Virus record (IMG/VR): IMGVR_UViG_3300039916_000019
Coordinates: 1 to 41,590 of that record
Reading direction: 5' to 3' (one strand)
Length of the DNA stretch: 41,590 nt
Origin: a virus
Taxonomy: Duplodnaviria > Caudoviricetes
Under the pieces are notes generated by a model. It was not told the origin of the DNA and did no database searches. It saw only the letters and a list, made by a program, of their open reading frames with translations. Below are positions 1 through 41,590 of the stretch, piece after piece. Numbering within the stretch: the stretch's first letter is position 1; each line of letters starts with the position of its first letter. Made by a program: the position numbers and the translations under genes.

Positions 1-369
1 ATGGACAACGAGATCGCTGGAGACATGGAAGAGCTGCCAGGGCTGGCTAGGGTGAACATTCCAGAGGCCGACCTGGTGGTGCTGGAGCGCGCGGCGCGTG
101 CGATTGGCGCGGTGCGCGTTGAGGTGGTCGATGGCGAGGGATACGTCAACTTATACTTCGCAGACGGCTTTATCTTGCACAGCTGGAATCCGCTCACGTT
201 CAGCGGCGACGCCCTCGATCTTGCCGTGCGGCTTCGACTTGAGATTTACATTCACGAGCAGGACACCACCGCGATGACCGCAGATCTCAAATTGGCCAAC
301 GAGCCGCACTGCGACGACGCCGGTGCAGCCACCCGCCGGGCAATCACTCGCGTCGCGGGTGATGTCTAG
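1..369 (+). CDS. hypothetical phage protein
   Basis: 122 aa ORF; WNPL..GDAL.LAV and C-terminal RRAITR resemble small conserved phage proteins; converges on the methylase gene with a 4-nt overlap. Confidence 0.55.
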   Translation: MDNEIAGDMEELPGLARVNIPEADLVVLERAARAIGAVRVEVVDGEGYVNLYFADGFILHSWNPLTFSGDALDLAVRLRLEIYIHEQDTTAMTADLKLANEPHCDDAGAATRRAITRVAGDV

Positions 370-1154
370 AATAAGCCGGCAGGTTCAGCAGTACGATCCC
401 AGCTGTAAATGATGACTTCATTTCGCTCAGCGCCGCGGCCACCCCCTCCTACCGTGTAGGTGATCGGGACGGTGTCCATCTGAAAGTCTGCAAAGATTCG
501 GCGGATGTCGGGGTGATCGTTCAAACTGACAATGGCTTTTCCCTTCAAGTGCCCCATCATCGAGGCCATCTTCTCGTACTCCTCCAAACCGAAGTCAACG
601 CCGTAGCCCGCTGTCTCCCAGTAAGGTGGATCCAGATAGAACAGCGTATGGGGTCTGTCGTATCGATCCATCAGCTTCGCCCAGTCCATGTTCTCGATAT
701 AGGCGCCGGATAGCCGTAGGTGTGCGGCCGACAAATTTTCTTCGATCCGAAGTAGGTTGATGGGCGGTGCGGTTGTGGCTGTGCCCCAGGACTGCCCTTC
801 CACCTTCCCGCCAAAAGCGTGCTGCTGCAGATAGAAAAAACGCACTGCACGCTGAATGTCGGTCAGCGTGTCAGGCGGCGTCTCCTGGTGCCACTTGAAC
901 ACCTCGCGACTGGCCAATGCCCATTTGAAGTGGCGCACGAATTCTTCGAGGTGGTGTTGCACGACCCGGTACAGGCGTACCAGCTCGCCGTTGATGTCGT
1001 TGATGACCTCGACTTTTGCAGGTGATCGGAGAAAGTAGAGAGCGGCGCCGCCGGCAAACACTTCTACGTAGCAATCGTGAGCGGGGAACTGAGGAAAGAT
1101 ATGATCGGCTAGGCGTCTTTTGCCACCAAGCCAGGGGACGATTGGATTTGCCAT
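366..1154 (-). CDS. dam: DNA adenine methyltransferase (Dam/D12 class)
   Basis: PWLGGKRRL, YVEVFAGG (SAM binding), EVINDIN, YLDPPY catalytic motif. Confidence 0.93.
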   Translation of the reverse strand: MANPIVPWLGGKRRLADHIFPQFPAHDCYVEVFAGGAALYFLRSPAKVEVINDINGELVRLYRVVQHHLEEFVRHFKWALASREVFKWHQETPPDTLTDIQRAVRFFYLQQHAFGGKVEGQSWGTATTAPPINLLRIEENLSAAHLRLSGAYIENMDWAKLMDRYDRPHTLFYLDPPYWETAGYGVDFGLEEYEKMASMMGHLKGKAIVSLNDHPDIRRIFADFQMDTVPITYTVGGGGRGAERNEVIIYSWDRTAEPAGLF

Positions 1155-1174
1155 TTATTTATGAACTCCCATTA

Positions 1175-1197
1175 ATACTGTACGGATGTACAGTATA
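1175..1197 (-). promoter_or_regulatory. LexA (SOS) box overlapping a TATACT -10 element upstream of the methylase
   Basis: ATACTGTAC-GGAT-GTACAGTAT (1175-1196) contains CTGT-N8-ACAG; minus-strand TATACT at 1192-1197; GGGAG RBS between the box and the ATG. Confidence 0.8.
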
Positions 1198-1272
1198 GGG
1201 CGTGCATCGTGGAAATTTTCTAGCACTGATACAAGATGACACCCGGTCAGAATACAAAACTGACGCGGCGCC

Positions 1273-1515
1273 CTACTTCGGCCATGCCTCGACCGTTTTC
1301 GCGTGGCGCGCCGTGCACTCCGCATACTGGCGCAGCAGCTCGATTGCCCAGACCTGCCATGCATCGTAGTCGTCGGCGCCGGGCCGCTCGATTACCGGGC
1401 ATGGGGCGGCCAGCGTGCTATCGAGGGATGCTTTTGTTGGCGGCTTCGATTGCGGCGTCGAGGTTGCGCACGCGGTCAGCATCAGGCACGCAACCAGCAG
1501 GCAGAGGTTTCGCAT
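1273..1515 (-). CDS. o-spanin (Rz1-like lipoprotein)
   Basis: signal peptide with lipobox LTAC, Pro-rich, overlaps the 3' end of the i-spanin. Confidence 0.8.
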   Translation of the reverse strand: MRNLCLLVACLMLTACATSTPQSKPPTKASLDSTLAAPCPVIERPGADDYDAWQVWAIELLRQYAECTARHAKTVEAWPK

Positions 1516-1828
1516 TGCGCAGCTCCTTGGTGAGCGCCGACATTCGCGGCGCCAGGGTGGATTGAATGGCGGCGAACTCGGTAGCCGCCGTGGTGATTCG
1601 CATGGCGTCGGCCTGCAGCGTGGTCAGTGCCAGCTCCGACTGGCTGCGCATGGTTTCCGCGTGCGCGCGCTGCAGCTCGGCGATCTCGGCGTCGTGCCGC
1701 CATCCGTTCGTGAACCAGCCGGCGGCGCCGGCCAGCACCGTCGCCAGCAGCAGGACCAGGCCGGCCAGCAGCGCACGCGAAGATGCGGCGACGGCCGGTG
1801 CGGCGGCTGCCGCTACGACCGGGATCAT
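1418..1828 (-). CDS. i-spanin (Rz-like)
   Basis: start MIPVV at an ATGA overlap with the endolysin stop; N-terminal TM helix, coiled coil, C-terminal LPAGC. Confidence 0.8.
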   Translation of the reverse strand: MIPVVAAAAAPAVAASSRALLAGLVLLLATVLAGAAGWFTNGWRHDAEIAELQRAHAETMRSQSELALTTLQADAMRITTAATEFAAIQSTLAPRMSALTKELRNAKPLPAGCVPDADRVRNLDAAIEAANKSIPR

Positions 1829-2313
1829 GGCAGCCCCTTCAGGCACAGCTCGCGTTCGGCTTGGCGCCGGCGCGTGAGGCCGCGCACTTCCTTGCCGCCG
1901 ACCTTGTTCCACATGAGCAGCGCATTGCAGGCGCCGACCATGTCGCCCGCGTTCGTGCGCCGCGCCATGCTCGAGCCACAGAAGCCGCTCACGCCGATGT
2001 TGTAGGCCACGTCGACGAAGGCCACCTTCTGGCCGTCGGTCAGGCGCGCGAGCGGGATGCACATGGCGATGCCGGCGGCGTGCCGCTCGAGGTCGCGGTC
2101 GAGCTGGGCGCGGCACTGCGCGGGCGTGTACGTCTTGCCCCAGGCCGCGTTCTCGGTAGCGCCGGTACAGTAAGTGAGCACGCCGGCCATGTCCCGATAG
2201 GTGGTGTACTTGGTGTCTTCGAACGGTGGGGTGAATTTGAACAGCGCGGTAGCGGCCACGACGCCGACGAGCGCGACCAGGCCGCGCCGCTGCGTTGGCG
2301 CGCCCTTAACCAT
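1825..2313 (-). CDS. endolysin, GH24 lysozyme with putative SAR domain
   Basis: E-x8-D-x5-T triad (FEDTKYTTYRDMAGVLT), AYNIG, GLTRRR..ER.LC; weakly hydrophobic N-terminal helix. Confidence 0.92.
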   Translation of the reverse strand: MVKGAPTQRRGLVALVGVVAATALFKFTPPFEDTKYTTYRDMAGVLTYCTGATENAAWGKTYTPAQCRAQLDRDLERHAAGIAMCIPLARLTDGQKVAFVDVAYNIGVSGFCGSSMARRTNAGDMVGACNALLMWNKVGGKEVRGLTRRRQAERELCLKGLP

Positions 2314-2518
2314 TGCCGGTCACCGACGGTTGCGCAACCACGCGCGCGAGCGCGGCGCCGAGCGAGGTCAGGCCGGCGGCCACCACCAGGATCGGCGCGG
2401 TGCCGCTTGCGTACAGGTGCATGCCGGCCTCGATGGCCGATGCGATGGCGGCCAGCAGCGCGAAGCGTACCGACCAGAGTTTCGGGAACTGCTTGCTTGC
2501 GTCTTCGATGAAGTTCAC
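2306..2518 (-). CDS. holin/antiholin-like membrane protein
   Basis: 70 aa, two hydrophobic segments, KLWSVRF motif, overlaps the endolysin start. Confidence 0.65.
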   Translation of the reverse strand: MNFIEDASKQFPKLWSVRFALLAAIASAIEAGMHLYASGTAPILVVAAGLTSLGAALARVVAQPSVTGNG

Positions 2519-2574
2519 GTTCTACCCTTTCGAGTTGCGCACCGGCGGCTGGCCGGCACAGGATTTATTGCGGG

Positions 2575-2877
2575 TCACGCAGCCACTTCAGGGGCCTGCA
2601 GCTTCGCGAGCAGCTGCTCGAGGCGCAGCTCCCGCTCACGGCGCTCTAGGTCGGCCAACTGGCGTTCTATGTCGGCCAGCATCGCCTCGCGGGCGTTCTG
2701 CTCCCGCTCGCGTGTATTTCGCTCCCGCGTGTACCAGGCATTCAGACCCAGCGTCAGCAGTGCGGTGAGGATGCCGACGATGACGCCGAACTGGGTCAGG
2801 GTCAGAGATGTGGCGACCGCTACAGCAGCGCCGGCGTAGCTGCCGACTTCCTGCGGGGTGATATTGCTGATGCTCAT
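2575..2877 (-). CDS. holin (HP1-family-like) with charged coiled-coil tail
   Basis: start MSISN; SLTLTQFGVIVGILTALLTLGLNAWY TM segment followed by an R/E-rich tail; first gene of the lysis cassette. Confidence 0.7.
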   Translation of the reverse strand: MSISNITPQEVGSYAGAAVAVATSLTLTQFGVIVGILTALLTLGLNAWYTRERNTREREQNAREAMLADIERQLADLERRERELRLEQLLAKLQAPEVAA

Positions 2878-2898
2878 TGCTGCCTTTCGATGGGCGTG

Positions 2899-2920
2899 AA
2901 AAAGCCCACCGAAGTGGGCT
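2899..2920 (-). terminator. intrinsic terminator between tail and lysis genes
   Basis: AGCCCAC-TTCG-GTGGGCT followed by a T run on the minus strand. Confidence 0.75.
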
Positions 2921-2963
2921 GTGTCTTGCGGTTCGGTCGCCGGGCCCGGGCGGGCCGCGAGCG

Positions 2964-3302
2964 TTACAGCCGTGCAGCGGTGATGAACAGTTCGTCGAGC
3001 GCGCCGTCGTCCAGGCCCAGCGCGGCGCCCATCATCGTGACCAGCGGGCTGTTGCGGGCGACGACGCTCGAGTAATCCCACTCGATGCGCGCGGCCTCGC
3101 TGTCCGGACTCAGCAGCGAATCGATCGCCGCGTCGACCTGTCCCAGCACGCCGCGCCCCAGCAGAGCCAGACGCGCTTGGCGCATGCTCACTTCCTGCGG
3201 CACCGTTGGCTGCGCCGCATCTTCCGCGCGCGCTTCGATCTCGGCCAGCTCTTCTGGGGTGGCGTCGCGCACGACGCCGTCTACCATTACTTGGATCGTC
3301 AT
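2964..3302 (-). CDS. tail-fibre-associated protein/chaperone
   Basis: VSMRQARLAL..., EWDYS and LDELF..A motifs; directly follows the fibre gene. Confidence 0.6.
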   Translation of the reverse strand: MTIQVMVDGVVRDATPEELAEIEARAEDAAQPTVPQEVSMRQARLALLGRGVLGQVDAAIDSLLSPDSEAARIEWDYSSVVARNSPLVTMMGAALGLDDGALDELFITAARL

Positions 3303-4325
3303 TTATGAATTCCTGTGACCGAAGACGCGGATCGTTCCTGCGGCGAACGTGCCCGCAGTGACAATCAAGCGGAAGCCCGACACCGCGGATGTGCCCGTGA
3401 ATGCACCCTCCGCAATTAATGCGATTGGAGTTGTGTAGTCCGAGCTGAGTCCGACACCCCGCACACCCAGAGACTTAGGTGTACTTGAGTTTGCGTTGCG
3501 CAACTCCAACGTCAGCGTCACTGCTTGAGCCGATCCACTTGAAATTGTCGCAACTGCAAAGAAGGAGTCAAAGGTAGAGAGGTTGCTGTTATGCGGCACC
3601 GGCCCACTATGACCAACCGTTGCCACGGCCCCTGCTACTGCCATGGACATACGCAGAAAAGCGCCCCCACTGGTGGTACGCAACCCTTCGATTTCGATCG
3701 TGTACTTATCGTAGTCAGCAGTGCAAATATTCAGAAAATCGATGGTCGCTACCGGACTCGAGATAGTGGCACTGGCCAAGGCAAGCATGCCATTTGCACC
3801 AGGCTGCCCGCGATCACCGTTACGCTGGAAGAACAACATCAAGGCATCGCCCGCTGCAAACGGGCTGGCCGAGCTGCTGTCAGTGCACACGACGGTGAGG
3901 TTCCGGTAGCCGGATTGCGCCGCGCGCGCGGTAACGTCGAATGTCATCCACTTGCTCAAGTCGCCCTGCTTTACCAGCCGGATCGAACCTTTGATGACGC
4001 TGGTCGAACCGTCCATAGTATCGATCAGCGTCGTGTAATCCTGGCCGCCGGCGGTCAGATCCAGGCGAATGACCGTGGCTGCGCTCTGCGTTGCACTCGA
4101 CAGACGCAGCTTGCCGGCGCCCGGATCGGCGTCTGCGGTAGCAGTATCGAAGGTGTAAGGCAGTGCGTAGGCGCCGCCGGCCTGCAGCATATTCATGCTG
4201 CCAATAGCCTGATTGATCTGCGGTACCATCGCTCGTTGCGCCAGCACCATTGCGGCCGCCTTCTGGCTGAATGACTGGGGCGTGTCGTTCGCTGGATCAG
4301 GACCTTCTGGGAGTTCGTCGATCAT
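3303..4325 (-). CDS. tail fibre / receptor-binding protein
   Basis: start MIDELP after an AAGGA RBS; ADADPGAGKLRL domain, short collagen-like GDRGQPG linker, beta-rich C-terminus with lower-GC codons. Confidence 0.7.
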   Translation of the reverse strand: MIDELPEGPDPANDTPQSFSQKAAAMVLAQRAMVPQINQAIGSMNMLQAGGAYALPYTFDTATADADPGAGKLRLSSATQSAATVIRLDLTAGGQDYTTLIDTMDGSTSVIKGSIRLVKQGDLSKWMTFDVTARAAQSGYRNLTVVCTDSSSASPFAAGDALMLFFQRNGDRGQPGANGMLALASATISSPVATIDFLNICTADYDKYTIEIEGLRTTSGGAFLRMSMAVAGAVATVGHSGPVPHNSNLSTFDSFFAVATISSGSAQAVTLTLELRNANSSTPKSLGVRGVGLSSDYTTPIALIAEGAFTGTSAVSGFRLIVTAGTFAAGTIRVFGHRNS

Positions 4326-4336
4326 GCATTTTCCTT

Positions 4337-5377
4337 TTAAATAAGTCCGCGCCACTCGACCGGCATCTTCTTGCCGTCGATCGACAGCGGCACTTCCCAC
4401 TGGCCCAAGTAGCCGTACGAGAGCGTCATTGCCCAGTTGGTCGACGCGATGGCCACCATCTCGACGTTGTCGACCGACCGCATGAAGCGGTACACCTCGT
4501 CTTCGTAGCCCTGCGGAATGGCCACGTCGAAATTCATCTTCTTCGCAGTCTCGCGTTTGGTCAGCGTCACGTTTCCGAACTTGTCTGTGCTCGAGCCGGA
4601 AAAACTCAGGATGCCGGCCGTCAGCCCCCACTGGGTCTTGCCGATGTACTTCGCTTTGCCGATGAAGAAGCCGCCGATCGCAGCTTGGTTGCCTGGGCTG
4701 TTCACAGTCAGACTCACCGTTGAATTGAGAAACGGCGGCAAGTCGTCGAACACAGTGTCGCCAATCCACAGCGGCTCCTGGTACCAGAAGTCATACCAGC
4801 TCAGCACGTCGTGCGTCACCAGAGACCTCGTACGTGTGTAGCCGCTCTCGGTCTGCGCCAGGGTTACCGATGAGCCGGCAACGTTGAGGATCGTCAGCGT
4901 GTTCGCCAACTCGCCAAGGGCGATCGCGACGGTGACTGCGTTTGGCGCGGTCGTCTGGCTGTTCACGGCCTTGTCGAACATCTTCCACCGGTTCGTCGCA
5001 CCCAGCGGCAACCAAGCCGTGTCGGTCAGCGCCTTCCCGGTGTTGTTAGCAATGACCGACTGATACAGTTTGTGGTTCACCAAATCGGTGACGATCGCAT
5101 CCTTCGCGTACGTGGCAGCGCTGGAATACGCCGCGTAAACGCGCCCCAGCGGCTTCCACCAGACCAGCGAGCCAGCCGGTGGATTGCCAACGTTCCCAGC
5201 CTGCAATGACTGGTACAAGTCCTGCGAAGTGCCAGAGGTGACGCCCCGAATATCGCCGGCGCCATATGTTGCGCCAGCGGCATACTCGGTCACCACCGCC
5301 TCTGGCACGCTGCTGCTGACAAGCTTGGCGTCGGTGATCGCGATCGGCCGAATCAACTTGAAATCGGCCGTGCTCAC
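4337..5377 (-). CDS. minor tail (tip) protein with carbohydrate-binding-like repeats
   Basis: GTG start coupled to the tape measure stop; two Y.AGATY / YSSAATY..D repeats ending in W.PLG. Confidence 0.65.
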   Translation of the reverse strand: MSTADFKLIRPIAITDAKLVSSSVPEAVVTEYAAGATYGAGDIRGVTSGTSQDLYQSLQAGNVGNPPAGSLVWWKPLGRVYAAYSSAATYAKDAIVTDLVNHKLYQSVIANNTGKALTDTAWLPLGATNRWKMFDKAVNSQTTAPNAVTVAIALGELANTLTILNVAGSSVTLAQTESGYTRTRSLVTHDVLSWYDFWYQEPLWIGDTVFDDLPPFLNSTVSLTVNSPGNQAAIGGFFIGKAKYIGKTQWGLTAGILSFSGSSTDKFGNVTLTKRETAKKMNFDVAIPQGYEDEVYRFMRSVDNVEMVAIASTNWAMTLSYGYLGQWEVPLSIDGKKMPVEWRGLI

Positions 5378-8300
5378 GTTGCACCTCCCGTTACACGCAT
5401 ACCATTCCCTCCTTCGGTGACGACATCGAGCGTGTCCGCCTGGCGCCGCGTGTTTCGCTGAATCTGCTCCAGCGCTGCGCCTTGCCGCTCGATCACGGCG
5501 TTCTGCCGCTCGACGGTGGCCGAGAGCCGCTCAACCGCTGCTGCCAGCCCATCGTTGTTGTTACTCGGTGGTCGACGCAGGGCGTCCATCAGCGATTGCG
5601 TGCTGTGGATCCGCGACGGGCCGGTTGCCTCGATCTCGACACCCACTTCACCGACAGCTCGTACTCCGCCGCTGAAGTCGCCGCCATTGGCGAAACCCGG
5701 GATCTTTTTGCCCTGCAGTTCAGGCTGCGCCGCCTTCAGGAAGTCGGCTTTCTCTGCCGCATCCATGGTTGGCCCGTAAGCCTTCATCCAGAACGCCAGA
5801 CCCTCCGCATCCGGCGCACGCCCCAGCACGCTCTGGTAGAGCTTGTTGAGGTCCGCTTCGGCTGAACCAGCAATGCCGCTCACGATCTGAGAAACCGGCG
5901 TACCCGATGCTGCGGCGTCCTTCCACCACTCGAGCCCAGCTGCATCCGGCGCACGGCCGAGGTGCGTCTGGTAGGCGCTGTTGATTGCCGAGGTGGCCGC
6001 CACCACCGGGTTGGCCTGAGCCGCGAGAATCGCCGCTCTCACCGCGGCGATCCCTTGGTCGATCGAGAGCAACGTGGTCGATTGGCCTTTCGCCGCTTCG
6101 ATCAGCGCTTGAGTACTTGCCAACTGCGCCTCAAGCGCTGCCAGCTGGTCCCTCGTAGCCTGGAGCGCTTTTTCCTCGACCGACAATTGCGCATCGGTCA
6201 GGCCGGCCAGCGCGCCGATATCGTTCTGCGTCCGGTAAAGGTCGCGAAGATAGTCGGTGTACGAACTGAACTGGTCCGATGCATCTTGCTGGACCGCCGA
6301 CAGCGCATCCTTGAGCGAGTCGGCGCCGGGCAGCGGGCCGCCAGCGCGCGCGATCGCCAGAGCAGCGCTGATTTGCGCCTGGCCATTCGCGCGGCTGGCC
6401 AGCTTCTGCTCGGGCGACTGGATGCTGTCGAGCGTGCCGCGCAGTGCTTGGGACAGCGACTGCAGCTTGCTCACCGATTCGGTGTGCGCATCGATGCTCG
6501 ACTGAACTGCAGCCTTCTCCCGACTCACAATAGATTGCAAGACCGAGAACGAAGAATCGACGCCGGCCAGCAAGGAAGTAGCCGCATCCCGTACTGCTTG
6601 AGTAGCTGCCTGGGCGGCCTGGGTTGCGGCATCCATTGCCGTCTTCTCGTCCTGCAGCGCATAGATGCGCTGGTAGTGCGGCCGCAGGCTCTCGTCGACC
6701 GAAGCCAATTCCTGCGCGCGCCGGGCGTTCAATGCTCCGACCGCATTCCCCTCGAGCTCCATGATCTGGATGCTCAGCCGAAGCTTCTCAACCGCCAGCG
6801 ACTCCGCTGCGTCACCAATCTCTTTCAGGTGGTCCGCGAATACCTTGAACTGCGGGCCCAAGGCCAGCAGGCCAGCATACTGCTCGGCTCCGCGTTCGGT
6901 TGCCAGCGCACCCGATGCCACCAGGCCCTGCACAGCAACCTTGAACTGGTCGGACGTCGTCATGCCGGCGTAGCCCAACGCGGAGAGCTGATCATTCAGC
7001 TGCTTCTGCACCGGAGCGATCTGCTCCGCCTTCGTCAGGAAGTTATCAGCGTAGAACTGAGTCTGCGCGGCCAGTGCATCGATGCCACCGGCCATGCCGA
7101 TCAGCCGCTCGCGCGCCTCGATCGACGCCACGCCGATCGTATTGAACGCCTGCTGGCTCGTCACACCCAAGGTGACCAGCATTGCATCGACCACCTGGAA
7201 GTTGCCAGTCAGCCGCTGCAGTGTCGCAGAGGCGGTTTCGCCCTCGATCTTGAACTGCGCAATGCTTGGAACGATGCGCGTAGCAATCTCGTCGCCGATA
7301 TCGGTGAACAGCTTCGACAGCAGCTCCTGATTTTGCGCGGCGTCCTTCGTGAGCACCAGCTTCAACTGTTTGCTATAGCCCGTGACGACGTCGGCCGACA
7401 CGCCCAGCGTTTTAGCGAAATCGAGCGTGGTGTCCTTGACCAGCGTGAAGCCGTCCGTCAGCGCCTTGTTCATCTCGCTCGAGAGCGCCGCAGTTTCGGT
7501 ACCGCTCTTGTCGCTCCGGAAGACGCCGCCCTTCTGCGTCCACTTCGAATATTCCTGGCCGCCGGAGAAGCCCGAGGTGCCGAAGTTGCCCGAGATACCC
7601 TGTTCGACAATCTCCTTGGCCTTGTGGCCAAACAGACGATTCACCGATCCGCCGATGACGCCGCCGATCAGCGCACCCAGCGCAGTGCCGAGCACTGGCA
7701 CGATCGAGCCGACTGCAGCGCCGACGGCCGTTCCAGTGTTGACCGCGCTGTTGCCCGACCCGCCGAACGCCGAATAGCCGCCCGAGATCAGGCGTCCGCC
7801 GTACACGCCGCCGGCCACACCGGCCGCAACGCCGGCGGCGGCGCCAACGGCAGAACCCGCCGTGAGGCTGGAGCCGACGCCGGTCATGCCAGCGCCGTTG
7901 TATGCCGCAGCCGCCGTCGCCGCCTGCGAACCCGTCATTCCCATGCCGGCGCCGAAGGCCGACACCGACGCCGAGCCGAACGTGCTGCCCAGTGCAGAAA
8001 CGTACCCACCTAGCGTCGAACCGACCGAGGCGAAACCAGTCGCGAAGCCGTCGTAAATCTTCTTGCCGGTGCTGATGAGGTCCAGCGCAGTCGAGCCGCT
8101 GCCGGCGCTACCAGCAGTGCCCTGCATCAGGCCAGCCAAGCCGCTGCCCGCCGTCGCACCCGTTGTGGTCGGGCTGATGTTGATGAGCCACTTCTTCACC
8201 GTCATCTGGTACAGCAGCTCGTACAGCCCGTTCTTGAGCGCGTCCTTGAGGCGGTCGAACGCCGACTTGCCGCTGTCGAAGATGCTGATGAACGTGTCGT

Positions 8301-10749
8301 GCGCGGTCTTTTCGATCGAATTCCACAACTGCACCTGGTCGGCTCGCGCTTTCTCGGTCGCCTTTTGCAGCGCTTCCATTCCCTCCAGCTCGCCCATAGC
8401 CTTGACGTTGCGCTTTTTCGCGTCGATGACGGCTTCCAGCTCCATGATCTCGCGGGTGTATCCCTTCGACGCGTCGGCCTGGGCGAGCTTCTCTTCCAAG
8501 CGTGCGAGCGTCATCTTCTCGATGGCGACCTTGGACATGCCCAACGTGCGTGCCAGTTCTTCGTTGCGATCGGCTTCGTCGTCGGCGGCCTTGATGGCGG
8601 CAGCCGACAGCTGCGCTTGCTGCTCGGCCTGCTGCAGGTAGAAGGCGCCTTCTTCGATTGCGCTTTCCTGGGCGGCCACCTTGGCGATCAGCGCGCGCGT
8701 TTCCGCTACGTGTGCCGGTGTGAGCTTGTTCTTTCCGGTTGCGATCGCCTCGTCCAGCTTCATTGTCATCTTCTGCGATTCGGACAGCTTGTCGTAGCCG
8801 CTCAGTTCGAGCTCGTTCGCAGCAGCCTTTTCGCGAATCGAAGTGACCAGGTTCTGGTACGCGGTGGCTTCGGCCTTGATGCCTTGAGCAACGCCTTTGT
8901 CGGCGTACTTCTCACGGATCCGGCGCTCCATCTCACCGTATTCAGCAGTCTTACCCTTGAGGTCTTCGATGGCCTTCAGTTCGGCCGCCATCTGCTCCTG
9001 CTTGGTCGCGTGCTCTTTCTTGAACGCTTTCACGCGTTCGTCCACCGACTGCGCAGCGACGGCCGCGCCGGTCGATTCGGCTTTCGCCATCTTCTCGGTC
9101 AGGTCCGTGATATCGCGCAGCACACCAATTCGCGCAAACTCGATATCGGTGTTGCTTTTGCCAGCAAATGCACCGGCGCGCATGTTGATTTGATTCAGGC
9201 GCTCCGATGCAGCGGCGAGCTGGTTCACGAACGGCAGCTGCTTCTCCGCGTCGCTCTTGGTCACGCCCAGATTCCGCAGCTTGAGCAGCTTTTCGTTCTT
9301 GTCGATTTGCTCATCCAGGCCCTTGATGATGCGCACCTGCGCTTCGTCGAACGACTCCGCGGCCTTCTCGGTCGCCTCTTTCGACTTATTGCCCCACACC
9401 ATCCAGGCGGTTGCGGCCAGGCCAAGCAGCGTGATGATCGTGCCGATAGGGCCGCCCATGAACATCATGGCGCCGCGCAGCACGCCCATTGAACGCGCAG
9501 CGACGCCGGTTGCCGCCGCTTGCGCTGTCAGCGCTGCGCTGGCGGCGCCAGCGGACACGGTCGCACCGTTGGCGGCGACAGCCTGGCCGGCCAGTGCAAG
9601 AGCATGGGCTTCGCTGAGAGCGATCGCGCGCGCCTGCGCCGGGATCAGTCCGTTGGTGGCGATGGCGAGCGCCACGGCGCCTTCGGCGGCCAGCACCGAA
9701 GAACGCAGTTCGGCCACGCGCGCGGTTGCCAGATTCGCAGCGGTCGCAGCGGTGCGCACGTTGGCCTGGGCCTCTGCCAACTTCGCGGCCGCAATGACCG
9801 ATGCTGCCTCGGTGGACGCGACTGCGCCAGCCAGCGTCGATGTGCGCAGCGCGTTGTTGTCGGCGATCTGCTTATAGGTTGCCACGCCCCAGCTCTGGAA
9901 CATGGTCACCAGCTTGGAAACGCCCAAAGTCGTGATCACGCCCGCGAGCAGCCCGAGGTTACTCGACAGCAGCCCGATGACCGATACCAGACCCGACACC
10001 GCGCCGCTGGCGTTGGCCTGGATGCCCACGAACTCCATTACGTTATTGCGCAGCACTGTGAAGGCGCCCGAGATCGTCTGGATTTCTTTCGCCTCCACGC
10101 GCAGTTTTTCCAGCGCAGCCGGCAGCACGTCGGCCATGATTTTCGACGTGATCTTGCCTTCTTCCGCCATTTTTTTTAGGGCGCCCACAGGCAGGCCCAT
10201 ACCGTCGGCGAGAGCTTTCATCAGGCGCGGAGCGGACTCGTTCACCGCATTGAATTCTTCGCCCCGAAGCGTTCCAGAAGCGAACGCCTGGGAAAGCTGC
10301 AGCTGCGCGGACGCCGATTCGGATGCGGCCGCACCTGAAACCACCAGCGCAAGGTTGACCGTCTCGACGATTTGCGAAACCTTTTTTTGCTCGACGCCCA
10401 GCTCGCGCGTACCGTTGGCGATCCGTGCGTACAGGATGCCGGTCTCCATCAGCCCTTGCGTCGACTGCGTCGCGATCCGCTTCACGTCGGTATAGGCCGC
10501 TGCGTATTCGCGCTGCGATGTGGTCGCCAGCTTGAGCTGCGAGGTGAACTTGGCGTACTCGTCGACCATGCGGCCGAGTTGCTGCACGCCGAGCGCGCCA
10601 GCGATCGAAGCGATCGCACCCTTCGCAGCATTGGCGGCCCGTTCCATGCCGGCGGTAGCATTGCCTACCACCTGGCGTGCGGAGTCCATATCGCGCTGCA
10701 GGCGTGCGATGTCCGCGCGCAGGCGAATTTCCATGTCACCGATGATCAT
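5374..10749 (-). CDS. tail tape measure protein
   Basis: about 1790 aa, Ala-rich helical; QLSQAFASGTLRGEEFNAVNE tape-measure motif; C-terminal GFANGG..VGEVGVE motif. Confidence 0.93.
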   Translation of the reverse strand: MIIGDMEIRLRADIARLQRDMDSARQVVGNATAGMERAANAAKGAIASIAGALGVQQLGRMVDEYAKFTSQLKLATTSQREYAAAYTDVKRIATQSTQGLMETGILYARIANGTRELGVEQKKVSQIVETVNLALVVSGAAASESASAQLQLSQAFASGTLRGEEFNAVNESAPRLMKALADGMGLPVGALKKMAEEGKITSKIMADVLPAALEKLRVEAKEIQTISGAFTVLRNNVMEFVGIQANASGAVSGLVSVIGLLSSNLGLLAGVITTLGVSKLVTMFQSWGVATYKQIADNNALRTSTLAGAVASTEAASVIAAAKLAEAQANVRTAATAANLATARVAELRSSVLAAEGAVALAIATNGLIPAQARAIALSEAHALALAGQAVAANGATVSAGAASAALTAQAAATGVAARSMGVLRGAMMFMGGPIGTIITLLGLAATAWMVWGNKSKEATEKAAESFDEAQVRIIKGLDEQIDKNEKLLKLRNLGVTKSDAEKQLPFVNQLAAASERLNQINMRAGAFAGKSNTDIEFARIGVLRDITDLTEKMAKAESTGAAVAAQSVDERVKAFKKEHATKQEQMAAELKAIEDLKGKTAEYGEMERRIREKYADKGVAQGIKAEATAYQNLVTSIREKAAANELELSGYDKLSESQKMTMKLDEAIATGKNKLTPAHVAETRALIAKVAAQESAIEEGAFYLQQAEQQAQLSAAAIKAADDEADRNEELARTLGMSKVAIEKMTLARLEEKLAQADASKGYTREIMELEAVIDAKKRNVKAMGELEGMEALQKATEKARADQVQLWNSIEKTAHDTFISIFDSGKSAFDRLKDALKNGLYELLYQMTVKKWLINISPTTTGATAGSGLAGLMQGTAGSAGSGSTALDLISTGKKIYDGFATGFASVGSTLGGYVSALGSTFGSASVSAFGAGMGMTGSQAATAAAAYNGAGMTGVGSSLTAGSAVGAAAGVAAGVAGGVYGGRLISGGYSAFGGSGNSAVNTGTAVGAAVGSIVPVLGTALGALIGGVIGGSVNRLFGHKAKEIVEQGISGNFGTSGFSGGQEYSKWTQKGGVFRSDKSGTETAALSSEMNKALTDGFTLVKDTTLDFAKTLGVSADVVTGYSKQLKLVLTKDAAQNQELLSKLFTDIGDEIATRIVPSIAQFKIEGETASATLQRLTGNFQVVDAMLVTLGVTSQQAFNTIGVASIEARERLIGMAGGIDALAAQTQFYADNFLTKAEQIAPVQKQLNDQLSALGYAGMTTSDQFKVAVQGLVASGALATERGAEQYAGLLALGPQFKVFADHLKEIGDAAESLAVEKLRLSIQIMELEGNAVGALNARRAQELASVDESLRPHYQRIYALQDEKTAMDAATQAAQAATQAVRDAATSLLAGVDSSFSVLQSIVSREKAAVQSSIDAHTESVSKLQSLSQALRGTLDSIQSPEQKLASRANGQAQISAALAIARAGGPLPGADSLKDALSAVQQDASDQFSSYTDYLRDLYRTQNDIGALAGLTDAQLSVEEKALQATRDQLAALEAQLASTQALIEAAKGQSTTLLSIDQGIAAVRAAILAAQANPVVAATSAINSAYQTHLGRAPDAAGLEWWKDAAASGTPVSQIVSGIAGSAEADLNKLYQSVLGRAPDAEGLAFWMKAYGPTMDAAEKADFLKAAQPELQGKKIPGFANGGDFSGGVRAVGEVGVEIEATGPSRIHSTQSLMDALRRPPSNNNDGLAAAVERLSATVERQNAVIERQGAALEQIQRNTRRQADTLDVVTEGGNGMRVTGGAT

Positions 10750-10761
10750 GTGATTCCCAAT

Positions 10762-10787
10762 AAAAAAAGCCACCTCATCGGTGGCTT
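10762..10787 (-). terminator. intrinsic terminator after the moron
   Basis: AAGCCACC-GATGA-GGTGGCTT continuing into a T run on the minus strand. Confidence 0.75.
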
Positions 10788-10808
10788 CAATTTCACAAAA
10801 ATTATCTA

Positions 10809-11198
10809 CTACTGAGGAATGCCAGCAGCTTCGCAGTCTGTTTTTTGCGTCGCTAGCCAGCTTTGGTAGCTTGCTTCGTCTTTAGCTTGCATAAATGCAG
10901 CCGTCACCATTCCTGCATGGACACATTTCTGAATTGGGTCACCGCTTCGTTTGGCAATTTCATACTGGCTAATCGCATCCTGAGATACTTGGTCGTTGAT
11001 ATTGTCCATCATCACTTGACCGCCTCCGCTTGGTGCAAGCCACCACAGGAATAGGCCGAGTCCAATTAGTGAAACCAACACACTCCCACCCGAGAGGTGC
11101 TGCCTCTTATTGGGATGCCCACAGCTCGGGCAGCTTGGTGCCTTTTTGGATATCTCTTTTTCACATCCTTCGCACCGCACCAAATTCGCCATATTCAT
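10809..11198 (-). CDS. zinc-ribbon single-pass membrane protein (moron)
   Basis: CEGC-x9-CPSC, TM helix, C-terminal domain with two Cys; low GC; own terminator. Confidence 0.75.
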   Translation of the reverse strand: MNMANLVRCEGCEKEISKKAPSCPSCGHPNKRQHLSGGSVLVSLIGLGLFLWWLAPSGGGQVMMDNINDQVSQDAISQYEIAKRSGDPIQKCVHAGMVTAAFMQAKDEASYQSWLATQKTDCEAAGIPQ

Positions 11199-11237
11199 TC
11201 TCCAATAATTAGAAACGAATATTACACCAGCGAAATT

Positions 11238-11597
11238 CTACGGTTCCGGTTTTTTGCAATAGGCTTCCATTGCGATCCCGTCGAACATGTGGATAACTTC
11301 CAGCTCCCAGTGGTTGAACTGGACGCCCCACAACTGCTGGTAGGCCAGGATCTCTTGCGAGGTCAGCTCGCCCGGGCCCGACACGCCCGCCGGGCGCCCC
11401 ATCTTGCAGAAAGCGTCCCACAGCGGCCGGCCGGCCCGCGGCCATTCCATCGTGAGCAGCGGGTCGACCTCGTTCGTGTTCTTGGCCAGGCGCTGCAGGT
11501 GCGTGCGCAGCGTGGCGCCGTCACCCTGCCGGGCCGAGAGTTCGAACTCGGCCCGGGCGCAGTCCGCTAGGCTTTCGCGGAGTCGACGATAAAAAGC
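11238..11597 (-). CDS. tail assembly chaperone T (C-terminal part of the GT frameshift product)
   Basis: -1 frame relative to G is open from 11597 to the stop at 11238; ends in ...WELEVIHMFD. Confidence 0.7.
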   Translation of the reverse strand, partial: AFYRRLRESLADCARAEFELSARQGDGATLRTHLQRLAKNTNEVDPLLTMEWPRAGRPLWDAFCKMGRPAGVSGPGELTSQEILAYQQLWGVQFNHWELEVIHMFDGIAMEAYCKKPEP

Positions 11598-12022
11598 TCA
11601 GTCTTGTGGATTCCGGCGCGGACCTGCGCGCGCAGCCACTGCTTCTTCGGATCGGTCAGCACGGCGCGGACGTTCGCCGGCGTGCAATCGAGCAGCTGGC
11701 CGCCGACCGAGACGTTCCAGCCAAGGCAGGAGGCCACCAGGTAGTCGGTTTCGTCTTCGATGTCATCCAGCGGATCGGTCGACTCGAGCTTGCCGTTGGC
11801 GGCGAACTCGGCGCGGAGGCGGCGCGTACGCGCCAGGTCGATGCGCTTGCGCGACTCGTGCTCCGGGCTGGCCAGATCGATGTAGGTGCTGGTCGGCTCC
11901 TTGGTGCGCGGATTGACCAGCACCAGACGACCAGTAGTGACGTCGTCGAATGCATCGATGTCCAGGGTGGCCACCAGTTTCGTGAGCAGGTTCGAAGGCT
12001 GGGCTTGGGTATTTGCGTTCAT
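11567..12022 (-). CDS. tail assembly chaperone G
   Basis: lies between the tail tube and tape measure genes; LVASCLGWN and WLRAQV motifs. Confidence 0.75.
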   Translation of the reverse strand: MNANTQAQPSNLLTKLVATLDIDAFDDVTTGRLVLVNPRTKEPTSTYIDLASPEHESRKRIDLARTRRLRAEFAANGKLESTDPLDDIEDETDYLVASCLGWNVSVGGQLLDCTPANVRAVLTDPKKQWLRAQVRAGIHKTELFIVDSAKA

Positions 12023-12130
12023 GGTTTTTCTCTTTCGCGGAGGTGATATATGCCCGTGCCTGCTGCCGCGCCCGCGAAAGGCGACGGCAGCCGGTCGGTG
12101 CCTGGATTGCCGCACGTGGCGGCGAAAGGT

Positions 12131-13342
12131 TTAAGCGGCGCTGTCCTGGATGGACAGCGTGGTCATTTCGGTGGCCTTGCCGGCGCCGCCGTTGATGTCG
12201 AGCAACGCCTGGAACGGGATCGTCTGGATCAGGATCTTCTCGCCGTCGTCTTTCGACGCGCCGTTGAGCTTCAGGCGGCTCAGGCTGAACGCCATGAAGT
12301 CCGACGCGGCCGAGTTGTCCGAGGTGAACGCCAGGTAGGCGCTGGTTTCGGTCTCGTTGTAGAACGCGTCGCGCAGGCTAGTCGAATCGAACTTCGCCGT
12401 GACCTGGCCGGTGACGATCACGCGACCGGTAGCGGCCTGGTCGGCGGTGTTCGAGCCGATGCCCGGCTCGCTCGACTGCGCGGCCGTGATCTCGATCGTC
12501 GCGCTGGTGATCGTGCCGCCGGTGGCATTGCCGACTTTCACCACGCCGTTGACGGCAGCCATGGTGCCGGTGACCGTCACTGGCGTCGGGGTGACGAAGT
12601 ACTGCGCCACGCCCGGCACAACGTCCTTGCCGACGAATTCGACGGCAACGGTGGCCATGCCCGTAGCTGGCAGAGTGAAGGTCATTTTCGAAACCTTCAA
12701 GCCAGTAAACACTTCGCTCGACGGCACGTCAGGATGCCAGTGCTCGATCGAGAACGACTTGTCGGTGTGTCCGCTTTGCGGGGTGAATGCTTTCTTGCCG
12801 ATGACAGCCAGGGTCGCGCTGGCAATCGGACCTTCCGGCACCAGAGCCGACGCGTTCAGGACGATCCCGGTGAGAACCGTCGCTGTTATGCCGGTGACTT
12901 GAAGGTTCTTGTCACGATTGGCCGCGTTGAAGGTGCCGGCCGTCAAGCGGGCCACGTCGCCGATCTTGACGCCATCGGTCAGCCAGGAGCCCGCCGCGCG
13001 TGTGATCGTCCAGGCGCCGGCCGTACCAGCGATCGTGAGCGACGCGCCGGTCACGGTCACGCCGGCTGCAAAGTCCTTCTTCAGAACGGCCGCCAGGAAG
13101 TCGACGTAGGTCTTTGCCGACAGCTCGCCGTTGATCGTGCCGGCGACCTTGCGCAGGCCGTGCCGGAAATCGGCCATCTGGAAGTCGGGGCGCATTTCCG
13201 CCGACTGGTAGGTGTCCTTCGTCATGTCCAGCGACGAGGTGACGCGGCGCATGGCCTGCGCCGCGCCGGCGGCAGGCATGACGCCGTAGGTGGTCTCCAC
13301 TTTGTAGGTGACCTGCTTGAATACGCCGGAGGCTTGGCCCAT
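12131..13342 (-). CDS. major tail tube protein
   Basis: YKVETTYG N-terminus, Thr/Ala-rich beta protein, position after the tail terminator gene. Confidence 0.85.
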   Translation of the reverse strand: MGQASGVFKQVTYKVETTYGVMPAAGAAQAMRRVTSSLDMTKDTYQSAEMRPDFQMADFRHGLRKVAGTINGELSAKTYVDFLAAVLKKDFAAGVTVTGASLTIAGTAGAWTITRAAGSWLTDGVKIGDVARLTAGTFNAANRDKNLQVTGITATVLTGIVLNASALVPEGPIASATLAVIGKKAFTPQSGHTDKSFSIEHWHPDVPSSEVFTGLKVSKMTFTLPATGMATVAVEFVGKDVVPGVAQYFVTPTPVTVTGTMAAVNGVVKVGNATGGTITSATIEITAAQSSEPGIGSNTADQAATGRVIVTGQVTAKFDSTSLRDAFYNETETSAYLAFTSDNSAASDFMAFSLSRLKLNGASKDDGEKILIQTIPFQALLDINGGAGKATEMTTLSIQDSAA

Positions 13343-13359
13343 TTCGATTCCTTTGAGAT

Positions 13360-13391
13360 AAAAAAAGCCCGCAAGCAGATGCTATGCGGGC
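13360..13391 (-). terminator. intrinsic terminator upstream of the tail tube gene
   Basis: GCCCGCA...TGCGGGC followed by T7 on the minus strand. Confidence 0.7.
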
Positions 13392-13414
13392 CCAGGGTGA
13401 AACTGCTGATGCTG

Positions 13415-13813
13415 CTAATTCGGCTCGTGGTACGTGACCTTGAAGTCGATCGTTTTGATGCTGTTGCCGGCCACGTCTTCCATGTCCGGGCCGACCGTGT
13501 CGCGCAGGACGCTGATTACGCTGGTGCTGGCGATCTGGCCGCGCCCGTAGTTGCAGGCGCGCCGCGCCAGGTTGATGATCGCGATCACGTCCGGATATGC
13601 CTTGCCGACGACCGTCACCTGCACGCGGCTGGTGACGATCGAGAATTCTGCCTGCGCGTCAAAGGCTCCGATCGGCACGGCGACCACCTCGGTGAGTCCG
13701 ATGGCTGGCAGGCCCTTGTCGACGGCTACTTCGCCGGCCGCGACGCGATCCGCTACGCGCACGGTGACCGCCTCGGCGCCCAGAAGCAGCGCGCGAATGA
13801 CTTTCACGCTCAT
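13415..13813 (-). CDS. tail terminator/completion protein (DUF3168-like)
   Basis: size, synteny, RVQVTV and IDFKVTY motifs. Confidence 0.7.
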   Translation of the reverse strand: MSVKVIRALLLGAEAVTVRVADRVAAGEVAVDKGLPAIGLTEVVAVPIGAFDAQAEFSIVTSRVQVTVVGKAYPDVIAIINLARRACNYGRGQIASTSVISVLRDTVGPDMEDVAGNSIKTIDFKVTYHEPN

Positions 13814-14292
13814 GAACCCTCCGGCGCCGGCACGTTGATGTTCTCTTTCGTCAGGCGCTCGCGGATCTTCGCGCCGACCGCTGCGAGTGCAGGCTGAGCG
13901 CCGGTGTCGAACGACGGTCGCATGAAGGGCTTTGCCTTCGCGCCCGGGTGGTCGACATCACGCACCGCTTTGCCATTGACCACCAGCGCACTGCCTTTCT
14001 TCGCCACGATCTTGTGCGCGGCCGTGCCGAACTCCACCAGGTGCGCGTGCGGCGCCTTGCGTCCACCGGCTTTCAGGTAGGCGTAGACCGTGCCCTTCTT
14101 CACCCTGGTCGACACGCGGATACTCCGGCGCAGATCACCCTCATCAACTGGCACCTGCTGCTGGGCGTCTTTCTTGAACTCATTGGCGCCGGCGCGCATC
14201 GCTGCGCGAAGAATGTTCTTCTCGACCTTTACCGACACCTGCTGCAGGAAAGCGTCGAGCTCGCGCCCGCCGGTGATTGATTCTTCAGCCAT
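13810..14292 (-). CDS. HK97 gp10-like tail component
   Basis: PVDEGDLRRSI, HLVEFGT, AKPFMRPSFD. Confidence 0.88.
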   Translation of the reverse strand: MAEESITGGRELDAFLQQVSVKVEKNILRAAMRAGANEFKKDAQQQVPVDEGDLRRSIRVSTRVKKGTVYAYLKAGGRKAPHAHLVEFGTAAHKIVAKKGSALVVNGKAVRDVDHPGAKAKPFMRPSFDTGAQPALAAVGAKIRERLTKENINVPAPEGS

Positions 14293-14632
14293 GTGAATAA
14301 CCCTCCAGCATGAATTCGGTATGTCGGCGGTCGTCCAACTGCGCCGGGCCGGCAATGATTTGCATGACACGATCGCCCTTGCCGTGCAGCGTCACGCGCA
14401 TAGCGGTTGTGATCCGCACGTCATTCTGGATCCGCAGGCGCGTGCGCGTCACCGCCGTGGTCAGGCCATTCGACGTCGACTCGCCGCGGCTGGGCAACTG
14501 GTCTTGGGCATTGGCCCAGATCGCGGCCGCCACCGGCACCCAGGCCTCGATCTCGGTCCCGTATTCGGGATCGATCGCGGCAGTGCGCTGCTCAATCGTC
14601 ACCTGCTCGTCGAGTCGGAACGGGGCGGTCAT
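14285..14632 (-). CDS. head closure / head-tail adaptor
   Basis: start MTAPFRLDEQVTIE; W..V..IWA and ITTAMRV motifs. Confidence 0.82.
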   Translation of the reverse strand: MTAPFRLDEQVTIEQRTAAIDPEYGTEIEAWVPVAAAIWANAQDQLPSRGESTSNGLTTAVTRTRLRIQNDVRITTAMRVTLHGKGDRVMQIIAGPAQLDDRRHTEFMLEGYSHG

Positions 14633-15174
14633 CCGTACACCACCGCTCGGTCGAGCTTGCGGCACAGGTATTGCGCGTTCGGGTTCGGGTAGTAGTCGTT
14701 CTCGATCATGCCCACGATGTATCCCTTGATCGCTGGCGGCACATCGGCCTCGGTCGGGCCGTAGCCGCACACATACTGAATCTCGACAGCGCCGATGCGG
14801 CTGGATGTTGCCGGCCATGCGCAGCCCGGCGCCGGAACGATCCAGCCTGGCTCGCTTTTCACGTCGACCAAGTAGTCGTCAGGGTGAAGCGTTTGCAGCA
14901 CGCCGCTCGCGTCGCGGAACTTCACGTGGTCGACGCTGGCAAGGCGCGCCGGCGACAGCTTGATCGCGCCCGACGCCGGGAACGAGTCGAGGGTCAGCTC
15001 CCAGGTCTGGTGAATTAGCGCGCGGCCAGTCTTGTGCTCCACGACGTCGACCAGGTCGCGGATCTTGTCCGCGAGTTCGTCGTCCAGCGAAGTGCTGCTG
15101 GCGCGCGCGGCGCGCCGGGCGGCCTCGATCGACACCGCCAGCGCCGCCGGCGGAATGATCAGTCGTTTCGTCAT
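14629..15174 (-). CDS. head-tail connector (phiE125 gp8-like)
   Basis: TGRALIHQTWELTLDSFP, Y.CGYG and VPPAIK motifs. Confidence 0.85.
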   Translation of the reverse strand: MTKRLIIPPAALAVSIEAARRAARASSTSLDDELADKIRDLVDVVEHKTGRALIHQTWELTLDSFPASGAIKLSPARLASVDHVKFRDASGVLQTLHPDDYLVDVKSEPGWIVPAPGCAWPATSSRIGAVEIQYVCGYGPTEADVPPAIKGYIVGMIENDYYPNPNAQYLCRKLDRAVVYG

Positions 15175-15323
15175 CGGGTCGTTCCTTGTATTGCCGGTGG
15201 CCGGCCGGCGCCGTGCGGCGCGCCAGGCGCTGCCGGCGCGCGCGCGTATTCAACGGCGGCCGCATCCTGCTGCCTCAGCAGCTCGGTGTTCGGCACGCTC
15301 GGCAGTTGCGATGCATCGATCAT
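15171..15323 (-). CDS. small hypothetical protein (50 aa, below the ORF-track cutoff)
   Basis: MIDASQLPSVPNTELL...; start and stop overlap both neighbouring genes (TGATG and ATGA). Confidence 0.55.
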   Translation of the reverse strand: MIDASQLPSVPNTELLRQQDAAAVEYARAPAAPGAPHGAGRPPAIQGTTR

Positions 15324-17125
15324 CAGTTGTCCACCCTGTTAAATTGAATGGTCCGGTAGAAGCGCTCGCTGTTCGCACAGTCGATGCGCAGGTCGCAGTA
15401 GTTGACGCCGGCCGGCAAGGTGTCCATGCCGCCCAGCTTGACCAGGATCAAAGGCCCCTGGATCACCGCCGGCACAAGCTCCACCACGCCAACTGGAAGC
15501 GCTTTCACTTGAGCAGCGGTCGTGTTGCTATCAGCCAGGTCGTTGCCGATGTCTGCCACGAAATAGCTCTCGTCGTCCGCGTCCTTCTCCAGCGACCACG
15601 AACCCATCTGTTGCTTGAACCAGATCGTGCGGTCGAACCGTTCGCCGTTCGCGCACTTGACGCGGAACGTGCAGAAGTTGACCGCGCCCGTCGCTGCATT
15701 GAACCCACCCAGCTTCACTGGGATCAGCTTGCCTTGGATGACGGGCAGCTGAAGCACCGTTACGCCAGCGACGATGGCCTCGACCTCAGCGGCAGTAGTG
15801 CCGCGCTCGGCCAGGTCGATCGTGATGTCTGCCACCCAGTAGCGCTCGTCGAGCGGATGCTTCTCGCTCCACCACCGCCCTGCTTCCAGCCACGGGGCAT
15901 TGGGCACCCGCGCGCTCGGCACGCTGCCGAACGCCACCACGCGGGTACCGCCCGGGAATGCGACCCGGCGCGACTCGGCGACTGTAGAGGCGACGACCGC
16001 GTCCTGCGCGGGCTGTTGCGCCGCTGTAAGCAAGGCCACATTAATGGCCGCTGCCTCTTCCTTGTACCCCTTGGCCGAGGGGTGAGTGCCATCAGCGGTA
16101 TAGGCCGAGGCCCGCCACAGACCACTCTCTGGAGAGGCGACACTCTCGACGGAAGGGTTGACGTCGTACACCGTCTTGACGCCTGAAATGCCTCCCAGAC
16201 GGCGCGTATTTTCGGTGACGCGAACAGCGTTGGACGCTACCGTGGTTTGGGCTGCCACGCTGTTCCAGGTGTCGGTCGAAGTCGATACAGGCGACAGAGT
16301 GCAGAGAGCGACGGGCCCAGGGAACAGGCCAACAATTGAGTTCGTGTCCGCTGCCACTGTGGAGGCCGAGCCTCCGCCAGTAATATCGTTGATTCCCATA
16401 TTCACTGCAAAGTGCGTGAAATACGAGGCCAGCGACATGCGTTTGGCTTTGCTGCCTAGGAACAGTGACATGCGGTCGCCGGAGATACCGACGTGGCCGG
16501 CTGCGTACGCCGCACCGAATGCGCGGCCAAGGTGGCCCTGCAGCGGCATGCCGACGTCAGCGGTATCGCCACGGCCCACAGAAATGCTATCTCCGTAGAT
16601 GCCGATCGCGGGGTCGGACGACATACCGATAATAGCGATCGGCGTGGTGGTCGCTGCCTGGAACGATGCGGAGGTGGTCGCAGTGCCGCCCATGGTCAGG
16701 TCAGATGCTGGCGAAACGAACTGCGCCGTGCCGTCGCCCGCATAAAACGTGAAGTACACCGCCTTGCTCGGCGCATTCTGGAACAGGCGAACCCAGAACT
16801 TTTCGCCTTTTGGGATCGAAACCGGAATTTGATCCGACACGATGTTGCCACCGCTCGACGAGGTGACTGACGCGGCGCCGCCGAAGGTCACCCGGGTGAA
16901 CGTTCCTGCCGGGTATTCGATAGCGGCGGTCCACGTAGCGGAACCGGCGTTCGTTTCGGTTTGGCCTGCGACATACCAGTTGGGCAGGACGATCGCCAGC
17001 GCCGCTACAGCGCTGCGAAGAATGTGCGGTGTACGCGAGAACGTGGTCGTGTTCGAGGACGCCAGCGTATTTGGGATGTGCGTCCCGGTGGCGACTTGAC
17101 GCAGAGTCTGGACACTATCAGCCAT
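15323..17125 (-). CDS. SGNH/GDSL hydrolase virion protein with C-terminal tandem adaptor repeats
   Basis: GDSIS (block I), G.SG, MGIND (block III), DGTHP (block V); two repeats starting KHPLDERYW and KDADDESYF. Confidence 0.8.
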   Translation of the reverse strand: MADSVQTLRQVATGTHIPNTLASSNTTTFSRTPHILRSAVAALAIVLPNWYVAGQTETNAGSATWTAAIEYPAGTFTRVTFGGAASVTSSSGGNIVSDQIPVSIPKGEKFWVRLFQNAPSKAVYFTFYAGDGTAQFVSPASDLTMGGTATTSASFQAATTTPIAIIGMSSDPAIGIYGDSISVGRGDTADVGMPLQGHLGRAFGAAYAAGHVGISGDRMSLFLGSKAKRMSLASYFTHFAVNMGINDITGGGSASTVAADTNSIVGLFPGPVALCTLSPVSTSTDTWNSVAAQTTVASNAVRVTENTRRLGGISGVKTVYDVNPSVESVASPESGLWRASAYTADGTHPSAKGYKEEAAAINVALLTAAQQPAQDAVVASTVAESRRVAFPGGTRVVAFGSVPSARVPNAPWLEAGRWWSEKHPLDERYWVADITIDLAERGTTAAEVEAIVAGVTVLQLPVIQGKLIPVKLGGFNAATGAVNFCTFRVKCANGERFDRTIWFKQQMGSWSLEKDADDESYFVADIGNDLADSNTTAAQVKALPVGVVELVPAVIQGPLILVKLGGMDTLPAGVNYCDLRIDCANSERFYRTIQFNRVDN

Positions 17126-17213
17126 GGTTATCGGGTCGCTCTTTCAGGGTTCATGGATAGCAGCGACTTCGGCAGAGGGCATCGCAGCCGGTTCTCGTCG
17201 TTCACGCTTTCGG

Positions 17214-17468
17214 TTACAGCTCGATGGTTTTCATTCGCCCGCGCCGCTCGTACATCACCATGGTGACGCCGAGGTCGCGGAGCATGTCCAGTGCGCGCGC
17301 ATGCGTCGCGCGGTCGATTTTGCCGACGGCGCCGTGCACATACACGGTGCTGCTTGTCAGGTGGGTGACCGTGATGATTCCGTCATACGGCCGGCGCGCC
17401 TCGTAGCCGCCAGGAGCGGAGTACGCGCGGATCGTCGAGACCTCGCGGGCCATGTGCAGGTGGGTCAT
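17214..17468 (-). CDS. hypothetical protein
   Basis: 84 aa ORF co-oriented with the head operon. Confidence 0.55.
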   Translation of the reverse strand: MTHLHMAREVSTIRAYSAPGGYEARRPYDGIITVTHLTSSTVYVHGAVGKIDRATHARALDMLRDLGVTMVMYERRGRMKTIEL

Positions 17469-17491
17469 CAGGATCGCCCGGTTGGTTGCGA

Positions 17492-17671
17492 TTACTTCTT
17501 GGCGCGCGGCGACTTAGCCGGCGTACCGTCGGCTGCAGGGCCGGACTCATCGAAAGCGCCCAGTTCGGAAGCAGCGGCTTCCAGCTCGGGCGGGCACTCA
17601 TCGCCAGCCTGGTACTGCACAGGGTAGATTTCGCCGTCCGGGACGCCGAGGAATGGGTGTACGAATTGCAT
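17492..17671 (-). CDS. small post-capsid protein
   Basis: GGAGA RBS; MQFVHPF.G..DGEIYP motif; basic tail. Confidence 0.65.
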   Translation of the reverse strand: MQFVHPFLGVPDGEIYPVQYQAGDECPPELEAAASELGAFDESGPAADGTPAKSPRAKK

Positions 17672-17687
17672 TGCATTCTCCAATTGG

Positions 17688-17711
17688 AAAAGGCCCAACT
17701 TGCGTCGGGCC
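17688..17711 (-). terminator. terminator after the capsid gene
   Basis: GGCCCGAC-GCAA-GTTGGGCC-TTTT. Confidence 0.7.
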
Positions 17712-17729
17712 CTTCCGGTTGCGCCACTG

Positions 17730-18998
17730 TTACGCGGCGACGATCTTCATGAACTTCATGCACTCGGGGTTTTCCAGGCCACCGCCGACGCGCTTCGTGG
17801 TGTAGAACATCACGTAAGGCTTCTTGGTGTACGGGTCGCGCAGCACGCGCACGCCGACGCGGTCGAGGATCTTATAGGCGCGCTTGAAGTCGCCAAAGGC
17901 CACCGCCAGGGAATTCGCCGCTACACCCGGCATGTCCGGAATGTCGGCGATCGCGTACCCTGCCAGGGTCGATGGCTGTCCGGCCTGCAGCGACGGCTGC
18001 CACAGGTAGTTGTTGTCCGAGTCCTTCAGCTTGCGGATCTTCAGCATCGTGTTGCGGTTCATTGCGAATTTTGCGTTGCCCGTGAAAGTCTCCGGCAGCG
18101 CATAGACCAGATCCAGAAGGCCATCGCCAGTGATTGCGCCAGCCGCGCCCGATGGAATCACCTCGATGCCGCCCAGCGGATGCAGGTTGGTACCCCCTGC
18201 TGCGTACGTCAGCAGGCCGCGTGGCTTCTTGACGCCGTCACCCGAGACGAACGCCTTGCCTTCTTGGTAGGCGAATTCGACGTCGACTTCGCCGGCAAGC
18301 CATGCCTCGATATCGATCTCGCTGTCGTCCAGCATCTGCTGTGTAGCGGACGGGTTCGCGTAGAGCTCGCCCCAGCTGTAGCCTTGCTCTTTCAGCTTCG
18401 GGGTATCGGTTTCCGGACGGTCATCGGTCTCGCCGACCCAGCCGGAGGTAGTGCCACGCAGGTTGACGAGCTTTTTATAGCCCGTGCCGCCCACTGCCTG
18501 GACCGAGCACAGCGAGCGCATTGGCGAGACGATGAGCAGTTTGTCGGTGATGGTGCGGTCCCATTCGACCGGCGACGTATAGCCGCCATCTTCGGCAGCG
18601 CCCTTGTTCAGCGCAGCCTGGACATCTCCGCGACGCATGTGCGCCTGGAATGATTCGCTATATTCCTTGTCCTTGAGCGGGCGCGCGCCACTGGCGCCGT
18701 TCATTTCCATGGCCGCCATTTTGGTAGTGGCAGCGTCAACGGCGGCCTGCAGGTCGGAGATATGCTCGTTGATCTGGTCGACCTTCAGGGCCTGCAGCGC
18801 ATCGGATTGACCCTTTTTCAGGGCTACCACTTGCTGGTTGTGCTCGTCCTTGAATGTGGCGAAAGCCTGATTCAGTTGAGCGACCAGCGCCTTGACGTCG
18901 CCTTCAGCGCGCACGCCACTGACAATGCCGCGCGGCGGTTGTTTTGCTGCGACTGCCAACGCTGCGGCTTTCGCCAGCATGACACGGTTCGGTTTCAT
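17730..18998 (-). CDS. major capsid protein (HK97 fold)
   Basis: coiled-coil delta domain, DGGY..P.E, EGKAFVSGDG.KKPRG, FGDF, KRVGGG. Confidence 0.96.
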   Translation of the reverse strand: MKPNRVMLAKAAALAVAAKQPPRGIVSGVRAEGDVKALVAQLNQAFATFKDEHNQQVVALKKGQSDALQALKVDQINEHISDLQAAVDAATTKMAAMEMNGASGARPLKDKEYSESFQAHMRRGDVQAALNKGAAEDGGYTSPVEWDRTITDKLLIVSPMRSLCSVQAVGGTGYKKLVNLRGTTSGWVGETDDRPETDTPKLKEQGYSWGELYANPSATQQMLDDSEIDIEAWLAGEVDVEFAYQEGKAFVSGDGVKKPRGLLTYAAGGTNLHPLGGIEVIPSGAAGAITGDGLLDLVYALPETFTGNAKFAMNRNTMLKIRKLKDSDNNYLWQPSLQAGQPSTLAGYAIADIPDMPGVAANSLAVAFGDFKRAYKILDRVGVRVLRDPYTKKPYVMFYTTKRVGGGLENPECMKFMKIVAA

Positions 18999-19002
18999 TA
19001 AT

Positions 19003-19854
19003 TCATCCTTGCATAGTATTCAATAGGGATTGAAGCGAGGCTTCAACTTCGGTATCGCTGCCAGCGCCCGGCGTGGCATCAAGTCCAGCGGCAGCGCCCG
19101 GCTTGCCGTTGAAGAGTGCGTTGAGCGTCTCGCGGCGCGCGGCCCGGCTGAGTCCGGATTTCGCGAGCGAGGACTCGACGGTGGCCAGCACCTTCATTTG
19201 CTGCGCGGCCTTGGTGTCCTTGGTGATCGCTGCGCGGTCGAGCTTGCCGGTGGCAAAGCCTTTGGCGACCGCATCGTTCGCGCCAATGTACGTTTCCTTG
19301 TCCATCATAGTTTCGATCTCGGACGGCTTGATGCCGGTGCGCGCCGCATAGAGATCGCGCATTGCGAAGTCGAACGGTTCGAGGTAGGCCGATGCCTCGG
19401 CCATGTCGTGACGATTACCGGCCGAGACGACCCATGCGTTATGGATCATCAGGTGCGATCCTTCGCCCATGTTGATCTCATCGCCGGCCATGGCGATTAC
19501 CGATGCGGCCGAGGCAGCGATCCCCATGACGTTGATCGTGACTTTTGCCGAGTGGCCGCGCAACAGGTTGTAGATCGCGACCCCCTCGAAGAAGTCACCG
19601 CCTGGAGAATTCAGGTTGACCACCACGTCTTGGTCGCCGATGCTGCGAAGCGCGGCGCCAATCCGGCGCGCTGTTACACCCTCGCCATCCCAGGTCTGGC
19701 CTATGGGTGCGTACATGCTGATGGTCTGAGCACCCGCATCAGCTGCGGCGCGCACGCCTGGCTCCCAAGCATCCAGTGCATCCTGGCGCAAATCGAACTG
19801 CGCGGCGGCCATGCGGGCGTCGGCCCTGATTTCAGGTAGTTTCAGCAGGGACAT
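19003..19854 (-). CDS. head maturation protease, ClpP-related
   Basis: NLNSPGGD, GIAASAASVIAMAG, LMIHN. Confidence 0.93.
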   Translation of the reverse strand: MSLLKLPEIRADARMAAAQFDLRQDALDAWEPGVRAAADAGAQTISMYAPIGQTWDGEGVTARRIGAALRSIGDQDVVVNLNSPGGDFFEGVAIYNLLRGHSAKVTINVMGIAASAASVIAMAGDEINMGEGSHLMIHNAWVVSAGNRHDMAEASAYLEPFDFAMRDLYAARTGIKPSEIETMMDKETYIGANDAVAKGFATGKLDRAAITKDTKAAQQMKVLATVESSLAKSGLSRAARRETLNALFNGKPGAAAGLDATPGAGSDTEVEASLQSLLNTMQG

Positions 19855-21085
19855 TCGTTTTCCTTGTGAGGGTACTTTGAAGCGAGTCGGCAGCAGGGTC
19901 GTTGGATTTCGGGAGGTCCAGGCGGTCGCGCACTTCGTTAGGTTTCATGAAGGGGGCGCTTCCGCCGGAGCCGAGGGCCTTGGCGAAGAAGTCCGCCTGA
20001 TCCTTCAAAGTGCCACGCAGCAGGGCATGCTCGTTGACCTTGAAGTAGTAGAGCTCGCGCTCCTTTTCCGTCAGGAGCTTCAGCGCGAACTCGTCTTCCC
20101 ATATGTTGAACCAGTGTTGGAGTCCGTATTGAACGAAGAAGATGCCGAGCTGCTCGATTCCAGATCCCCAAGACGTGTCATCCATCATCAGTAGTGGACG
20201 CGGCACTCCGAACGCGCGGGCAATCTCTTCGATCTGATGGTCTCGACTTCCTCCGAGCTCCGAATCTCGTGCGGAATTCGCCCACTTCTCGGCCGTGATG
20301 CCATCCTCCAGAACCATCCATTTATGGGCGTTATTCACGCCGGCGTTACTGGCTTCAAGGCTTTCGCGAATGTTTTTTATCTGCTGCTCGTCCAGCTTTT
20401 TCGGATAGATCAGCGCGCCGCCAGCCATCACGCCGTTCTTAAAGATGCGAGCTGCAGCTTTCTGCGCCTGCAGTGCCAACCCGATCGCTTCTCGTGCTTT
20501 TTTCACGCGCGACAGACCAATCAAGCCATGCTCATCGTCGGCCAAGTCGGCCAGGTGCAGGACGTCGCGCGCTGCCAGCGTGATCACGCCTCCGTCAGGG
20601 CGCCGGTATTCGTACTGAACGGTGAAGTCGTCGTTAAGCTTCGGCGTTACCCTCTTCGGGTCCAGCGGAATGAGCCGTACTGGGGTTGTGCCGCGCCAGA
20701 TGATGCGAGCATAGGCATTGCCGTGCAGGAGAGCGCGCAACTGCATGGTGCTCTTGAACTTGTATGGCCCTTGATATTCGTTCGGCTGGCTCTTGGCCAA
20801 GCGGTAGGCCGGATGCTCCGTCGCGTAGGCCTTTTCATCACCTCGGGCCGTCAAATTCATGGGCAACATACCCATGGACTCCGAAATTATGCTGACGCAG
20901 CGCAGGAGTGCCATGTTTTCCAGCGCCGTCGACGCGGTTACGTACTCACCGCTGGCAGTTTCGCCACCACGCATGAAAGCCGGCAGGTCGGCGCTGGTCA
21001 AGGCAGCTTGCAGCTGCCCGTAGCTCGAACGCGAATGCATCTCTCGCCAGTGCGACGTGGCCGCGAGCGCATCGAATAATTCCAT
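19832..21085 (-). CDS. portal protein (HK97 family)
   Basis: LLHGNAYA, EIARAFGVP, PNEVR; start MELFD. Confidence 0.95.
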   Translation of the reverse strand: MELFDALAATSHWREMHSRSSYGQLQAALTSADLPAFMRGGETASGEYVTASTALENMALLRCVSIISESMGMLPMNLTARGDEKAYATEHPAYRLAKSQPNEYQGPYKFKSTMQLRALLHGNAYARIIWRGTTPVRLIPLDPKRVTPKLNDDFTVQYEYRRPDGGVITLAARDVLHLADLADDEHGLIGLSRVKKAREAIGLALQAQKAAARIFKNGVMAGGALIYPKKLDEQQIKNIRESLEASNAGVNNAHKWMVLEDGITAEKWANSARDSELGGSRDHQIEEIARAFGVPRPLLMMDDTSWGSGIEQLGIFFVQYGLQHWFNIWEDEFALKLLTEKERELYYFKVNEHALLRGTLKDQADFFAKALGSGGSAPFMKPNEVRDRLDLPKSNDPAADSLQSTLTRKTNVPAETT

Positions 21086-21093
21086 GGTGTTCC

Positions 21094-22770
21094 TTAAAAC
21101 ATGAGGATGCCGCGGTCGTTGTAAGCGGATTCTGTTGACGCAGGGTTCAGCGCCATGAGCGATACCGCGTTCAGCATCGCCATCAACGGATCGATCTTCC
21201 CGGTTCCGGACGCTTGTTTGGTGATCAGAACAGCATTTGCACTGGCCACGATTTTGGCGTTGCTCACGCACCAGGCCATGAGCGGCTGTCCGCCGTGGAC
21301 CAGAACTCCTTCAGCAAGCTTTCGCTCAGCCGTCTTGATGGGGCTCGTCAGCTTCCAGCCCTGAGTGACACCGACTATCTTTTCTTCCGGCACACCATTC
21401 ATTTCGAGAGCGTCGAGAATGGCACCGATACCTTGAGGGTCAAGCCCAAGTTTGTCGAGCACGCCGGCCTCGTGGACCATGGCGACGTTTGCTGCGAACT
21501 GGTCAATGTCCTGGCCGATGTGCTGAACCAAGGTCAGATGGCCGTCGCGCGCGAAGTCTTGGAGGCGCGGTGCAATCTCCTTCCTTCGCTCCAGGACGGA
21601 TGGATGAGCCCAGGCATGCGCCCAGCCAAGCCAGCGGCGAGTTTTCTTGCAGCGGCCAATTGCATACTGGCCCAGCAAGTCGTCCAGGCCACCGCCGTCG
21701 CCACCCATCGTGACGACTTCGGACTGCGCGATCAGATCGGAAAGCGAGAACGTGCGATCGAGCACGCCCTGCTGCTCCCACCAGTCCGCGCCGGCCCAGC
21801 GATCAGATCGCAGGTTCATGCCAATTTCAACGTTCGCATGCTTCGCCATGAAGCCTCGAAACGATTCGGGCCCGGCTAACTCCGCCTTGCCGAACTCGCG
21901 CTCCAGAAACGCCTGGTCAACTGAGAATCCGATATTCGGGTTCACCATCGCCATGTTTTCGAGCAACAGGCACGCGCCTGACTCGACCATGTCCATCGGG
22001 TGCTCGAAGATGATTGGCACGAACGCCGGGTCCAGAATCTCGCCATCGCGGACCTTGCGGGCATAGTCCAATTTCTGCTTGAACACGCCGGCCGGGGGCT
22101 CGTCCGATTGCGTCGTCAGCCAGATCACGAACCCCTCGGGCCTTGACGCCAGGCCGCCGAGCGCTTCGCGGAACATGTTCTCGGCGCTCGACATCTTGCC
22201 GAACAGGTGCAACTCGTCGACCAACGTGCCAACGGCCTTCTTGCCGCCGACCGTGTTCTGGTCCGCCGCCAGCACCTTGAGGATTGCGTTGCTCCCCCGG
22301 TGCGTGATGGTTTTCACGTGCGATTGCACGTGCATCAGGTCTTCAAGCTCTTTATCCTTCTGGACCATGTCGCGCGCCGGTGTGTAGGCATTGTTCGCCA
22401 CCTCGACGGTCGGGGCCAGCACCGAGAATTCGGCAGACTGTCGCCAGTTCAAAATCAGCGCGGTCAGCATGATCCCCGCCGCGACGGTGCTCTTGCTGTT
22501 CTTCTTCGGGAGCAGCACGAAAAATTCGACGATCAGGCGCCGGCCGCTCTCGGCATCATAGGCGCCGAAGATGCAGCGAACCAGGTCGAACACCCACTCA
22601 GCGCAGGACTCGCCGAACGTCGGGCTGCCTGGCGCGTCCACGATCTTAAGTTCCTTGAAGATCGCGAGCGCATGCTCGGCCTGTTCCGGGAAGATCGGCG
22701 CGGGAATGATCGATTCGCCCGCGCGCAGTCGCGCCGCCCAGTCAGGGCAGGCAGTTGTCCACTCGGGCAT
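21094..22770 (-). CDS. terL: terminase large subunit
   Basis: PKKNSKST Walker A-like motif, LVDELH Walker B, KIDP nuclease motif. Confidence 0.95.
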   Translation of the reverse strand: MPEWTTACPDWAARLRAGESIIPAPIFPEQAEHALAIFKELKIVDAPGSPTFGESCAEWVFDLVRCIFGAYDAESGRRLIVEFFVLLPKKNSKSTVAAGIMLTALILNWRQSAEFSVLAPTVEVANNAYTPARDMVQKDKELEDLMHVQSHVKTITHRGSNAILKVLAADQNTVGGKKAVGTLVDELHLFGKMSSAENMFREALGGLASRPEGFVIWLTTQSDEPPAGVFKQKLDYARKVRDGEILDPAFVPIIFEHPMDMVESGACLLLENMAMVNPNIGFSVDQAFLEREFGKAELAGPESFRGFMAKHANVEIGMNLRSDRWAGADWWEQQGVLDRTFSLSDLIAQSEVVTMGGDGGGLDDLLGQYAIGRCKKTRRWLGWAHAWAHPSVLERRKEIAPRLQDFARDGHLTLVQHIGQDIDQFAANVAMVHEAGVLDKLGLDPQGIGAILDALEMNGVPEEKIVGVTQGWKLTSPIKTAERKLAEGVLVHGGQPLMAWCVSNAKIVASANAVLITKQASGTGKIDPLMAMLNAVSLMALNPASTESAYNDRGILMF

Positions 22771-23235
22771 TTAGACCTTCTTTCCGCCAGCGGCGACCAG
22801 CTTCGGCGGAGCGGTCTGAGAGAACTTGCCGGCGCCGGCCACCTTGGCCGCGTCATCCTTGAGATCCTTCTTGCCGCCCTCGCCCAGCTTTTTATGCTTG
22901 AACGGCAACATCGCCTTGGCTGCGTCGATCCTCAGCCGCAGATCGGCCGCTGGCTCGTTCATGACTTTGGTGAGAAATTCAACGGGGTCTGCGGTTGGCG
23001 GAATGTCGAATGCGTCGTGAGCTGGGTCTGGCGCCGGCAGCGCCTTCGCGCCGGCGGTTGCGGACGTCTGGCGCCGTTGATCGATGTAGGCTTTAACACC
23101 CGGGTCTTTAACATTTCGAGACCCAGCAGCCGATGCCGTTTTTTCACTAAAGCCGGCACGGATAGCAGCTTCCTTATTGGAGAGCCCGGCCAGAACAGCA
23201 TCGGCGAAGGCTCGCTTTTTGCCTGTTAAAGCCAT
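22771..23235 (-). CDS. terS: terminase small subunit
   Basis: N-terminal HTH (EAAIRAGFSEKTA), abuts terL. Confidence 0.88.
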   Translation of the reverse strand: MALTGKKRAFADAVLAGLSNKEAAIRAGFSEKTASAAGSRNVKDPGVKAYIDQRRQTSATAGAKALPAPDPAHDAFDIPPTADPVEFLTKVMNEPAADLRLRIDAAKAMLPFKHKKLGEGGKKDLKDDAAKVAGAGKFSQTAPPKLVAAGGKKV

Positions 23236-23244
23236 TAACATTTC

Positions 23245-23330
23245 CTCAAAGGGGGATTTTTTCTGCGAATGGGAGGGGACGCGGTGTCGGTCGGGGAGGC
23301 TCCCGTACTTTTCACCCCCCCTATGCCTGT
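23245..23330. other. putative cos (packaging) region
   Basis: non-coding gap between HNH and terS with G6 and A runs, the usual location in HK97-like phages; exact cut site not determinable. Confidence 0.45.
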
Positions 23331-23384
23331 TTTTTAATCAAAGCATTTTTTTATGGTTTGTTTCCTTTTTGCAACGAATCCAAC

Positions 23385-23768
23385 CTACCTAGGCACGAGC
23401 CTGCGCTGCCGCTCCAGCTCCCGCATGAGGCGCAGCACGGCATTGCGGTTGTAGCTGCGAGAGGCGCGTTGGGCTGCTTCCAGCGCGGTCTTTTCCTCGT
23501 GGCAGTCGAAGCAGAGAACGCGCATATTGCCGTCTTCGTTGGTGCCGCCGACTGCGATGCCGGCCCACAGCGGAATGTCGTGATCTACATCGCGCCCATT
23601 GCGGCCACAGTTCTGGCACATACCACAGTCACGCTCTCGGATGCGCTTCCGTTCCATCACGCCGGCATACCCGGTCTTGCGCTGGGCAATGTCACCAGTG
23701 CGTGCGGTCAGCGTGGCCAGGCGCGGCGCGACTGCCTGCAACCTCGGCTTTAGGTTAGTGAGCTTCAT
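23385..23768 (-). CDS. HNH endonuclease (packaging-associated)
   Basis: CQNC, VDHDIPL, N..VLCFDCH..KT. Confidence 0.9.
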   Translation of the reverse strand: MKLTNLKPRLQAVAPRLATLTARTGDIAQRKTGYAGVMERKRIRERDCGMCQNCGRNGRDVDHDIPLWAGIAVGGTNEDGNMRVLCFDCHEEKTALEAAQRASRSYNRNAVLRLMRELERQRRLVPR

Positions 23769-23983
23769 GGCTTGGCTGGCACCAGTGCCGCCACCTCATG
23801 CAGCAGCATGCCCGGTCTGCCGTAGCCCAGCGCCTGCAGGATCTCGGCAGCGCGCTCGGCTTCGACCAGGCGCTGGCAGATGCGGTCCAAGGCGGCAGCA
23901 TCCTCGGCGGTGCAGATCATGGCCGGGCGGTCGCCGGTCGAAGCTCGCATGATCTGGTCACGGTAGCAGCGGGCAGTGCTCAT
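23765..23983 (-). CDS. hypothetical protein
   Basis: MSTARCYRDQ..., ATGA overlap with the HNH start. Confidence 0.55.
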   Translation of the reverse strand: MSTARCYRDQIMRASTGDRPAMICTAEDAAALDRICQRLVEAERAAEILQALGYGRPGMLLHEVAALVPAKP

Positions 23984-24080
23984 GCTGCCGCCCGCGTCCC
24001 GGCCTGTTGACGCTGGCGGTGCACCGTGTAGCGCAACCATGCCAGTTCGTGTTTGACGCTGATTCGCATGACCGACCTCA

Positions 24081-24120
24081 GAAAAAGAAAAGCCGCCCGT
24101 CGCATTGCTGCGAGGGCGGC
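24081..24120 (-). terminator. intrinsic terminator in the late leader
   Basis: GCCGCCC.TCGCA...TGCGA.GGGCGGC followed by TTTTCTTTTT. Confidence 0.7.
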
Positions 24121-24367
24121 GAAAGCCAGCTGCTTGAGCTGACCGAAGAGACTAGGGGTAGCGGCCAGCCCCAAGGCGATCTGCGCAAGTGACCGGCCAA
24201 ATCTAAATGTCCAGCGTTTCAGTTGAGGGAGGTATTAGGTGAAGAAGACAGGTCCGCTCGAAAGACGACCAGAGGGAACTCAGGGATCAAGCTCGTCAAA
24301 CTGAATGTTCAAGTTCGCCGGTCAATTAGAGTCCCACATAATGGTAGAAACCAACCACTGAAAGCCC

Positions 24368-24466
24368 ATGACACAACCAAACATCGATAACATCCATAAG
24401 CTACTTGTTGCCGCAACGCCGTTTTTGTTAGCGCTCGCGGCACTTGTAACGGCGATTAAGGCATAG
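24368..24466 (+). CDS. putative 32-aa hydrophobic peptide
   Basis: MTQPNIDNIHKLLVAATPFLLALAALVTAIKA; GAAAG RBS and CATAAT upstream. Confidence 0.45.
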   Translation: MTQPNIDNIHKLLVAATPFLLALAALVTAIKA

Positions 24467-24549
24467 GGATTGCCGGGTACAGCGTCCGGCGACGCGGCGC
24501 GCCTGAAGTGCACTCGCCTGATCTGGTCGACACCAGATCAAATTTAAAG

Positions 24550-24586
24550 AAAAAAAGCCGCCTATGCACTTGGGCAACGGCGGCTG
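24550..24586 (-). terminator. intrinsic terminator after the moron
   Basis: AGCCGCC...GGCGGCT continuing into a T run on the minus strand. Confidence 0.65.
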
Positions 24587-24633
24587 CGTGACCTGACTGA
24601 GGAGGATCACCAAGTTGATCGTCTTATTCAGTA

Positions 24634-25092
24634 TCAGACTCTTAGCAAAACGTCTACCCTGTCCTGGACCGGCTGATCTAGAAGTTCGCTCGCGCCTGCA
24701 AGAACGCTTCGAGTCGAACTATCGCCAGCATTGAACGAGAAGCTCTTGCCCGTATGCAGGCAATGGAGAGTAAAAACACGACCTTGCCAGCTCAAATCGA
24801 AGCGAACGACTACATGAAAACCAGGCAGATTCTCTTCTTCTGGGTCGGAAAAATGTATCTTCATCGCAAATGGAAGATGTGTCCGGGCCTCAATCTCCGG
24901 GCGACCTTGCAGGAACGCGCCGTCTTTCGACCAAGTGCCTAAATGACAAACCGTCCAATTCTGCCCGCTGATTGACTGCAAGTAACCCGCAAGGTTGTCT
25001 ACAAACTTTTCCATCTCGCTGGCGCGCTCTACTTCCAGCTCAAGCCTTCGGGCCACATCCGTGCGAATCCTGCTGTAAAGCGATGTATCCAT
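24634..25092 (-). CDS. hypothetical protein (moron)
   Basis: GGAGGA RBS before MDTSLYS; lower GC; flanked by terminators. Confidence 0.6.
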   Translation of the reverse strand: MDTSLYSRIRTDVARRLELEVERASEMEKFVDNLAGYLQSISGQNWTVCHLGTWSKDGAFLQGRPEIEARTHLPFAMKIHFSDPEEENLPGFHVVVRFDLSWQGRVFTLHCLHTGKSFSFNAGDSSTRSVLAGASELLDQPVQDRVDVLLRV

Positions 25093-25143
25093 ACATCCTC
25101 CTGTCAAAAGAATGCATTGTAGTAGCTCTATTCCATACCGACC

Positions 25144-25169
25144 AAAAAAAGCCCGCTTTATAGCGGGCT
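25144..25169 (-). terminator. tR'-like terminator
   Basis: GCCCGCT-ATAA-AGCGGGC followed by T7, about 40 nt downstream of the late promoter. Confidence 0.8.
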
Positions 25170-25207
25170 CAACTTTTTTTGGACGCACAGACTCGCCCAG
25201 TGCGTGC

Positions 25208-25236
25208 AGTCTACAAAAAATACAGCCGTGTTGCAA
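25208..25236 (-). promoter_or_regulatory. late promoter pR'-like
   Basis: TTGCAA-17 bp-TAGACT overlapping the end of the Q-like gene. Confidence 0.75.
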
Positions 25237-25639
25237 CGTGTTTCCGTAGCTTGTTTTCCAGTTCGTCGCGCGCCGCAGCGAGCGTAGTGCCGAAGTCGGC
25301 GTTTGGAAACCGCCACGCTGTGGACAACCCTTGGCTCTTATAGATCGTCCAACGGTGCAACGAAGAAAGGCTGTGGACCATTGCGTCTACAGCCTCGCCG
25401 ATCTTCAGGTCGGAAGAGCGCTGCGCCTCGTGAACGTCCTTGCTGGTCAAGCCGTCGCCGGTCAGCTTCATGCCGCCCGCACCCAAGTCGCGGTCGTCGG
25501 AGCGCATGAAGTCGACCCAGCAAGCAAGCAGAAGCGCATAGGGTTCTGGCTTATCAAAAGTCTCTATGGCCACTTGGTCGCGACGAACACGACGGAGGGG
25601 CGATCCGTTAAAGATGCCAAGCATTGCGGTGGCGGACAT
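25211..25639 (-). CDS. putative late antiterminator (Q-like)
   Basis: W..FM N-terminal motif, sigma4-like C-terminus (VDAMVHSL...A...L), and the adjacent pR'/tR' arrangement. Confidence 0.65.
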   Translation of the reverse strand: MSATAMLGIFNGSPLRRVRRDQVAIETFDKPEPYALLLACWVDFMRSDDRDLGAGGMKLTGDGLTSKDVHEAQRSSDLKIGEAVDAMVHSLSSLHRWTIYKSQGLSTAWRFPNADFGTTLAAARDELENKLRKHVATRLYFL

Positions 25640-25863
25640 GGTGTTCTCCTGTGAATAAACCCAGCTATTTTCAGGGTTCCAACAGGAAATTTCTTAATAA
25701 CATCAATAAATATTTTATGTTGTGCTTTAGCTTACACAGTGAAGGCCCTTCTAGACCTACTTGCCAGACTGCCATGTGCTACGATGGCAACTCCGAGTAC
25801 AGTCCTGAGTAATTCGAGCTTTACACTTTGGGCATCTCACACTCACCTCTCATATCGAAAAAG

Positions 25864-26628
25864 ATGCCTTCTAATATCGGCCATAACTGCTTTACCCCAC
25901 CAAGTAACCCTGAAGTAAAAATTTGGAGATACATGGATTTCACCAAGTTTGTATCGATGCTTGAGACGAGTTCCTTGTTCCTCTCGCGAGCAACTGAATT
26001 CGAAGACCCGTACGAGGGTTCGTGGCCACGTGCAAATCGAGATCCTCAAGCATTGCTCAAGATTGGAGTTCCCGAAACTCTCGATTTAAGCGGCATGTCA
26101 GAAATGTCTCGGTCGATGCGCTACTGGACTTACGTCAATTGCTGGCACATGAACGAGCGAGAATCAGCTGCAATGTGGAAGCTTTACGCAAAGACTGATG
26201 AGGCAGTAGCGATTCAATCCACATACACTAGATTACACAACTGTTTGCCTGACAAAAGCTATATTGGAGTAGTGAATTACATCGATTATGAAAATCAGAT
26301 GATTCCGTTCGACAACGTATTCTGGCCTTATACTCATAAGCGCTTATCGTTTGAACACGAAAGAGAGCTACGGGTAATTGAAGTGGATTTTCCTTCCTCA
26401 GCTGCAGTGGCTGCCGCGAAGGCTGCCAATCTACAAACGTCAGACTGGGAAAGAGAAACTCCCAAGGGGAAGCTGATCAATATTGAAATCAAACAGCTAA
26501 TCGAGGCGGTGTACGTTTCGCCTACAGCACCACCATGGTTTTTCGATCTCGTTGAAGCTGTTGTCAACCGTTACAAATGCGGGTTTAACGCTAAACAGTC
26601 CGACATGGCTCGCACTCCAATTTTCTAA
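25864..26628 (+). CDS. DUF2971-like protein (candidate defence moron)
   Basis: IWRYM, F.DPYEG, VNCW...ESAAMWKLY, KR..F.HERE.R; low GC; opposite strand to the operon. Confidence 0.75.
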   Translation: MPSNIGHNCFTPPSNPEVKIWRYMDFTKFVSMLETSSLFLSRATEFEDPYEGSWPRANRDPQALLKIGVPETLDLSGMSEMSRSMRYWTYVNCWHMNERESAAMWKLYAKTDEAVAIQSTYTRLHNCLPDKSYIGVVNYIDYENQMIPFDNVFWPYTHKRLSFEHERELRVIEVDFPSSAAVAAAKAANLQTSDWERETPKGKLINIEIKQLIEAVYVSPTAPPWFFDLVEAVVNRYKCGFNAKQSDMARTPIF

Positions 26629-26891
26629 CCAGACGTTGTCACAGCACGGGCTCAAGATAATTCAAATATTTTGAAACGCCAGGCCATTGGCCACGACGCG
26701 CGCTTTTTTGAGCAAACTCGGCAGGCTTTGGGCAGGTAATCTCAACTGATCGTTAATCAAGCCTAGAGCATAGGTATATGAGCACGATTTGACGCTCGGT
26801 GTCACATTTGTGACATTAAATTGGCTAGCAGATTAGTGACCAAGGTATGCTAAGCGGCTACGCTAGGCCGCTAAATATAGTCGAAGGTAAA

Positions 26892-27473
26892 ATGGAAAAC
26901 GTGAGAGATTTAAATTTGGATAGCTCGAAACGCACAATGCGAGCTCTTTCATACGGAATAAGCACTCCCGACGATCTAATGGAAAAGCTCCGCCTAGATG
27001 CGGCTAAACTTGAAGGTGTCCCCGCCCCCTACGATATTTTTAATTTCATCGTTACAGCCGCAGTCCTTGCTGAATGGGTAGAGCAATATTACTCCGAAAG
27101 CGAGAGGTCGGCACAATTTCGCATAGCCACCAGAAAGCAAAAGTGGGTGATCCCAGAAATATCAGAGGAATGGATTTCCGATTCCTCTTGCATTCCTAAT
27201 ATCCATAGCGGCGTTGATCGCAACATAATTAATTGCCTTTCAATTTGCATCTACACCGCAAATGCAAGCAAGCATTTCCACTGGAGAGATAATGGAGCTA
27301 TTAATTCAATTGGTGAGTCCCCCCCAATCGAAGATGCATATCAGTATTTCTTCACCTCAACAGATCCAGACATATACGTCGAGTTCCATGGAGAGAATTA
27401 TGGAATCAAGCAAATTAGAGGGATATTACTGCAATTTTTTTCAGGCTTAATAGCGCATCTAAAATCCGGATAG
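26892..27473 (+). CDS. hypothetical helical protein, HEPN-like
   Basis: TP.DL.EKL, FNF.VTA..L.EW, ANASKH; low GC. Confidence 0.6.
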   Translation: MENVRDLNLDSSKRTMRALSYGISTPDDLMEKLRLDAAKLEGVPAPYDIFNFIVTAAVLAEWVEQYYSESERSAQFRIATRKQKWVIPEISEEWISDSSCIPNIHSGVDRNIINCLSICIYTANASKHFHWRDNGAINSIGESPPIEDAYQYFFTSTDPDIYVEFHGENYGIKQIRGILLQFFSGLIAHLKSG

Positions 27474-27680
27474 CGTGATCTAATATTTTCCCATCTACGA
27501 ACCATCAGTTGCAAATTTGCATAGCCCAACTAGTGCTTTCAGGTCGCGCCACAATGAAGGAATATTGCTCTAAGGAAGCCAACCGAGTGCGAGTATGAGC
27601 GTTTGACGAGAGTTCTTTCATCATCTATCCGATGACTCTTGATCATCCGGAATGCTTGTACTTCCGGCCTTCCTTTGACG

Positions 27681-28718
27681 TTACGCGCCACTTTCGCGCC
27701 GCATCATCCCGGTATTCGCGCCGATTTGATTCTGCGCACGCGCGGCAAGGTCGAGGTTCTTTTCCAGATAGCCCATCGTGGTGACCGGGCTCTTGTGGCG
27801 CATCACGCGCTGGATCGTCTGCACCGGTACGCCAGCCTCGGACAGCAGCGTGGCGAACGTGCCGCGCAGTCGGTGCGGCGTGATGCCCTTGAGCGAGCAC
27901 GATGAGTTCGCTTTGCGCATGACCTGGCGCGCGAAGCCCGACTGGAACTCTTTGCCATCTTCCCGTACGACTATCAGCCCCTGGGCTTGGCGCAGCGGCT
28001 CAAGGTGTTCGACCAGCCAGGCCGGCATCGGTACCGGCTCGGCCTCCCTGCCCTTCGTAATTCCAGGCGTGTATGTCGCGCGCTGCCAGTCGACCCATTC
28101 CCACCGTGCCGACGCGCATTCGCTCTCGCGCAGGCCCAGGCCAAACATCATGCGTACGGCGGTGGCCACGGCAGGCGTGCGCTTGGCCGCATCGTCGACG
28201 GCATCGAACCAAGCTCGGGCCACATCCAGTGCCAGAGTTGCGCGCGGCCGCTTTTGAACCTTGAGCATCGACACGCGCCACGGCGCCGCCGCCAGCGTGC
28301 CGCGCTTGACCGCCCACATGGTCAGCAGTTTCAGGATGCGCAGCCAGTGGTTCGCGCTGGCCGGCTTGTGGTCCTGCAGATGCAGGTTGCGCGCCAGCTC
28401 GACGTCGGCGGTGGTGATGCTGTCTATCGCCTTGGAGCCCAGGTCATACATGTGCAGGCGCCGGAACGTGTCCACGCTGCGAATGTGGGCAGCGCTGGCC
28501 ACAGGCCGGTGCACCACGATCCATACTTCGATCAGCTGCTCGAGAGTCGGTACCGGCTGGCCGCCGTTGGCGCGCACCACGGCCGCTTCATATTCCTGCT
28601 CGGCCTTCTTCTCGGCGAGCCGCCGGTTTCTCATCCTGGTGCTGCGCTGGACGCGCGCGCCACCGACCTGGAAGCGGTAGTGCCAGATATCGCCCTTCTT
28701 GAAAACGTTCGCGCTCAT
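27681..28718 (-). CDS. tyrosine recombinase (second, non-terminal)
   Basis: arm-binding-like WHYRF...RST; catalytic R (GLRESE), K, HRLR, H (RHKS) and Y (TTMGY) all present. Confidence 0.9.
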   Translation of the reverse strand: MSANVFKKGDIWHYRFQVGGARVQRSTRMRNRRLAEKKAEQEYEAAVVRANGGQPVPTLEQLIEVWIVVHRPVASAAHIRSVDTFRRLHMYDLGSKAIDSITTADVELARNLHLQDHKPASANHWLRILKLLTMWAVKRGTLAAAPWRVSMLKVQKRPRATLALDVARAWFDAVDDAAKRTPAVATAVRMMFGLGLRESECASARWEWVDWQRATYTPGITKGREAEPVPMPAWLVEHLEPLRQAQGLIVVREDGKEFQSGFARQVMRKANSSCSLKGITPHRLRGTFATLLSEAGVPVQTIQRVMRHKSPVTTMGYLEKNLDLAARAQNQIGANTGMMRRESGA

Positions 28719-30070
28719 AAGTGGGCCGCCAATCCGCGGTTGCCGCGCCGCTCGGGTGCCTTCGCCGGCTGCCATCGATGCGTGAGGTTCTCGAAGCGCG
28801 TCTGCTCGCCGACGTAGCCCAGCGCGACACGGCCAGGCGCACCCTGGCGGCACAGGGCCACGTCGACCTCGCACACGCCAATATCTGGGCTGTCTGGGTT
28901 GTACACCTCGTCGCGGTACAGAAAAATCACCGCATCGGCGTCCTGCTCAATTGCGCCAGAGTCGCGCAAGTCTGACGGCATGGGGCGCTTGTTCGGGCGC
29001 TCCTCGAGCTTCCGGTTCAGCTGTGACAGCAGCACGATCGCAATGCCCAGTTCCTTGGCTAGGGCCTTGAGGCCGCGCGTGATCCCCTCGATCTGTGCGT
29101 TTCGGTTGTCGCCGTCGCCGTCCATCAGCTGCAGGTAGTCGACGACCATCACGTCCAGGCCGTGCCGGCGCTTGACGCCCTTGGCCTTCATGCGCACGTC
29201 GAGCAGGCGCAGGCCGCCCTGGTCATCGAGGAACAGGTCCATGTTGGCCAGTTTGAGCGTTGCATGCGTGAGGCCCGTCCAGTCCTGCTCCTGCATGTTC
29301 TGTGGCTCCAGGAGGTGCGGCAGCGGGATCCGGCCCAAGTTCGCCAAATTGCGGTCGTGAAGCTGGGCCTTCGGCATTTCCATCGACAGCACCAGCACGC
29401 TGTGTTCTTCGGCCACATTGCATGCCAAGCACAGCGCGAAGCCAGTCTTGCCCATCTTCGGACGCGCCGCCACGACGATCAGTTCGCCGGCGCGCAGGCC
29501 GCCGCTGAGCTTTTTGTCGACCTCGGGAAATCCTGTCGATATCGCCCGCGTCTGGCCGCTCATCCGTCGTTCAATCTCTTCGACGTGCGCGACCATCTCA
29601 TCGGACGCGCGCACTGGCTCGATGCGCACACGCGCCTGGGCCAGCTGTTCGAGCGCAGACGACGCCTGGTCGACCATCGCGCCCGCTTCTGCCGGCGACG
29701 TAGCCGCCGCCTCAGCCACGTCGCGACCGAACTTGATCAGTCCGCGCTTGATGGCCTTGTCACGCACGATCGTGGCATAACGGCCGATGTTTGCCGCCGA
29801 TGGCGTGGTCTGTGCCATCGAGTTCAGGTATGGCAGGCAGTCGCCCAGCTTGGCGCGCAGCGCGTCGCCTAGCGAGATCACGTCGCAGCTGCGGCCGGCG
29901 GCCAGGTTGCGCATCAGCTCGCCGAAGATCACGGCGTGGTCGGACAGGAAGAAGTGTTCGGCGCGGAGATCACCGAGCCGATCGACCGCATCGTTGTCGC
30001 GCAGCAGTGCGCCGATGACGCTCTGTTCGGCGTCGAGATTGTGCGGTAGCGGTTTGATGTCGTTGCTCAT
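28715..30070 (-). CDS. dnaB: replicative helicase DnaB-like
   Basis: AEQSVIG, ARPKMGKT, VDYLQL, SQLNR, DLRDSGAIEQDAD. Confidence 0.97.
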   Translation of the reverse strand: MSNDIKPLPHNLDAEQSVIGALLRDNDAVDRLGDLRAEHFFLSDHAVIFGELMRNLAAGRSCDVISLGDALRAKLGDCLPYLNSMAQTTPSAANIGRYATIVRDKAIKRGLIKFGRDVAEAAATSPAEAGAMVDQASSALEQLAQARVRIEPVRASDEMVAHVEEIERRMSGQTRAISTGFPEVDKKLSGGLRAGELIVVAARPKMGKTGFALCLACNVAEEHSVLVLSMEMPKAQLHDRNLANLGRIPLPHLLEPQNMQEQDWTGLTHATLKLANMDLFLDDQGGLRLLDVRMKAKGVKRRHGLDVMVVDYLQLMDGDGDNRNAQIEGITRGLKALAKELGIAIVLLSQLNRKLEERPNKRPMPSDLRDSGAIEQDADAVIFLYRDEVYNPDSPDIGVCEVDVALCRQGAPGRVALGYVGEQTRFENLTHRWQPAKAPERRGNRGLAAHL

Positions 30071-30888
30071 GCTGCCTCATTCGATTCGTGAATTTTCTGT
30101 GCGGCCTTGCCCTGCGTGGTCAGGAAATACTGGCCATTCGCGTCAATCGCCCACAGCTTCAGGTAGTTGCCCTCGACGTACTTGCGGAAGGCGCCGCGCC
30201 AGTCCTTGTAGCGCTTGGTGGCGCCCGTGCCGCCGGGCAGGAAGCGGCGTCGGAATTCGACCCAAGCCAGCGCCGTGAAATCCTGCGGCAGTCCAGCCTT
30301 CTCGGCATAGAGCCACAGTGGCGCGTAGTCGCGCAGCGGTCGTTCACCTGCGGCGGCGCAAGCATCGAGAAACGTCTTCAGCACAATCGCCCCGGGCTTC
30401 CGTTCAGTCGGCGCGAGGCCCCCGTCAGGGGGTTTGGGGGTAGTTGTTTGGTTATTGGTTATTGGTTCTTGGTTAGTTTGTGATCCGGCTGGCTGTGGGT
30501 TGCCAGTAACAAGCGGATCGGAACCGGATGGAAACCCGCTGGGTTTATCATCGGTTGCTACAGCTTTCTTTGGGCGTCCACCTTTCTTGCCGTTGGTTTT
30601 CGCAGTCTCGGCCTTCACGTGGTAGTCAGTGATCACCTGGTCACAGATGGCGTGCCGGTAGCCGGAATCAGTTTTCGTGAACTTAAAGCGCAAGTGACGC
30701 TCAACGATACGGCGCTCGTCTTCGCTCTCGGCACCAATCTGCTCACACAGCACGTCGAGGTCGAGCGACAACGGTTCTTCCCGGTCGTAGTAGATGTCCA
30801 GCATGTCGCGGTAAATCCACCGGGCGTGCCGGGTCATATTGACCGTGCCCGAGCGGAAGTCGCCGATGTGGAACGGGTAGTAATTCAT
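30067..30888 (-). CDS. replication initiator (YdaU/DUF1376-like, lambda O analogue)
   Basis: MNYYPFHIGDF N-terminus, NGKKGGRP, low-complexity linker, C-terminal KDW..AFR. Confidence 0.85.
   Translation of the reverse strand: MNYYPFHIGDFRSGTVNMTRHARWIYRDMLDIYYDREEPLSLDLDVLCEQIGAESEDERRIVERHLRFKFTKTDSGYRHAICDQVITDYHVKAETAKTNGKKGGRPKKAVATDDKPSGFPSGSDPLVTGNPQPAGSQTNQEPITNNQTTTPKPPDGGLAPTERKPGAIVLKTFLDACAAAGERPLRDYAPLWLYAEKAGLPQDFTALAWVEFRRRFLPGGTGATKRYKDWRGAFRKYVEGNYLKLWAIDANGQYFLTTQGKAAQKIHESNEAA
30450..30476. repeat. 7-bp tandem repeats (TGGTTAT/TGGTTCT) inside the initiator gene; probable origin region
   Basis: TGGTTAT TGGTTAT TGGTTCT TGGTTA; lambdoid origins lie within the O gene. Confidence 0.5.
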
Positions 30889-30910
30889 GATGTGGCTTTC
30901 CAGGTAATCT

Positions 30911-31318
30911 CTATGCCCACACCGCGTCCGCGCGTGCCGGACCAAACAACGCCGCTACGAGCGGATCGCGCCCACTGAATGCTGGCCAGCTACGCACGAT
31001 CGCCTGGAATGGCACGCTACCGCGCTCCTCGACACGTGGTAACTCTTGGCCAAGTAATATCTTGGGAATCAGGTTGGCGCCGGGTGCGAGGCCATGGTGC
31101 CAGCGATAGCACACACCTTGGCCCACTTCGCTCTTGACGCGCACGCGGTGCACGCGCTGCTCGTTCTCGAGCTCTTCAAGACGACGGCGTATTGTGAAGG
31201 TGGAATATCCAAGCTCAAGCCCAAGTGGATCCACGAGACGTGGCCCAAGCTTGAGGGCTTCCTCGATCGCCGCGGGCAGTTGCGCGATCGGGACTTTGCG
31301 TTTGGAGGGAATAGTCAT
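30911..31318 (-). CDS. hypothetical wHTH-like protein
   Basis: LELGYSTFTIRRRLEELE helix pattern; C-terminal RDPLVAALFG. Confidence 0.6.
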   Translation of the reverse strand: MTIPSKRKVPIAQLPAAIEEALKLGPRLVDPLGLELGYSTFTIRRRLEELENEQRVHRVRVKSEVGQGVCYRWHHGLAPGANLIPKILLGQELPRVEERGSVPFQAIVRSWPAFSGRDPLVAALFGPARADAVWA

Positions 31319-31506
31319 GGCGGCGGCATCACGATTTGCGCAGCGGCCTGTACAGCAATCTCAGCACTGCGCGCGCGCCAGCTGGCCTGCCACCACTGGA
31401 TTGCAGCGGCGCCGTGGTTCATGTCGTGGTCATCGATGCCGAGGCCCTTGTCGACCGCCGCGGCGCCACGGTCCATCATCATTGCTCGGGTGACGATCTG
31501 ATCCAT
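31315..31506 (-). CDS. hypothetical protein
   Basis: 63 aa, translationally coupled on both sides. Confidence 0.6.
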   Translation of the reverse strand: MDQIVTRAMMMDRGAAAVDKGLGIDDHDMNHGAAAIQWWQASWRARSAEIAVQAAAQIVMPPP

Positions 31507-31682
31507 CAGCGCCCTCCCTGCGTGTCAATAGCCTCGCGCAGCTTCTGGCGCGCGTGGTATTCGGCACGGCGCGTGTTGTCGCAGCGGTTAACGGTGGCCT
31601 CCTTGTCGCGCTTGCGCCAGTTCCGCGCTTGGTGTGCGATCTTTTCGTCCGGCGTCGCCTTCCGGTTTTCCTGGTCTTGCAT
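31506..31682 (-). CDS. hypothetical protein
   Basis: MQDQENRK start after an AGGA RBS. Confidence 0.55.
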   Translation of the reverse strand: MQDQENRKATPDEKIAHQARNWRKRDKEATVNRCDNTRRAEYHARQKLREAIDTQGGR

Positions 31683-31741
31683 AGTGTCCTTCCTGTCAGT
31701 CTGATATTGCCCAGGCGTGGGCGCGAGGTTTGAAGTCGCCT

Positions 31742-32023
31742 TTAAAGACGCCGGTGAAAACCGCCCCCTGCGACTGCACGCCCTGGGAATCGCTGCACAT
31801 GGCCATGACGTGGCCATTCACCGCGGCGCCGGACCGGGTTAGGATTCGCTTCCGGTGTCGCTGCCGCTCGGATGTGGGCGAAGGCGACTTGCCGAACAAA
31901 CGGCGCGACGTGCTGCCCGATGCTCGCGCAGAACTGGCGAAGGGCCAGGTCTTCCGTTTCGTTCAGCGGCACCTTCAGCGTGTTCTCGCGCTTTGGGTTC
32001 GGTTTGTGGGTCTGATGGGTCAT
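31742..32023 (-). CDS. CII-position regulator, ribbon-helix-helix-like
   Basis: RENTLKVPLNETE.LAL...A.FVR; follows cro. Confidence 0.55.
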   Translation of the reverse strand: MTHQTHKPNPKRENTLKVPLNETEDLALRQFCASIGQHVAPFVRQVAFAHIRAAATPEANPNPVRRRGEWPRHGHVQRFPGRAVAGGGFHRRL

Positions 32024-32112
32024 GGTTTCTCCTAGTAATGCGGTAGTTCAGGTGAGGTGAATGGCCAGCAAGGTCCCCAGGGCAACTTGTCGGCCACGGA
32101 AAGGCAGCAGGG

Positions 32113-32304
32113 TTACTGCGACTGAGGCGCAGGTGGCGAATCCTGCGGTACAGGTAGCGGGAATACGTCAGGATGAGCGAGACGCACGCGCGGAGGAATT
32201 CCCCTCTCCTTCCAATTCTGGACGCGCTGCACGCTACAGCCGAGACGGGCGGCGATTCTAGTCGCTCCGCCCAAGCTGTCGATGAGGTCTTTATCAGAAG
32301 ACAT
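32113..32304 (-). CDS. cro: Cro-like repressor
   Basis: LIDSLGGATRIAARLGCSVQRVQNWKERGIP HTH, divergent from cI. Confidence 0.88.
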   Translation of the reverse strand: MSSDKDLIDSLGGATRIAARLGCSVQRVQNWKERGIPPRVRLAHPDVFPLPVPQDSPPAPQSQ

Positions 32305-32336
32305 GTGTTTTTTCCGTGCGTGAGTTTCGATGCATC

Positions 32337-32405
32337 ATTAAACACCATGTTTAACTCGGGTGTCAACACTATGTGTAACACACCTTGTTTAGTTCAACCG
32401 ATAAT
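32337..32405. promoter_or_regulatory. OR operators with pR and pRM
   Basis: TTAAACA-CCA-TGTTTAA (32338-54), GTCAACA-CTA-TGTGTAA (32362-78), TAACACA-CCT-TGTTTAG (32376-92); pR TTGACA-18-TTTAAT on the minus strand; GATAAT at 32400-05. Confidence 0.8.
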
Positions 32406-32412
32406 CACGCGC

Positions 32413-33132
32413 ATGCACAAACAAATGGAACGGCTTTACCAAGCCGGGTTGGAATTGAAAGGCATTGGCACTCAGGCCGAGCTGGCGCGCGCCCTGAACC
32501 AGTCGTCGCAAACGGTGAAGAATTGGGAGTCTCGCGGAATTTCGATGGCAGGGATGGTTAAGGCTCAGTCAGCTATAGGCTGCTCGGCAACATGGCTTGA
32601 GTCGGGCGCTGGCCCTATGACACACGACCCCGCGCACAGCACCACTGCGGCTGAGGCAATCGCACTCGTGCCGGGCGCACGACTAGTGCACGCCTCAGGC
32701 CCAGACGATTCGACTATGACGCAGATCAAGAAGGTTCGACTGCGCGTCCAGGCCGGGATAACAGGCTTTCAGGTAGACCCGGAATATCACGATGGCGAAA
32801 CGCAGGGTGTGCCAACGAAATGGGTTCTGCGCGAAGGGTTGCGTCGGGACTCACTGCTGGCGATTGTTGTGCGCGGAGACAGTATGGAGCCTGGTATGCA
32901 CGACGGGGATACCATTGTAGTTAATACAGCCGATAAGACGCTTGTATCTGGGTCAGTTTACGTCGTGAATTATGAAGGCGAGGCTGTTGTAAAGCGTATG
33001 CTGCGCGATGCCGGCCAGTGGTGGCTAACTTCCGATAATTCCGATCAGCGCAAATATCACCGGCAATTATGCAAAGGTGCTGAGTGTATTGTGATCGGAA
33101 AAGTTATCCGCAAAGAAAGCACACACATCTAA
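32413..33132 (+). CDS. cI: CI repressor (HTH plus S24 autopeptidase)
   Basis: TQAELARAL..S.QTV.NWE HTH; AG cleavage site (VQAG), GDSM Ser and VKR Lys. Confidence 0.93.
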   Translation: MHKQMERLYQAGLELKGIGTQAELARALNQSSQTVKNWESRGISMAGMVKAQSAIGCSATWLESGAGPMTHDPAHSTTAAEAIALVPGARLVHASGPDDSTMTQIKKVRLRVQAGITGFQVDPEYHDGETQGVPTKWVLREGLRRDSLLAIVVRGDSMEPGMHDGDTIVVNTADKTLVSGSVYVVNYEGEAVVKRMLRDAGQWWLTSDNSDQRKYHRQLCKGAECIVIGKVIRKESTHI

Positions 33133-33138
33133 ACCGTC

Positions 33139-33567
33139 ATGAATATATTTGAAGGAAGTCGACGTGCTTTATATGCGATAACTGCGCTAACTATCGTTTT
33201 CACGATATGGGTAGCATGGCAGCATGAGCCATATATTGAAGCAGGATTATATCAAGTAGTGTCGTCAGGCAATGCTGTACCTGTAAGCACTTGCCCAAGC
33301 CCGGCCGGGTACAGAGTAAATGCAGGGATTTCCCGTGCGGAAGTCATGCTTACTCTTTGCGGTGACGAGGATTCTAGAGGAGTACGTCTCGAGAAACCTG
33401 AATTAGCTCGCCTGGAAGGGATAGTCGCTTCAGAACGGATTGAAAAATCCAAGGGGTTTGGCTCGCAAGTCGTTGTCACCCTAGTTGGGCTTTGGATGGT
33501 TTCTTGGACTATCGGCTGGATCGCGAGAGGTTTTGCCGGAATTCCGCGCGGTCAAGATAAAAAATAA
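33139..33567 (+). CDS. two-TM membrane protein co-transcribed with cI
   Basis: N- and C-terminal TM helices, loop with two Cys; starts 6 nt after the cI stop. Confidence 0.7.
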   Translation: MNIFEGSRRALYAITALTIVFTIWVAWQHEPYIEAGLYQVVSSGNAVPVSTCPSPAGYRVNAGISRAEVMLTLCGDEDSRGVRLEKPELARLEGIVASERIEKSKGFGSQVVVTLVGLWMVSWTIGWIARGFAGIPRGQDKK

Positions 33568-33588
33568 CCCCCGCTGTGGCGGGGGATT
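33565..33588. terminator. hairpin between convergent genes
   Basis: CCCCCGC-TGTG-GCGGGGG. Confidence 0.6.
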
Positions 33589-33602
33589 GGAATAGATTTT
33601 AT

Positions 33603-34586
33603 TCAGGCGCCGTCAAAGGGCAGGCTTTTTTGTCCATATACCTTCTCTGCAATATATTTTTCATACTCCTCCCTTGATTCTGAGACCATTGCGATACCGG
33701 TGATCTTACCCACCTGCGTACGTAATGCTTTTACCCCAATCTCCGACAAAAATTGATGGATTTTGTCGCCTTTTTCACCATTTGCTTGCTTGCTCGATTT
33801 CGCCAAGCTAAACACCTTACCATTGCTTCGCGCAAGAGGCTTATAGATATGGTCAATCGTAAGATAACGGAATTCCCACGGACGGCCACGTTCTGGCTTG
33901 GTCAAGCCATATAGCCTGTACCACTGTTCGTATAAATCTGGTGAGAACTCTTTTTCGTATTCCCTAGCTTCTTCTGCAACATAAAGTTTGTACGCTGCAA
34001 TAACTTCTTCTTTGGTGCGGTCGTAACCAGCGAGAGCGTATACAAGCCCTTCAATACCTGCTTTAGCAGATGCTCCCAAAATAATACGGGCCTGCTTTAC
34101 AACGCCAAGTTGTCGTTCCGTCAAGTCACCTTCGGCTCGCATAATAGCTTGACAGACGTCAATCAGAATTGTAGCGTCAAATCCATAAATGACTGTTGAA
34201 GGTTGCTGTCCTGCGCCAGCTTTTGCCCACTGAAAAATTAGGGGTTTTTCTAACTTTTCTTTGAGCTCCGCACCAATATGCTTGGACATTCCCTTTGTAG
34301 ATAGGAATCGCGGGAAGGAGCTACTGCGGCTAGATAACCCGAGCACCGTACCCATTCCGATTTGGCTGATTACAGCCGTCTTTTTTTGATCCTGCAACAC
34401 GTAGCACTCGACATCGATACCAAACTCTTCCCTAAAGTTCCCTTTGTGAATCGTTTGTGCCGGCCTAGTCCCCCAGCGTGCAGCCGCAGCCTTTTTAGCG
34501 ATTGCTGATTTCGCGACCGGCGATAATGAGTTAGCACGGGCAATCCCGCCAGCGGCTTTCGATTGGTCCTTCTTCCTGGTCACCAT
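33603..34586 (-). CDS. P63C-domain protein
   Basis: GGIARA.SLS...IAKKAAAARW, ECYVL, W/YEKEF...Y, K.HQFL. Confidence 0.8.
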   Translation of the reverse strand: MVTRKKDQSKAAGGIARANSLSPVAKSAIAKKAAAARWGTRPAQTIHKGNFREEFGIDVECYVLQDQKKTAVISQIGMGTVLGLSSRSSSFPRFLSTKGMSKHIGAELKEKLEKPLIFQWAKAGAGQQPSTVIYGFDATILIDVCQAIMRAEGDLTERQLGVVKQARIILGASAKAGIEGLVYALAGYDRTKEEVIAAYKLYVAEEAREYEKEFSPDLYEQWYRLYGLTKPERGRPWEFRYLTIDHIYKPLARSNGKVFSLAKSSKQANGEKGDKIHQFLSEIGVKALRTQVGKITGIAMVSESREEYEKYIAEKVYGQKSLPFDGA

Positions 34587-34673
34587 GCAAGCATCCCGAT
34601 TAGTTTATGTGCTTGCATCCTAGCACGCTCCAACTGCCATGTGCAAGCATAAATAGCTTTGCTAATGCTTGCA
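34586..34673. promoter_or_regulatory. two TGCAAGCA-N16-TGCTTGCA inverted repeats
   Basis: copies at 34586-34617 and 34642-34673. Confidence 0.7.
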
Positions 34674-34948
34674 TTGTGTCGCTGAGCTGATCGAAATTGG
34701 ATAGACCACGGAACGTGTGTCACTGACGCACTCACTTTACTGAGGTAAGCCTCCATGCGCAGACTCTGATCTAGATCGACAGTCTGGCGCTACCGTAGAA
34801 CATAGCATCCATGCGGGTCTGAGCCCAGTTTGACGCAGTTTGCACGTTACTTGGCGCTGGCCACCAGGACGCGCACGCAGGCCATTTTTCGTCCGTAGCT
34901 CCACCCGGCTGTCCCAAGTAAACCGATACGCACATCTTCAAGCAGATA

Positions 34949-34990
34949 TTAAACATAGTGTTGACTTCTTGAATAAACATGGTGTTTAAT
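34949..34990 (+). promoter_or_regulatory. OL operators and pL
   Basis: TTAAACA-TAG-TGTTGAC (34949-65) and ATAAACA-TGG-TGTTTAA (34973-89) match the OR consensus; TTGACT-18-TTTAAT. Confidence 0.8.
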
Positions 34991-35043
34991 ATCCGAGTCG
35001 CGACCGAACTCAGCACCCGCTAAGTGGCCGACTGGAGACCAGC

Positions 35044-35193
35044 ATGAAGTCATTCCTTATCACTGCCCGTACATCAACCGTATGCATCACCTTCAGTGCG
35101 TTGGCCCGTTCCAGCGCCGAAGCGGCCGAGCTGACGATTGAACTGCTGGGCGATCTTCCGTGCGGCGTCACCGTCGTGGCCGGAGTGCGCTGA
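35044..35193 (+). CDS. small hypothetical protein (49 aa), first pL gene
   Basis: GGAGA RBS, MKSFLITART..., TGATG overlap with the next gene. Confidence 0.6.
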   Translation: MKSFLITARTSTVCITFSALARSSAEAAELTIELLGDLPCGVTVVAGVR

Positions 35194-35396
35194 TGGCCGC
35201 GGCGCGCCAGCTGCAGGACCAACCGGACAGGGCCGCGCTGGAGGTCGCCCACCGGATTCTGCGCACGCCCACCCCGCTTGATGAACTGCTGCAGCACCCC
35301 GCCTTTGAACTGGTGCTGAACACACTGGCGCGTCGGCACATGAAGCGGCGCAGCCAGGTCGACGTGAAAAAGCTGCAAGCCAACGACAACGATTAA
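35193..35396 (+). CDS. hypothetical protein
   Basis: MAAARQLQD...DVKKLQAND. Confidence 0.6.
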   Translation: MAAARQLQDQPDRAALEVAHRILRTPTPLDELLQHPAFELVLNTLARRHMKRRSQVDVKKLQANDND

Positions 35397-35431
35397 CCCG
35401 CCCAACCGGGCACTACCATGAGGAAACGCCA

Positions 35432-36001
35432 ATGTTCACTTCTCTGCATGCGCTCGCAAAACAGGCGACGCTGATGATCACCATAGCCCCCGAGGGCGCC
35501 GACCAGCTGCGCGTCAATGTGACGCCGATGCCGCTCGACAGCAAGGCCAAGGCCGGCATTCCACAGCCGCTGTCACTGGTTGCCACACCGGCCGAGTTCG
35601 ACGCCGACTTCATCACCGCGCTGGGTACCTGGCAGGCGCCGAAGCGCACCCTGGTGCAGCAGGCGCAGGACGCGGCCGGCGGCGCTGCCGCTGCGCCAAC
35701 GAGCGCGGAAGCGCCGAAGTTGCCCGCGCCAAAGGAGAAGCCAAAGGCGGGCCGTAAGGCGAAGAGTGACAAGCCGACGGGCGCCGATGACGCAGACCCA
35801 AGCGGCCAGGCTGCAGCGCCTGGCGCCGATGACGGGGCACCAGGTGGCCAGGCTGGCGTCGCAGGCGACGAAGAAGCAGGTGCCGGCACCGACCAGGTCG
35901 ACACTGCCGCGCCAGCAGCTGACGAAGCGCCGGCCGCGCCGGCACCGGCGACCGCTGCGGTCGAACTGACCGCTGCCGACCTCACCCTCGACCTGTTCTA
36001 A
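35432..36001 (+). CDS. PRTRC system protein E
   Basis: MFTSL..., LRVNVTP, PLSLVATPAEFDADF, Ala/acidic linker, C-terminal LDLF. Confidence 0.85.
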   Translation: MFTSLHALAKQATLMITIAPEGADQLRVNVTPMPLDSKAKAGIPQPLSLVATPAEFDADFITALGTWQAPKRTLVQQAQDAAGGAAAAPTSAEAPKLPAPKEKPKAGRKAKSDKPTGADDADPSGQAAAPGADDGAPGGQAGVAGDEEAGAGTDQVDTAAPAADEAPAAPAPATAAVELTAADLTLDLF

Positions 36002-36011
36002 CGGAGCACCC

Positions 36012-36215
36012 ATGGACATCCAGAACCTTCAACGCGAATTCAACTATAACGGGGTCGCTCTCGCTGACCCAAGCCAGACCCTGAGCCTGCCCCAGGTGCG
36101 CGACTTCTACGCCAACGTCTACCCGGAAATCACCAGCGCCGATATCGAAGGCCCGAAGCAGGTCGGCGCTAAAGTGGTCTACACGTTCCGCCGCGCCGTC
36201 GGCACGAAAGGCTGA
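36012..36215 (+). CDS. PRTRC system protein C (ubiquitin-like)
   Basis: R.F.YNG..L.DP, VRDFYAN.YPEI..A.IEGP, ends VGTKG. Confidence 0.92.
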   Translation: MDIQNLQREFNYNGVALADPSQTLSLPQVRDFYANVYPEITSADIEGPKQVGAKVVYTFRRAVGTKG

Positions 36216-36217
36216 TC

Positions 36218-36415
36218 ATGAAGCGCGAAGCTGCCCTGGAGCGCCTGCGCGCCGGCGGACGCCTGTCCTGCGGCGCGCGCCCGGCGAATATCCTGACCGA
36301 GGAACAGGCCGACATGCCGCTTGCTCGCCAGATCTCGCGCATCGTCGCCGAGGGCGTGCGCGCCGCCGGAACACGCTGTCTGGCGCCTTCCGTGAATCAC
36401 GCGGTGCTGCCATGA
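36218..36415 (+). CDS. small hypothetical protein within the PRTRC cluster
   Basis: 65 aa, ATGA-coupled to the next gene. Confidence 0.55.
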   Translation: MKREAALERLRAGGRLSCGARPANILTEEQADMPLARQISRIVAEGVRAAGTRCLAPSVNHAVLP

Positions 36416-37461
36416 GCGCGATAATTCCCGCCTCGGTCCTGGCTCTGCCCCAGTTCGGCGCCGATGTTCCCATGAGTTACACGGTTCCCGGCGTCGACGC
36501 GATGACGATCCCGCTGACCATCGCCCTGCTTGAGGCAGGAGTGATCAGCGACGCGATGCTGCGCGCGCCGCGCAATGCGCTGCTGACCGAGGTGTTTGGC
36601 GAGACCGAGAAGCAGCTGTGCGAACGCGCGCTGGCCCACTGGTGGACTCGCCTGATCCGCGCGAACTCATGCAAGTTCTTCAGGTGGCACCTGGAAGTTA
36701 TGCAGCTCGAAACACATGGCAATTATGAGCCGGACACGACTGCCTGGTTCTGCTTCAGTCGAGTCGGCGACACCATCCCACGCTTCGCTATCGGCCGCGG
36801 CATTGAGCGCCTGGAATGCGTGCTCGAAGGATTCGGGCAAACCGTGCTGGCGGTGCTGCGCGAGGCGCTGCAGCTACTGCCCGACTCATTCACTCCATGG
36901 ATGGCGTTGGGGTTGGCTGAGTGGATGCACTGGGAAGACTCCGAAAACGATGATGAGCTCATCGCGAACTATGCCAGCAACAACGACATGCCGGTGGAAG
37001 CGGTCAATGAAGGCGACGTCCTGACCAGAGCAATCTTTTTCGCCGAATTGCCCCGTTGGGCCGGTGCGCCGCAGCAGGTTGTCTCGAGGGCCGCTATCTG
37101 CGCTGCCGGTACCGGCAAGTTCGAACAACAGGTAATCGCCGCGTGCGACGAGCTGCACTCGCTGGTAGCCCGCCCTAGTTTCATTTTGCGACCTGAAGAC
37201 AAGGGTACCTATCGATGCAGCCGCGACACGGTTGACGCTGCTGTGGTGCTGCTCTGGAAGGACAACGGAGTGGTCGGCCAGGTGATCGATGACTATCTGA
37301 ACGATCTCGGCAACAGCGGCGAGTACTGCGAATACATCGACACCAATCCGGTAACGATGACCGCCGACGGCATCAAAGAATTCCAGATCAAGACCGAGCA
37401 GGCGCTGCAGGTTGCGGTGCTGACCGAGAAACTGATTCTGCTGATTGGAGAGAAATTGTGA
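36412..37461 (+). CDS. PRTRC system protein F
   Basis: position between C and B; GFGQTVL..L, FTP...L...W motifs. Confidence 0.75.
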   Translation: MSAIIPASVLALPQFGADVPMSYTVPGVDAMTIPLTIALLEAGVISDAMLRAPRNALLTEVFGETEKQLCERALAHWWTRLIRANSCKFFRWHLEVMQLETHGNYEPDTTAWFCFSRVGDTIPRFAIGRGIERLECVLEGFGQTVLAVLREALQLLPDSFTPWMALGLAEWMHWEDSENDDELIANYASNNDMPVEAVNEGDVLTRAIFFAELPRWAGAPQQVVSRAAICAAGTGKFEQQVIAACDELHSLVARPSFILRPEDKGTYRCSRDTVDAAVVLLWKDNGVVGQVIDDYLNDLGNSGEYCEYIDTNPVTMTADGIKEFQIKTEQALQVAVLTEKLILLIGEKL

Positions 37462-38198
37462 GCCTTATTCCTGTGGATATCGTCGGCACCAACGAGACGA
37501 CCCTGCGACTGTCCAGCGCCGTGCTGATGTACGAGTCCGGGCGCGGCGACATCTATGCGACTTCGCACCAGGTGGTCCGGGACATGGACCAAGGTCGCAA
37601 CGTGATCGGCGCCGGCGTCCCGCTGTCGAAGGCAGCGCTGGCGAAGTTCGCTGGCGCGGTGGCCAAAGCGACTGCATTTGCCGGGTTCCTGCCCGAGAAC
37701 CTGCTCTACACCTCGCCAAACGTATTGGCATGGTGGGCTCCCGCGCAGGTGCGTGCCACCTGGTTCAAGAAGGCAGGCAGTGGATCCGTCGATGCGCATG
37801 GGCCGGCGGCACACCCTGCCCTGGTGTTCGTGGCCACGCCGGACGACTGGTTCGTCTTCGCGCTGTACGACAGCGCGCGCCCAGCGCCTACCACCCGCCT
37901 CTTCCACTCGCCGCACTTCAACGTATGGAAAGGCGGCCGGATCTGCACCGGCAATGTCGACCTGCCGCCGGCGCTTGGCGCCGAGGTGATCGACCGGTAC
38001 GAAGCTGCTTTCTTCCGTAGCCACTTTACGCATCCGAACCGCAGCGACGCGGTCAAGTACAAGGGCGGCATGCAGCAGCTGTGGCAAGACCAGCTGGCCA
38101 GCCCTGACCCGGAGTCGATGCGCCGTGCGCTCGTCGACTCGAAGGAAACGCTGCAAGCCGCGATCGAACGCATCGCCGGCCACCCTACCAATAACTGA
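37458..38198 (+). CDS. PRTRC system protein B (E2-like)
   Basis: ATSH, LPENLL, WWAP, SPHFNV...G.ICTG (Cys), FF.S.FTH. Confidence 0.9.
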   Translation: MSLIPVDIVGTNETTLRLSSAVLMYESGRGDIYATSHQVVRDMDQGRNVIGAGVPLSKAALAKFAGAVAKATAFAGFLPENLLYTSPNVLAWWAPAQVRATWFKKAGSGSVDAHGPAAHPALVFVATPDDWFVFALYDSARPAPTTRLFHSPHFNVWKGGRICTGNVDLPPALGAEVIDRYEAAFFRSHFTHPNRSDAVKYKGGMQQLWQDQLASPDPESMRRALVDSKETLQAAIERIAGHPTNN

Positions 38199-38213
38199 TC
38201 GAAAGAGGACATC

Positions 38214-38987
38214 ATGAACAAGACAGAATTCACCAGCCAGTTCGACGAACTGCTCAACATCACCCGATCGTCGTTCGACACGTTCCTGGCAACCGCTGAA
38301 ACCGTGTTGCGCGAGCAGCGCCCCCTGCCGCTGGCTGTTGACGAAGCCGCGGCGCCGGCCGACCTGCTGCAGCTTGACATGGCACTGCTCGCGGCTGCGC
38401 CGGTGGCCGCCGTGCCACGCCACGCGCCGTTCCACCCGCTGCAGGAAAGTGGCCACCGTTTCCTGCTGGCCGCCGACGGGCTGCACCTCGAGGTGCGCCG
38501 GCCATGGCTGCACTTTATCCACAGGCTGGCCGAGCAGACGGCCGTCGCGATCCCGTACGGTGAGGTGGAAAAGACATGCCTACTCGATTTCAAGTCGATC
38601 GGGAGTGCGCTGTCGCAGATGAAGGAATTCGCGACGAAGGCGCGCGCCGACGCGCCGATCGAGGCGGCCGCCAGCCTGCTGTGGAATCACCGCGAGCGTA
38701 CCTGGCGCATCGCGTACCCAGAGATCATTGGCGAAGCCAGCGCGAGCACGATCCAGTATGCGCAGGTCGAAGTCGGGCCCGATGAAAGCCTGGCTCTGGA
38801 CATTCACAGCCATGGCCACGCCGGCGCGTTTTTCAGCGACACGGACGATGCGGACGACCGCGGGGCCGTGAAGATTTCGGCGGTCTTCGGCAACCTCGAC
38901 AGCGACAAGCCGACGTGCGCGTTCCGCTTGTGCGTGCTGGGACTGTATATCCCGATCCCGGTGCCGGCCGAGAAAGTGTTTGGGTAA
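38214..38987 (+). CDS. PRTRC system protein A (JAB/MPN metallopeptidase)
   Basis: E (PIEAAA) and DIHSHGHAGAFFSDTDDADD (HxH-x7-S-xx-D). Confidence 0.92.
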   Translation: MNKTEFTSQFDELLNITRSSFDTFLATAETVLREQRPLPLAVDEAAAPADLLQLDMALLAAAPVAAVPRHAPFHPLQESGHRFLLAADGLHLEVRRPWLHFIHRLAEQTAVAIPYGEVEKTCLLDFKSIGSALSQMKEFATKARADAPIEAAASLLWNHRERTWRIAYPEIIGEASASTIQYAQVEVGPDESLALDIHSHGHAGAFFSDTDDADDRGAVKISAVFGNLDSDKPTCAFRLCVLGLYIPIPVPAEKVFG

Positions 38988-38991
38988 TCGC

Positions 38992-39771
38992 ATGCCGCAC
39001 ATCACGCCACCCTACATGCTGAGCCGCGCGCCGCGCATTGCCCTCATCGGCTGCGGCGGAAACGGCTCGCAGATGCTCACTGGCCTGGCCAGACTGAACC
39101 ATGCGCTCATGGCCTTGGGGCACCCGGGCCTGGATGTGCGCGTCTACGACCCGGATACCGTCAGCGAGGCCAACATGGGCCGCCAGCTGTTTGGCAGCTT
39201 CGACGTCGGCGCCAGCAAGGCGCACGTACTGGTGAACCGCATCAATGGGTTCTTCGGCCTGCGATGGGACGCAGTGTTCGGCCGGTTCGATGCGCGCGCC
39301 CACATGTACGACATCGCAATTGCATGCGTCGACAGTGCCCGGGCCCGGAACGAGATAGCGCGCCTCTTGGAAGAGCGGAACGTGAGGTATCTGATGGACT
39401 TGGGAAACCGCGCGGCGGATGGCCAGGTGCTGTTCGGCGAGTTCAATACGAACCGTGAGCTACCGGCAGGTAGCGTGGCCCTGCCCAGCCCGTACGAGGT
39501 GCTGCCTGAGCTGGTCGACCTGGCCGCGCCGGAAGACGACACGCCGAGCTGTGGCCTGGCCGAAGCGCTCGAGCGGCAGGAGCTCTTCGTGAACCAGTCG
39601 ATCGTGACGCCGGCGCTGTCGATCCTGTGGGAGTTTTTCCGGCACGGCCGCCTGACGTGGCACGGCGCCTTCGTGAACCTGCGCACTGGCAGCATGCGGC
39701 CAATGAACGTGCGCGAGCCGGCACCGGCCGCGCCGGCTGAACTGAAAATTGAATTGGAAGGGATCGTATGA
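38992..39771 (+). CDS. PRTRC system ThiF/E1-like protein
   Basis: GCGGNGS, D.DTVSEAN.GRQ, CVD, DLGN, TPSC (Cys). Confidence 0.93.
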   Translation: MPHITPPYMLSRAPRIALIGCGGNGSQMLTGLARLNHALMALGHPGLDVRVYDPDTVSEANMGRQLFGSFDVGASKAHVLVNRINGFFGLRWDAVFGRFDARAHMYDIAIACVDSARARNEIARLLEERNVRYLMDLGNRAADGQVLFGEFNTNRELPAGSVALPSPYEVLPELVDLAAPEDDTPSCGLAEALERQELFVNQSIVTPALSILWEFFRHGRLTWHGAFVNLRTGSMRPMNVREPAPAAPAELKIELEGIV

Positions 39772-40124
39772 TCGAAAGCACGAATGAACGGCGCCGCCGC
39801 CGGTGCGCTCGCGAGCGCCTCGACTGGAACGAGATCGAAAGCCTCGGTGAGCTGCACGGCTTGATCGCGAATGACGGCTACGCCGCCTCGTTCCAGGATA
39901 TGGGCCAGTACCGTAGCGCGCTGGTGCGCCATATGGGCAACCTCCTGCGGACGCTGGCTGCAGGCCAGTCGACGGTGCGCGCGTGGCGTGAGCGAATGGG
40001 CAAACCTGCCGACTGGCCACTGCATGCGCCGACAGACGTCGAGCGCGCGATGGTGGCCGAGATTGCTGAGCTGCGCGCCACCCTTGCAGGCGCACCGAAG
40101 GCATCCCCAGGAGCACAACCATGA
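39768..40124 (+). CDS. hypothetical protein
   Basis: coupled to ThiF; ANDGYAASFQDMGQYRSAL and AEIAELR motifs seen in phage early proteins. Confidence 0.6.
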   Translation: MIESTNERRRRRCARERLDWNEIESLGELHGLIANDGYAASFQDMGQYRSALVRHMGNLLRTLAAGQSTVRAWRERMGKPADWPLHAPTDVERAMVAEIAELRATLAGAPKASPGAQP

Positions 40125-40354
40125 CGCATGCACGCCTACATGCAATCGGACTCGGAATAGTGGCAGGCACGCTAGGTGGTATGGCATTTGCCGTGATCGG
40201 GGCGCTCGTTGGGCCAAGTGGACTGATTGGCTCATTGCTTCTGACAGGTGGTGGGTTTATTGGCGCAGCGCAGCTGCTCAAGCGGCGCAAACAGAGGGGA
40301 GCCCCCACCGGTCAGACCGCCGCCGAATTGATCTTCGGGAAGGACAGCGCATAA
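40121..40354 (+). CDS. small membrane protein
   Basis: two Gly-rich TM segments and a basic tail; coupled on both sides. Confidence 0.6.
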   Translation: MTHARLHAIGLGIVAGTLGGMAFAVIGALVGPSGLIGSLLLTGGGFIGAAQLLKRRKQRGAPTGQTAAELIFGKDSA

Positions 40355-40575
40355 TGGATACGTTTCTGACAACTGACGCGGTTATCAAATTGACTGGACG
40401 CAGAAGGAAGACGAAGCAGATCGAAGCGCTGCGAACGATGGGCCTGCCGTTTTGGATTAACGCAATTGGAGAGCCGGTCGTCACTATCGCCGCAGTCGAA
40501 GGGCGTAAAGAGGAACCGCGCGAGAAGGCATGGATAATGCCAAGGCGGAATGATGGGAAGAAAAAACACGCGTAA
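40354..40575 (+). CDS. xis: excisionase-like (DUF4224)
   Basis: FLT...I.LTGRRR..KQIEALR.MG.PF.INA.G.P.V; overlaps int. Confidence 0.8.
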   Translation: MDTFLTTDAVIKLTGRRRKTKQIEALRTMGLPFWINAIGEPVVTIAAVEGRKEEPREKAWIMPRRNDGKKKHA

Positions 40576-41590
40576 TTTGAACATGCCGCCGCACATGCAT
40601 CCACGGACGCAGCGCAGCGGCAAGACTTACTACTATATGTACAAGAAGGACGACGCCCGCAAGCGGATAGAAATAGCCCTCGGCGACGATTTCATACTAG
40701 CGTTGAAGAAATATGCCGAGCTGAATGTCGTAGTGGATGCAGGGGCCGGTGCGACGTTCACTGACGTATACAAACGCTATTTGGTCGATGCGCTGCCGAA
40801 GCTGGCGGCCAGCTCGGCAAAGATGTGGCGATCGGACATCAAGCACTTGCTTGCAGCATTCAACGACGCGCCGCTAAGCCAGATCAGGCCAGTAAACATT
40901 CGCCACTTTCTTGATGATCACGCAGATACGCCGACCACCGCAAACCGATGCAAGCGTGTCTTTTCGGTCATGTGGAACAAGGCCAGGGGGTGGGGCTATA
41001 CCGATCTGCCGAATCCGTGCGAAGGGATTCAAGGGCACTCGCTTGGAAAGCGCACGGTCTACATCACCGATGCTATCTTCGAAGCAGTATGGGCAAGCGC
41101 GAGCGTCCCCCTCCGCGATGCCATGGATCTTGCGTATCTCACCGGCCAGCGACCTGCAGATGCCCTCAAGATGACCGAGCATGACATCATTGATGGACAC
41201 TTAATCGTGACCCAGGAGAAAACGAAACAGCCGCTGCGCATCAAGATCATCGGACAGCTGTCCACGCTACTCGATCGCATCGCAGCTCGCAAGGCAGGGT
41301 ACAAGGTAAAAACTGCCGCACTACTGGTCAATCTAAGTGGGAAGCGACTGACGGCGCCTGCACTACGCGCGCAGTTCGACAAGGCGCGAACGGCGGCGGC
41401 CGTTGCCGTGCCAGACCTGGCGGAAGAGATCAAACAGATGTGGTTCTACGACCTGCGCGCGAAGGCGGCCGATGACACGGCGGACGACCTGGGCGACCAG
41501 GCAGCGAGCAATTTACTAGGGCACGAAAATGTCCAGACGACTCGCCGACACTACCTGAGGCGGGGCAAAATCGTCGCCCCTACGAAGTGA
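40550..41590 (+). CDS. int: prophage integrase (tyrosine recombinase)
   Basis: LTGQR..D, QEKT, YDLRAK, LGH, TT.RHY. Confidence 0.93.
   Translation: MMGRKNTRNLNMPPHMHPRTQRSGKTYYYMYKKDDARKRIEIALGDDFILALKKYAELNVVVDAGAGATFTDVYKRYLVDALPKLAASSAKMWRSDIKHLLAAFNDAPLSQIRPVNIRHFLDDHADTPTTANRCKRVFSVMWNKARGWGYTDLPNPCEGIQGHSLGKRTVYITDAIFEAVWASASVPLRDAMDLAYLTGQRPADALKMTEHDIIDGHLIVTQEKTKQPLRIKIIGQLSTLLDRIAARKAGYKVKTAALLVNLSGKRLTAPALRAQFDKARTAAAVAVPDLAEEIKQMWFYDLRAKAADDTADDLGDQAASNLLGHENVQTTRRHYLRRGKIVAPTK

Follow-up and report, generated by a model that had tools for sequence, protein, structure and literature searches.

Operons that encode E1-like, E2-like and JAB proteins were predicted in 2006, and for several of the five classes proposed then, protein conjugation by host-side systems is now known. 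Bil (BilABCD), CBASS Cap2/Cap3 and Bub share an E1, an E2 and a JAB peptidase, and a modifier glycine that is exposed by JAB cleavage. Anti-phage activity has been shown for Bil and CBASS and is presumed for Bub. Bil works by a thioester relay, and Bub uses oxyesters. The closest description of the locus studied here is operon class 6d of Iyer 2006 (PMC1779556). It comprises a stand-alone ubiquitin-like protein (Ubl) with a terminal glycine, a JAB peptidase with a JAB-N domain (conserved Arg and Trp), a rhodanese-less E1-like protein, an E2-like protein with a Cys and a downstream His, and an alpha-helical protein. In the available text of that study the class is a prediction from bacterial genomes, and protein E and a phage early operon go unmentioned. 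On plasmids the PRTRC cassette (TIGR03734-TIGR03742) follows ParB. Our literature search found no experiment on class 6d or PRTRC.

The stretch of DNA that we analysed, hereafter the window, has 41,590 nt and corresponds to a 41.6-kb temperate phage with an integrase, of the provirus class. Six PRTRC genes, E, C, F, B, A and ThiF, are closely packed on the + strand at 34949..39771, as the preliminary description had reported; it had overlooked a seventh gene, Cx (36218-36415), and the absence of ParB. The features relevant to the analysis are:

32113..32304, - strand: cro-like repressor (Pfam YdaS/P22_Cro, weak matches)
32337..32391: OR, with operators at 32339-32353, 32363-32377 and 32377-32391, over a pR-like TTGACA-N18-TTTAAT (32366-32337, - strand)
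32413..33132, + strand: CI repressor with HTH and S24 peptidase domain (PF00717, E 2e-21; PF07022, weak)
34950..34990, + strand: OL, with operators at 34950-34964 and 34974-34988, over a pL-like TTGACT-N18-TTTAAT (34961-34990)
35044..35193, + strand: leader ORF o1, 49 aa, no family, conserved in relatives
35193..35396, + strand: leader ORF o2, 67 aa, phrog_6236 (unknown function)
35432..36001, + strand: PRTRC E, 189 aa, predicted adaptor (TIGR03741)
36012..36215, + strand: PRTRC C, 67-aa Ubl ending in KG, no extension (TIGR03738, PF14454)
36218..36415, + strand: Cx, 65 aa, C-terminal extension of the Ubl precursor as a gene of its own (46-63% identical to the extension that 15 relatives carry fused behind KG)
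36412..37461, + strand: PRTRC F, 349 aa, largely helical, candidate subunit of E3-like or substrate-binding type (TIGR03742, PF14456)
37458..38198, + strand: PRTRC B, E2-like (Prok-E2_D, PF14460; family match), Cys163 and His192
38214..38987, + strand: PRTRC A, JAB-N and JAB metallopeptidase (family match; E150, H198, H200, S208, D211)
38992..39771, + strand: PRTRC ThiF, E1-like adenylyltransferase (TIGR03736, Pfam ThiF), Cys187, without CxxC zinc motifs
39768..40354, + strand: two small ORFs of 118 and 77 aa, 3' of the cassette, no named family
40354-40575, + strand: xis-like gene, DUF4224 (family match)
40550-41590, + strand: tyrosine integrase (family match); the left operon ends at xis-int (40354..41590)

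The preliminary description had read these genes as PRTRC. Scored against their curated cut-offs, the NCBIfam PRTRC models matched all six proteins: E with TIGR03741 (65 bits, cut-off 38), C with TIGR03738 (97.5, cut-off 46), F with TIGR03742 (99, cut-off 58), B with TIGR03737 (203, cut-off 131), A with TIGR03735 (208, cut-off 102) and ThiF with TIGR03736 (309, cut-off 145). The Pfam matches in the cassette were Prok_Ub, alpha-hel2, Prok-E2_D, DUF2016 with Prok-JAB, and ThiF. The ParB model TIGR03734 had no match in the window; the model of protein D (TIGR03739) had none either, and likewise matched nowhere in the positive control. Comparative evidence thus supports the assignment of the cassette to PRTRC, class 6d, in a ParB-less form. 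It also supports that the E1-E2-JAB-Ubl catalytic set is intact and has been kept by purifying selection: the catalytic residues were invariant across about 60 relatives, and dN/dS against five relatives was 0.07-0.52 over the seven cassette genes. For o1 it was 0.07-0.14 in four of five pairs and 0.67 in one.

Protein C has the features of the small stand-alone Ubl of class 6d with its conserved C-terminal glycine (PF14454/TIGR03738). It ends in VGTKG-stop, in agreement with the 67-aa Ubl ending in KG described previously, and all 57 distinct C relatives have the motif RRxxGxKG (KG in 57/57). Five of these relatives stop at KG, four have 1-7 extra residues, and 48 have extensions of 62-152 aa that fall into seven groups without BLAST links between groups. 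An invariant glycine followed by a freely varying extension suggests maturation of C by the JAB peptidase; BilA/BilC are described with the same pattern, an invariant glycine ahead of a freely varying tail (PMC10557695, available text). In this phage the extension is encoded as a separate gene, and C is pre-matured. The beta-grasp fold of C and the E2 fold of B are predictions from Pfam and Iyer 2006; PDB profile searches with C and B gave no significant match, and neither did searching the PDB by sequence with C, B, A or the single ThiF.

The motifs listed for the three enzymes in the preliminary description were all found. ThiF (259 aa) consists of a ThiF domain only, has no rhodanese domain and adjoins A, as does the E1-like protein of class 6d. 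It has the GxGGxG loop (GCGGNG at residue 20) and the TPSC cysteine (TPSC187), in a numbering that takes the ATG at 38992 as the likely start (TTG 38980 is the start given by the ORF finder). The PSC motif was present in 63 of 65 loci, the two misses being truncated by contig ends. The ThiF profile matched Uba1, NEDD8-E1, UBA6 and SUMO-E1 with E-values from 1.6e-6 to 5e-4, and MoeB with 6e-3. The alignment to solved E1s stops before Cys187, so that it is the conservation of this residue that points to a catalytic role. In B, the ICTG cysteine (IC163TG) is accompanied by HFTH192, and Cys163 and His192 were each present in 60 of 60 distinct relatives, as expected of the E2-like protein of class 6d. 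In A, the JAB motif HxH-x7-S-xx-D is intact (H198-S-H200-x7-S208-xx-D211). Its DUF2016 and Prok-JAB domains match the JAB-N architecture of class 6d, and R95, R96, W98 and the metal ligands were conserved in 61 of 61 relatives.

The cassette was present in 42 viral and 23 genomic loci, as well as in three isolated phages, Dina, YO105_4 and BgVeeders33, and we therefore rejected its uniqueness. Its novelty had been overstated, since RefSeq already has it in Dina and a publication describes it in phage AB2. Dina (NC_055026) and YO105_4, both Ralstonia phages, and the Burkholderia phages BgVeeders33 and AB2 are temperate and have the genes of the cassette in the order seen in the window, in the left arm (for AB2, according to its paper). 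ThiF of Dina, YO105_4 and BgVeeders33 is 57-65% and C 64-66% identical to that of the window; in Dina and BgVeeders33, however, C is a 129-aa precursor. Most phage ThiF were 61-97% identical to that of the window and plasmid ThiF less than 60%. The PRTRC of Ralstonia insidiosa plasmid pB1902 has the same six genes in the order E-C-x-F-B-A-ThiF, with a small gene after C. Whereas plasmid cassettes follow ParB, the cassette of the window is placed between CI/pL and xis-int. In PADLOC 2023 only residues 12-89 of ThiF matched E1-E2 models, weakly; this likeness to CBASS E1-E2 involves the ATP-binding part alone (E 4e-8 at best), and the NCBIfam model 6A-MBL cap2_3 scored 27 bits against a cut-off of 320. 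Both libraries may lack models of Bil or Bub. In BilD the adenylation domain is inactive and a zinc site is present (PMC10557695, available text), whereas ThiF of the window lacks CxxC. E and F have no counterpart in Bil, CBASS or Bub.

The cassette had been placed directly downstream of a pL whose operators match OR. The two OL operators do match the three at OR, and the cassette lies downstream of pL, but across a gap of 442 nt with two small ORFs. Positions 32337-32378 and 34949-34990 form a 42-nt inverted match (81%). With at most three mismatches allowed, the palindrome TAAACA-N3-TGTTTA matches the window seven times, against a mean of 3.7 by chance; OR (32339, 32363, 32377) and OL (34950, 34974) account for the five best matches, those with 0-2 mismatches. 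The two promoter-like sites have the layout TTGAC(T/A)-N18-TTTAAT in common, and the left site shows the lambdoid arrangement of operators shared with OR and overlapping the left promoter. Position 2 of the pL -10 box is not the A of the consensus, and a generic promoter scan of the window picked neither pL nor pR. No terminator-like site was found on the + strand from pL to int. We compared the OR of each phage with the CI-to-E regions in 30 distinct loci with BLAST matches for both CI and E. Against its own CI-to-E region, a phage's own OR ranked among the top three of 30 in 24/30 loci (about three expected), with ties in this count taken favourably, and strictly first in 11; six loci fell outside the top three, including the window phage (rank 4). 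Operator sequences differ between phages, and the match between a phage's own OR and its own pre-cassette region across immunity types (24/30) is new here. The comparative evidence places the cassette in a left early operon flanked by CI operators, as proposed previously, and we predict with good confidence that CI and pL control it.

Protein E has a folded alpha-beta-beta-beta-alpha N-domain (residues 1-82), a linker of about 100 aa rich in Ala, Pro, Gly and Asp, and the C-terminal tip DLTLDLF. The tip motif, a pattern defined post hoc from sequences already inspected, was found in 75/148 family representatives (those of at least 110 aa among 150), in 1/439 background phage ORFs and in 0/108 F proteins. 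The beta-clamp consensus is Q-phi-x-L-F, and alanine at position 1 of the motif is reported to weaken clamp binding clearly (bioRxiv 10.64898/2026.05.27.728225). The window tip, TLDLF, has the phi-x-L-F core (LDLF, at the end of the low-complexity linker) with T in place of the glutamine. Of the 75 tips, 38 have T at position 1, 15 have E and three have Q. A Q-led form (QDSLF, QVSLF, QPNLF, QMSLV) occurred in 13/148 E tails, against a mean of 0.46 and a maximum of three in shuffled tails. The tip is a conserved acidic-LF motif on a disordered tether that resembles a clamp-binding motif minus the glutamine. It could also be an SSB-tail-like or intra-system docking motif, because the tips of Ralstonia-type E (LDLPI) and the tail of plasmid pB1902 (GGLFGGTPLVG) differ. 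None of 45 carriers encoded a sliding clamp. The N-domain model (pLDDT 84) had no match in Foldseek; in VIA the best was T7 Gp1.2 (Z 6.2, rmsd 4.0 over 70 residues), followed by dsRBDs (Z at most 4.6), which we read as common topology in the model. These matches gave no support to E as a Rad52/RecT-like annealing protein.

Protein F matches the fast-diverging alpha-helical protein of class 6d with conserved charged residues. Its model is mostly helical (pLDDT 90), and E134, W173, W281 and E338 are invariant in 100 rows. The model had no Foldseek match in the PDB, a best Z of 4.3 in VIA, and a best BFVD match to an uncharacterised phage protein (E 4e-3, TM 0.35). Its ESM Atlas neighbours, some with PF22977 (159/256 features), scored 0.88, below the trust level of the tool. 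The missing structural relatives of a predicted model do not prove a new fold.

We propose the following course. CI would repress the cassette in the lysogen, and expression would come early on infection or induction. With ATP, ThiF would adenylate Gly67 of C and then hold it as a thioester on Cys187. C would pass to Cys163 of B, with His192 nearby, and B would link it to a target lysine by an isopeptide bond. These steps follow the chemistry of Bil and CBASS Cap2/Cap3, and a thioester relay like that of Bil is presumed. A would cut after KG and mature the fused precursors of relatives; C of the window, already ending in KG, would need no maturation, and A might here remove tags. The preliminary description spoke of write-and-erase tagging: the E1-E2-JAB-Ubl set is intact, but the term is too strong, as the JAB peptidase may mainly mature C, a role proposed for the JAB of Type I Bub. 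By this analogy, covalent protein conjugation by the cassette is likely, and its combination with CI/pL control in an early-lytic Ubl conjugation pathway is the reading that we favour, with some reserve. The weakest steps concern E and F. E would tether the enzymes, its N-domain and disordered linker leading to a tip for docking on a hub protein of the host, most plausibly the beta sliding clamp, and F would provide target specificity. The tip sequence makes the clamp or replisome a tentative, rather doubtful candidate for the conjugation target. Unlikely is the fuller proposal that E brings the tag to the host beta clamp, or to replication and repair proteins bound to it, so that they are redirected to phage DNA in replacement of Red; if true, it would be a virus-side bacterial counterpart of PCNA ubiquitylation in temperate Oxalobacteraceae/Burkholderiaceae phages. 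The locus offers a compact version that lacks ParB, has the Ubl glycine already exposed and is under a predicted CI/pL on-switch, in phages whose hosts are environmental and of Massilia type. The question of conjugation is thereby directly testable. Confirmed conjugation would mean that phages use, and do not only suffer, ubiquitin-like tagging.

Rival readings have to be weighed. A 2026 paper calls the cassette of AB2 a 'partition cassette' and reports a ParB (PMC13366799); ubiquitin has no occurrence in its available text. With ParB ahead of the cassette on plasmids too, and related E1/E2 classes being anti-phage, it might serve lysogeny, in partition or maintenance or as an anti-phage moron expressed by the prophage. 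But ParB_N was absent from 45/45 carriers (the positive control matched in 10/14), which led us to reject a partition role for this phage clade and argues against the partition reading published for it. The phage moreover has an integrase, the cassette lies behind CI-type operators and has the GC of the operon (0.62-0.67), not of the neighbouring moron region (0.47-0.50), and E, C, F, B and A are all without a match among the PADLOC models. A lysogenic function is thus very improbable. Lambdoid left operons often carry host-takeover genes, and with the conjugation chemistry unchanged C or A could intercept E1/E2/JAB immunity of the host (CBASS Cap2/Cap3, Bil, Bub), or C could tag and disable defence proteins. 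This would suit an accessory cassette, which it is because at least four related arms carry neither it nor Red, and a fast-evolving F, the fastest of the large genes (23-45% identity in distant relatives against 50-72% for ThiF). In a Phocaeicola prophage, moreover, PRTRC B is described as a hotspot where variation recurs (bioRxiv 10.64898/2026.10.01.756045, available text). Six genes are superfluous for a decoy, however, the identical gene set adjoins ParB on plasmids (ThiF matches in 459 plasmid records), and CBASS likeness is confined to the ATP-binding part; we consider counter-defence improbable. The ThiF-family E1 would also suit a ThiS/MoaD-like sulfur carrier, with C as thiocarboxylate or activated donor, F modifying a small molecule or nucleic acid, and no protein tagged. 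F has conserved charged and aromatic residues, and Iyer 2006 proposed it as an enzyme (PMC1779556, available text). Against this, E2-like B keeps its invariant Cys and His, no rhodanese, cysteine desulfurase or biosynthetic gene was found among the scanned operon ORFs, and proteins are what the other E1+E2+JAB classes conjugate wherever they have been tested, which leaves a sulfur carrier with little probability.

The pathway had also been described as standing in the place of Red. The cassette could substitute for Red/RecET by remodelling host recombination or nuclease proteins, which would allow recombination and rolling-circle replication without a recombinase of its own. YqaJ, RecT, ERF, Rad52 and AAA_24 had no match in the window; YqaJ or RecT occurred in 0/44 carriers, and ERF, Rad52 or AAA_24 in 0/45. 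YqaJ or RecT was present in 15/45 non-carriers and 0/5 carriers of the CI-likeness set (the 50 longest of 59 loci), and in 10/17 non-carriers and 0/20 carriers among near-complete records (Fisher p 5.6e-5, uncorrected for kinship). RecT/RecE lie 3-6 kb behind CI, in the slot of the cassette. Yet the leader genes o1 and o2 occur in none of the RecET arms, and four CI-related arms (L099, L128, L131, L144) run from o1/o2 through to int with neither module, for which reason we rejected strict functional replacement. 'Replaces Red' is thus true of position only, and a substitute for Red is a poor candidate for the function. The preliminary reading of the pathway is retained in its PRTRC/6d identity, its conserved catalytic set and its CI-operator-flanked left operon, and reduced in novelty, write-and-erase and Red replacement. 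The mutual exclusion of PRTRC and RecET may reflect two arm lineages together with limited packaging space.

The six PRTRC genes proposed in the preliminary description (E, C, F, B, A and ThiF) were all found at their coordinates, within 34949..39771, and the proteins carry every sequence motif attributed to them. Each protein scored above the curated cut-off of its PRTRC profile, and Pfam concurs. An extra 65-aa gene, Cx, is situated between C and F (36218-36415) and is a split-off C-terminal extension of the ubiquitin-like (Ubl) precursor. All seven genes showed dN/dS values of 0.07-0.52 in pairwise comparisons with five relatives. A profile search found no ParB in the window, and PRTRC D gave no match there in a search whose control gave no match either. 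The locus is a real, intact and new member of class 6d and a ParB-less form of PRTRC; PMC1779556 places this class among the E1/E2/JAB operons.

Relatives of ThiF were found in 42 viral and 23 genome loci. C, F, B, A and ThiF all had BLAST matches in 40 of the viral and 20 of the genome loci, and gene order was identical wherever the genes were found. Carriers in the curated phage set are Dina (two records), YO105_4 and BgVeeders33; the six genes of Dina are already named as PRTRC in RefSeq. This distribution makes the cassette an accessory module that recurs across a group of betaproteobacterial temperate phages. Among plasmids, 459 records had a ThiF match, every one below 60% identity, and the order in pB1902 is ParB-E-C-x-F-B-A-ThiF, whereas the cassette of the window lacks ParB.

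The window is an entire IMG/VR provirus record (completeness 94%, CheckV). Its layout is lambdoid, running from head and tail genes through a replication module with DnaB and DUF1376, cro, an S24-domain CI and a moron stretch of low GC to a left operon that terminates with a xis-like gene (DUF4224) followed by a tyrosine integrase. The nearest named relatives of ThiF are in genomes of Massilia, Janthinobacterium and Duganella, which makes a member of the Oxalobacteraceae the likely host. Other features of the window are:

366-1154, - strand: gene that we take, from its translation, to resemble a DNA adenine methyltransferase
24634-27473: low-GC island whose place is taken by other DNA in relatives; it holds a PADLOC PDC-S31 match (25861-26625, E 1.6e-18) and a 208-aa gene without assigned family (26847-27473), and its genes are candidate defence morons
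27681-28718, - strand: second tyrosine recombinase (phrog_1, E 2e-47) in the right operon, directly 3' of dnaB, additional to the integrase (40550-41590) and common to relatives in three public runs (X2, X3, X5)
33139-33567: 142-aa gene immediately behind CI, in a rex-like slot; its product has two hydrophobic stretches and gave no match in family profile searches
33568-33585: terminator-like hairpin directly after the 142-aa gene
33603-34680, - strand: region of a P63C-domain gene, whose own repeated palindromes TGCAAGCA/TGCTTGCA (34585-34674) suggest that it may be regulated separately; its protein ends in QKSLPFDGA, which presumably resembles a clamp-binding motif

The operator TAAACA-N3-TGTTTA occurs in five copies, three at OR (32337..32391) and two at 34950 and 34974. 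The latter overlap a TTGACT-N18-TTTAAT element, in the same layout as pR, and a scan of the window found no terminator-like site on the + strand between this pL-like element and int. Thirty distinct loci, each with matches to CI and E, were used to rank OR sequences against CI-to-E regions. In 24 loci (about 3 expected, ties being scored favourably) the OR of the phage itself reached rank three or better for its own CI-to-E region, and in 11 it was strictly first; the matched operator sequences vary from phage to phage. The OR of the window ranked fourth, likely because three other loci (L013, L014, L044) have the same operator type. In contigs of relatives from two public runs, the immunity region is swapped up to 35034 and the cassette is retained. 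Control of the cassette by CI, predicted from this anatomy, is well supported.

The catalytic residues are strongly conserved. B kept Cys163 and His192 in 60/60 distinct relatives, A kept E150/H198/H200/S208/D211 in 61/61, and the PSC motif of ThiF occurs in 63 of 65 loci, both exceptions being truncated sequences. The best matches of the ThiF profile were eukaryotic E1s (E 1.6e-6, the alignment ending before Cys187), and no CxxC zinc motifs were found in ThiF. All 57 distinct C sequences have RRxxGxKG, after which five end, four carry 1-7 more residues and 48 carry 62-152 more. These extensions are of seven kinds unlinked by BLAST, and Cx of the window is 46-63% identical to the extension in 15 fused relatives. 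Of the indirect evidence for Ubl chemistry, the invariant glycine with the sequence beyond it free to vary is the most telling. The pattern resembles BilA, which is cleaved by BilC after its glycine (PMC10557695). Although the C of the window requires no maturation, A is intact; the likely predicted role of A is then deconjugation, the alternative being that A was inherited from a fused-precursor state. In four loci (L018, L020, L046, L053) a second, unrelated extension is joined to C and a Cx homologue follows as a separate gene, so that the Ubl appears to be a cleavable leader for any small gene next in line.

The most likely pathway, whose genes, motifs and operators are present in the window, would start with the inactivation of CI, opening pL. 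By analogy with Bil and CBASS, and in keeping with general E1/E2 chemistry, ThiF would adenylate Gly67 of C and pass C via its Cys187 to Cys163 of B. B would then tag lysines of a hypothetical target, with F selecting targets and E localising the reaction, and A would mature the tag or take it off. A counter-defence purpose is unlikely. Sulfur or small-molecule chemistry is improbable. A partition or defence role in lysogeny is very improbable for this ParB-less cassette.

A further reading, for which the position of lambda Red is the textbook background, is that the cassette stands in place of Red. Its position in the Red slot and its exclusion of Red-type genes are real. RecT/RecE sit in the slot used by the cassette, and among 50 loci searched, of 59 selected for CI-likeness, PRTRC occurred in 5, YqaJ in 13 and RecT in 12, PRTRC overlapping neither. 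YqaJ and RecT were found neither in the window nor in 44 carriers, and ERF, Rad52 and AAA_24 in none of 45 carriers. In near-complete records, YqaJ/RecT occurred in 10/17 non-carriers vs 0/20 carriers (p 5.6e-5, uncorrected for kinship). Functional replacement is doubtful: four arms with the leader genes of the window phage reach int with neither PRTRC nor RecET, and RecET was found in none of the arms with these genes. That the cassette substitutes for Red has little probability.

F has a confident predicted fold (pLDDT 90), for which structure searches found no clear relative. E is predicted to consist of an 82-residue alpha-beta-beta-beta-alpha domain, a linker of highly variable length (whole proteins have about 150-300 aa) and a conserved tip. 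The tip pattern phi-[DESNQT]-[LIM]-F, defined after the data were seen, occurs in 75/148 E representatives, obtained by searching 1.8 billion proteins, vs 1/439 background ORFs. It resembles the clamp-binding consensus Q-phi-x-L-F, in which replacing the glutamine by alanine weakens binding (bioRxiv 10.64898/2026.05.27.728225). Unlike this consensus, most tips lack the glutamine (TLDLF in the window); Q-led forms occur in 13/148 representatives (shuffle mean 0.46). No clamp gene was found in 45 carriers. From this resemblance the clamp is a possible, if rather doubtful, partner of the tip, which may instead have an SSB-tail-like or intra-system docking role.

Our literature searches, which covered few subscription papers, found no experimental study of class 6d. 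Phage cassettes themselves are not new: they were previously deposited and are in part noted in print (PMC13366799). Related literature consulted comprises PMC11601596, PMC11601603, PMC7940629 and bioRxiv 10.64898/2026.10.01.756045. Our analysis adds the CI/pL setting across immunity types, the polymorphism of the C precursor, the exclusion of Red-type genes by PRTRC and the lead on the E tail.

In some carriers the gene directly after ThiF is primase-like or RusA-like (L031:10782-11558, L038:10645-11481), and these DNA-metabolism neighbours differ among phages. Among CI-related phages that lack PRTRC, genes for a reverse transcriptase and Avd, components of DGR, lie within some left arms (L113:13961-15397, L130:14446-14793). 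Three related phages (L101, L106, L136), with no PRTRC/RecET match in the locus, have a long ParB-like gene in the slot behind CI.
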